A stretch of 54,612 bases of DNA, filler included, from Sphacelaria rigidula (GCA_964200075.2; 5 parts of 5 records of this genome joined end to end with filler, not necessarily neighbours in it); one strand, 5' to 3'; numbered from the whole stretch's first letter, positions 1 through 54,612 are shown. Program-made: numbers and translations. Notes: generated by a model not told the origin, from the letters alone.

Positions 1-79
1 AACCTTGCTTCGCCATCCCGGCGCACGCGAGATGTCGTAAGGGGCTGATGATCTATTGGCATCGATCGTTCTTTCGAAA

Positions 80-680
80 ACCTGCAGCACAGACAGTACC
101 CAGCCCAGAGATTACACCATACTGCTGTCTGTGCTGTCTCATGCAGTGATTTGTGGGTGTCAGCTTGCACACAACAGTAGTACGCATGGCTGTAGAAAAA
201 ATGATGCGTACAGCGTGAGATATGTGGACAACGTGCAATACAGACAATAGCAGGCAGTACTGTACTGTCTGTACTGCCGATTGAACAGCAGGATCCACAT
301 GCCATGCTGCACCCGACGGCTGCCGAAAATTATTTGGGCGACGTGCAGTGCAGACACTACGTGGGTTGTACTGTTGACTGCCGCATCCAACAGTACAACA
401 GTACAGTAGGATGAAAAGGTTAGTTTGCCAGTGGTACAACGGCTGTACTAATGATGATGTGGGTAATGTGCAGTACAGACAGAACTAAGCAGTATAATAC
501 TGCCTGTTCTGCCTGCCGCATACGGCAGTATACATGCGCACATGTCAGGTTGGAGACGGTAATATACAACGGCTGCACTAGAAATGATGTGGAGGAGTAC
601 AGTACAGACAGTACTAGAAAGTACAGTGCTTTAGTCTGTGCTGCTGCGTACGTGATATGGCAGTATAGATTGGAGATGGC
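80..680. repeat. Degenerate array (period about 120-150 bp) carrying GCAGTACAGACAGTAC motifs in both orientations
   Basis: Motif variants at about 84, 233, 343, 468 and 597 (+) and about 120 and 258 (-). Confidence 0.55.
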
Positions 681-1238
681 AGGTTGCACACAGGGCGAGC
701 TAGGCCAACAGCGATCGGGGGAGGTCTACGCTTCAGGTCTTTCTACATTGACACAGGGGGCTTGGCATGTCGAAGTCTTCAAGTCTTTGTACCTCGCCTT
801 GGCCTGCACATGCCTTCGGTTTCCGCTGACCGTTTTCTTTTGGTATCCCCCCACCCTTTTGGTACCCACCCCCCTCGAAAATATATCTGCAACCATAAGC
901 TATACTGTAGGGTCAACATCTCTCGTAGTATTTTCCCAGCGGTATTTTTTTCTCATAACATGTTGCGAAATACGAGGGGAAATAACCAACCGGATGAAAC
1001 GGCCTGAGGCCAACTCTTGTGGGAGCGTTAAAAACTTTCTTTTGCAACAATTTCAGAGAAGATTGGGTTTTTTTCGACAGCCAGTGAACGGGCACAAAAT
1101 ACACAACTACGGCAAAGAAAAAAAAAAGGCGTTCAAAATTAATGCAAAGTAAAATTCTAAACGCTCCCACCAGACTTGGCCTTTGGCCGGATATTATGAC
1201 AAACAGATTTTTGACCCACGGATTGTTTTCTCATGACG

Positions 1239-1541
1239 TTTGACTCCGCTTATGACCCCGAAGCCGAGAAAACCGCCAGCACACGTCTCGGACACTTTGC
1301 ATCACCCCGAAGAGCGGAGCCTGGTCTGCTTTTCAGATTCGCTTGGCTCCAGGGATCAAAATTGGCCGCGGAACAATAATATGCGCGAAAAAATATGTGC
1401 CTGCCGACTGCCGACTGCCGACCCCCGCCAGTTTGGCCAGTTATCTGAAAAGCACACTAGGCTCCTCTCAGTGGGGTGATGCAAAGTGTCCGAGACGTGT
1501 GTCGGCGATTTTCTCGGCTTGGGGGTCAAAAGTGGAGTCAA
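1239..1541. repeat. Inverted repeat, arms of about 105 bp, spacer of about 90 bp
   Basis: 1239-1347 is the near reverse complement of 1434-1541 (ACACGTCTCGGACACTTTGCATCACCCC / GGGGTGATGCAAAGTGTCCGAGACGTGT). The ORF track shows the same peptide on both strands. Confidence 0.85.
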
Positions 1542-4514
1542 TCGTCCCAAAGCGGACGGATCTTTGAACCACCGATTTTTGAATACTGGTGAAACAAATC
1601 CGCGGCCGAATTGGTTTCGGGAACGATGTCATGGCGATAAACAATAGGTTCCATACTGTACGCGGTACATTCCATGACCGTGTATCCTATTGTCCAGGGT
1701 ATAAACGATGTTATGGCAGCACACAGATTTTCATACCATACTGTTCTGATTTGTATACCTCCACCAGGGTTTCGAGTTCCATGTTTAGCGTGTTTCAACA
1801 GCTGCTCATGGTCCCGTAGATGTCTCGTGTGCTGTGGCGTGCTGTAGCCGGTTCTTTGGGCACGTAGGTAAGCGACCATGCCCCCCTCGTTTTTGCTAAG
1901 TTTGAATCCTTCATCGAAGTATCGCTGAACTACCCGCCAGACAGCGACAGTGCGCATCACATGTCTACTCTCTCAACGTCTTCGAAATGCTCAATGCTAT
2001 TTGCCAGGAGACCGACGGACAAGGCGTGTCGTCCTTGTCTCGTACGCGCAAAGCGGGCTCCATGGCGCATCGGCTGCGGCGTGAGGTTCACTTCGTGTGC
2101 TGGTTGTCGTCGACAGGATCACTCACAGAGGCGCAGCCAGCACGTCGGCACACATAGAAAAACGCGGCGTGACACCATTATGACGGTCTGCCGGCCAAAC
2201 CACAAAAATCCGTGTGCAAAAATCGGTGCTTGCCGACCCCCGCCAGTTTGCCCGAACTTCTGTGGGATTCGGGCACCGAATCTTTGCCACGGATTTCTTC
2301 ACCCAAAATTTCGATAAATCTGAATCCATAAATTGGGTGTCACACGAATTTTAGATCCGGGGCCGACTCTAATGGGAGCCGTTCAAAAGTGATGTTAAAA
2401 ACTGCCTTTTTGGCCCTTCTCCGTCGTTCAAGGCCTGAAAAGAGGACTTGGCGCATGTTGACGCCTAGGAATGGCTTGCTCTACTCATTGAGGCCGTTCC
2501 AGGGCAACTTTGCATTCTTGTTCAAGGCTCGAGAATCATGGATTTTTCAAAGGCGCAAACAAGACTTGGAAAAATCGAAATCACAACGCAATACTCCAAA
2601 ACGAATCCAAAACAAAAACAAGACACAATAAAATACACACTGACTCAACCCAGCAGCGACCTCGTCGCAGTGGGTGCGCAAGCTATCGGGCTAACCCGTG
2701 ACTTCATGTTCTTGGTTGTTGACCCGTCCCCTTTTTTCGGGGCTGGTCAACACTTCCCCCGTTCGGCGGCCCGATAAGCTGCGCTCCTCCAAAACTTTTC
2801 TCAGACCGTTTTAGTTAGCCACGTGTTTGTGCCTCTGAAACGAACCGTCAATTCCCGAGGACATCGCGGTCAACATACAGTGATGAGTGGTAACTCCCAC
2901 CTCGTCAACATCTTATGAAAATGCTAAATAGCAGACACGTATGATCATACTGTCGAGCTCCGGTTCCCGTGGCAGACAACCCTACTCGCCATGACCGTAG
3001 TGAGGGGGGTAGGTCATTGCAGATGGCCCTGCATCTTCTCCTCGTAAGAAGGCCTGCTCCTCCCAAGCTCCTCTCCATTTTTTGTTCATGACTCGAATTG
3101 CCCCGTGTAACGCTTCTTGGTACCACCACCTACGGACGCGGGAGCTCACGTTCGTACTAGCTCCTGCCATCATCTCGATGACCGTGTTGTTCTCCTGGTG
3201 AGAATTGAGGGGGACAGAAAATGGAGGCAAGGGAGGTACGGTGCCAAACGGGGCGGCGCAAGTGGCGATTGTATATTTTGATAAATCATATCTTCATTGA
3301 TGACTGACCACAATTCATCGTCTAGTCGTCTTTTCGGCAGCGATTCATTTCTGGAGGTCCACATCGAATATAGGTTTCCCCCGGGGACCGATGTCGTAAT
3401 ATTTCAAGCCCTGTTCTCCTGTCAGTTGAACTTGTTCCGCAGGCCATCTCGGAATTCTGTAGGCCAAGACATTTGTCAATACCTCGAGTGTGTTCTGCTA
3501 TTGGACGTCATCCAGATGTAATTTCGATGAGACCCACGATTCTTTTGAGGGAACCAACACGTCTGTCTTGCACCCCACATTGGTTCATCCACGATCTTGC
3601 TGAGGCGTTGTCGCCCCCGGTATCAATATTGGTTACCCCGGTTTCGTGGATTTTCCCTCAAGAAAGCATCTTGTCAACGCACGCCGTCATCATCATACCG
3701 CACGATTCTACGAGATTGACGTTTTGCTTTTCGGACTAGTTCCGACGTGAGAGCGGGGGGAAAGGTATCCCCAGAGTATCTTCAATTTTGGGCAGTATCG
3801 TCCAACAGCACTGAAGCTGGCGCCCGTAAAATGGCGTCGTGAGGCCGACCTATCTACCTGGGAAATCAGGGAGGCGCCCAGAGCTTCTCCTTGGTCAGGT
3901 AATTGATGATCGATTGCTCATCTTCACAAAGAGACATCACCATGGAATTTCCACCCAAGCTTCAGTTGTATCCTTCTTGTCCTGTTTTTCACGACTGGCT
4001 CGATGTAGACCGGATACTCGTAACAGCTGCCAAACAAAATAATTCACCGGCTCGGATAATTTTTTTGGCCACTCTCAGTATGTCAGCGACAGAAGCATGA
4101 AGCATGCGACCCGTCCTGGGACCATTCGCATTTCATCAACTCGCGTTTTCATTTCCTTCTTTTTTCAATCGTTTGGGTGGGTACAGAAGTACACATGCTG
4201 TGAGTGTTGATCGTGACCCCAAAGCCTTCGCAGGGGTATACCAATCGATACTTTAACTGGGTGCGATGTCGAACGAAATTCATGATGATGCGGACCTTGT
4301 TGGTGACAACTGCTCCTGGTGGACCTACTCGTAAGTGCCTAATTTCTGGGGCCGTTGATTGGTTGCCACCCATACATCAGTTCCTCATCGCGTCTTCCGT
4401 TGTTTTCAGACATGTGGGGTGTAACCGTCGATACTACTGTGGTTACCAGATTCGAGTGCTCATCTCAACTCCGGTGAAGTATCTGTCGTGTCTATCGGTA
4501 TACCGTGTTCGAGT

Positions 4515-5040
4515 ATGTTCGTCAGTTTCTCTATTCTTGCGAAAAGTTCTAATTCTCCAAATGGTGTTAGACTTCACGGAGGTTGATCGGCGGTGACACG
4601 AGAGTGCCGCCGAGCCTTCCCGCCACGTCTCCAAGGTTCTCATTGTACAGTCTCATGAATTATGTGCATGTCGTTGCCATTTTTAATGTTCGTGAGTTCG
4701 TCTGTTTCCGGGAAACGTTCTACTTCTCCAAAATGGTGTTGGATTTCACTGAGGTTTATCGGTGGTGACACCAGAGTGCCGCGGAACCTTCCCGCAGCGT
4801 CTCCAAGGTTTCTGTTGTACAGTCTCCTGACTTCTGTGCATGTCGTTACCATTTCTTGAATGTTCGAAAGTTCGTCTGTTTCCGGGAAACGTTCTACTTC
4901 TCCAAAAATGGCGGTGGACGTCACGAAGGTTCAACGGCGTTGACACCAGAGTGCCGACGAGCTTTCCCGCTACGTCTCCAAGGTTTCTGTTGTACATTCT
5001 CAATAATTATGTGCATGTTGCCATTTTTTCATGTGTTCGC
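4515..5040. repeat. Tandem repeat, 3 x 171-174 bp
   Basis: Anchor CTCCAAA at 4555, 4726 and 4900. GAGTGCCG and CGTCTCCAAGGTT recur in each unit. Confidence 0.9.
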
Positions 5041-5159
5041 AATCTGGTTTCAAAAATGTTTTCGTGTATGTATTGTGACCCTGCGCAAGACGTCGAAGAC
5101 GTCGACCCGCCGTTTACAACTATTCTACTCAGGTTTGTTCCGTCCAGCACTTTTGGGGG

Positions 5160-5745
5160 GGGTTGACAAGGAATGACTTCTTTTTTTCGGGTACCAGTAC
5201 ACAGTTCGGTTGACCCATTCTGAGTCTGCACTCGGCGTGCACCATAACTCGAGTTTGACCTGACTGTTGACGCCGGGTGACAAGGAAATGACCTCGTTTT
5301 TTCTTCCCTCTGGGTACTCGTACGCGCTCCGATTGACCCATTGTGCGTCTGCACTCGGCGTGCACTACTACTCGAGTTTGTCCCGACTGTTGACGCGGGG
5401 TGACAAGGAAATGATCTCATTTCTTCTTCTCTCCAGGTACTGCCACGCGATTCGATTGGCCCATTATGCGTCTGCACTCGGCTTGTACTAATACTCGGAA
5501 TCTGTCCTGACTACTGACGGGAGGTGAGAAGTAATTGTCCTCGTTTCTTCTCTCCGGGCAGTGGTACGCGCTTCGATTAACGAATTCTGGATCTGCACTC
5601 GGCTTGTACCAATACTCGGAATCTGTCCCTACTTTAGACGGGAGGTGACAACGAATTGTCCTCGTTTCTTCTTTATGGGTAGTGGTACGCGCTTCGATTG
5701 ACCCATTCTGGGTCTGCACTCGGCTTTTACCAACACTTGGGTTAG
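5160..5745. repeat. Tandem repeat, 5 x 121-123 bp
   Basis: Anchor TCTGCACTCGGC at 5225, 5348, 5471, 5592 and 5713. Confidence 0.9.
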
Positions 5746-8700
5746 TCTCAACAAGTACGCTCATTGGGAGATGGTGACGTGTTGATTTTCTCAGTCAGTA
5801 TATGGCACATCGTACACACGGCTTCTTTCTTTCTCTCTTTTTTTCGTTTATAGGCTGCTATTCTCCTGTTTCTCACGTCGGTTAGGGTTGGCTCATCACT
5901 ATGTTGTCGGAGTTGGGCAGGGTCGTACGGGGCAGCTAATTGGATCCTACCAGTTGATGTGTTGCTGCCGATTTTAGAGGCTCGACGCGGTGTTCCTCGT
6001 CAATGTCTCAAGCAATGTGTCCTACCTACTGGCATATCTGCCCTCCAGGTCGGATCCATGTTTTGGGGCGGTGAACCTGCGGGCACGACGTGGGGAGGGA
6101 CGGGTTGTATCGACCTGTAATTGTACTGCTATGCGTCCTGACATTGCTATGGAACTCGTGCGAGAGTCTATCCTGACCGATTGGCGAAGCCTATTATCCT
6201 CACCATGTACGACTGTCCCTTTAATACTTGCTGCGTCAGTACTTCCATCCTCACCTTGAGAGAAATGAGGAGTCACCGACCCCGGTAAAGTTGCTCTAGC
6301 AATGTACTTCTATCCCCGTCCTAAAGTTAGAGTCACGACACTACAGGATAGAACTGTGAGCACGAATCACATAGCTGGTTTCAGAAATGATCCATCCGTT
6401 CGATATACCCTGATGGTGACGATTTTGATAGTGTCTCGAGTATTGTGTATCTGCCGTGACCCTACAACAGTACAGCAGTTCTCACTATCCCCGTCGCAGA
6501 TCAAGCCGTCTTAGCAGGGTTTTAACGCACCACCTCATCGTATCAGCTACAGAACAGGGATGCTGAGCCTGGGCGCGAGGCGTCTTTTTCGTTGCGAAAG
6601 TATAAAACATCCTCTACATCATGACTTTTTTTCCCCCCAACTTCGACAGGACGGCACTGCGTGCCGAGTACTTTTTTTCGAAACACATTATCAGGACAGC
6701 AGCTCAGGAAACTCTGTCCGAGAGATTTTTTTTTGGGGGGGGGAGGGCTCGGTCTGGACACACCTTAATTATGGGGGTTCATAAAGGCCTTACCAACCAA
6801 AAATCCGTTCAACACAATCTATTAAATGGACGCGGGGGGAAATGGAAGACGTATTGGAGACAGGATGAACTGTTCGGACCTCTACCAAACCTCTGCCGAG
6901 CATAACACATGTTCCATCCCAAGTTATCTGGGTTTAGTAAGCGACAGCTGTATCATTTTTTATTTTTTGTCGTGCAGTCCTCGAAACACGGAGCAAACCG
7001 GCCTGTGGCACTATACAGACCCCCGTACACACCCTAGATCTATTCAGTGTGGCGGCGGAGTTGCTCAAATCGCCACGGCAGATCCGGGAAAACCCAAAAC
7101 GTTGCAGGTAACGCGTTTTCAGTACATCTCGTGTTTGTTCTCGTGTTGGGTGCAGCGGTTTGTCAAGTGTTGCGGCCTCCACCGCACGCGTCACGGAAAC
7201 CTGCTTTAATTTTTGTTTTCTTCTAGATCTTGGTGTGTGGGACGCGCATGCATCAAACCACGGTCCAGTCCTCTGCTTCGTTGCCGGGCAATTAGAGTTG
7301 AAAGATGGCACAATATACTGCAACGAGACGCACAACAACACGAGCAGCAACAATGTTCTAAAAATATTTTCAGGTCCCCAGGCGTTCCAATCGTTGCCCA
7401 ATACTTAGCAACGGCCGGCCAAAACTGAGTTCACATTTGGGCGGGGGAGGGGGAGGGCATCACTTCCGTGTTGCGTAGATCTCCTCGGGGCTGTCGGTAG
7501 CGGTGGGCATTGCTGTGTGGGTGTCAATTTTTGGGCGCTGAGTATTGTGTGCCCTCTCAAGGTTAGACCGTGGGTGCTTCGTACCGATCTCTCTGAATTC
7601 CAGATTTGCTCCCCTGTTTGGAGCGATTAACTTGCCATCACGATGTGGGTACAACGGGTTTGATATGCCCAACTGAGTCAACTACTCACGCGAACAGTGC
7701 TGAGGAGTTGGGGCAATGTGCTATCGATTGGGTGCACCTCTCTACTCCGTGTATACAGGCGTGCTGGGTTGGTACTTGCATTCTCACCAAGTAGTGCAGG
7801 ACACCCCAGCCAAGTCGAGTTGTTCCGGTCATGCCCACCGATCTGTCGCGCGGGTCAGTGAGCGAAGATGCGACACAACAAGCTCTTCTTCGACCGTGCT
7901 TGATACAAGAAGCTTTTCGATCGCCCCCCTCGCTGAGCAGCAGGGCCCGCACCTCCCAACAAGCATCAGCGCTGGTATCGCATGTTCCTCCTCCCGCCCC
8001 CCTCGCTCCCACCCTCACTGTTCCTCGACTGTATTCCTCACCGACCGCCGTTGCTAAATTTTTCTTTTTTTATTATTATTTTCAAAATTGGGTTTGTTGG
8101 GTCTTTGGTGTAGTCGGCGGATTCAACTCCCGTTGCCCTCGCACCTCCCGCGGTGATTGCTGCTACCCCTGCTGCACCGGGGTGGGTGACATTGCGTCAT
8201 GGAAACCTACATCTCGTGTACCGCGGGCAGCGCAGCCCAGCCTGTCGAGGGAAGTGGCTGTTGAGACGCCGATCCCTACTCTCTATCGGCGGTGCTGTCC
8301 TTGTCTGGGTGTTCGCGCAGCTTCTGCCATCTGGTGTTGTACCCAATTGATTCGAACACGTTCGAGAACCACCACTTGTACTGTACTTGACCATCTTGCA
8401 TCTATGCCTGTTTGTTGCCTTGCTCAATAATGGCGAGCGCGGAGTGCATTTTTGGCTTGGAGACTGATCACGATTGGGCCAGGATGGGCTGATGTGTATT
8501 TTGTTCTCTCACAGTGATCAGTGATCCTGCCATCCTGCTGTGTCGTCATCCGCTACTCCGTGACCTGGCCCTATAATTCGTCATCCGCCAACACAAACTT
8601 CAGATTTCTTCGAAATCCTACATTTCCCGCTGGCTGCACTTTCATTTTTGGCCATACCTTGGCCAAACACGGTCTCAACAGACATGACTGTTTTTTACAG

Positions 8701-9586
8701 TTCTTGGACAAAAATTCTTGTTTGACTAAACTGAAAACTGCGGCCACCGAAAAACGGGAAGATGTCCTGGGACCGCCTCAACTATAATGGTAGAGTAAGT
8801 CACTCCGAGGTGTCAAACTCCGCCTAGCTCCTTCTGGGGGCGTAAAATGACGTCAAAGCTCCAAAAGGGACTTTTCCAGATTTTTATTTTTGTCTAGTAT
8901 ATAACGAGCGGCTTAACAATTCTAGTCTTAAAAAATATTCGTGTACCCCTACCGTAGCATCACTCGCTGTTGTTGTCGTCGTTGACTTCACATTAAAATC
9001 CGTTCCGATTTCTGCGCGGTACATTCGTACTGAGCATGTGATGCGGACGCCTTCCGTGGTCACTCCTATTTGAAATCTCTGCGCCAATGATGCTCAATCC
9101 TCTTCAAAATCTGCTGTATTTTCTGAAAATCTGGGATGTATTTCGCTTGTCCTGCTGTTTTTTTCGCGGCCATTCTTCTGCGCAAAAACTCCGGAATTCT
9201 GCTTTTTATGCGGGGGCAGATGGAGTTAATGGCTACCTGTTCACCAGATACTCGGAAAAAATGGTTGACACGAATAATGAGATAACACAACAGTCGTGGG
9301 CATAATTGTTCAACCATATGATGATGAGATCACTTCGTTGTCGACCGTCTTTTCGGATCTTTTGATCGATAACAGTAGACGGCGACTTCTCCGCCGAACA
9401 GTAGACAATATCTGTCAATCAACAAGTAGTGGTGAAGTCATCTCGAAAAAAAAGTCGAGACAAGGCCTTACCATCCCCAACTTCACAATACTACAATAGC
9501 GGATTGCACGTGTGCGCGCACGATTGGAGACAGTGTAGACAACTACACCTGTCGCCGATATCAATCGGTGTACCAGCCCGCGCAGT

Positions 9587-9751
9587 ATGGAGCTGGAGGG
9601 GCTGCAAGAGCCGGATGGGGACAGAACAAGCACCGGGAACAAAAAGGACCATGATGGCGAGCACATACGCCACGACCAGAATTTCTCTGCCTTCATCGAC
9701 GCGGTTGGGTATGGTCCATTCCAAACGAGACTCGTGCTCCTGTGCGGCACG
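9587..9751 (+). CDS. First exon of an MFS transporter, SV2/SVOP-like; the rest lies beyond the contig end
   Basis: ATG at 9587. FSAFIDAVGYGPFQTRLVLLCGT matches the '(I/V)-x-x-(I/V)G(F/Y)GxFQxxL' segment preceding TM1 in SV2-like MFS proteins. The exon ends at an acg|GTATGT donor (9752). Confidence 0.7.
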
Positions 9752-9841
9752 GTATGTATGATGACTGCGTGAGGAAGCTATCGTACAACTACTGTGTGAT
9801 GCTCGTACTTGATTCGATACCACTGGCTTCATGAAGGTGTA

Positions 9842-10193
9842 CCGGTCGCCCCGGTGGCTCATTTGGTAACGTCGAAACCTTCTGACGGTTGGTTGCCGGG
9901 TTCGAATTTGCCAGTGATTTGGGATTTTTCCTCATGCCCAACAACAGTGGAGAGCGATTATGTCGTGGGTACAAAAACTTCGACTCTACGGTCGACGAGG
10001 AAAAGGGGTTGAAAAACTAAGACACGCACCGTAGAGGAAGGAGGAGTACTGAAAACAAGGGAGAAAGAAAAAAACTCTTGTGTTGTGTTGACCTTCCTCG
10101 TACCCATGTGACCTGATGCGCCCACATATATATACCGAAGGTAGAAGGGGTAGTACGGCGTCCAGAATAGATGGGACGACAACACACACACAC
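9842..10193 (+). mobile_element. tRNA-derived SINE with (CA)n tail, full length, in intron 1 of the MFS gene
   Basis: Head GCCCCGGTGGCTCATTTGGTA (A box) and GGGTTCGAATT (B box). Body contains GGTCGACGAGGAAAAGGGG. 3' end TCCAGAATAGATGGGACGACAACACAC. Homologous copies occur on other contigs. Confidence 0.8.
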
Positions 10194-10843
10194 CAGGACA
10201 AAATCTGCTTAAAAATTCGGGGACGAAGCCTGCATCTCAAGCCACACCTCCCACACACAGATGAGGGTAACCCGAAGTGAATTGAAAGTAGCGTGACTGA
10301 GGCCGAGTATTCAACCTCGCGGCACTGGCCCAAAATTGAAGACCTCTCCACAATCAGACGGCGAACTAAAACATGGGACATCCCCTGTTTCGCTACTACT
10401 ACTCTCATGTACACTCCAGTCATCTCTCATGTGTCGGAGCTTCCCGTGTCTGTTCCGTTGTGGTCTGTTATCGCATTGCGAACACGGTTTGGAATAGATG
10501 GGCTGCGATATTCTTGTGTTCGTCTCTGCAGAAAGCAATGTTAGTCGGCACGCAGTGCTGGTTATGCACACTCTTGAAAGTTTTATGGATTTGTTACTGT
10601 TTCGTCTTGGGTAAGATGAACAACGCGCTGTCCGTTGCCACGACATTCCTGCTGGTGCCGTGCGTTGGGCGCCTGTGCTTCACCGCCCTAAATATATTGT
10701 CTCTCCCTTCTCCAAAAAATAAATTACAAAACCAACCAACCGACCGACCATCCTATCCCCAAATAATAATTGACCCTTTTGGGACCGGGCCTCCACAACG
10801 ACCAATGAGGCTGGTCAGGAATGACGTGTCTGGCGTCCAAACG

Positions 10844-10943
10844 NNNNNNNNNNNNNNNNNNNNNNNNNNNNNNNNNNNNNNNNNNNNTTAATTAATTAAN
10901 NNNNNNNNNNNNNNNNNNNNNNNNNNNNNNNNNNNNNNNNNNN
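10844..10943. other. Artificial contig spacer N44-TTAATTAATTAA-N44
   Basis: Six-frame stop linker, identical to three others. Confidence 0.98.
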
Positions 10944-11009
10944 ATATACCGAAAGGTGTAGACTGGTGCCCAGAATAAATAGGACGACAACACACACACA
11001 CAACACACA
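10944..11009 (+). mobile_element. SINE 3' end fragment, same family
   Basis: ATATACCGAAAGGTGTAGACTGG..CCAGAATAAATAGGACGACAACACAC at the contig start. Confidence 0.75.
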
Positions 11010-11317
11010 TTTCCTCTGAGCTTCTCCTGTGCAACGTAATTCAAAAGGTGGTATGGGCTGCACGTATATTCAAGTGTTTCTCAAATGTTTATGTTTATCG
11101 CTACCCGAAAAAATAGGGCCGAAAATATGATTGAAAAGCAAGCAACGCACGCCTGGTCATCTATATCCTGAAATGCACAGAGGTCTCCATTTCAGCAGCT
11201 TTCGCCCCTTCCCCATGTGCGCGAACGCTTTATCGACCAACAGCCTTCAGACTTTCGAGGCTCTCAATCCGCATATTGACCGCGTGGACATACAGCTTTA
11301 CAGGACGGTGAGTTGCG

Positions 11318-13354
11318 CTAAAGTGCTCGAGAGCACGACTTCAGCCAGCAAGATTCTTCAAGGGGGGTATGACAGGATTGGGCAACCTCTGCTGTACTTT
11401 TGACACGTTCTGGACAGTTGGAAAACAGCTTACCGTGGTCAATCCCGGTAGTGTTCCAGTAGGCAATGTCTGTGTTGTGTGTTGTCGCCTCATCTATTCT
11501 GGACGCCAGTTTACACCTTTTGATATAAGCGGGAGCATTAGCCGGGGTCACACAGGAGGAAGGCCAACACAGGTGCTTTTTTTCTCCTTATTATTTTACT
11601 ATCTTCTTTCTGCAGTGCTTGTCCTATCTTTTTATCGTGAGAGGGGTTCAGCGGTCCCTCCGTGAAGTCGGATCATGTATACCCACGACATATTTGCTGC
11701 CCACTGGTGGGCATGACGTGGGAAAGAATCCCAGATCGTATGTCTTCAACGAGATTCAAAGCCTCGTAATGTAGGTGATGATAACTTGAGTGAAAGCAAC
11801 TTGCACCATCCGAAACGCCATTATCTTCGGTTTATTCCCTCAATATTCGACCCATCTCACCTGCACCCGCTTGCTCAACTGCTAATCCTATTACACCGCA
11901 GGGTTGCTGGGTTATTTTCTTCTCGAATTTCCTGGCCTTGATGATCAAGGTAGGAATAGCCGACGCTAACTCGAGAACCAGCATGCTATTCTCGGTGATG
12001 CTGATTTTGGTCAATGTCCTCTTGTTCCTGTCCATTTGGTGCAACACTTGGGCCTCCATCGGGGCCCTGCTCAGCTCCAGACATGTCGAGGTATGCAGAT
12101 GGCACAACAGTGGGAGGGGAGGCGGGGCGGGTATCCATTCAGCAGTTGGGTTATACAACAGGATTCATCGTGACTTACCCCGTGTCAGACAACGAAGGAG
12201 TGGGAATAACCAAAGTAATGTAGAACTCGCATCGCTCACTTGAAAGCGGTTGTGGTGGCCTTGATGATAATTTTGTCTTCATGTTGGTATTCATCGTATT
12301 CACGTTCTGAGACTCACAGCCCCGGCTGGTATAATTGCTGCTCTACGATGGAAGCGAATAGTTGGCGCAATAGCAACGTGTGGCTCGAGTGAAGGATGAA
12401 GCGATAGTTTATTATGTGCAAGAGCGGTATGAACAATACAGCCATCGTGAATCATACTCTTCTCTGCCCAGACATTACATCGTTCGCACCTTCCCGCAAA
12501 TATGGAGAGACAGCTCAAGCCAAAAACAAAAATTGTCGCCATTCCTTAACAGTAGAATGAGATACAGTGTGCAGATGGTATCTTGTCGTACTGTAACCAT
12601 AATTACACAGCATGGACAACACAATATATTCCCAATATATATTATATCATATTGGAATATTGCGATATATGGCCGGCGTAATATATTGATGTCGTTGGAT
12701 TGCAAACATATTGCCCGCGCGATATATATTGATACCGTGGGACTGCAAACGTATTGACTGGTCAATATATGTCGGGGCAGTGTGAGCGAAGATGTATTGC
12801 ACGACCAATATATATATTAGGGTCACATTGATGAGAACATATTGACCGGTCCATAGGGCCGGGTGGGTGCCAATATGTTGGCCCGTCAATATATATTGGG
12901 GGCGTATGAGTGCGAATATATTGCCCGGTCAGGATATCAATACAAGTATCTATATCGGGGTAGTGTGTGTTACAACATATCACCCACCCAGTATACATTG
13001 GGTGGGCGCATCGATGCCGAGTATATACTCCACCGAACCATATTATTCAAATGCAATAATCTGCTGCGTCCTGAAAGTCATGCTGTCTAGCGAATATCTC
13101 AATCAGTGTTATTCAGGAAATATTTTGATGTTTTCTGGGCGTGCAGGATGGTTATACGAGTGCCATGTCGAATAAAATTCCGAAAAAACAGTAGGTGAGA
13201 GTGTTTCGTCGTCTCTTCGGGATATTTTGGAGTATTATTTTGAGTGGAGGTGATCCGATTCATTTCTTACCTGACACTTTGGCCGTGAGGTTACGCTAGC
13301 TGATGAATCGCATGAGCCTGGAGGTTGAGATATCTCTCCTGTTTGCGAACTAGT
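11318..13354 (-). CDS. Possible 3' exons of an unrecognised gene
   Basis: Minus-strand chain 13354-13271 (donor GTAAGA), 12342-12179 (GTAAGT), 12066-11861 (GTGAGA), about 11391-11318 (stop TAG) is phase-consistent and stop-free (...GAPMEAQVLHQMDRNKRTLTKISITENSMLVLELASAIP...). No family recognised. Confidence 0.3.
11471..11763 (-). mobile_element. SINE copy, 5'-truncated near the B box
   Basis: Reverse complement of tail and body (GTGTTGTCGCCTCATCTATTCTGGACGCC...GAGAGGGGTTCAGC). Confidence 0.75.
12661..12940. repeat. Degenerate minisatellite, about 42-bp units with palindromic core ATATTGACCGGTCAATAT, about 7 units
   Basis: Core variants at about 12665, 12707, 12750, 12792, 12837, 12872 and 12915. 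Confidence 0.65.
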
Positions 13355-13532
13355 CTGCTCTCAGGATTTGCACTATTTTGTGGCTGTTAGCTAAAAAAAT
13401 AGTGAATGGCTGGCAGCTACCCGCGGAAAAACATACATCTGTTGCCCTCAGCTGTCCACGCGAAAACATGTACCTGTGGCTCTCTGTCCTCTACGGGACA
13501 CTCATGAACCCCCCTCCTTCCACCGCATCACT

Positions 13533-13781
13533 ATTTTTTTATCGAGAGAGGGGTTCAGCAGCCCCTTTCCCTCGTCGACATTGAATTTGAATTCAGTGTA
13601 CCTACCACCTTTCCCTCGTCGACCGTGAAGTTGAATTTGGTGTACCTGCAACGTAATCCCTCTCCACTGTTGGGCATTGTGTGAGAAAAACCCAAAATCG
13701 TGTGACTACACGGAGATCCGAACCGATATCCCAACCGTCAGGAGGTTCCGAGGTTACAAACTGAGCCACCGGGGCGACCGG
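13533..13781 (-). mobile_element. SINE 5' half with an internal duplication of about 42 bp
   Basis: AAACTGAGCCACCGGGGCGACCGG is the reverse complement of the tRNA-like head. CCTTTCCCTCGTCGAC occurs twice (about 13564 and 13607). Confidence 0.75.
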
Positions 13782-14487
13782 TCAACGAGTGTGATGTACA
13801 TATTGGCCAGAAAATAAGGTGGCTGAAGAGACGACCCGGTTTATTTGCCTTCGGATACCTATGTGGCAACGGGTGTGGTATCGCTTATCCCCGTCACAAT
13901 ATGTGCCGCGTGATAACATTGCGCAGTTGTTGTAACTTATCACCCATTATTGTTCTATAACAAGACTCGGCTTAGAGAACCAACAGAGATGCCAGCGCAT
14001 TTTGGGGCGGCGAGCAGCCCCATTCGACCAGTCGTATGGTACCCTGTTCGCCTCCCTTTCCTTCCCTCATCCGGTGAACGACTCAAGTGCCTTGTTTCGA
14101 AACACAAATCGTTGCGAGGGACCGCAGGAACGTGGAGTGAAAACACGAGGCGGGGCACCACGTCTCACCCAGATTAATCCAACCAGCCCGGCTACATACG
14201 AAAGTATTCGTTTCTGGACGATCCCTTCTACAGTGTCACTGCCAACGTGAAGTAAGAACCAAAACTTGCTGAGCCCTTTTTTTTTCGCGTCTTATACCAT
14301 CACGGTATCATGACCATGACAACATGGGGAAAATTCCCACTCATACCATGACAGTACATATCCGAATGATTTTGCTTCTATTCCTTGACAAACAAGCATA
14401 CAGCCGACTCTGTTTGCAGCGGTTCAGAATGAACGAAATGTAGGCCAGAAAGCAATTGTTTTACGTGCTAGATCTGTCTCGATTCCG

Positions 14488-14711
14488 CCACTATTTACAT
14501 TCTCGGTTACAGATTATGTTCGAGACAATGCTCTCCACTTTCCTGCTTTGCTCCTCTCCCTCTACACTGTATAGGAAGCCTTGCTAGGCTTCGAGCTGTC
14601 CACTATTTACATTCTCGGTTACAGATTATGTTCGAGACAATGCTCTCCACTTTCCTGCTTTGCTCCTCTCCCTCTACACTGTATAGGAAGCCTTGCTAGG
14701 CTTCGAGCTGT
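14488..14711. repeat. Perfect tandem duplication, 2 x 112 bp
   Basis: 14488-14599 is identical to 14600-14711. Confidence 0.92.
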
Positions 14712-15328
14712 ATCGACGACGGGTCAGCAGTGCTCGGAGAGGAGCGGACAAGGGAGAGGAGAAATATGCAGACTCATCTGAGAATGAAGAAGGAGTCGCT
14801 CCGGCATTGGAGACGGCATGTTCAGCGACGACATTGGTGTAGCGGGTCGAAATGTTTTTTAGGGGGCGTCCTGTGAATCAGTGCACCCGGGTGAAGTGCC
14901 TTGCTCGCCACCCCATGCGACTCTAATTTTCCTGACCAGATCCTGTTCATTATGCGGAGAAAGAAAGGCGCCGGGAAAGAAAAGGTGATTCAGTGCTCCA
15001 GATTCAGGGATATTTCAGCAATTGGGTTCAGACGTTGAATGTTGCCGAAATATTTGGCTCGTTGTGTTCGACGTCGCCACGGAGATACGAAAACATGCAA
15101 ACATACGGTCAGGTAACAGTGTCAAAGATATGTACCGTGAGAGAACTTCCCATTCGACGCGATTCTACACGGCTCGTAGGGCTTGCAGAGGCTAAAAAAC
15201 GCTCGGGGCATACAACAGGAGAGTCCGGAAAATGGAAACAAACTGCTTTTGGATAGTGTTCGAACTTGTGGGGAACGGTACCCCTCGAAGGCATCTTCGG
15301 GGGAACTGGAGGGTCAAAAGACTCTTTC

Positions 15329-15470
15329 GGGGGTGTACTCATGATCTCGCATGCCATAGTTATTTGACTATTTATTGATCTAGCATCTCTACAAAGCCGG
15401 GACGGAGCACGCCGGGTTTTCGTGGGACTGGGCTCGCAGTCAATGACCAAGCGCGAAGCGGCAATAACCG
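15329..15470 (+). repeat. Terminal fragment of the same unclassified repeat
   Basis: GTACTCATGATCTCGCATGCC...CAAAGCCGGGACGGAGCAC...GCGCGAAGCG. Confidence 0.7.
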
Positions 15471-16549
15471 CAAGCAGAAATGCCGTATACGCCGAACGCA
15501 AGCAAGCCACACCCTTGTGGGGTGTGGGCAAGCGGTCCTGTTTTCGACTTGCTAACCCAAACTGTTGTTTCACTCTCTTAATACAATAGCCCAGCTGTCA
15601 AAGGAGAAACCACACAACCCCAAAGCCAGCAAACAAGTAACAATTGTGAATGAGGGTAGAAATACGGCACTGCTAAGACTTACGTCAGAGCTGTGGACTC
15701 GCGACACTGAAGACAGGAGATCGGTGGGTAGATGATGAGTAAAAGCTCTTCTTTATATCCAACGAGGCCTGATGACTGTAGTCGGGGTTTTCAAGTGCGA
15801 CAGGTGGGTAGAACAGCTGTCTATACGTCCGTCTGCCCCGCTTACAATCTCATGATACAGAATCACCGTGACGCGTCGTACCTTTAGGTAATCAAGGCTG
15901 TAGTAGCAGCAGGTACACGCGGCTGATCGGGTACAATTCATCCACCTTCAACCCGCTGCGTCATCAATACAAGGATCGAAATCCTGTTTCATACAAACAC
16001 ACATTCGACTATAATCTTTGCATACCCGCTGGTCATTTCTTGGAACCATCTGCATATCCGGAAGAACAAGTTTAAATTCAGGCATTCAGTCATTTACCAT
16101 CACATCAGCCCACCCTGGATCGTTCAAGTGCAGGTCGCTTTTCAGAAGGGACGAACTTGCATCGAGCCACACCTCTCCCACACAACAGAAAATTGAGACT
16201 CCATTTGAAGATCGAGTCCTCTTGGGTACGGGGCACGGGAAGGGGCGATCAACACAAAAAACTCAGTAACCTACCAACACAAGCTCAAAGCAAAGAGAAA
16301 AAAAAAATCGAATCGATACAATGATTCGGTGTCCTCATGTTTCGTGAGTTCTTCAGACGGGGTCATGGGAAAAAAAAAAAAACCTCAAAACAACAATCAA
16401 ACCATATACCATAAAATGCAGTGTCTACAGAATATCGTAAGCATTTCCGGGATAGACAGGAAATCAGAGACCGATCATTGAAACAATTATCTTACCCTGC
16501 CATAACTAAACCATGAATAAATAGTTCGCTCTTTTCCGGATGTCCGATG

Positions 16550-18110
16550 TGTTATAGGTCATTGGTAGAAAAACAAGCAAGCCCGCCAAGGCATTATATC
16601 ACTTCGATAACCAAGTTCATGCTAATCACTCGCCCCAGTGAATCAGCAAAAGCAAGCAACGTACAGCCGAGTTCGTCGGGGAAATGGTAGTTTCCCGCGA
16701 AAACCATTCGTTGATAAATATAAAAAAATAGAATGAATGATACGGGAAAATCAACCCGTTTGACGTGAGTTAATTGTCGGCACACGTTTGTGAGAACAAC
16801 GACTTGCTTGGTGCTTTGGACGTCTGGTTGATGATCCAGTCGTCCAGTTTTTGTTTTTCCTCACACGACGATACGAAAACAACTGACCGGTTTGTGAGGT
16901 CAGGTGTCCGTACACGTCAAAAGAAACGTGGTGGACAATACACAACCTTCGGGCCTACTACGTGGTTCCGAGGTGGATCACCTAACACATTTCTGAACCA
17001 CGACAAATACACAGGACAGAGAGGACCAACGCAGCCCACCCCTCACAGTATTTGCCCGTTCGGACTAAAACGAGACTGGCCCAACCACAAACTGGAGTAA
17101 AACCCACAGCCGGTCGTAGCGTCACGTTACTTCGTCCAATAACCCCTGATAAAAACAAAAAACCACCGACCAATTTCAGGGGCGGGTAATTGTACGCCAA
17201 AACTGATAAAAGTGACAGAAAGAAATAACGAGTGGCGGGGTCTGAGCCTGTAGGCTATACCAACGGTCGAATGTCGACATGGTGGAACGGACAGTTCCGG
17301 AAGAGCGATCTACCTCATCATGAAACGTGATGGTCCTGTATGAGGAGACGTTTGCAACCGATCTTACCGTGACTTCAATAACAATTCTTCAACACCACTA
17401 GGTACGATGCGGCCAGTGGTGGCCTCGTTGTAACTAATCAATCACCGAAGTATAAATCATCGCGTCGCATTATCCGTGACCCTCCTATAAACGGGGTCGG
17501 TCACATGCGGCAGGACTCGCAAAAAAAAGTAGGCCAAGTGTTCTACACTCGAGGGTCAGGAACGTTGGAACACTCGTGGCGAAATTCCCGACATAGACGC
17601 AAAAATCAAAACCAAGAAAAATAAAAAACCAGAGGCACGCTGGGCAACAGCGAAAACGAAAATCCGCAACTGAGGCAGAAAAACAACAACACGTGGCAAC
17701 CGTCCTTGTAAACGGGAGCAGTTATCGTGTATTAAGCAAGCAGGGTCAAAAGTTTCAGCCAAGGTCAAAACATTTCAGGCAACCCATGTCAATACAAAAC
17801 TAAACGTGGTACGCACACAAAAAGGGGGCACGTCATTGCCGAATCCTGCAGGTGGAAGCGGTATGCGTGTACGGAGCGGTTGGGCAAGAGCGCAATTATT
17901 CCAGACGGGGAGGTCAGGTATATGCAGCGCTCGCTCCTAAAACTCAACCGAAAAGGCAACATAAAGAAAAATACCGACAACATATGACAAAAAAAGGCAC
18001 GTCATGACCGAAACACAAAATCAAGGCCAAATCAACAAAAAACAAAACACAACACAAAAAAAATACAAAAACAAGAACGAAAGACCATATACCAAATACA
18101 AAACATAACA
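16550..18110 (-). repeat. Candidate 3' LTR (about 1561 bp), preceded by a PPT-like GAAGTGGGTGA at about 18111-18121
   Basis: The minus strand reads ...gaagtgggtga|TGTTATG at 18110, 130 bp after the pol stop. Terminal inverted TGTTAT (16550-55) / ATAACA (18105-10). The 5' LTR is absent, so the boundary cannot be confirmed. Confidence 0.55.
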
Positions 18111-18242
18111 TCACCCACTTCAAGCACGAGGGGAAGGGGGGGGGGGAACACATGATATTCCAACGACGCTACAATGCAAGACAAGCGACTCGAACGCGGT
18201 ACACTACGCAAGGTGAATGGGGAAGCAGACTCGGATGCGGCA

Positions 18243-21200
18243 TCATGAGTCATCTGCATCCCAAGAGGGGCCCGTGTTCCGTAGAACGGCTGTTTCGAGT
18301 TCGCCATGGTCGTGTCGTTGGAGGCACCAGGATCCCCTCCGAGCAGTCGGCTCCTCGGCGTAGTACGCATCATCCAAGCGAATCTTAAGGGGGCTCGGGT
18401 CATCAAGGAAACGGATAAAGTAGGAGTGGTCAGATGCAGGATCGACCAAATGAATTTTACCCAACCACCACAGTGAATCCAAAGCCTTATACCAAAAATA
18501 CGCCCATTTCGGCAATCGTTTTCCGTGAGAACACTGCATGTATTGTGAACGCGAAATAAGGCTATATCCTGTCACAACAAACCGCGCTGAGTGTTCACGT
18601 GCCAGTTCTCGAGCGGCAGCTCCCTTGCGCATTGACCGATATCTCTTATTCAACGGGCGGTGTTGAACGGTATCTCCTACCCAGTACAGCAATATTTCCC
18701 GACGAAAATGACGAAAATCAACTTCACGCTCCCATGTAACACGCATGATACCCTTCCAATGTGTCTGATACATTACCGCCATCTTACCTCCACGACCACG
18801 AACCAGGTGATGACCCGAAATCCTATCTACCTCAACGCATTCCAGGGGTGCGTCCGCATCCTCGACCGTCATATGGTACGGCGGAGTCTTGATTGCATAC
18901 TTGGTCAACACATACTGGCTAAGTCCTACCGGCAGTTTTTTGGGCATGTCAGAGGAGGCATGAGGGGGAATAAACGGTTTGCATCGTAGCATCGAGATGC
19001 GATTTTTCGGTTTCAAGCCAGGTTCATCCGTGGGAAAATCTAAATAAAAAAGTTTCGCTCCCACCGGACTTTTGTCGGGTGCGGTAGCGCTCGGACCAAC
19101 AGCTAAAATTTCCCAAGGACCAGTCCAATTCAAGGATAGTTTCGCCTTTAACACTTCATCCAAAGATGATGATTTCGAGCTAGCCCCTTGATTGATGGTC
19201 TTCACATCGTTATACACCCATGCCCATTGGCCTACCTTCCACACCGGGCGGTTATGCACCACATAATCCACCATTGAGTTCGCCCTGGCCACCTTGTCCA
19301 AATTGATTTGGTTCTGTTCTCGTACCACTTCATATGCAAGACGAAGACGATTGCTAACCGACAAATGATACTCTGCAGCGTCACGATCGAGACTCTGATG
19401 TCCACCTGTATTTTTGCGTTCGAATACCGTTAAAGGTAACCGAGGCATGCGTCCAATATGACTTCCATTCGGCGACAATCCCGTAGCGGCATTGACTGAA
19501 TTGTTGTAGTTCATCTGGACAAGGGGCAGGTGCAGATCCCATTCCATCTGTATCTCATTCGCTACAGCAGCAAGCATCTGTGCCATCGTATGGTTCACTC
19601 GTTCCGTTCCACCAGTGGTGGAAGGGTGATATGAACCAGTAAAAATGCGATGGGCACCAAAAAGGTCACTGACGGCGGCAGAAAGTTTGCCTGAAAAATG
19701 CGGGCCGTTGTCAGATAATAAGCGTTTGGGCACACCCAACAGTGGGATGTACATGTAGACGAGAATGTTGGCGGTACCTTCCGCGGTATAACTACTGGGG
19801 GGGACGGCGTGCATCACCGCATGTCGACTAGATCTATCCGTAAACAACAAAATATACTTATTCCCACTATCCGTCAGGGGCAAAGGACCAAAATAGTCCT
19901 ACGAGACTACTTCACCAGGCCCGTTTGGGAGTGGCATGGAAACAATCGGCCAACGAACTGTTTGACGAGAAGTTTTTCGCGCCTGACACAAAAGACAACG
20001 CCTCACCCACCAACGACAACATTGATCCATACAAAATCCACCAATAAAAACGCTCCAACATCTGGGAGGTCCTAATGGCGCCTAAATGAGTCGATGCCTG
20101 TGAATGGCATTCGTGGAGGAACCATGGGCGCAGTAGCATCGGGACATAGATGCGGACGGGTTCATCACCTAGCAAGCGGGCATGTCGACTTGTAGGCTTC
20201 CCCCTGGGAAGGGCTGCTGTGGGCCGGCGAACCAACAGAACTATACCATCATCATCCGTGTGTAGCATACCTTTCCTTGAAAGTTCAGTAACTTTATCCT
20301 GGGCGGGCGCTTTGAGATTCCCGACTGGCAAAAGGAACTCAGTTTCTGAGAATGGGCATGGGCAACCTTTCGATAGATAATGGATAGCCGATTTACAAGC
20401 AGGTTCTGCCTGTTGTTCCCGGGCCCGATCGGCGTGGGAGAAGAGAGTCGAACGTTCCTTGAATACACCATCTGTTAAAGCGTATACTTCGTGTTGGGTC
20501 GGTTCGGGGCGGGGTTGGCACGAAGCGGTGATCTCGGAATCAAGGGTGAGCCTACCAGTTGGTGTACTCTCAGACGGAACGTTCACGTCTACTCCTGAAT
20601 CGATTAGCGTGGAGGGTGTTGTGGTGGTGTTTGCAATATCATCACCACTGGAGGGGGGCACAGCCGTGGTTTCGGTTATGGTTGGCAGGGGCGGCACGGT
20701 CGGGATCGATTTCCTGGGGGCCTTGCGTCGCGGAGGCTGTGGGAGCGCAAGGAAACTATCGGGGACCGGGGTGGGGGCAAGGAGGGGAAGGTCAGGACCA
20801 GATACGGCTAATTTGTCAGCAGAGGACGGTTCTACACCTGCTGCGAAAACCATGCGCTGGCCAGTTGCACAAAAATGATCATAGCCAACAGTATTTGTAG
20901 ACAGTCCATTCCAAACTAAGTACAAAGATTGAGGTTGCAAGCTGCCTAGGACTGATGCGTGGGCTGTGGTCGTCAGCCCACCCATGCCTAAAGCTGGCGT
21001 TTCTCTCAGTGAAAGTGGTGTGTAGAGACCTCTATGTCCATTCCTGCTTATGAAATATACAATGTCTTCGGTGGGATCGGTGATACGTCCCATGGCGGAT
21101 TCATCGATAGGATGAGCTGGTGTTGGCAAGCGTGACAGAAGGTCGGTGTTTGCATTCTGGGGACCTGTGCGGTACTTCAGTTGTAAGTTGTAAGACGAGA

Positions 21201-21786
21201 GGATTTCGAACCAGCGTTGGATCCTAGCATTGCGTTCCGCCATTTTGGCAAAGCTTTCCAAAGACTTGTGATCGGTATAAATCACAAACGGGATCATACA
21301 AATACTGACGCAGACGTCGCACGCCCCAAACAACTGCGCCGGCCTCTTGTTCCATGACAGACCAATTCTGTTCATTCGGAAAAGTGGTGCGACTCAGATG
21401 GACAATGGGGCGAACAGTAGCATCGACTTGCTCTTGTTCTAATGTGCAGCCAAACCCAATTTTGGAAGAATCTGTGTGGAACCGGAAAGGGCGGGACCCT
21501 GCTCCACGGCCGACCAGTCGGGGAAGAGGAGAATCGGCGGGCACGAAAGGGTGTCGAAGAGGCGGCGGACGGTTGTTGCCATTTCCAATGTGAACAAATT
21601 GCACCCCTTTTTTGAGGAGGGTGGTGAGGGGTTTTAGCTTTTGGGCAAGGTTTGGCAAGTACTGTCTGTAGTAGCTTAGACCTCCCAACAAGGAACGCAG
21701 TTGAGAAATGTCCCGTGGCATGGGCATATCGGAGAGTGCGGCGACCTTGTCGAGGTTTGGGCTACGACCTTCGGGGGTGATGCAAT
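18243..21786 (-). pseudogene. pol: Disrupted pol polyprotein (RT thumb/connection, RNase H, integrase, chromodomain, extra C-terminal domain)
   Basis: RT end: QLRSLLGGLSYYRQYLPNL. RNase H: FHTDSSKIGFGCTLEQ...NWSVMEQEAGAVVWGVRRLRQYL and YTDHKSL...RIQRW...ANTDLLSR. Integrase HHCC: ECH..THLG..RCLLC. D,D(35)E core: DYFGP, SDNG, TERVN. GPY/F-like LNWTGPWEI. Frameshifts near 21590, 21500, 21295 and 20035, and a TAG just before DYFG (about 19900). Confidence 0.9.
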
Positions 21787-21886
21787 NNNNNNNNNNNNNN
21801 NNNNNNNNNNNNNNNNNNNNNNNNNNNNNNTTAATTAATTAANNNNNNNNNNNNNNNNNNNNNNNNNNNNNNNNNNNNNNNNNNNN
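21787..21886. other. Artificial contig spacer
   Basis: N44-TTAATTAATTAA-N44. Confidence 0.98.
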
Positions 21887-22737
21887 GGGGGGCTGGGGGG
21901 GCGTGGGGGGGGCGGGGGCGGTGGGGTCTGCGATCTCCCGCCGCCTTGCTGTACCATTTCGACCGCCGAGGCGCACCGACTGTGTCTGCACTATACCTAC
22001 CCATTAGTCAACACCACACGATACACTCTAGCTTGTGCATATTGAGTGTCCCAGCGGCGCTTCCCTGAAAGCTAGGCACGAGCTGATTTCCTCGCACACG
22101 AATCCGCGACTGGGCTGACTGGCGCACCGGGCTCCACGGCCGCGCGATAATATGATGTGGACGTACGTCACATCTTTTTGCTCGGTTCTTCTGGCAGCGT
22201 TCAAGGTCGATCTGTGCTCCATTTCGAAGCCTGGTGCAAGGTCGATCTGTGATGCGTCTAGATCTTGGTGCAGTATATTACTGTGTTACTGATGCTACTT
22301 TCAGTTTGATTTCTTCACGAACTATCGCGAAACGCCCCCCCTCCGCCCATCGACACAGTACAGTGGTTGCAGCCAACCAAGTACCAGAGAAGCCAACACC
22401 CCATGAGGAATATAGGGCATACAGTTCAAGCGGGGACAACAATTTGATGAGGAGATTTTAGAGGGTCCGACCCTCACACTGCCGTAAGCAAAGCTTATGA
22501 AAGCTCGAAGCGCCTACCGCACATGACTGCCACCAGGCAGTCTAGCCGAGCCTTTCGGGTTACTGGGTCAGGTTTCATCCTTTCTTGAAAGACAAGGAAT
22601 GACAAAAACAAGAGCAAACAACCAGCACCTGGCGGTTTTAACGATCATGGGCGTGTCATGTCGAAGATACCGTTAGCGATGGTATATCTCATCGGTACAC
22701 CGTGTATGCCCCCTTCTCGCGTCCCCCGACGCCCGAC

Positions 22738-23772
22738 GGGGTTGGCGTCGGTTTGCGATGACGCTGTTCAGCACGCCCCTCACTGCGTAAGCTAGGCAAC
22801 CAAGTTACCGAGTTGTTTTGCGCGCTTGCGTTTTTATTGCGGTAACCATGATGGTAGTCGAGTTAGGTCATGTTGTGCGGCGTGGGAGAACCTCAACCCC
22901 GCACAATGGGGATGGTCGTACTACGTAGTGTTACAATGGTGAGACACCCATGAGGCAGTGTGTAAGCCAGGACTGTCTCTGGAAGTGGCGATACCAGACA
23001 ATAAAGCAACTTATTGTAGGCTATCATCATCCAAATGCAAGATAATCAGTAGGCTTCGGGCCGAACAATCTTAGCAGGATGCAGCTCGCCCTACATGCGA
23101 CTCGCCGAATACACCACGACGCTTCGCGCTTGGTGGTTTGAGTGCGAGCGTTGTNNNNNNNNNNTCCGTCCCGGCTTTGTAGGGATGCGAGGTCAATGGT
23201 CTGATGACTATGGCATGCATGATCACGAGTGCACCCCCCTTGTCCACCCACCCCCCTTCCCCCTTCAAGGGTTGAGGTCAGTTGGCACGCTGTTAAACAC
23301 ACCAACCGCTGCGTAAGCTAGACAACCAGATTACCGGGGGGAGTTTCGCTTGCATATTTCAAGCGGTAACCATAATGAGGATCGCGCTAGATCATATTCT
23401 GCGGGGCGGAGAACCCGAACTCCGCGCAAAGGGGATGATCGTACCACGTGGTGTTTACATGGTAAGACACTCATGAGGCAGTGGGCAAGTGTGTAGCCCT
23501 TGACTGTCTCTGGACGTGGCGATACCAGAAAATAAAGGAATTCATTGTAGGCTGTCACCCACACGCAAGACACGCTTCGGATCAAAAAAATCTTCGCAGG
23601 ATGCAGCTCACCCTCCATGCGACTCGCTGAACACATCACCGCGCTTCGCGCTCGGTGATTGCGAGCCTGGTCTGGCGAAAACCTGATGTGCTCCGTCCCG
23701 GCTTTGTAGGGATGCGAGGTCAACGGTCTCATGATTACCGCATGCAGATCATGAGTGGTGCCCCCCCCCCTC
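22738..23772 (-). repeat. Two diverged head-to-tail copies (about 500-530 bp) of an unclassified interspersed repeat
   Basis: Collinear blocks CTGCGTAAGCTAG, GCGGTAACCAT, GACTGTCTCTGGA, GCAGGATGCAGCTC and TCCGTCCCGGCTTTGTAGGGATGCGAGGTCAA occur in both 22738-23260 and 23268-23772. Confidence 0.8.
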
Positions 23773-24124
23773 CTTTGTGAACAAGACGTTGGGGTGATGG
23801 ATGTTTCGGGTACCTTTTGCACCATGTCGATATCTATGGTACTGGCTACAGAGTGTAACACCCCCACCGCAAAAACAATGCTAAATGCCACTCACCCCCG
23901 GGTGATGGGCTTTAGGGATCCAAACACTCGTCACTGGGGGGTCGTACACACCGTCATCTACGGCATTGCACGCTGAAAGACAGGGGGTTGTATTTACAGA
24001 GTGGTGAAAAAAGACCCTAGCCGGGAAGACATGCCTAGAAAAATGCCGGAGCGACCGTTTTTAAACAGGCGCGCCTCACCCCCGGTTTTCGTGCCTATCC
24101 TTACCTAATCTTTCCAGGCACTCA

Positions 24125-24314
24125 CGCCGTGTCTTAGCAAAGTATTCTTGGATCGAAAAAGTGCGGTGGGGAAAAAAAATATCCGATCTGATAGGTCATC
24201 AGTTCAACATATATGACGTGGACAAAAATGACGACCTATCCTGACCCATCTTATTGGAGTCTTTCTTTTCCGCCGCTCTTTTTCTTTCGAAAAATAATTT
24301 TCGAAGGCACGGCC
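24125..24314. mobile_element. Degenerate copy of the 28116 MITE, TCA target duplication
   Basis: TCA|CGCCGTGTCTTAGC...GAAGGCACGGCC|TCA. Shares GATCGAAAAxGTGCGGTGG and TCCGATCTGATA with 28116-28304. Confidence 0.7.
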
Positions 24315-24453
24315 TCAGAAATCATGTCGCTAGTCGGCAAATCCCAACTTTAGGGGAAGGTGGATATTGCATGTAGAGGTTCTAGAGGCCGCAGCAGTCA
24401 GTCTTAAGTCCAACACGTTTCGAGATCGGCATTACGTGCTAATAGGCATATTG

Positions 24454-24807
24454 CCGGTTGGCCCGGTGGCCCAGTTGGTAACCCCGAAAACTTCTGACGG
24501 TTGGATCATGGGTTCGGATCTCGGCGAAGTCACACGATCTGGGGTTTTCTCTCACACCATGCGAAACAGTGTAGAGCGACAATGTCGTGGGTATACAATG
24601 TTCGACATGACGGTCGACGAGGGAAAGGGACTGCTGAACCCCTCTCGCGATAAAAATTAAGGCAAGCACCGCAGAAGGAGAGCAAGGTACTAAAACAAAA
24701 TGAAAAAAGAAGAAACTCCTGGGTTGGCCTTCCTCCCGTGTAACCCCGGCTGATGCGCCCACATATACCGAACGGTGTAGACTGGCGTCCAGAATAGATG
24801 GGACGAC

Positions 24808-24848
<41 letters not shown>
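24454..24848 (+). mobile_element. tRNA-derived SINE, full length, with a long (CA)n tail of about 20 units
   Basis: GGTGGCCCAGTTGGTA A box, GGGTTCGGATC B box, same body and tail as the 9842 copy. Confidence 0.82.
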
Positions 24849-24850
<2 letters not shown>

Positions 24851-24853
24851 GTA

Positions 24854-25135
24854 CCTGAAGTGCCTGAATGCGCCTGGAAAGTGTCTCACCCATTTAAGGC
24901 ATTTGCCGAAAGAAACACCCGAGGCGTGTATGAAACCATTTCAGCACCCCAAGGCAAATCCTCCACTTATTTCAAGTAGTTTTGTTTCGAGAGGTAAAGT
25001 GCCCCCTCCCAAAAAAAAAACTGAAACCTGATGAGTGCCCCCAAGAAATCGTATACAAATCTCGAGCAGCTTTATTTTCTAGGCGAATGCTTTTAAATAC
25101 GTAGGCACGTGTAAGGCACATTCGCACACTTCAGG
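24854..25135. mobile_element. MITE with imperfect TIRs of about 60 bp
   Basis: CCTGAAGTGCCTGAATGCGCCT... versus ...AGGCACATTCGCACACTTCAGG, flanked by TA / CA. Confidence 0.65.
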
Positions 25136-26136
25136 CAAATGTCTCGTAGGAGTCAGCGCAGACTAATTCCCGTTTGGGGATCACAGACATGCGCCAAATC
25201 TGTTTGCCAACCCTTCGATTATGAAAAGATTCGGGGACACATATTATTTTTCTGAAAAAGTGTTTTCCGCCACCACACCAATATACACCGAACGGACCGA
25301 CACGATTTACGGCATCATTTCGGTAATTAGGGTCCATATACCGGCCGTTTGCGCTTACCGACTGCAAGTTTGATCCATAGGTCATTATCAATCGGATGAT
25401 AACGGTGTACACCGATTTCAAGGGTATGAAGTGTGGTACAATTCAGCAGGGTACGGTATACAGTGGAGCACTGCAACTCGTCTTGACAGATGCCTGCGAT
25501 TTCGTCAGGATCAGGATCTGACGGGTCTGATGGCTCACGGCCCGACAACGTACAAAACAGTTGACTCTGTCGGTCCTCACACTCTGGAGCAGTCAAGTGC
25601 AAAATACGTGAAGTTTTTTCGCCATTTTCATTAGATAAACTTCGGTTAGGAAACCGTTTCGAGGTTCTTCTCACCGGTTGTCTTGAACCTCGTGCTGGAG
25701 ACGCATGTGCTGCGTCTTGGTGCGTTTGCAAAGTCAATCGACGTTCACTTTTGCGTTGGCTTTTGCGTCGCCGGTATATTTTTTTTACCGCCTGATGGAG
25801 TATGGAACTGTATCAAACAAAATCTGAATTAATCATATCCCGAATCGCGCATGTATTCATCGGTGCGGGCGGACGCTCAACCTTTGCCAAACAAAGCCTG
25901 ACTGCGATTTGTTGTGTGCTGTGTCGACGTGTAGTAACCCCCATGTGCTGGTCGAGTGATCTTACTTGCTTAATTGTTTCCGCCCCGTTTTTCCCACTGC
26001 CGAAAATATATGACGTGATTGCTACACGACTATTTCTCCAACAGTCAGGGCTTGATATGAAATGAAATGGAGCCAAATCGCAATTTCTTCTGCCTCCTTC
26101 GCCGCTTCCGGCGATGGCCCCCAACCAGCTGAGGAA

Positions 26137-26232
26137 GGTACTCATGATATTGCATGCCGTAGTCAAAATATCATTGACCTCGCATCCCTGCAAAGCCGGG
26201 ACGGAGCACGCCGGGCTTTTGCCGGACTAGGG
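26137..26232 (+). repeat. Terminal fragment of the same unclassified repeat
   Basis: GTACTCATGATATTGCATGCC...TTGACCTCGCATCCCTGCAAAGCCGGGACGGAGCAC. Confidence 0.7.
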
Positions 26233-26690
26233 AGGGGAGGGATTTTTTGGACTCGGGGGAAAGCTGTCGCCTGGCGCCTCAAGTGGCAATCACCGGAATC
26301 TGTGCGATGCACCGATACATCCGCTACGCCGATCTGCCGATACATACACATGAGATCGCAAAATCCTACCAATGCAAAACCATACCTACTGAAGGCCAAG
26401 GGCAGGGGACGATTGTGAAGTCATTTGACCACTTCGGAGGATGGAACTTTCTAGGAAATCTATGATTTTGAGATAACCCTAGCCCTTGCTCAGCCCCAAC
26501 CAAGGCATACGAGAAGCCTCGGGCAAGAGGGGTGCAGAGTGTTCTCTTGGCCAAGTGTGGCGTTGATTGACCTCAAATCGATGCCTGCGGTGCCGATTTA
26601 GACAAAAACGCATTCTGCGCACGGTATTATACTAGGAGCACTGGGGACTTCCAGCCCCACTAAATTTACGAATGTCGGTGCTCAGAGTGG

Positions 26691-27054
26691 CCAATCTCCC
26701 CCGTGGCTCAGTTGGTAACCTCGAATCCTTCTGACGGTTGGGTGGTGGGTTTGAATCTCGGTGAAGTCTCACGATCTGGTTCACACAACACCCAACAGTG
26801 GAGGGCGACCACGTCGTGGGTACACAACTTCGACTTCACGGTCGACGAGGGAAAGGGTCTGCCGAACCCCTCTCGCAATAAAAAATAAGGTAAGCACCGC
26901 AGAAGGAAGGCGGGGTAAAGAAACAAGATAGAAAAAAAGAAGAAACTCCTGTAGTAGTCTTCCTCCTGTGTGACCCCGGCTGATGCACCCACATAGACCG
27001 AAAGGTGTAGAAAAGGCGTCCACAATAGATGGGATGACAACACAACGACCACAC
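26691..27054 (+). mobile_element. tRNA-derived SINE, full length
   Basis: GTGGCTCAGTTGGTA A box, GGGTTTGAATC B box, tail AATAGATGGGATGACAACAC. Confidence 0.8.
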
Positions 27055-27911
27055 TCAGATCAAAGATATGCCGCGAATGTTCTCTTTTACCAAGTGGTCA
27101 TATCTGGGGGTGATTATTGCATGAACGCGCCTCATGTTCGGCAAAAAATTGCAATCACGCCGGCATTTATCTAAACCGTTCACCATCGACAAAGGTCTTA
27201 TGTTGAATTACCACCAATTTTCCTCGAATATTCAATCCGCGACCTAGATGAAGTGTGCTCGCAGTTAACGGGTTAACTTAATCTCGCCAGGATCCAAGCT
27301 GGACGCTAAAACCCCGCGTTTTCAGTAAGATTTCGACGAAAACCCGGGTTCCGTTCAGGAACGGAAAAATGGGAAAGGCGTCGAGACGAAGCGAGTGCTT
27401 TTTTCCGTCTGAAAAAATGGCAGAACGGGGCAGGATGGACTGAGCCATACCGTCCCGTCCCGACGAGGACCTCGTTTAGATTCATCCCGTGAAACGCTCA
27501 GGGTGTTTGGAAAATATTCAACCGCGCCAAGGACAACGTGAAAAAATGACACCCGTTATCATCAGTGACACCATGATGGCTACGGTCGACACCCATGCTC
27601 TCTCGAGACTGGGGAGACTGCTCCAGTGTGTCGATACGCTTTAAGAAAAAAGCGATCTAATCGTTGCCGTGCATGGGGACTTGTGGGTTGCGATGATGGG
27701 GGCAGTTGCGCAGCGGCCTGAAGACATCATATAATTATTCGTGCAGGCCGATTGAATTTCTCGACTAAACATCTATTTGTGATTGTTGCGGAAAGAGAAT
27801 GCCCTCTGCATCCCTGGAAGGCGTGGTCTGGGACGCTCAGGCCCATTTCATTATCGACACTGTTTTTTCGCAGATCTCCGAAAGTTTCGGGCTTTCCGGA
27901 CTCTGGCCTCA

Positions 27912-28106
27912 GGCCGTGTCTCATCAAGTCGTTTACGTGTCGAAAACGTGCGGTCGAATCGAATTCGCTCGCTTCTGATTCGTCCACGCTATTTTTTCTC
28001 TCAGAGGGATGAGAACATGAATGCCGTGGACGTACAGTATCAGGTACGAGCGAATTCGATTCCACCGCACGTGTTTGAGTCGAAAACTATTTGATAAGAC
28101 ACTGCC
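27912..28106. mobile_element. Foldback MITE with related TIR, TCA target duplication
   Basis: TCA|GGCCGTGTCTCATCAA...TTGATAAGACACTGCC|TCA. Internal arms GAATCGAATTCGCTCG / CGAGCGAATTCGATTC. Confidence 0.75.
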
Positions 28107-28115
28107 TCAGACTTA

Positions 28116-28304
28116 GGGCGTGTCTTCGTACATTTTTTTTCGATCGAAAATGTGCGGTGGAAAAGTAAAACTCCGATCTGATAAGTCGTTATTTCAACCA
28201 TCGTAGTTTGTTTCGAAGATGGTTGAAATCACGACCAATTAGATCGGGATTTTAGTTTTCCACCACACTCTTTCGATCGAAATATGATGTACTAAGACAC
28301 GGCC
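28116..28304. mobile_element. Foldback MITE, PIF/Harbinger (Tourist)-like, TTA target duplication
   Basis: TTA|GGGCGTGTCTTCGTACA...TGTACTAAGACACGGCC|TTA. Nearly the whole 189 bp is an imperfect palindrome. Confidence 0.8.
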
Positions 28305-28576
28305 TTATCCGAAAGTGAAGCGGCTTAATTTTTTTCTCTCCGAAGTTTCATTTGAACATTACGGACCGCAATGCAGCACTCCGGAGAGCTTCCCCGTGTG
28401 TACGCTGTGGTGCTCGCAAGCGTTCGAGAGTCATCAAGAACCTTGCCAATGACCCTCCGGGCCTTGTTGCGAGAGTAAAAAGCGCCGTGGCTTGGCGGTG
28501 TCCATCGTATTACACGGTGTGTGCGTCGACAACGGTGGTCGAGCTGTTGGGGTCAAGTACTAACAACTAACAACGT

Positions 28577-28858
28577 TTTCGTGAGATTGAGAGTATAGCG
28601 CTGATTAAGAGAGTGGCTTTGGTACTTCGCTTTTCGCCAATTTTTCTTTCCGTTTGCGCTTTTCTTTGCCTCTAGCACTAGCGTGTGCTTACAGCTGCCC
28701 GTCGATATCCTACTCAGGGATATCAAAAGCCTCGGTGGCAAGCTACTATGGAAAGCATATCGGGCCTCGTGACGGGGCACTTCCGAACTGGAACGACTTT
28801 TCCCCCAATTGACCGCTTTTCATCTTTGAACGTATCCTCTACTCTCAATCTCACGAAA
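28577..28858. mobile_element. MITE-like element with a 19-bp perfect inverted repeat
   Basis: TTTCGTGAGATTGAGAGTA (28577) versus TACTCTCAATCTCACGAAA (ends 28858). Confidence 0.5.
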
Positions 28859-29940
28859 CATGGTTTACTGTGGTCGCTGTGCGCCGACATGCATACGGCC
28901 AAAGTGAAGAGTAGGAGCAATCCAGTAGCGACCTCTTTGCCTGCCGTGCTGCTACGAGTGTACGCTACCGCGCCCTCCGCTGTATTGTCTGTAGCTGGTG
29001 GTGTGGTGGGTGTATCTGAGCACACAACTGGCGGAAAGCAAGTAGGCGGAGAATTTCGCTCTGAGCTCCCGAACGCCTCTTGCTTTGTTCGACAGCGACC
29101 TAATCACGCCCCCTATGACCTCAGGAACAGCAGATATCCAAGAGGGAGAGAGGCGTGAGCGATTATAGAAAAACAACATACAGCAGTCTGCGCAGATACA
29201 ACAGCAGAGTACAGCACCATGACACACGTCGTCGCACGTGGCAACACACCGTGCGGCTTAGACCAAGGGTGTATGTACATTATGATGAGGCTTCTCGCCG
29301 AACAGTCCTTTCATCCATCTCCTTTTTGCGCATTTCAACAATCGGTACGAGTTATGTTCGTGTATGCTGCTGCTGCATTCCGGGCAGGCCGGTCGATCAC
29401 GCCCTCGCTTTTCAGACTGCTCCTCCGTTCCACAGAGAGATTGCGGGAAACATGTTAACCTTAGTTTTGAACACCACACGTGTGCAGGTAACATTACCCT
29501 GTACTTCATTTTCCTGGCGAAGGCGAGCCAACGACGATATCAGCAGCGTCCGTGATGAGATATCGAATAGCAACGACCAAACTCGATAACTATGGGCCGT
29601 TCGTTTGCAGATCTCCAAAATTTCAGGACTTGTCCAAAAAAGCATTTTTTCGATAACAATGAGGGGATCACGGCAACTTCAGATTTGGAGCGACGCAGAT
29701 CTTTACGTGCAGCTATCGCGGGCTTCCGGCGGGAATCTCCCTCTTCGCATAAATCGAAGCATACCAACGGTGTAGCAGCCGAGACTTGTGCCTGACGTTA
29801 GCTGGTACCGCAAGTTTCCTCGTGTCGCTTGGGAAGTGCTGGGCTGAACTGATTCAACTGTTTTACTCGTGATACCATAGATTGTCTTCCCCCTGCCCAA
29901 AACCCCCAGCACAGCGAACGAACCCATCCCAACCCATGCA

Positions 29941-30080
29941 CATCCTAAACTCATCCAACAATAAAACATTATCCCAATCCATCAACCCAAACGTACAGTA
30001 CGTTATACATTGGTTCAAGTAGGTGATATGTTTGGGTGGATAGATTGGGATGGCTTTTGGTTATTGGATCGGTTGGGATG
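29941..30080. repeat. Imperfect inverted repeat, arms of about 55 bp
   Basis: ATCCCAATCCATCAACCCAAAC versus GTTTGGGTGGATAGATTGGGAT. Confidence 0.6.
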
Positions 30081-30101
30081 TGGATTGCATTCTTCCAATT
30101 G

Positions 30102-30158
<57 letters not shown>
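30102..30158. repeat. (TGT)19 microsatellite
   Basis: Read directly. Confidence 0.97.
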
Positions 30159-31904
30159 CGCCGTCGTTGTGCAACGTTGAAGGGAGCTGGTTCGCCGCGG
30201 TTCAGTCAGTACCACAGATGCGCGAAGACAATGCACGAGAGTTTGTACAGCAGTATGGTAAAAAATCGGCGAAATGACATCTTTTCGAACAGAACATTTG
30301 TTTCGAAGTCCTCCAGACATTGCAATTGCAGTAGGAGGAGGGGGAGGAAAAATCTCACCGTTGTGCCCACATGTGACGATTCTGGTGAGTCTACCGAAGG
30401 CCCGGTCGCAGACATTATATGTGATCAGTGACCAGGAACGATTGAAACAGAGCTCGAGTAGAGGCAAATTCTGGCGGACTGATCACTGTTGGCAACTTCA
30501 ATATTTCAATATTTCTTGACGGATGATCACGGCAAGAATTTACATTGTGTGCATGCGCAAGATGCGGTAGATTTTTGTGCTCGAACCACAGACAGAATTG
30601 TTCCGAGATTCAGGTGGAGCTTAACGCATGCGGATACTGCTGCGCCGCCACTTGAGCTGCGGCAGCGAGGTCCGTATGTTGGGGGTATGCGGAGCTTGCG
30701 GCACGCGATGTCCCTTCTGCACTGAACCGGCTTGTACTGTACGTATACCTCTTGCTGCCTGTACGTCCAAAGTGTACGTGCTGGAATAAGTGTATCCAGT
30801 GCTGGTCAGTACCGCACCCGAACGATGCACATGTGGGAAGAACCACAACGATGATGACACCGGTACAGAACCCATCAACAGTAACCTAACCTGATGCCGT
30901 CCCTCTTTTACAGTACAGTACAGACACTGCAGTGCATACAATCTAGCGCAGCACAGACGGAAATGCTATACGATGTCGATGGAAGCACACGTCATCGTAC
31001 TGTAATGTAGTCGGTGCTGAAACCTGTGACCCTTGTTGCAGAACGATGTACAGTGCTGTTGTAACTGCCAATGGTGCGGGACATTTTGCACAACGGACTT
31101 GTGCGACATGTTGCATACTCTTGGATTGGCAGAACGACCACACAGCAAGCGCATCCTATCAACCACAGACTGCATAGCGGCTGCTCCTTACGCACAGCTC
31201 GAGAACGTAAAACGCAGTCGGCTCAACCCCCCAAACTACACTTTCAGGTAACGAAATTCGGCACTCCGAGGTACATTTGTAGCTTGCTTCACGACCTATG
31301 CTCTCGAAAACTGCAGCGTCCACGGCGCCACAATCGGTGCCATCAGAAGACTCTCGAAGCTCTTTATTGATAATAATGGAAATATCCTGTACCTACATTG
31401 TCACGACTCTCGAGATCATCAAGGTTGAGAAACTCATCAATTTGAGGGTGTAGGGGTGTTATACCCCGTCATCTACGGTAGCGAACATAACACTTACCCA
31501 TTGACACCAAGATCCCGACACCGACACGCGGCTGGCTTGGATCTCCTTGTGATGCCAACGAAACAGTACCTCTCCACTGCCACAGCAATTGTCCAAGCTT
31601 TCTGTTTCCATGTCCGATACTCTTCTGCACAGGTCAAGTCTATCGTGTGCGCACGTAGAGCTGATTTCAGTGTCCGTTTCAAGTCCGTCACCTCCCTGTC
31701 GCAGTTTCGGATCGTGAGGTATACAGGTACGTACCCTGAAATTTAGTGAGGGTATCCCGAATTCCTTGTTCCGTTTCGTACTGTACTGCACGGTATAATT
31801 TTTGTCAACATTTCGAAGATAGTCAGGACAGAGCACTGTACGGGCGCGGGCAATTTGGGATGCCGATCTCGACATAGTCAGGAATTCTCCGTGCTTTTTT
31901 GTTT

Positions 31905-32195
31905 TCGGCAGGGGATACTCCAGGTACTCATGGGATACCAAGTATATCAAGTAGTCGACTTCGGGAGTGGTCTGGAATATTATGATGGATGATACTCGAC
32001 AGTGGATACTCCGGCTATAAGACATTCGCAACACTTTCGGCGGGCTGTACTGCAGGTACTCCAGGGATAATGATACCCGGTATATATTCGGCAGTCGACA
32101 CTCCAGGTACTCTGGAATACTGAGTATATTCGGCGGGCGACACTCCAAGTATCGTTACACCTACTGTAGGACATTCGGCAGTTGATGCTCCAGCC
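31905..32195. repeat. Degenerate short-period repeat built on ATTCGGCAGTCGACACTCCAGGTACTC
   Basis: Variants at about 31907, 32036, 32086, 32128 and 32173. Confidence 0.55.
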
Positions 32196-32729
32196 ATGGT
32201 AGAACCACGACTTGAAGCATGTCGAGATTGGGTAGAAATCGGGCCGTTGAAAATTCGTATATTAAATCAGAACAAATTGAAGCCGCTGATTGGTCGAGGG
32301 GTCTTCCGCCCTTAGCTCCATCCTTACGGCTTCGAACGAAAATACGGTAACGTCAGGCGGGGTCTTATCAGAAGTGATTATCACTTTTCAAGAAATCCCT
32401 TTTGTAAAAAACGACGGATGATTGGTTGCTGCGATACCCCCCCCCCCCCCACCCGAAAAGTGCCAAAAAATCACTTTTGCAGAAGTGATTTTGTGACACC
32501 TCGAACGAGAACATGAAACATCCCGTTGACAGGGGCATAACCCATAACCGAAGTCTTCACAGACAAGTCAAGACAATCATACGTGAACCTGAGGATCGCA
32601 TTGCCCTCCCAACCCAAAACATAGCGCTCGTTCATTGCTGCTCATCAGCTGAGCACGCTGTGCGTGACCTTGCTCAAATCGGTAGGGAAATCAGTGAGAA
32701 ATGATGATTTGCGTGAGACGCACGCACAG

Positions 32730-32829
32730 NNNNNNNNNNNNNNNNNNNNNNNNNNNNNNNNNNNNNNNNNNNNTTAATTAATTAANNNNNNNNNNNNNNN
32801 NNNNNNNNNNNNNNNNNNNNNNNNNNNNN
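32730..32829. other. Artificial contig spacer
   Basis: N44-TTAATTAATTAA-N44. Confidence 0.98.
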
Positions 32830-33150
32830 CTTATGAGCCTCGTTTTTTGTGCAACCAAATACCCCCCCCCCCCTATCGTAGGATGACTCAGTAGCAGCAT
32901 ACCTACTTGATGTGTGACCGCAGTCTTTTGAGGGTTTGTTCTCTAACAAGCGCAAAAGCTCTGCTGTAAAAGGCGCGGGCCTTACACGTGTGTACATCGA
33001 ATATGCCTACATCACCACACAGTATTTCCGGCTTCAGACCCATCCTCTTCCCCCCTACAAAGACGCAGTCGTTTTCTCTTTCGATGAAAGGAATAAACCT
33101 TCTGAGTTTAGTCCATACTACTACCTTAGCTGACCCATCCACTTGGACAG

Positions 33151-36100
33151 GCGGGCTGACTCAAAGGCTGCGGACCCAGCTCAAGAGTCCACCGGTAGAA
33201 AGGCCGCCTCAGATTCTTTTCGATCTAGAGGAGGAAGCGGTATTGACAGCGATGCAGAAGGTGTTGAAGGCGCGAGAGGACGAGCTTCTCTCCGACGAAG
33301 ATCATCAGACGATGACGCCGCTGCGAAGCCTCCGAGGTGAGTGGTTTGAATACAGGGGGAGCTTGAAAGAATCGCACCAGTTGTTGCGATGTCTTATGCC
33401 CTACGATGTCCCTTTCACACGTCGGTGCCAGGGTAGAACGGGAGTTTGGCACGTGTGCACAGTCAGTTGGGCATCAGAAGCAATGTTATATAGGGGACGA
33501 AGAAAACGCACTCGCTTTCGTCGTCCAGGGATATTGGAATTCAACCACCTCCTGGCCCTCCCATTGTTGAATGACTAAGGCGGCGAACTGGCTCTCCTCC
33601 AATTTCCAGCACGAGAGCGGATATGGATCGCCGCGGAAACCTTGACTACAATGATAGGTGAGGGTTCTTCTGTTCATGGAAGTGTCAACAACTCTCCTTG
33701 TTTCTATGATGTGTGTGTCACTGCAGTGTCCGCGCATTTTTGTATTTCGTGCTATTTTGTGACAGCGTCGAACATTGTGATTTTCATTCGTGACCCATGG
33801 CTCTTTCAAGGTGTTACGTTCGTTGCCCAGCCAGTTTTACCGTTGTTGAACTGGTACGTCCACCTGCAGGGTTGGTGCTCAACCGGAAAGAGAAAGGGGT
33901 CGACTGTTCAAACAAAGCATCCGTTGTCCTCGAGCATGTTACGGGTAGGACTGTGAATATTTGTAACATCATTTCCCCACGCTACACGCTACATTAAGGT
34001 TGTCGGTCGTTTGAGATCTACGACGTTCACTCGGCCGAATGCGTCCGGTTTTTCTTGCGAACGTAGGCTACGCAACACGCATGGACAAGGTTGGAAAATA
34101 TAACTCCGTATCCATCCTTGAATTTATTGTCGATGTGGTACATCACCTACCTGCTGCCTGTAAAGGCTCAGATAGCTCACAATCAAACGCCATTTGTTTT
34201 TGTGTTCCTTACCAACAAGTACGTGAAAACCGAACACAATCGCAGATCTTCCGAAGCTTGCAAATTCCGTCTTGGTCAGAAGATAGAGGGACGTTATCGG
34301 GGAAAAGGCAGATGGTACAAGGGCCGCATCGTTGGCACCAACCCTGACGGTACCTACGACGTGCGATACGAGGACGGTGACGAGGACCTACGTCTGGAAA
34401 CATCCGCTCTGAAATCAGCGGACGATGAAAACACCTCTGAACCTCTCAATTCCCGCTACTCAGGCGGCGGCGGTCGCGTTGAGAGGGATGATGGCGGCGT
34501 GAGGGGAGTAAACAATAGTAGACGAGTGTCCCAAACCGTTCGGACCGGCGATGCGATCGAAGCTCGCTATAGGGGGGGCTCTAAGTGGTACGATGGTGTC
34601 GTGAAAAAAGCACATTCCGACGGAACGTTCGACATTAGGTACGTCGACGGGGATGAGGAAGGTGGGGTAGAAGCTCGCTTCGTGCGGTTGGCGGACGACG
34701 TTCATGATAAAACCGCTTCTGGTAATGCGGAGGCAAACGTGCATTCTCCGAGCAGGTCTCGGGGTCGCCGTGACCATGAAGGTGGCAACTATTGCGTCGG
34801 TGACAAAGTGGAAGCGAGATTCAACGGCCGAGCACGTTGGTTCAGCGCGACGGTGGAGCGAATTAACCACGACGGGACTTACCACCTTCTATACGTCGAT
34901 GGAGACGAGGAGCGGGCGGTTGGAAAAGACTTGATTCGCAGTAGGAACGGAAGCAGTACTAGTGCTACCGGTGCAGAGAGGGAAACGCGATCTGGCAGCC
35001 GTAGCCCCGGACGCAGGGTTATCTCGGGCGCCGGCGGGTCCGAATCAGATTTGTCGGTTGCACACACCACTTTTCGCGAAGGAGATAACGTCGAGGCAAG
35101 GTATAAGAGAGGGCGCAAGTGGTACCAGGGAGTTGTTCTAAAAATTGGTAGAGATGGGACGTGCGACATTCGTTACGATGACGGTGACATCGAGAACGCA
35201 GTCGATCCGGGACACGTACGGGCAGCTGGCGTCGGCAGCACCGAATCGTTAGCGTTGGCAGGGAGGGAACGCACGTCAAGGAGGACGGAGGAGAGTGACT
35301 ATGTTGATGGGGATAAGGTAGAAGCGAGGTTTGGGGGGAGATCTCGCTGGCTGAAGGCGACGGTTCAGCGAAAAAATCGGGACGGCACCTACCATCTCTT
35401 CTACGTAGATGGTGAAGAAGAAAGAGCGGTAGAAAAGGCGTTGATTCGAAGGGTTTCAGGAGTCAAACCGGAAGAACGAACAGGCTTGGACACCAGTAAT
35501 AAGAAGCATCGTGTCGGCGACGATATCGAGGCGAGATACAAACGAGGACGCAAGTGGTACCCAGGGGCCATTCGGACGGTCAATCGTGATGGTACTTATG
35601 ACATCCGATATAGTGATGGAGACACGGAGCGTGACGTCGAATCGGCTTTGGTGCGTAGTAAGGGGTCCACCACTCTTGATTATTTGGATTCAGGGGGCAG
35701 AGACGCAGCGAGAGTGAAGACCGGGTTCGACATTGGCGACAATGTCGAAGCAAGGTTCGGCGGTCGATCGCGCTGGTTCAAAGCTACCGTAGAGCGGGTG
35801 AATCGAGACGGGACTTATCACTTGTTGTATGTCGACGGGGACGAAGAGCGAGCGGTAGAGAAGGATTTGATCCGAAACGTGAGCGACGGCGGACCCGTCA
35901 GAAGTCCCACCGGTAGAACACGTGACGGCATGGCGGAGTCAGATTTAGATCGAAAGTATCGCGTCGGAGACGACATCGAGGCTAGGTACAGAAGGGGAAA
36001 AAAATGGTACCCCGGCGTGATTCGAGCGGTGAATCGGAACGGTACCTACAACGTTAGATACAAAGATGGCGACGAAGAAAGTGATGTAGAATCCTCATTC

Positions 36101-39100
36101 GTCAGACATACGGGCCGTGCCAGCGCTGACTCCTTGGCGTCTTCGACCGGGGTAGCAGTAGACGACAGCGCCCGCGATCGGGATTTCACCGCTGGGGCCA
36201 CAGTAGAGGCAAGGTATCGTGGGCGATCCCGCTGGCTGAAAGCTAGAATAGAGAGGAAGAACCGGGATGGGACATACTATCTTGTGTACGTCGACGGCGA
36301 CGAGGAGAGGGCGGTAGAGAAAGAGTTCATCCGTTTGCCGGCGGCGAAACGACCCAGTATTAGAGATGCCGCTCGACGGACTGCATCAGGTACAATGTCT
36401 ACTTTGGATACACTTCTCAGGGTCGGCGATACCATCGAGGCTCGGTACAAAAGAGGCTCAAAATGGTACCCGGGGGTTGTTCATGCGGCAAATCGAGGAG
36501 GTACGTATGACATCCGGTACAGTGGCGGAGATACGGAGTACGACGTTGATGCAAGCATGGTGAGGTCCGCGAGTGCGTTGACTCTGTCATCGACGGAGGC
36601 TGACGAAAAGTATGCGGACAACTACAGGGAGGGCGACAGCGTGGAGGCGAAGTTCGGGGGGCGGTCTCGATGGTATAAGGCCAAGGTATCGCGCAAGAAT
36701 CGCGACGGCACCTACCATCTCATCTATGCCGATGGTGACGAAGAGCGAGCAGTCGATAAGAGCCTAATACGCAGGATCGGAGCCGACCGAGCGCAGGATA
36801 TCAAAGGCAGCAGCAGCCGAACCGACGTCAACATGACGCCGAATATTGACAGCGGCGCGGAAAGCGGGCGCAGCAAAAAGCTACGCGTTGGTGCCGAAAT
36901 CGAAGCGAGATATAAAAAGGGTGGGAGATGGTATCCGGGTGTAATACGAGCCGTAAACCGCGACGGGACATACGATATACGGTACCAAGATGGTGGTGCT
37001 GAGCGGGATGTCGATCCGTCATTAGTGCGCAGCAAGGGCGGGCAAAGCCTAAGCTCTCTTGAATCCGCAGACAACGGTGAAGGGTTTCTTGAGGGAGATA
37101 AAGTAGAAGCGAGATTTGGTGGTCGATCGCGGTGGTTCAAGGCGACCATACAGCGCAAGAACAGGGATGGCACGTACTTCCTGAGATACATCGATGGGGA
37201 CGAAGAGAGGTCTGTCGAGAAGGATCTCATTCGCAGGATTGAACCGCCGTCCGGTGATCGGGTGGTACAAAGTAGAAGTCGGAGTCCAGGACGCCGCGTA
37301 GTGTCAGGAGCCGCATCGGACGCAGAGTCCACTGTCAAGTCGTACCTCGTCGGGGATGAAATAGAGGCTAGGTATAAGAGAGGTCGTAAGTGGTATCCAG
37401 GGACTATTCGTGGCGTCAACAGGGACGGTTCATACGATATACGGTACAACGATGGAGACACTGAAAGAGACGTCGATCCTGGACTCGTGCGAGGAATGGG
37501 CACAGTGAGCGCCAATTCGCTCGCCACCGCTTCAAGCACAGCCGGAGGAGGAGTAACACTACATAGCGACAGCAGCAGTTTCGGACCGGGTGATAAAGTG
37601 GAGGCGAGATTCGGCGGCCGATCTCGCTGGTTCAAGGCCACAGTCGAGAAGGAAAACCGCGACGGGACGTACCATCTGTTGTATGTCGACGGCGACGAAG
37701 AGAGAAAGGTGACGAAGGACCTTATTCGTAAGATCGACGGCGGCGGTTGTGACAGCGGCTCAAGATCTGGCAGTAAAAGTCCCGGGCGACGGGTGATATT
37801 AGAAGCCGCTGGTGATTCGGACGTGGACCGCTCTCGGAGAGCGTCGCTTCGAGTGGGGGACGAGGTCGAGGGAAGGCAAGGGCGGGGGCGCACGTGGGTT
37901 CCTGGACGAATTCGTGCGATCAACCATAACGGTACTTACGATGTTCGGTACGATGACGGGGATTTAGAGAAATCCGTGAATCCTGAATTAGTACGAGGAA
38001 GAGGTGCCGACTCACGTTTAGGGAGAGATGTAGAGAATCGGGCGGACTTCAAGGTAGGGGAAAGGGTTGAAGCGAGGTTTGGTGGACGTTCTCGTTGGTT
38101 TAAGGCTACGGTGGAACGGAGAAACCGCGACGGTACATTCCATCTTTTGTACATTGATGGCGACGAAGAAAGAACCGTGGAGAGGGATCTCATTCGTAAA
38201 CTGGAGCCGACCAGACTTACTCGGGGGAAAGCTGACAGCCTCGACTCACTTGCATCAGTCAATGACCCTGTCCGCTACCGTTCTGGAGATCGGGTGGAGG
38301 CGAGATTTGGTGGACGTTCACGATGGTTTAAGGCTATCGTTGAGCGAGAGAACCGCAACGGAACATACCACCTGCTCTATGATGACGGTGACGAGGAGCG
38401 AGAGGTCGATAAGGATCTTATTCGGGGGTTGGAAGATCAGGCTAGTAGATCGGGCGGAGCAAGCGGGGCGAGGAAACCGTCTCCATCTTCGGGAAATAGG
38501 GGTAGCGGTAGCAAGAGTAAGCTGTATCGGGTGGGAGATGACATCGAGGCTAGGTACAAAGGCGGACGCAAGTGGTTTCCAGGGGTCGTTCGGGGCGTTA
38601 ACGACGATGATACGTACGATATTCGTTACAACGACGGAGATTCGGAGCGCAACGTTGAGCGCGGACTTGTGCGCGCAGCTAACGGCGCCAGTGTCGACTT
38701 TCATTCGTCGGCCGTAGACGACGGCCTCGGCGAGTACGCGACAGGGGATCGGGTGGAAGCGAGATTTGGTGGCCGATCTCGATGGTTCAAAGCTACGGTT
38801 GAACGCAAGAACCGCGATGGTACGTACCACCTCGTGTATGCGGACGGAGATGAAGAAAGAAACGTCGAGAGTAGTCTTATCCGGAGGCGGGATGAAGGAG
38901 ATCAACCACGCAGTCGTAGCATCGGAAGACGGAAGAGTTCACCAGGGGGCGACTCGTCTGGGGAAGAGCGCGGTCGGAGTGCCACCGGACATGATGTCGA
39001 AGGACGATCACCGAGAATCGATAAAGCGCTGCTTGTAGGTGATAATGTTGAAGCCCGTTTCGCCGGCGGCGCGCGGTGGTTTCCTGGTAGAGTGGGTCGG

Positions 39101-42100
39101 ATTCATCGCGATGGATCCTACGATATTACGTACGCAGACGGCGAGAAAGAGACGTACGTACCGGGGAAGTTCGTGCGGCAAGTAGTCAGCAGGAGTAGCG
39201 ACAGCGGGGGTAGTGGCGACAACGCCCGCAGACCAGAACGTGGGGGTCACAACACGCATGAGAAAGAACGTGGACATCTGATAATCGCAGGTGATCCCGT
39301 GGAGGCTCGTCTTCGCGGGAGATCCACCTGGCACAGGGGTGAGGTCACTCGGGTGCATTCAGACGGCACGTACGACATCCGGTATCAAGACAGTGGCGAG
39401 CACGAGAAACGGGTTGACCCAGGCTTTGTACGGCATCTCTTAGCAGGCTCCCGGAGTCGCGGGGCTAGTCGCAGCAGACCACGGGACAGTGAGGGTGCAA
39501 GGGACAGCTCGATGAGTGAGAGCGATTGGCAAAGACGTGGACAACGAGGAAGGTCGAGAGAGAGACGACGAAGCAATCAGAACAATAGTAGCTGGTGGGA
39601 AGAAGATGCGAGAGCGGCGGCCGTTATTGTAGCGGCGGGTCTAAGGAAGGCAAGAAAAAGCCTGGACCACCTCACACGGAAGTTGGAACGACGGCGAGGA
39701 CTCGGTGCAATTGCTCGAGGAGTGGAGTGCGATTCCCTTGGCGCTGTACTCGCCGACCTCGGCGTGAATCTCAACTCGCGAGAGATGCGCGCTATTGCCC
39801 ATCATTGCCAAGATGAGGATCTCGTCGGATGTATAGATACCTCAGCTCTCGCCTCCCTGATAAAGGAGCGATGGACCGGAGATCGATCGGCGGCGAAGAG
39901 AGCCCGTTCGTCCCTACGTAAACCACACCAAGGGGGCGCGCGGTCGACTTCGGGACACTCCCGTGGATTGCCTGCCTCTGAAGGCCGGATCGACGGATCG
40001 GATGGCTCACGTACATCCTCCGCCAGGGATCGTCGGGGGACACGTAGTGGAACGAGCAGCAGAGGCCGTCGCCGTCACGGTTCGACCTCTTCGTCGGGTG
40101 GGGGAGGCAGCTGTAGCAGTGGTTCTGATCACCAGGTAAAATAGCACTGTCATTTGCGTCCGTGAGAGAATAAGGTCTGATGACATGTGAGACAGGAATA
40201 ATTCCTGTATCTGATGGAAAACAGCATTTTAATTTGCGTACAAGAATATGTATAACTCTACAATGCATTTGCACCTATCTTTTGATCGGAAACAGAGAGC
40301 TAGGAGAGTTAGCAGAAGAGATCAAAAGACGAAAGAGGGATTGAGGTCGACAGCGGCAGGCGGGAAACATAAGCGGGGTGCGGCGGTGACTACCAGTAGT
40401 GAGCGGGACGGAGGGGGTAGTAGGGATATGTTGTCGGAAGGAAGCGATGGAACAGACGGAGGTGGGGAGGGACTGCTCAACAAGATAGCTTTGAAGGCTC
40501 TGCGGAAGCTGGAAGGCCCCGCATTTGACGGGAGTCTGCGACAAGCGTTCAACGAGCAAGCAGGCGGTCGCGGACGAGCAGATGGCATGCTCTCGAGGTC
40601 TCACTTGAAAAGGTGAATTGCTCGTGCCTGAAAAGGGCATAGGGTTACTAAATTGGTAGGGTATAGCGTTCTATTACTTGCACTATTTCTTGCAACATAG
40701 AGTGGTGAAGTCACAGCATGATAGTAGCGGAATATTGCGTCTCCCATATGGTAACTCGTGGTGTGGCATATTCAACGTATTACACACATTGTTTGATAAG
40801 CCAGTGCAGTTGTTTCCCTTGATACCGTGGGCCCTTTCGGCTGTTGTGGTTAGAGCGGTCCGCAAAAGCCACGAGCATGGGCGCCATATAGCAACTATTA
40901 TAACATGTCTACCATCTCGTGCCTTACAACCTCCAGCATTGTCATGTATCAATTCTTTTTTTTCCGAAAGGCTGCTGCGAAACTTGAGGATAACACCTGA
41001 CACGCCGGCAGTAGATGGGATCATGGCGTTGCTGGATTGTGATGGTGTTGGGACTTGCGGGTTAAGCGCGTTGATGGAGGCGGCGTTATGTCACCCCGAG
41101 GAGGAGGAGGTAAGGTCTATTCCGCAGGTCAGAGGTTTCGCTTGCATTTGTCCCGAGGTTCTCGATTTGTAAATCTGCGTCCGATTTATTTTCCCACTGT
41201 CGGACGGGAAGTCCTTTTCAAGTCCTCAGTCATGGTTCATTCATGTCGATATTTTAGGCATTTCCAGTTTCGCGCGATCCAAAAAATACGTCCATACTTT
41301 TACGAAAAATCAAGTGAAGCTGTGACAATAAAATGGGCCCTGGACGCAAGCCCGTGGAAGATTACCCTTTCTATAGGCTAGTGTCCATGGTATCACTTTG
41401 GTCGGTCGCCGTCTGAGGCTACATAGTAAATTAAACTACCAGGTTACCTGCGTGCGTCATTGTCTAACTGATATCACTGAAAATTTGACTCACCTAGTAT
41501 GCAAGTCCTGGGTACGTGTCTTGCTTCAAATCCGGGACTCTGTGGAGTATGTCACTATTGAAAGTTAGGTCATGATGTTGATTCAAAGTAGTGTTTGACG
41601 AAGACAACATTCAGTAGTAACAAACACAGTATGGAAGTTGTGTTGCTCTACATGCACTGCGCATAGCAGGCTATAACCCTCCTATCAGCTACATTTCTTA
41701 TAATCGAATACCTGCACGACAATTGCACGAGCCATAGTGATTTCGGAACAGTCCCAGCGTGAGCGAGGCGAGCAATGCAGGTATAAAGCGATATTACTTG
41801 AAAGCCGCTCTGCTGATATGCTGGGTGCGAGAAAACAGATTCTGCCGGTACAACTCGTCGCTAGCATCCAGAAAACAAACTTCTACTAGAAACAGAAATC
41901 TACACAGGTGGCCACTGGGGTGCCTGTAACCTCAAATTTGGACGTTACAGACCTTGTGCAACGTCTGTAACGTCCATATTTGAGGTTGCAGGCACCCCAG
42001 TGGCCACCCGTGTAGCCAAACCAGCACGTCATCTCTGTGTCGACAATGTCTCGTAGTTTACCCCGTTCGTTGTTCCATCTTCGTTTCTTCATCTCCTCCT

Positions 42101-43259
42101 CTTCCTCGACTCTCTTTTTGTGCGTGCGTTTCCTTTTTGTTTACCTTGGATGCGTCTGTTATGTGACCACGGCTAGATCCCTCCAGGATCAGTCAATGTG
42201 CGATATTCAACCAATCAATCACCGTTCAACTCTAGGAGCAACCGTATGCAGAAACCAATATACAAAGTGGCGCATTAGCATGCATGGACTCAAATAGACT
42301 CATGCGCGGCCACAGGGTGAAATGTATGTGAAGAGACGGTGTGAAGAGAGACGAAACAAATCGGCGAGGAGAATCACGTGATCGTGCGGGCGTTCGAAAA
42401 CCGAATGTTAGCCTCATCTACGAGGGCACCCTGGTAAGGCTGTGGCAGCCTTTTCCCGGGAATCGCATTCCACTGTCACTCAAGAAACAAGCCCTTCCTT
42501 AGCTTTCTCTATGTTTGTGTGAACAGTAAGACGGCGATATGTTGTGGTAGGTTATATCATCTGCTGGAATGTTGCACGCCACAGGATTCGCTGAGCGTGC
42601 GAAGCTAACGCGCAGAGTGAGGCTGACTGCCATGGCTTCGGGTCTCGCACGGAGAGTTTCGATTTGGGGAAACCCGCCTGCCCAATGCAGTGCAGAAACT
42701 CTCGCGATTCGGGCAAGATGTGTACCTGCCACTAGCCGGTGATTGATACATCTACAGCGTACGAACCCTTCGTTGGCACGTGCCGTGGGTTTAAAGTATA
42801 CGATCGCGTGCTCCTAGTAGTCGACGGAAGCATATTTTCCGGTTGAATCGAGTACAGAATACCCAAGCACACCTATCCCCTCCTCACCTCTCTAGCCACG
42901 TTTGGCGGAGTAGGAATGGGAGACTAGCCGTCAGTGATCCGTTCTCTCGAGGATATGCTGTCGATAGTCTCAAAAGCTACAGTAAGCAAAACATCAGTAC
43001 CCCCATCCCCTCCCGTACACTCCCTCGCTCGTACTGTTCCTCTGTCAACCAATGGGGGTTACGGCGTTCTCTCCACCTGCAGCTAGCGAAGATCCACGCC
43101 AGCATTCGTGTGAAGATCTTTGAGCCCATCGGCCGCGACGATAAGAAGAAAAATAGCAAGCAGGCGACAGCAGCTTGCAGTGTTGTCGCTAAGACGCTAG
43201 CTAAGATGGACCATCCCCGAGGCTCGGGTTTGCTTCGAATGGGAGAATTGAAGAAGCTC
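33151..43259 (+). CDS. Giant tandem Tudor/Agenet-like repeat protein (22 repeats) with C-terminal degenerate EF-hand-like pairs; partial gene, both ends outside the contig
   Basis: Phase-consistent exon chain read from the sequence: 33151-33336 (acttggacAG|...ag|GTGAGT), 34246-40135 (tcgcAG|...cag|GTAAAA), 40296-40612 (...ag|GTGAAT), 40971-41109 (ttttccgaaAG|...gag|GTAAGG), 43083-43259 (ctgcAG|...ctc|GTAAGT). Total 6709 nt, about 2236 codons. Repeats of the form (F/Y)xVGDxVEARx5-6W(F/Y)x(A/G)x(V/I)xxxNxDGTYxxxYxDGDxExxV fit the LBR/53BP1/PHF20-type Tudor (Agenet) barrel pattern. Confidence 0.85.
34246..40135 (+). CDS. 5890-bp internal exon carrying all 22 Tudor-like repeats (about 34262-39433) and a first EF-hand-like segment (about 39595-39870)
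   Basis: Stop-free frame within ORF 34091-40144, bounded by a CAG acceptor (34243-45) and a GT donor (40136). Both splice phases match the neighbouring exons. Confidence 0.9.
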
Positions 43260-43671
43260 GTAAGTCTGAAGCCCTGCTTGGCAGATGTAACGGGTCGAAT
43301 AACTTCCGGTAACAATGGTTTGCTTCTCTTGTGATGAGATATAGGCACTCTGCTTTTTTTTATCAACGAGGCCCGTGTAGTGTTCTCCATTTGCTGCGCA
43401 GTACGTAGGATCTCGAAGATAACCGCGCAAATGTAGCAGGGTCATATCGACACCTGTGTTGAGGCTGATGAAATGGGGAGATATCCCCGAAATACCGTCT
43501 GGACCAGTACCAGCAGTATCCTATGCCTAGCATACGCACCAGAGTTTCGCATACTCCATAGATCCGAGCAGGATCGATCCTCACAAATTGATGCCGTGAT
43601 AGCCCCCCCCCCCCCCCGTCTAGCACCTTGTCTATCTGTGTCTGTAGTCCTTCTGGTGTTCCTGAAATCCC

Positions 43672-43771
43672 NNNNNNNNNNNNNNNNNNNNNNNNNNNNN
43701 NNNNNNNNNNNNNNNTTAATTAATTAANNNNNNNNNNNNNNNNNNNNNNNNNNNNNNNNNNNNNNNNNNNN
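43672..43771. other. Artificial contig spacer
   Basis: N44-TTAATTAATTAA-N44. Confidence 0.98.
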
Positions 43772-44898
43772 AAGGGGCTCCTAACAATTCTAACGTCAGA
43801 AATTATTCCTGTACCCCTGCCGTAGCATCACTCTTGTCACCATCCATTCATGCGGCATACATGATACGTACATGATTCACGCCTGCCATTCAAAATATTG
43901 CCGGTTCAATAGCTCGCCTGCCCGGGCGCGGTGAAAACGTCAAGGCACGAGAGGTGTAGAATCTTACTCATGCGTGGAGTAAGTGCTTAGTTGTATGCAC
44001 GGACCAAATCGCACGGTTTTTACGAGAACGGCATGCCTTCTCGCTTCCTACGACGGATCTTTATGACATGAGTCGGACGCAAAAATTTCTAATATGCCAT
44101 TCATACGGAATGAATTAAACGTACGTGCTTCCCACCTCTTACCCACCATGCGGCGTGAACCAAGTGTATATGTTTCCCAGGGTGTCATTTGTACGGCATG
44201 GGTCCAGCTTACATGTTTCCCAGAGGTCAACATTATAACTTGAATCATACGTTCACGCTTTTCCTCCGTTATTCGGGCATGGATTATATCTGCATACTTC
44301 CCATTGGCGATTTGTGCGGGATGCATAAAATTGACGTTTTCTCACTAACGATTCATACAAGCGCTGGGATCCGTAGATTGTTTGAGCTCGTTTGTTGTAT
44401 GGCACCATTTGGGGCGTACACAACCCATTCGTAGTTCGTGCAATACTACCTCGATCATACTATTGTATGATTTGTGTGATGGCTTTTTGGCACATGAATC
44501 ACATGCAATATGCGTACAGAGTCAACTTATATGACCTCTGATTCACTAAATTTTTGCACAAGATCACAAGGCAATTATGGAAATGCTCGAGTTTTCACGG
44601 GAAGCGTTATCCTCACATCGTCTATCTTCGTCTTTGCCTTGACTGCCTTATCGTACTTTGCCAATTTCCGGCAGGCATAGAAAATAGCCACATCGCGCTC
44701 GGCTTGTACGCCGGTCAGATATCAACGACGACGCGGGTGAAACACATGCATGCAGGCGTCACGAACATGTTCCCAACTCGTCGATGGAGGCGTACATCGT
44801 CATTGGAACTGCCTGACGACATGAACAACACTTTCTGGGACGGAAACCCTGCTACTCAGTCCTTTTTCCAGCTCGAAACTTTGTGGACTCCCTCGCGT

Positions 44899-47800
44899 AT
44901 GATCCCCCCACGGTACCGCCCGGCTTCTGCTCCTACTGGCGGGAATCGAAACAACAGAAATGAGAGTCCTTCGCGCCGTACCTGTGCAACGTGGAAATCG
45001 TTCACGAACGAGTGTTCCAAGCTGAGTTCTTCCGATAACGTATACCCTGATGATATTCCAGCGCGAGAAGTGAGGAAGGCAAGTCGCGTGCTAGAGCTTC
45101 GATTGCGAGAGCTCGAAGGAGAAAATGCCCGCTTACGCCGCAACATCGTAGACAGAAGCTCCCGGGAGAAATATGAATGTATGGTCGACATTCAGCGACG
45201 AAACCTTGACGTGATTGCATCGCTTCGGGAGGCGAAAGACAGCGCGGAAAGGCGAGCAACGAATATGCGAACACGGCTCCGAGGTTTGAAGGCAAGGAGA
45301 AAAATAATACAAATGTTCCGTCGGAGTCAAGTCGTTCATCGAGCGCACTTGTTACCTATAAACAACCCACAGTCATATTGATTGATATGGAGAAAACCAC
45401 ACACGCGAGTAGATGCAGCTCATTTTGGAGTCGAAGGCCTCGACCTGAGTCATAACGCGGGCTACGCATGTCGAGCGAGCGCTCGGGTCTTTGAGACTCC
45501 TGGAGCACCGAATATGATGTTTCCACACAACTTCAACTGTGGTGTAACTATTGGAGCCTGGAGCTAAACTAGAGAAAAATCTTATTGACTTTGTCAAGCG
45601 CAAGGACATCCCGTCTATTTCATCGTTTACCTGGGATCGCCTAGATCTGATATGAAACTGATTTCAAACAACGCTCAAATTTTCTTGTGCATCATCATTC
45701 TGATGAGTTTGCGTCTTGACTTGTGGGAGCCTTCCACGCGACTCCAACATCGCTCTGCGTGCACTTGCTGATTGGTTTTGGCTTGCGTTGTATTCCCCGT
45801 TGCGTTTTTGGTAGCTTCACACCTGCACAGTGGGCCGATAAACGTTCAACATGAACAATAACGTCTTGAGCTGTTAACGGGTATGTGACGGCGATCTCAA
45901 TATTACCCCACTGCATTTGATGAGTCACGCCTCGGTAGTTGGTGGACTATCACCTCACTGACCATCGCTAACAGACCATTTGTGACACTCCTGACTGCCC
46001 ATCAGGCCATCACCGACAGTGCCACCGTGAGCTTGGACAACAAGGCTGAGAAACACGTGCCTCAGGAGCCGTCAGTGCCGGTTGTAGTAAACGTCGCACG
46101 GCCGAAAAGTGCACCTGTGATCCGCAAACCCGCTTGGACTGCAGCAACGATCCAAAATTATAATCCTCAGCCCGGTAGATCAATCGTCGAGCATATCTGT
46201 GGAGGTAACCACGAGAAGGTGCGGGGATATGCAAAAAAATCAAAGCTATGTGATGAAAAGCGCACGGCCAATGACGAGCACCGCAGTAGCGAAATATGCA
46301 AGCAGGGCCCTGCGGCTGAGTGCGCAGCGGCACCGAAACGATTGCTGGCACGGGAGAGGGAATCTGTCGGCAGGCGGCAAATCAGGGAGGAAGCTCGACG
46401 AGAAAAGGAAAAAACGGAACTTCTACTCTCTTCTGCATTTCGGGCTTCGAAGGTGATGCAGAAGAAGCCAAAAGGATTTGAACGAAAAACCATGAGTTAG
46501 GGTGGAATGTGAATGGGACATTCGTCCCTAAGAAAGTTCCCTTGCGGTGTGACATCGTTTGCTGGACTAGACGTTCTTTGTTAGGCGTGTCAGGCGAGGC
46601 TAGTGATTCGACGTCTGATGAATATCATATATGGTTTGCCTAAAAAATGTTCGTCTCATTCGTAAGAGCACCGGAACACTGACGTGGGTCTACCGATCTT
46701 CTCTACCCCGCCTCTTCCCGCTGATATGATAACGTATACTACATTTGGAAGCTTTACCCCTCGAAGAAAACCCGCATTCACAAAGCGGGACTTGTTATTC
46801 CCAATATTGACCAGATCGCAAGACGGATAAACGTTGACTCTCGCTCACTAGATGTTGTTGCTGCTTGCAGTTGCCAGCCACGAGTGGTCCGGATTGGGCC
46901 ACGATTAAGGCAAATCAAGACCTAGTTCGGAAACAGCGCATGGCAGAGAGAGCCGCCCACGTCGCGGCCACCTCCTCCCTTCCTGCTCGCATGGCGCAGC
47001 ACGCCGCAATGGAGGCGATTGCCAAAGATCGCGCCTGTCCGAAGAGCCGACTAAGTACAGCCACGGGAGTGGAGGCTACGTTGAAGAAGATTCTGAAGAA
47101 GCCAGAACCTGACGAGATTGGGGGCATATTGGAGAAACGGCATAAACGGTAAGAATGCTTTAGGTTCATTGCTTAGTGTACGGTGGGTATCCGATGTACT
47201 TCGTACTGCGGTTGTAAATGGAGCGTGTTTGAGCGTTTCGGAATTTTTAGTACTACTTTGGGCAAAAATTGACGAGGGAAATTGGTTTTGCTATTTACAG
47301 GTAGGCGCGTATCTATCGTGTGAACACGTTCGTCTTGGCGCCAAGCATACCAAGCAAAATGTAAGGGCAGTCTCTCGTTGTGTATCCGACTATGTGAGAT
47401 GTCAGTGCGTAGCTGCAGCAGGGAAATCTCTCCGTTTTTCAGCTGTAAATATCGGTCTCTACGTGAAGGGCAACGAATGTCGCCGTCTCAAAAAGTCCAA
47501 AACAATCTTTCTTCATCGTCCAGTCGGTATATGTTGGACTCCGTTAACGGTTTCGCTGAGAAAGACCACGCCAAAGCAACTCCTACCTTCGAAAGTGGTA
47601 CTCATTTTGTTTCGACCGCTCGACGGGCATTATGAAGTCGGCAATCGAGGGACGAGGATCACTGAAAAGCTCAGTTCACTACCTTTCTTTACTTGTTCCT
47701 GGGTAGATCAACTTCTACATACATCTTCAGCATTTCTTCGTCGTGTATACCAATGTCTCACCGGCACACAGACGATATTATTCGTTCACACGTTTCGCAG

Positions 47801-50800
47801 CAGTCATAGGATGTCGTTGGCAGTCGCATGTGGCTAATGCTCTTCTCGTGGGAAGAACGAATGATGTTATCGAGCGGTCACGCTGTCGTTTGGAGTCAGA
47901 GAGCGCTGAGACTTCCAGCAGGCATAACTGTGGTTAAGCTGCAATGACTGCACCGCACGAGAGTAGTGGTCCTCTCTTGTCAGTACTGCGTTGCGGGCGA
48001 TCGTGGTTAGGCCACAATGGGTTGGCGTTTCTTCAACGATGATCCATGACCAACTTAGGTTTGGGACCTGCTCGAGTACTAAATGTACGAGTACAACTTC
48101 CGAGGATCGATGTCCGATCAATGGCACACTCAAGATTGCCACCCTCTTGTCTCTTAATTATCCGGTGAGTTCGGCAAGAGCAGATGGCAGGCATCCCTGA
48201 TGGCCAGAAGATCCGCTAGAAGGGCGTCGCTGACGCACCCCGTGACCCCTCCGATGGAGTCAAGAAGGTTAGCACAAGCAGCCAAGCGAAAACTTCAGGC
48301 TGAAGCACGAATGGTGAGCAAAGCTGTGGGCTCTTTAACTTGAGATGATCGTATTTCAGTCAAGATACCGCAAGCAATTGTCGAGGGCTGTAGTATCAAT
48401 GTCTGGCGTTTAGCAGACCGGGAACTGCAAGTTTGGCCTGCACGTATGTCGCGTACCCATGTCTTCAATGATTCCTCATGCTGCTCAAGTACTGGTCAAG
48501 TTGAGTCCTGACGTGTTCGGGCTTTTACGGATTTGACTTTGCTATTTTTTCGCTAGCAGACCGACGGAATTGCTGGTCAGGAGGACCTGAACACTGATCA
48601 GAGGTTCAAAAACCCCGCTTTGATATGAATGTAGAATATCCGTGTGTACCGCGCATGACAAAATCCGTGAAACGGGACGTAGGTGGGTGCGTGCGGGCTC
48701 ACGGGCAACGTGGTAAACGCCATTTTTGAGGACTTGATCGGACCCATTGCCGTGTTATAGGAGGTGAAACTTGCAATGGAGACGAGGAGAAAAGAGGATG
48801 GCAATCGACGGTTGGTGCGATTTATCGCCAAGCAGGAGGGCGACCGGCGAAGGGTCGCGGAAACAAGTGCAAGCAGGAGAAAAGCAGAGGAGACAAGAAG
48901 AAAATTCGAACAAGACTTCAGGGTATAGCCGACCTGAGGGCATTAATGTGCATGTACAGCCTTTGTTACGTAGGTACATTGACCACTTCATACAATAGAA
49001 GGAGAACGACTGTGAGTCATTGTCGAGTTGACGTTTTCAAACCGATTCCGCTTATTGGTTGAAGGGCGCGTCCCAGAGAAATCCTTTACCGTATTTTTCT
49101 ATGGAATCTGGCGCGCAACGGTTAGCCTCTTCAATCAACGTGGGATATGTATAATGAGTGAGAGGACCGCGTGCTTAGAGGACCGCGTCGGAAGTTGAAC
49201 ATCCCTGTGGTTGGGGGTACGGTCAGGGTTAGTGTTGGGGTTGGGGTCAGGGGCGTGGTTCCAACAGGGACTGGCCCGATTGGTTTTGACAAATGTCGAT
49301 CCTGAGGTGTTTGAAGCTACGGTGCGGTCCTCTAAGCACGCGGTCCTCTCACGCATTACAATATGAGTGCGCCTGGGTGCTCCCCAAGCGCACATACTCC
49401 AATTACAACGGCATACCTGAGGCACCAATTGTGAGAGGCCCGCTGGTACTGATTGTTGTATATATCGTCAAAGCCGCACAATATTACTTCGTTCTTCAAA
49501 CTTCAGGCGGAACAGGATCTACAGTCGGCGAATAAAGCCAGGGAGGCACGTCAAAGAGAGATCGACCGAACTGTAAAAGCGTACGTCGAGGAGTCTGAAG
49601 CGAGGAGGCGCAAGGAACATGGTGCAGTCTTATCACTCGACGAATTGATCCGGCGCAAGCAGGTTAGTCCTACAAGGTAGGCAGTATTGCTGAAGTGAAC
49701 ATCATAAAAATACTAAAGTGCTACTGAATGACAGTATAGAGCTTATGCGATTTCGAAAACTATCGAAATCATACCATATTGCCAATGTAGTTTGGCGTGT
49801 GGTATCATGTGAAGTCTGAAGCGTGAGTCTTGAAGATCACCTACCGCTCGTGGTTACCAAGTTCAGAACCCCCCCTCAGCTCGCTGATACACTTGTCACC
49901 CCGAACATGTTTTTGAAACGGGCTATCTCAGGAAGAAAAGCGAACCGAATTTAGGAGTAGGTGGCAAGCCAATAAGGACCGATTGGAGGAAACCCTGCGT
50001 AAACGTCCCAATTTGATGGAACGGCAGGAAAAGCTGGCCCAACTGCACGCCAAACGGGCAACGGCGGATGCTACGGTGCGCCCCACCTCCGTCTTTCGCG
50101 GCATGCTCAACCGATCCTTTAGCAGTATGTGCAGTTCTTACTCAAACGCTTTTGATCAAGAGTTTCAAATCGTCGTATGCAAGGCGCATTCATGGGGAAA
50201 CGCCTTGGTCAGAGACAACGTCTGGCCTGTCTCACAGAGATTGAACGGAACTGTTGAATATCGCTCCTATCCCGACACCGATTGTTCCTATCCTGACGTG
50301 ATCTATCTCCCCCGCCGCTGCGGACCTGTTGGCAGTCGGCCAGGGAGTTCTTAGAAGGCAGGAGAGGTTTCGCGGCTGCAGGACGACGTGCAGCCGGAGG
50401 AGTGGGAAATACAGAGTGGGTGGCTCGTGCGTGGAAAGACGAATCATTCGGTTTCGATGAAAAAACAAAACTGGGGTTTGATGACGACGCTTCCGAGAAA
50501 CCCAGCTGTTCAAGCGACGGAACGTCCGGCACATCGAGGATTAATACTCAGAGCATCGATTTCGCACAGCCTGCAACGAGAAATCAAAGCACTGGTGCTA
50601 TCGACTGTGGGATCGATAGGCGCATAATCGTGGAAGAAGAAAGCTTCCCCGATGAACATAAAAAGGATGGGGACGGAACTTCCTCACAACATTCACAGGA
50701 TAGTTGCGGTGGTGTCTCAGATTTCCATGTTGATGGCACTGGCGTCGATACTAAACCCGATATCACGAAACTTCAATCGGAAGCTGTGTCTGCCACCGAA

Positions 50801-50824
50801 AATCAAGAAGTGCGGGAGGATTGA
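44899..50824 (+). CDS. FAM161: FAM161-like (UPF0564) coiled-coil protein, probably centriolar/ciliary, 8 exons, about 732 aa
   Basis: Phase-consistent exons 44899-45291, 46006-46452, 46871-47148, 48184-48313, 48761-48922, 49507-49662, 49932-50075, 50336-50824 (2199 nt including TGA). Spliced motifs AFRASKLP, TSSLPARM, LEKRHKRWQASL..SLTHPVTP, ETSASRRKAEETRRKFE and LEETLRKRPNLMERQ follow the order of FAM161A/B motifs as I recall them (FRAxPVP, SxLP, TxxxPF, RPLLFER). The start codon and first donor (GC) are uncertain. Confidence 0.6.
49152..49358. mobile_element. Intronic MITE with 35-bp TIRs (1 mismatch) and internal telomere-like G-rich hexamers
   Basis: TAATGAGTGAGAGGACCGCGTGCTTAGAGGACCGC versus GCGGTCCTCTAAGCACGCGGTCCTCTCACGCATTA. 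Interior GGTCAGGGTTAGTGTTGGGGTTGGGGTCAGGGG. Confidence 0.75.
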
Positions 50825-51231
50825 AACACGCAAGCACCGGAAATACAGAGGAGCGTAAACGCCAGTGTCATGGGCAGACTGATGTCACAATCCGCAAATG
50901 CAAGGGCGACGGACAGGCCATGTTTTTGGTCTGCCGAGTATTATCACGGCGGAAATGAGATCGATATGGTCGGTGCGAGTATGAGCAGAGACGGGGTGAA
51001 TTCGAGCGTCCGGGGCACCCAAAGGGCAGGGCAAACCGATTAGCGGAAGTGCACCACATATTTGTTTCAATTCCGTCGACTGGGAGAGCCAAACTCTGCG
51101 GTAAGTGCAGCGTAATTGTGTAGCCATTACACAAATACCTCCTCTGTCCCATACGTCTGGGAACATATGGGAGTTTCATCGTTTGGGTATTCAGACGTTG
51201 ACGAGCATCCTACTGTTGGTTTCGTAAGATA

Positions 51232-51490
51232 CGAGGGTAGGACGAATTAATGATTCGTCTGGAAATTGCTGAATTTTAGTGCGATTGATTTGTACCGTAC
51301 GAATCAATCCTTAGGCTTTGTTTTCAGTGTTGAAACCCAGGTACGCGCAGCCCACGCACGTGGAGTGGCGCAAAAATTGCGTGGAGACCTTTCTGACCAG
51401 CTGTCAACGTTTTTCTCTCTTTCGAGCAACCAGGCCTAAAATATCGTGTATTTGGTGATTCGAACCGGCGATGATTCGTCCGACCCGTGG
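51232..51490. mobile_element. MITE flanked by TA (Tc1/mariner-like), copy 1
   Basis: TA|CGAGGGTAGGACGAAT...ATTCGTCCGACCCGTGG|TA. A second diverged copy lies at 54267-54519. Confidence 0.65.
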
Positions 51491-53230
51491 TAAAAAAGAT
51501 AAAGCGCAAACAAAGTTGATGAAAAAATAAATCAAATAGTCAGTGGGGAAGACGAAAATGATGTCGAAATATACCCATTTTGGCAACTTTTAAGAGTTAT
51601 GATGACCATTTTTATGAGAGTTCGTTTGAAACATTTCAGGAGAATTCGTGTTTACCGCCCCAAACTTAGCCCACAAACAACACAAACGATGGACGTGCCC
51701 CCGAGTACCACTCCACCCCGCCGTGAGAGCGGCGAGCTATCATTGGGTCGCTGCATTGCAATTGTGGTGGAGGTTGCGCTGGCTATTTCGCTGGGCAAGT
51801 TGAGGGTACGCAATGGCTCGATGAGTCAAAGGGGCGAAATACGGTCATTCTTGGGCCGACTGTTTAGCTTCCGGCCGTTCGACTGCATGATTCATGCACC
51901 AGCTGGAACAAAAACAAACATGCTTTCACTAAAAAACAGCGAAGAATCAAAGAAAAAACGACAATCAAAATCGGATGCGGTGAAGGGGTCGCACGAACAT
52001 GAGTTCTCAGACTTATGGGACAGAGGAAGTATGCTGTTAAGGTATGACTTTACAAATGGATCGCACAGGAACTGGACTTCATCGTCCATTAGTGAAGTAC
52101 TCATGGTGACTAGGAATGAACGTATATGTTCGCGGTCGTTTCGTGCCTACCCACTAACCAAGCGGAGCTGATCCTGGCGTGTGATCCCCTCGTTTAAGTT
52201 AGGGAAGAGATAGTTGCACCATGTCATCATGATATATGCCCACTTGTGTCCTGCTGATGGCCAACCATTCACGCGTGAAGGTGGCGAGAGATCTAACCGG
52301 GCAGCCGGCCAAAGTACAGCGTCTTTTGGGCACGTTTTGCTTCGAAACGTGCTCAGTGCTTGATGTCACTGCTCTCAATACAAGGTGTTTGGGGAACCCA
52401 GTGCCTGATGTAACTGTGGGGGTGTTTGGGGAGCATCGCTCGGAATGAAACATTCCAGCTACACAAAGTGAAGTTGGTTTCTGCTGCGGGTAAAAATTCG
52501 ACCAAAGTTTTTTTGCGACTCCGTTTTTGCGTCGGGATTCTTGCGTCCTGATTCTTGCGATATTTGTTCTGCGTCAGGGTTCTTGCGATCGGATCCTTGC
52601 GATAGTTGGTTTGCTATTTTTTTCCAGTTTAAAACCCTTATCGATTTCGGTTTTTTGGGGATAACTTCGTCAGACGGACACCAAACGCATCCTGCTCCAA
52701 GGCGAACCTGGACACACCGCAATTGCCGCTGCCCACGTAGTATCATCCTCCAAATCGAAGTCTTGAGTGAGAAGCCCAGTGTTTCGTGCCCATGTACAAG
52801 GAAGGGTGACCTTCATCTAGTATCATGCTCCAAAACGAACCTGACAAGGGGGCAACACCCCCGTACAGACAGTAGCAGTGCTAGCGGATCCCACGTCCTG
52901 AGAGTCCGTGACATTCTGGGAGCCGGCAAGGTGGCTCTGGTAGTGTCCTACTAGCGATGTCAACTTACAGTGCACTGGAGCAGAGTTTGCAGGTGAATAT
53001 TCGGGCAATTGCGCCTCACCTACAGTTCGCCCAGATGCTTTGAATATTTTCTCGATATCACCGAGTAACATCATAACATACATGTACAGGTGGAAACATA
53101 CCAGACCCTCCGTCACATTATAAGTCGAGATGTGCCAGACCGTAAATGATATATGGAAATGTACCCAACCGTGGACAAAAGATTTCTTCAGTCAGTACAA
53201 ACACGATGTTGGAAGTGTAGTGCACACAGA

Positions 53231-53305
53231 GTGTTGAGTGTGTTGTCGTCCCATCTATTCTGGACGCCCGTCCTCACCTTTCGGTGTATGTGGGCGCACC
53301 AGCCG
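53231..53305 (-). mobile_element. SINE 3' fragment
   Basis: GTGTGTTGTCGTCCCATCTATTCTGGACGCC...ATGTGGGCGCACCAGCCG. Confidence 0.7.
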
Positions 53306-54266
53306 CGGCTGTGTTACCATTCATCTTCGCCCAAGATACAGGCAGCCATTACAGCGGCGGAGGCGGCCTTTCACTCCTGCGTGCGCCACCTGGGGCAAAC
53401 GCACGCTGTAGCTACACCACGGACAGCTTCACGAAATGTGACGTAGCGATATACTGTAACGCGTGGCGTGATATCCCGCCTACACGTCTGCCGTAGATAC
53501 AAGCGGATGCGTTCATGCTGTGGCGAACTGCATAGGACAACACGAAATCAATGCAGGACAGGAATAGGCTAAGGATGTCACGTTCTGCGGTGTGCTTTGT
53601 CACCCTGCACCCTACCCCTGTGCATTGAGCAGGTAGTACCGCCGAATACCTCACGATGCGGTTAGTACACAGTAGTATCGGCTCCACACCCGTAGGGTAA
53701 CTTCTGCATTGCATTAAATAAAACGCATTGAATTAAACTACACGCGCGGCGAGCGTTATTTTCGAGCAGCACGCGCGCTAGCGTTTTCCGTGTTGTCGAC
53801 ATCGTGCCAGCGCGCTTGTGCGTAAAGCGCGGTACTCCCCTGTGGCAGCCCGTCACGGTAGTGCTCCTCATGATTCATCACGCTTTATTCGAAAACACGC
53901 AGAAGATATGCCAGCGAGTCCGTCGTTGTTACACTTGTATTGTGGTGAACCAGTCGTTTTTCGATAAAACCCCCGCATGCTGCGTGTTGTACCAAATAGT
54001 ATATACCGCACCAGTTCAAAAACGCATATACATTATATGTACGCCACCGACATGCTCTGGTTATCATGAACTGTGTACGAGGCGTGGGAAGCGTAGTTTC
54101 TGTCAAGGAGTGCAAGGACGCAACCATACTGCAGTACAGACAGTATGAAACACGTGATTCGCACGAGACACAAGACGAATCATTCTCATTATGATAAATA
54201 CCTGGGCGTTTTGATACTGAAACAAGTCAACCAGTCCCTCCACTGCCTACCGTACGAAGATAGCAA

Positions 54267-54519
54267 GGGACGAATCAAGGATTCGTCCGGACGTTAGTCG
54301 ATTTTCAGTGTCGTTGATTCGTACCGTATGAATCAATCCTTAGGCTTTGTTTTCAGCGTTGCAACCCAGGTACGCGTAGCCCAGGCACGTGAAATGGCGC
54401 AAGAGTTGCGTGGGGACCTGTTTGACCAGCGGTTGAATTTTTCCCCTCTTTCGAGCAATCAGGCGTACAAAATCGTGGATTTGGTGATTCAAATCGGCGA
54501 TTATTCGTCCGATCCGTGA
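54267..54519. mobile_element. MITE, copy 2 of the 51232 family
   Basis: Shares GAATCAATCCTTAGGCTTTGTTTTCAG and ACCCAGGTACGCG, and is collinear with copy 1. Confidence 0.65.
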
Positions 54520-54612
54520 AAAATAGATACCACGTGTACATTACAAAAAACAACAAATTGTGCGAATTGAGGTTTAACTTCGAGATGAGATTCAAGCCTA
54601 AAACAATGCTTT

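Follow-up and report, generated by a model that had tools for sequence, protein, structure and literature searches.

A conserved array of 22 Tudor/Agenet-like units in two alternating classes from the brown alga Sphacelaria rigidula, a candidate multivalent methyl-mark reader

Tudor proteins and the giant arrays of stramenopiles

Drosophila Tudor, which has 11 domains, and the mammalian TDRD proteins are multivalent germ-granule scaffolds for methylated partners. They use the extended Tudor domain, which spans ~180 aa with its SN-like part and reads symmetric dimethyl-arginine. The protein described here is encoded in a stretch of Sphacelaria rigidula DNA of 54,612 nucleotides (the window) and resembles them in carrying many Tudor domains per chain; its 22 units are instead ~50 aa long, and we found low-complexity linkers between them rather than the SN-like flank of an extended Tudor. 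SGF29, which binds H3K4me2/3, provides the best solved-structure matches to these units together with 53BP1 and PHF20/PHF20L1, but the E-values are weak (1e-3 to 1e-6). These proteins have one or two closely packed barrels, whereas the window protein has 22 on long linkers, and its units differ further in having Asp in place of Y1523 (53BP1 numbering) and in their basic loops.

Large tandem Tudor arrays were described in stramenopiles by Iyer, Zhang, Rogozin and Aravind in 2011 (PMC3239186). According to the accessible text of that paper, 1-22 units follow a deaminase and SAM, one Ectocarpus protein has 23 units, and the proposed role of the arrays is RNP assembly via dimethyl-arginine (PMC3239186). 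Those arrays are likewise tandem series of related small Tudor domains, and the window protein directly matches array proteins of this type (P0044, P0040 and P0025). It differs from them in apparently lacking the deaminase and SAM, with a tail that seems EF-hand-like instead: no Pfam match to deaminase or SAM was found in the window protein, whose 5' end is provisional, and in a comparison with 93 homologues, 0 of the 34 matches outside the array lay upstream of it. The accessible text of Iyer et al. makes no mention of a conserved two-type alternation, of saturated unit age or of linker motifs; the conserved alternation and the linker motifs reported below appear to be new.

Proteins of oomycetes and other stramenopiles (e.g., Phytophthora) combine arrays of the same unit family with C-terminal EF-hand-type modules. 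In contrast to the window protein, oomycete-type arrays consist entirely of units resembling type B (see below) and have no periodicity (neighbour and lag-2 identity both ~0.5), and the Phytophthora "EF-hand domain-containing protein" has a PUB domain (P0055, 2e-22) where none was seen in the window protein. By sequence comparison, the gene is a member of the stramenopile family of giant Tudor arrays, and the contig at 32830-43671 is the Sphacelaria rigidula copy of a brown-algae-wide gene (Ectocarpus CBJ31683.1 / D7FUN9). An earlier note on this DNA did not recognise the product as a characterised protein. This stands insofar as our literature search found no experimental characterisation of the gene or its orthologues (including ligand, localisation and expression), and same-architecture orthologues are unnamed or annotated "conserved unknown"; however, the class had already been noted by Iyer et al.

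A large exon encodes 22 units of two alternating classes

A single stop-free frame on the + strand (34091..40144) encodes 2017 aa, and its first in-frame ATG, at 34133, is the candidate start. NCBI has a Sphacelaria rigidula protein that the contig matches; in the gene model of that protein, four of the units listed below are lost by splicing. A Logan contig of 9062 letters from run X1, possibly the window's own sample, covers 32870-41931 with 0 differences, so the array is not a mis-join. Exon 4 is directly followed by a GT (43260), and the end of the contig at 43671 truncates the gene at its 3' side.

34091..40112, + strand: large intron-free exon 1 (~6 kb), with all 22 units and a 224-aa tail; donor GT at 40113
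39440..40112, + strand: exon 1 tail, an S/R-rich stretch then a helix-loop-helix-like region; no match in Pfam or PDB
40113..40359, + strand: intron 1, GT..AG
40360..40612, + strand: exon 2, kept in orthologues
40971..41109, + strand: exon 3, EF-hand-like, loop degenerate
43083..43259, + strand: exon 4, aligning with the start of the EF-hand_7 match of Ectocarpus orthologues

The earlier note had placed a 22-unit array at 34262-39433. An anchor-motif scan of the frame located 22 units at aa 60-1783 (window 34268-39439), at most 6 bases away, and recovered the same order, B B A B A B A B A B A B A B A B A A B A B B'.

34268..34423, + strand: unit 1, divergent B-like, pocket aromatics present
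34541..34696, + strand: unit 2, divergent B-like
34793..34948, + strand: unit 3, type A; intronic in the NCBI gene model
35075..35230, + strand: unit 4, type B; intronic in the NCBI gene model
35303..35458, + strand: unit 5, type A
35510..35665, + strand: unit 6, type B
35729..35884, + strand: unit 7, type A
35960..36115, + strand: unit 8, type B; intronic in the NCBI gene model
36188..36343, + strand: unit 9, type A
36419..36574, + strand: unit 10, type B
36626..36781, + strand: unit 11, type A
36884..37039, + strand: unit 12, type B
37088..37243, + strand: unit 13, type A
37346..37501, + strand: unit 14, type B
37583..37738, + strand: unit 15, type A
37850..38005, + strand: unit 16, type B
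38051..38206, + strand: unit 17, type A; intronic in the NCBI gene model
38279..38434, + strand: unit 18, type A, conserved A-A junction with unit 17
38528..38683, + strand: unit 19, type B
38738..38893, + strand: unit 20, type A
39032..39187, + strand: unit 21, divergent B-like
39284..39439, + strand: unit 22 (B')

The proposed division into two subtypes was recovered in trees both of the 22 units and of 11 species concatenated by position. Mean identity over the 47-aa cores was 0.78 for A-A (45 pairs), 0.53 for B-B (66) and 0.43 for A-B (120). In the maximum-likelihood tree of the 22 units, one branch split off the 10 A units as a clade of their own (support 98/96; 0 of 500 label shuffles matched this separation), the eight core B units grouped together at 80/87, and units 1, 2, 21 and 22 were divergent; with the 11 species, the A/B split reached 100/100. 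Unlike types are joined at 16 of the 17 junctions among units 3-20. Among the 43758 ways to order 10 A and 8 B units, only 9 alternate as well, and the order is thus non-random.

Tandem Repeats Finder detected no array in the DNA, in which identity between A copies is 65-74%. Synonymous differences reached a proportion of 0.83-0.84 in A-A, B-B and A-B pairs (0.84-0.92 when codons were redrawn at random), while A-A pairs had a dN of 0.15 and a pN/pS of 0.17. Synonymous sites between units are saturated and the residues are kept, which agrees with the wide third-codon divergence pointed out earlier.

An orthologue search found brown-algal proteins with matching architecture. The same unit order, including the A17-A18 irregularity, occurs in 20 of 95 classified proteins; these include the window's own protein and a 99% copy, leaving 18 further. 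Compared with P0003, all 18 of the 18 core units showed positional orthology, and compared with nine other proteins 4-9 of 18 did so (chance ~2); A units of Discosporangium are identical to the A consensus at 42 of 47 residues. Saturation with low dN, positional orthology and the conservation of A in Discosporangium all support the earlier description of the array as old and selected, and the selection is purifying. Elsewhere in the family, Chrysoparadoxa has a proto-pattern, super-repeats of period 2, 3 or 4 have arisen several times (P0225, P0261, P0262, P0072, P0007, P0039 and P0044), true pairs occur in P0072, joined by a linker of constant length (12 aa), and neighbouring units are 0.8-0.9 identical in P0005, P0040 and P0226.

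Predicted pockets, linkers and C-terminal tail

Pfam and PDB profile searches bore out the Tudor/Agenet-like nature of the units. The whole protein matched Agenet at 3.3e-78 (258.5 bits against a cut-off of 27, in 18 stretches), SGF29_Tudor at 5.5e-54, Tudor_3 at 5.2e-37 and Tudor_5 at 1.6e-24; TUDOR (PF00567) was also above cut-off, its match limited to positions 49-102 of 121. All 10 A and all 8 core B units matched Agenet singly at E<=0.01, with scores of ~20 bits that fall under the 27-bit cut-off; a unit on its own therefore fits none of the curated families. Searched against PDB, the A profile matched PHF20L1 Tudor (6.3e-5), PHF20 (1e-3 to 8e-3) and SGF29 (3.2e-3), and the B profile matched SGF29 (7e-6) and PHF20/PHF20L1 (~4e-4). 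By sequence, the Tudors of PHF20L1, PHF20, SGF29 and 53BP1 are the closest solved relatives.

Unit 3 aligned without gaps to Tudor 1 of 53BP1 (E 0.0022), such that unit positions 8, 15, 32, 34 and 36 correspond to W1495, Y1502, F1519, D1521 and Y1523 (counted from W1495), which the accessible text of PMC5974088 gives as the H4K20me2 cage residues. Four of the five positions have the same chemical type in the window units: the three aromatics and the Asp are kept, while the fifth residue (Y1523) is Asp. Across the family (2076 units from 275 other proteins), positions 8, 15 and 32 are aromatic in 95%, 89% and 99%, position 34 is D in 94% and position 36 is acidic in 93%. The pocket positions, a predicted cage of three aromatics and two acids, are mostly kept in units 1 and 3-21 (11 species), and the conserved aromatics may be partly structural. 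Unit 16 has lost two of them (Q at 8, V at 15), likewise in the 82%-identical P0003; unit 22 lacks aromatics at positions 8 and 15, as it does in most orthologues. Between units 1 and 2, orthologues have a further unit without a cage, which is absent in the window.

The two classes differ at and around these positions. Position 8 is F in nearly all A units and Y in nearly all B units, and A differs from the residues usual in the family, G17 (present in 92%), D29 (80%) and D/E33 (85%), position 33 adjoining the cage-aligned Asp. In both types the beta1-beta2 loop is strongly basic, with GGRSR in A and KRGRK in B, so a basic histone tail would be repelled. Together with Asp at the fifth cage position, these loops would fit nucleic-acid or phospho-ligand binding equally well. 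PHF20L1 binds Kme1/me2, and its acidic cage residues tune the choice of methyl state, according to the accessible text of PMC13285377.

The linkers are S/R/G-rich, low-complexity sequences with many RS and RG dipeptides (length in the window 20-51 aa, over 11 species 14-67 aa), and they contain motifs conserved by position in the 11 species.

35003..35017, + strand: SPGRR core of the A-to-B linker motif after unit 3 (SPGRRV.SG, RR.S site); SPGRR in 10/11 species
37283..37297, + strand: SPGRR-type motif after unit 13; 9/11 species
37778..37792, + strand: SPGRR-type motif after unit 15; 7/11 species
36122..36142, + strand: S..SL.S-type motif of post-B linkers, copy following unit 8
35237-35251, 37046-37066 and 37508-37528, + strand: further copies of the post-B linker motif
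38237..38257, + strand: post-B-type motif within the A17-to-A18 linker

The last of these is probably the trace of a deleted B barrel. Beyond the array, the C-terminal exons seem EF-hand-like. The window's tail and exons 2-4 had no Pfam match, and their EF-hand-like loops are without canonical Ca ligands (by eye). The matches of Ectocarpus orthologues to EF-hand_7 (2.3e-6 and 5.3e-5) fell short of the cut-off, Hapterophycus P0038 matched this family at 7.7e-25, and Atlas gave an EF-hand lead at 0.90. A canonical EF-hand pair would lie past the contig end.

Possible roles of the array

The reading we favour, with roughly even confidence, is that the protein is a multivalent reader of methyl marks, subject to regulation and equipped with two types of reader: A and B are distinct both at the pocket and next to it, and so are likely to recognise two separate marks or sequence contexts.

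The earlier note proposed a packed heterotypic tandem-Tudor pair as the working unit. The register would then be B followed by A, giving about nine two-barrel modules on long regulatory linkers, which we consider possible though on balance unlikely. Across 11 species, B-to-A linkers are shorter than A-to-B linkers (mean 23.5 versus 34.9 aa; Mann-Whitney p 0.0003) and steadier in length (SD 2.8 versus 4.9; p 0.025), and they contain the conserved S..SL.S-type motif. Nearly all A residues are conserved, likely surface ones too, tandem Tudors are what the structures of the relatives 53BP1 and SGF29 show, and P0072 shows that true pairs exist in the family. However, the B-to-A linkers are low-complexity stretches of 14-33 aa (A-to-B, 18-47 aa), longer than the 12 aa of P0072, and the A17-A18 junction conserved in 20 of the 95 classified proteins leaves one A without a neighbouring B, so A can dispense with B. 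Pfam tandem-Tudor profiles revealed no register preference (SGF29_Tudor covered both barrels in 1/8 B-A and 0/8 A-B pairs, DUF4537 in 2/8 pairs for each register). The A and B distance matrices were uncorrelated (Mantel r -0.25 and -0.08 for the two registers) and gave no signal of co-duplication.

Alternation might instead serve mainly to keep neighbours unlike, avoiding inter-domain misfolding or domain swapping, and have little to do with two specificities. This principle is stated in the accessible text of PMC4660218, and the array conforms to it, neighbours being 0.43-0.47 identical against 0.78 within a type; the repeated origin of super-repeats in the family points the same way. Yet P0005, P0040 and P0226 have neighbours that are 0.8-0.9 identical. 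Moreover, the A-specific changes fall at pocket-adjacent positions that are otherwise conserved family-wide and are nearly constant from Discosporangium to Sphacelaria, which is more constraint than dissimilarity alone needs, and we regard this explanation as improbable.

We are more doubtful still that the barrels bind RNA or nucleosomal DNA through their basic beta1-beta2 loops, making the protein an RNA or chromatin organiser and not primarily a methyl reader. The array has a pI of 9.2 and its linkers are rich in RS/RG dipeptides. In the accessible text of the sources, PHF20L1 tandem Tudors have a high affinity for DNA and their methyl selectivity is lost on nucleosomes (PMC13285377), the tandem Tudor of Rad9 recognises DNA (PMC2034471), and an RNP-assembly role is proposed for stramenopile arrays (PMC3239186). 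The best-conserved residues family-wide, however, are the pocket-aligned ones (Y32, 99% aromatic; D34, 94%), the basic loop residues are less conserved than these, and the unit cores are near neutral (net charge -2 to +3). Finally, an inert structural spacer or non-functional gene is highly improbable given a 2017-codon frame without stops, saturated synonymous sites with low A-A dN and pN/pS (0.15 and 0.17, between paralogous units), and unit order and linker motifs kept across brown algae.

As a multivalent methyl-mark reader, the protein would form a beads-on-a-string scaffold of 22 minimal Tudor/Agenet-type barrels on flexible S/R/G-rich linkers, in which each 53BP1/PHF20-like pocket would suit a low-methylation-state lysine or a methylated arginine. 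About twenty pockets per chain would confer avidity for a repeated or clustered ligand, candidates being chromatin with its marks and methylated assemblies of RNP or protein; conserved phosphorylation-type motifs in the linkers, along with the Ca-binding-type tail, would adjust this binding.

Two unit types in a Tudor-clan array

Scanning the stop-free frame at 34091-40144 (+ strand, 2017 aa) with anchor motifs revealed 22 units spanning aa 60-1783 (window positions 34268-39439), in the order B B A B A B A B A B A B A B A B A A B A B B' (where B' is the divergent last unit). The earlier note had placed the array within 6 bases of these coordinates, and the unit order it gave was reproduced exactly. 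The two classes it described also proved real. Mean identities over the 47-aa cores were 78% for A-A (45 pairs), 53% for B-B (66) and 43% for A-B (120), and a maximum-likelihood tree of the 22 units separated the ten A units from the rest with branch support 98/96, which none of 500 label shuffles matched. Eight core B units grouped together at 80/87, while units 1, 2, 21 and 22 formed long divergent branches. Across units 3-20, unlike types are joined at 16 of 17 junctions, equalled by 9 of the 43758 possible arrangements of ten A and eight B units.

Profile comparison with hhalign aligned A to B without gaps (99.3% probability, 41% identity), and the two types are plainly homologous. Position 8 (numbered within the unit) is F in nearly all A units and Y in nearly all B units of 11 species. 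Type A departs from the wider family at position 17 (Ala, versus Gly in 92%), position 29 (His, versus Asp in 80%) and position 33 (Ala or Val, versus an acid in 85%), the last immediately preceding the cage-aligned Asp. Judged by sequence, type B stays near the general family pattern and type A is derived.

The Tudor/Agenet-like assignment, likewise proposed earlier, held at the level of sequence in searches of Pfam and of solved structures. Pfam matches to the whole protein were Agenet (3.3e-78 over 18 stretches), SGF29_Tudor (5.5e-54), Tudor_3 (5.2e-37), Tudor_5 (1.6e-24) and TUDOR (9.1e-20, covering only profile positions 49-102 of 121). At E<=0.01, Agenet matched single units of both types (10/10 A and 8/8 core B) at about 20 bits, below its 27-bit cut-off; Tudor_3 and Tudor_5 each matched 7 of 8 B units and missed most A units. 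Among solved structures, the A profile found the PHF20L1 Tudor domain (6.3e-5), PHF20 and SGF29 (3.2e-3), and the B profile found SGF29 (7e-6) and PHF20/PHF20L1 (about 4e-4). Designed "Cake" and "Scone" propellers headed the PDB list for the B profile and were rejected because their score adds up many short matches (20 residues and about 3 bits apiece).

Unit 3 aligned with Tudor 1 of 53BP1 over 52 ungapped residues (E 0.0022). Counting 53BP1 numbering from W1495 along this alignment, unit positions 8, 15, 32, 34 and 36 align with W1495, Y1502, F1519, D1521 and Y1523, which form the H4K20me2 cage (PMC5974088). Window units carry F/Y, F/Y, Y, D and D at these positions. Among 2076 units from 275 other family proteins, positions 8, 15 and 32 are aromatic in 95%, 89% and 99%, position 34 is D in 94% and position 36 is acidic in 93%. 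The pocket aromatics are retained in 20 of the 22 window units (i.e., all except 16 and 22). Across 11 species, ancestral array positions 1 and 3-21 mostly retain the pocket residues, and aromatics 8 and 15 are gone in all or most species from two terminal units: the last, and an extra unit between units 1 and 2 that is found in orthologues and is absent from the window.

Gene model, linkers and tail

The array lies on a contig of 10842 bases (32830-43671). The deposited protein CAM9486376.1 (NCBI; Sphacelaria rigidula, partial) matches the window frame letter for letter, in four pieces. It omits aa 217-400, 616-678 and 1309-1381 (window 34739-35290, 35936-36124 and 38015-38233), and retains 18 of the 22 units encoded by the DNA. 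Each omitted segment has a length that is a multiple of three, no stop codon and GT..AG ends; together they hold units 3, 4, 8 and 17, each with a positional counterpart in P0003, a relative 82% identical to the window protein. We regard these three internal "introns" as mispredicted, since they are in frame, free of stops and contain units with counterparts in P0003; optional in-frame splicing of the same GT..AG-bounded segments may be an alternative. Given that the deposited model lost four units, brown-alga annotations probably under-count repeat-rich genes such as this one, and the 16-18 units in the Ectocarpus and Laminaria models may reflect a similar annotation error.

Downstream of the array, homologues and canonical splice sites gave the following model.

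Downstream gene model (window positions)
40113-40359, + strand, intron 1
40360-40612, + strand, exon 2
40613-40970, + strand, intron 2
40971-41109, + strand, exon 3
41110-43082, + strand, intron 3
43083-43259, + strand, exon 4
43260, + strand, GT of the next donor

The contig ends at 43671, so the 3' end of the gene is cut off. Upstream of the array, tblastn of 93 homologues against the window found no exon, deaminase domain or SAM domain; several orthologues have an ATG 10-30 codons ahead of unit 1, and the first in-frame ATG in the window gene, at 34133, is a candidate start. The segment 34091-40112 is an intron-free exon of about 6 kb, and about 18 orthologues also consist of one long open frame each; the brown-alga lineage is described as intron-rich (Phaeoexplorer preprint). 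No Rfam family was found on the gene's contig. The sequencing runs compared with the window had the character of DNA contigs, and contact of run X5 (guessed to be RNA) with the window was restricted to high-copy repeats.

The array is not an assembly artefact, because in run X1, perhaps the window's own sample, a 9062-letter Logan contig spans 32870-41931 with zero differences and at even depth. In the same run, a palindromic element in intron 3 (41900-42015; 116 nt, 57-nt arms, 93% complementary) has a word depth of about 48,000 versus about 65 in its flanks, which suggests a MITE-like repeat of very high copy number; depth rises to about 185,000 at the contig ends (32830-32890 and 43619-43671). 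A different contig carries two long ORFs at 18243-21375 (- strand); with weak matches to rve (4.7e-4), RT_RNaseH (1.6e-6) and Integrase_H2C2 (3.2e-4), they resemble a decayed LTR retroelement. Each N run (10844-10943, 21787-21886, 32730-32829 and 43672-43771) consists of TTAATTAATTAA between two 44-N blocks and is an artificial spacer. The window is accordingly made up of separate contigs joined in a row, and genes on either side of a spacer are not necessarily genomic neighbours.

The linkers total 685 aa and are not random spacers; S, R and G are abundant in them, and RS and RG dipeptides are frequent. A motif based on SPGRRV.SG follows units 3, 13 and 15 and is kept in 10/11, 9/11 and 7/11 species, respectively; it includes an SP site and an RR.S site, which would be kinase-type sites. 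A second motif, of the type S.[DE]SL.S, follows most B units and also occurs within the linker between A17 and A18, where it may be the trace of a B barrel deleted before brown algae diversified. The tail and exons 2-4 matched no Pfam family and no solved structure, and a search among shorter proteins returned only fragments of the same gene group. Exon 4 aligns with the start of a weak EF-hand_7 region in Ectocarpus orthologues (2.3e-6 and 5.3e-5, both below cut-off), and P0038, the Hapterophycus relative, has a clear EF-hand pair farther along (7.7e-25). Protein-atlas features pointed to EF-hand clusters with a high score, which we treat as a lead only.

Age and conservation of the alternating design

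The earlier note had called the array old and selected, citing divergent third codon positions, and substitution patterns bear this out. Tandem Repeats Finder detected no array in the DNA, the outcome expected if the copies are old, and DNA identity to the reference copy in repeat finding was 65-74% for A and 61-72% for B. The proportion of synonymous differences was 0.83-0.84, alike in A-A, B-B and A-B pairs. When all codons were redrawn at random according to the gene's own usage, the proportion was 0.84-0.92. Silent sites are therefore saturated, with dN at 0.15 within A and 0.28 within B.

A search for proteins of similar length gave 94 matches, and 95 proteins were classified. The run A B A B A B A B A B A B A B A A B A, its A-A irregularity included, occurred in 20 of the 95, among them the window's own protein and a 99% copy. 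A period-2 pattern of similarity (identity near 0.45 at lag 1 and near 0.63 at lag 2) marks all of this orthologue group, with its members from Ectocarpus, Laminaria, Hapterophycus and Choristocarpus. Positional counterparts were found for all 18 core units in P0003, for 14 of 22 units in the relative P0006, and for 4-9 of 18 in nine more distant orthologues, where about 2 are expected by chance. When 11 species were concatenated by position, the A/B split reached 100/100 and the history within each type was star-like. When 188 units of the window protein and 11 relatives were placed in one tree, the smallest group holding the ten window A units had 33 members (SH-aLRT 80). It takes in A units from P0011, P0031 and the Ectocarpus orthologue together with one stray unit, and it contains no Tribonema, Aureococcus, Phytophthora or Chrysoparadoxa unit.

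In fragments from Discosporangium mesarthrocarpum, A units agree with the A consensus at 42 of 47 positions, and the linker motifs are also present there. Discosporangiales are treated as the first brown-alga branch (Phaeoexplorer preprint); NCBI taxonomy still places Discosporangium under Sphacelariales. The outgroup Chrysoparadoxa australica has five intermediate units, alternately A-like and B-like in their first half and B-like throughout in the third strand, along with proto-versions of both linker motifs. This proto-pattern suggests that the two-unit super-repeat predates brown algae, whose origin is dated to more than 450 My ago (PMC12477816); type A seems to have been completed on the brown-alga stem.

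The family is far larger. Among 1.84 billion proteins, the A profile matched 3786 representatives at E<=0.001 and 358 at E<=1e-30. Named relatives come from brown algae, Tribonema, Phaeothamnion, Chrysoparadoxa, pelagophytes, Pinguiococcus and Parmales, and from one chrysophyte, the diatom Chaetoceros, labyrinthulids and oomycetes. EF-hands are the commonest partner domains, alongside SAM, PUB, ankyrin, kinesin, WD40, IQ, WW and Arf; Arl13 proteins of two stramenopiles bear Tudor domains (PMC8358228). Super-repeats of period 2, 3 or 4 arose independently in P0225, P0261, P0262, P0072, P0007, P0039 and P0044. P0225 has 35 units in 7637 aa and a lag-2 identity of 0.87 (i.e., a young super-repeat), and P0072 has true unit pairs with a linker fixed at 12 aa. 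Other family arrays are homogeneous, and oomycete arrays lack periodicity. Five relatives (P0025, P0040, P0045, P0048 and P0049) carry the source name "cytidine deaminase", which we rejected as a description of the window gene; on deaminase-less Tudor arrays, the label was probably carried over from a fused form.

Searches by accession and topic found a single paper describing these arrays, which presents large Tudor arrays as a distinctive stramenopile feature and proposes RNP assembly via dimethyl-arginine recognition (Iyer et al. 2011, PMC3239186). That paper has no occurrence of EF-hands, and its passages on the arrays make no mention of two alternating unit types. The literature searched by accession and topic contained no experimental work on the protein. 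The earlier remark that it was not recognised as a characterised protein thus stands as regards experiment, but this kind of protein was already in print. The ancient, conserved design of two types and the accompanying linker motifs appear to be new, as does the correction of the deposited gene model.

A predicted multivalent reader

The best-supported reading of the sequence is that the protein is a flexible multivalent methyl reader chain of two kinds of unit. It would use avidity, through some twenty functional reader pockets, to bind a methylated ligand that is itself clustered or repeated, and its linkers and tail have a regulatory look. The sequence neighbours of the units are readers of low methyl-lysine states. 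The earlier interpretation is right in outline; its proposal of heterodimeric modules is unproven.

Nucleic acid is a live alternative as the ligand of the barrels. In PHF20L1, acidic cage residues tune the methyl state that is read, and DNA binding can dominate on nucleosomes (PMC13285377); this precedent, together with the basic loops of the present units, keeps that alternative alive. B-A pairs may be packed as modules. A-to-B linkers measure 34.9 aa (SD 4.9), and B-to-A linkers are shorter and less variable at 23.5 aa (SD 2.8; p 0.0003 for length and 0.025 for SD). Mantel tests gave no sign that neighbouring A and B units were co-duplicated (r -0.25, p 0.76; r -0.08, p 0.57), although their power is low because the tree within each type is star-like, and Pfam tandem profiles run on 8 B-A and 8 A-B pairs showed no register preference. 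The alternation may give specificity, or it may merely keep neighbouring barrels unlike and so avoid misfolding, a principle already described (PMC4660218).

Within the reading as a methyl reader chain, we also consider a more specific scheme, which we think unlikely. A and B would be two reader specificities, strictly alternating since before brown algae diversified, that read a two-mark pattern on a repeated substrate (e.g., nucleosome arrays with H4K20 and H3K79 methylation) and bridge or condense it by avidity, with Ca-binding and phosphorylated linkers switching multivalency on or off. H4K20me3 and H3K79me2 cover transposon-rich domains in Ectocarpus (PMC7784034), and a link between the array protein and those domains is speculation. 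If two-mark reading were true, the protein would be a stramenopile-specific heterochromatin or condensate organiser, of a design without animal or plant counterpart.

With twenty-odd barrels per chain, the valency is far above that of studied Tudor scaffolds, and type A is nearly unchanged over the deepest brown-alga split. Two types, a fixed order, a saturated synonymous record and regulatory-looking linker motifs make the design both datable and dissectable. If the types read different marks, the protein would be a natural two-colour multivalent reader, a useful model for avidity and pattern reading, and a way into the organisation of chromatin or RNPs in a lineage whose complex multicellularity arose independently.
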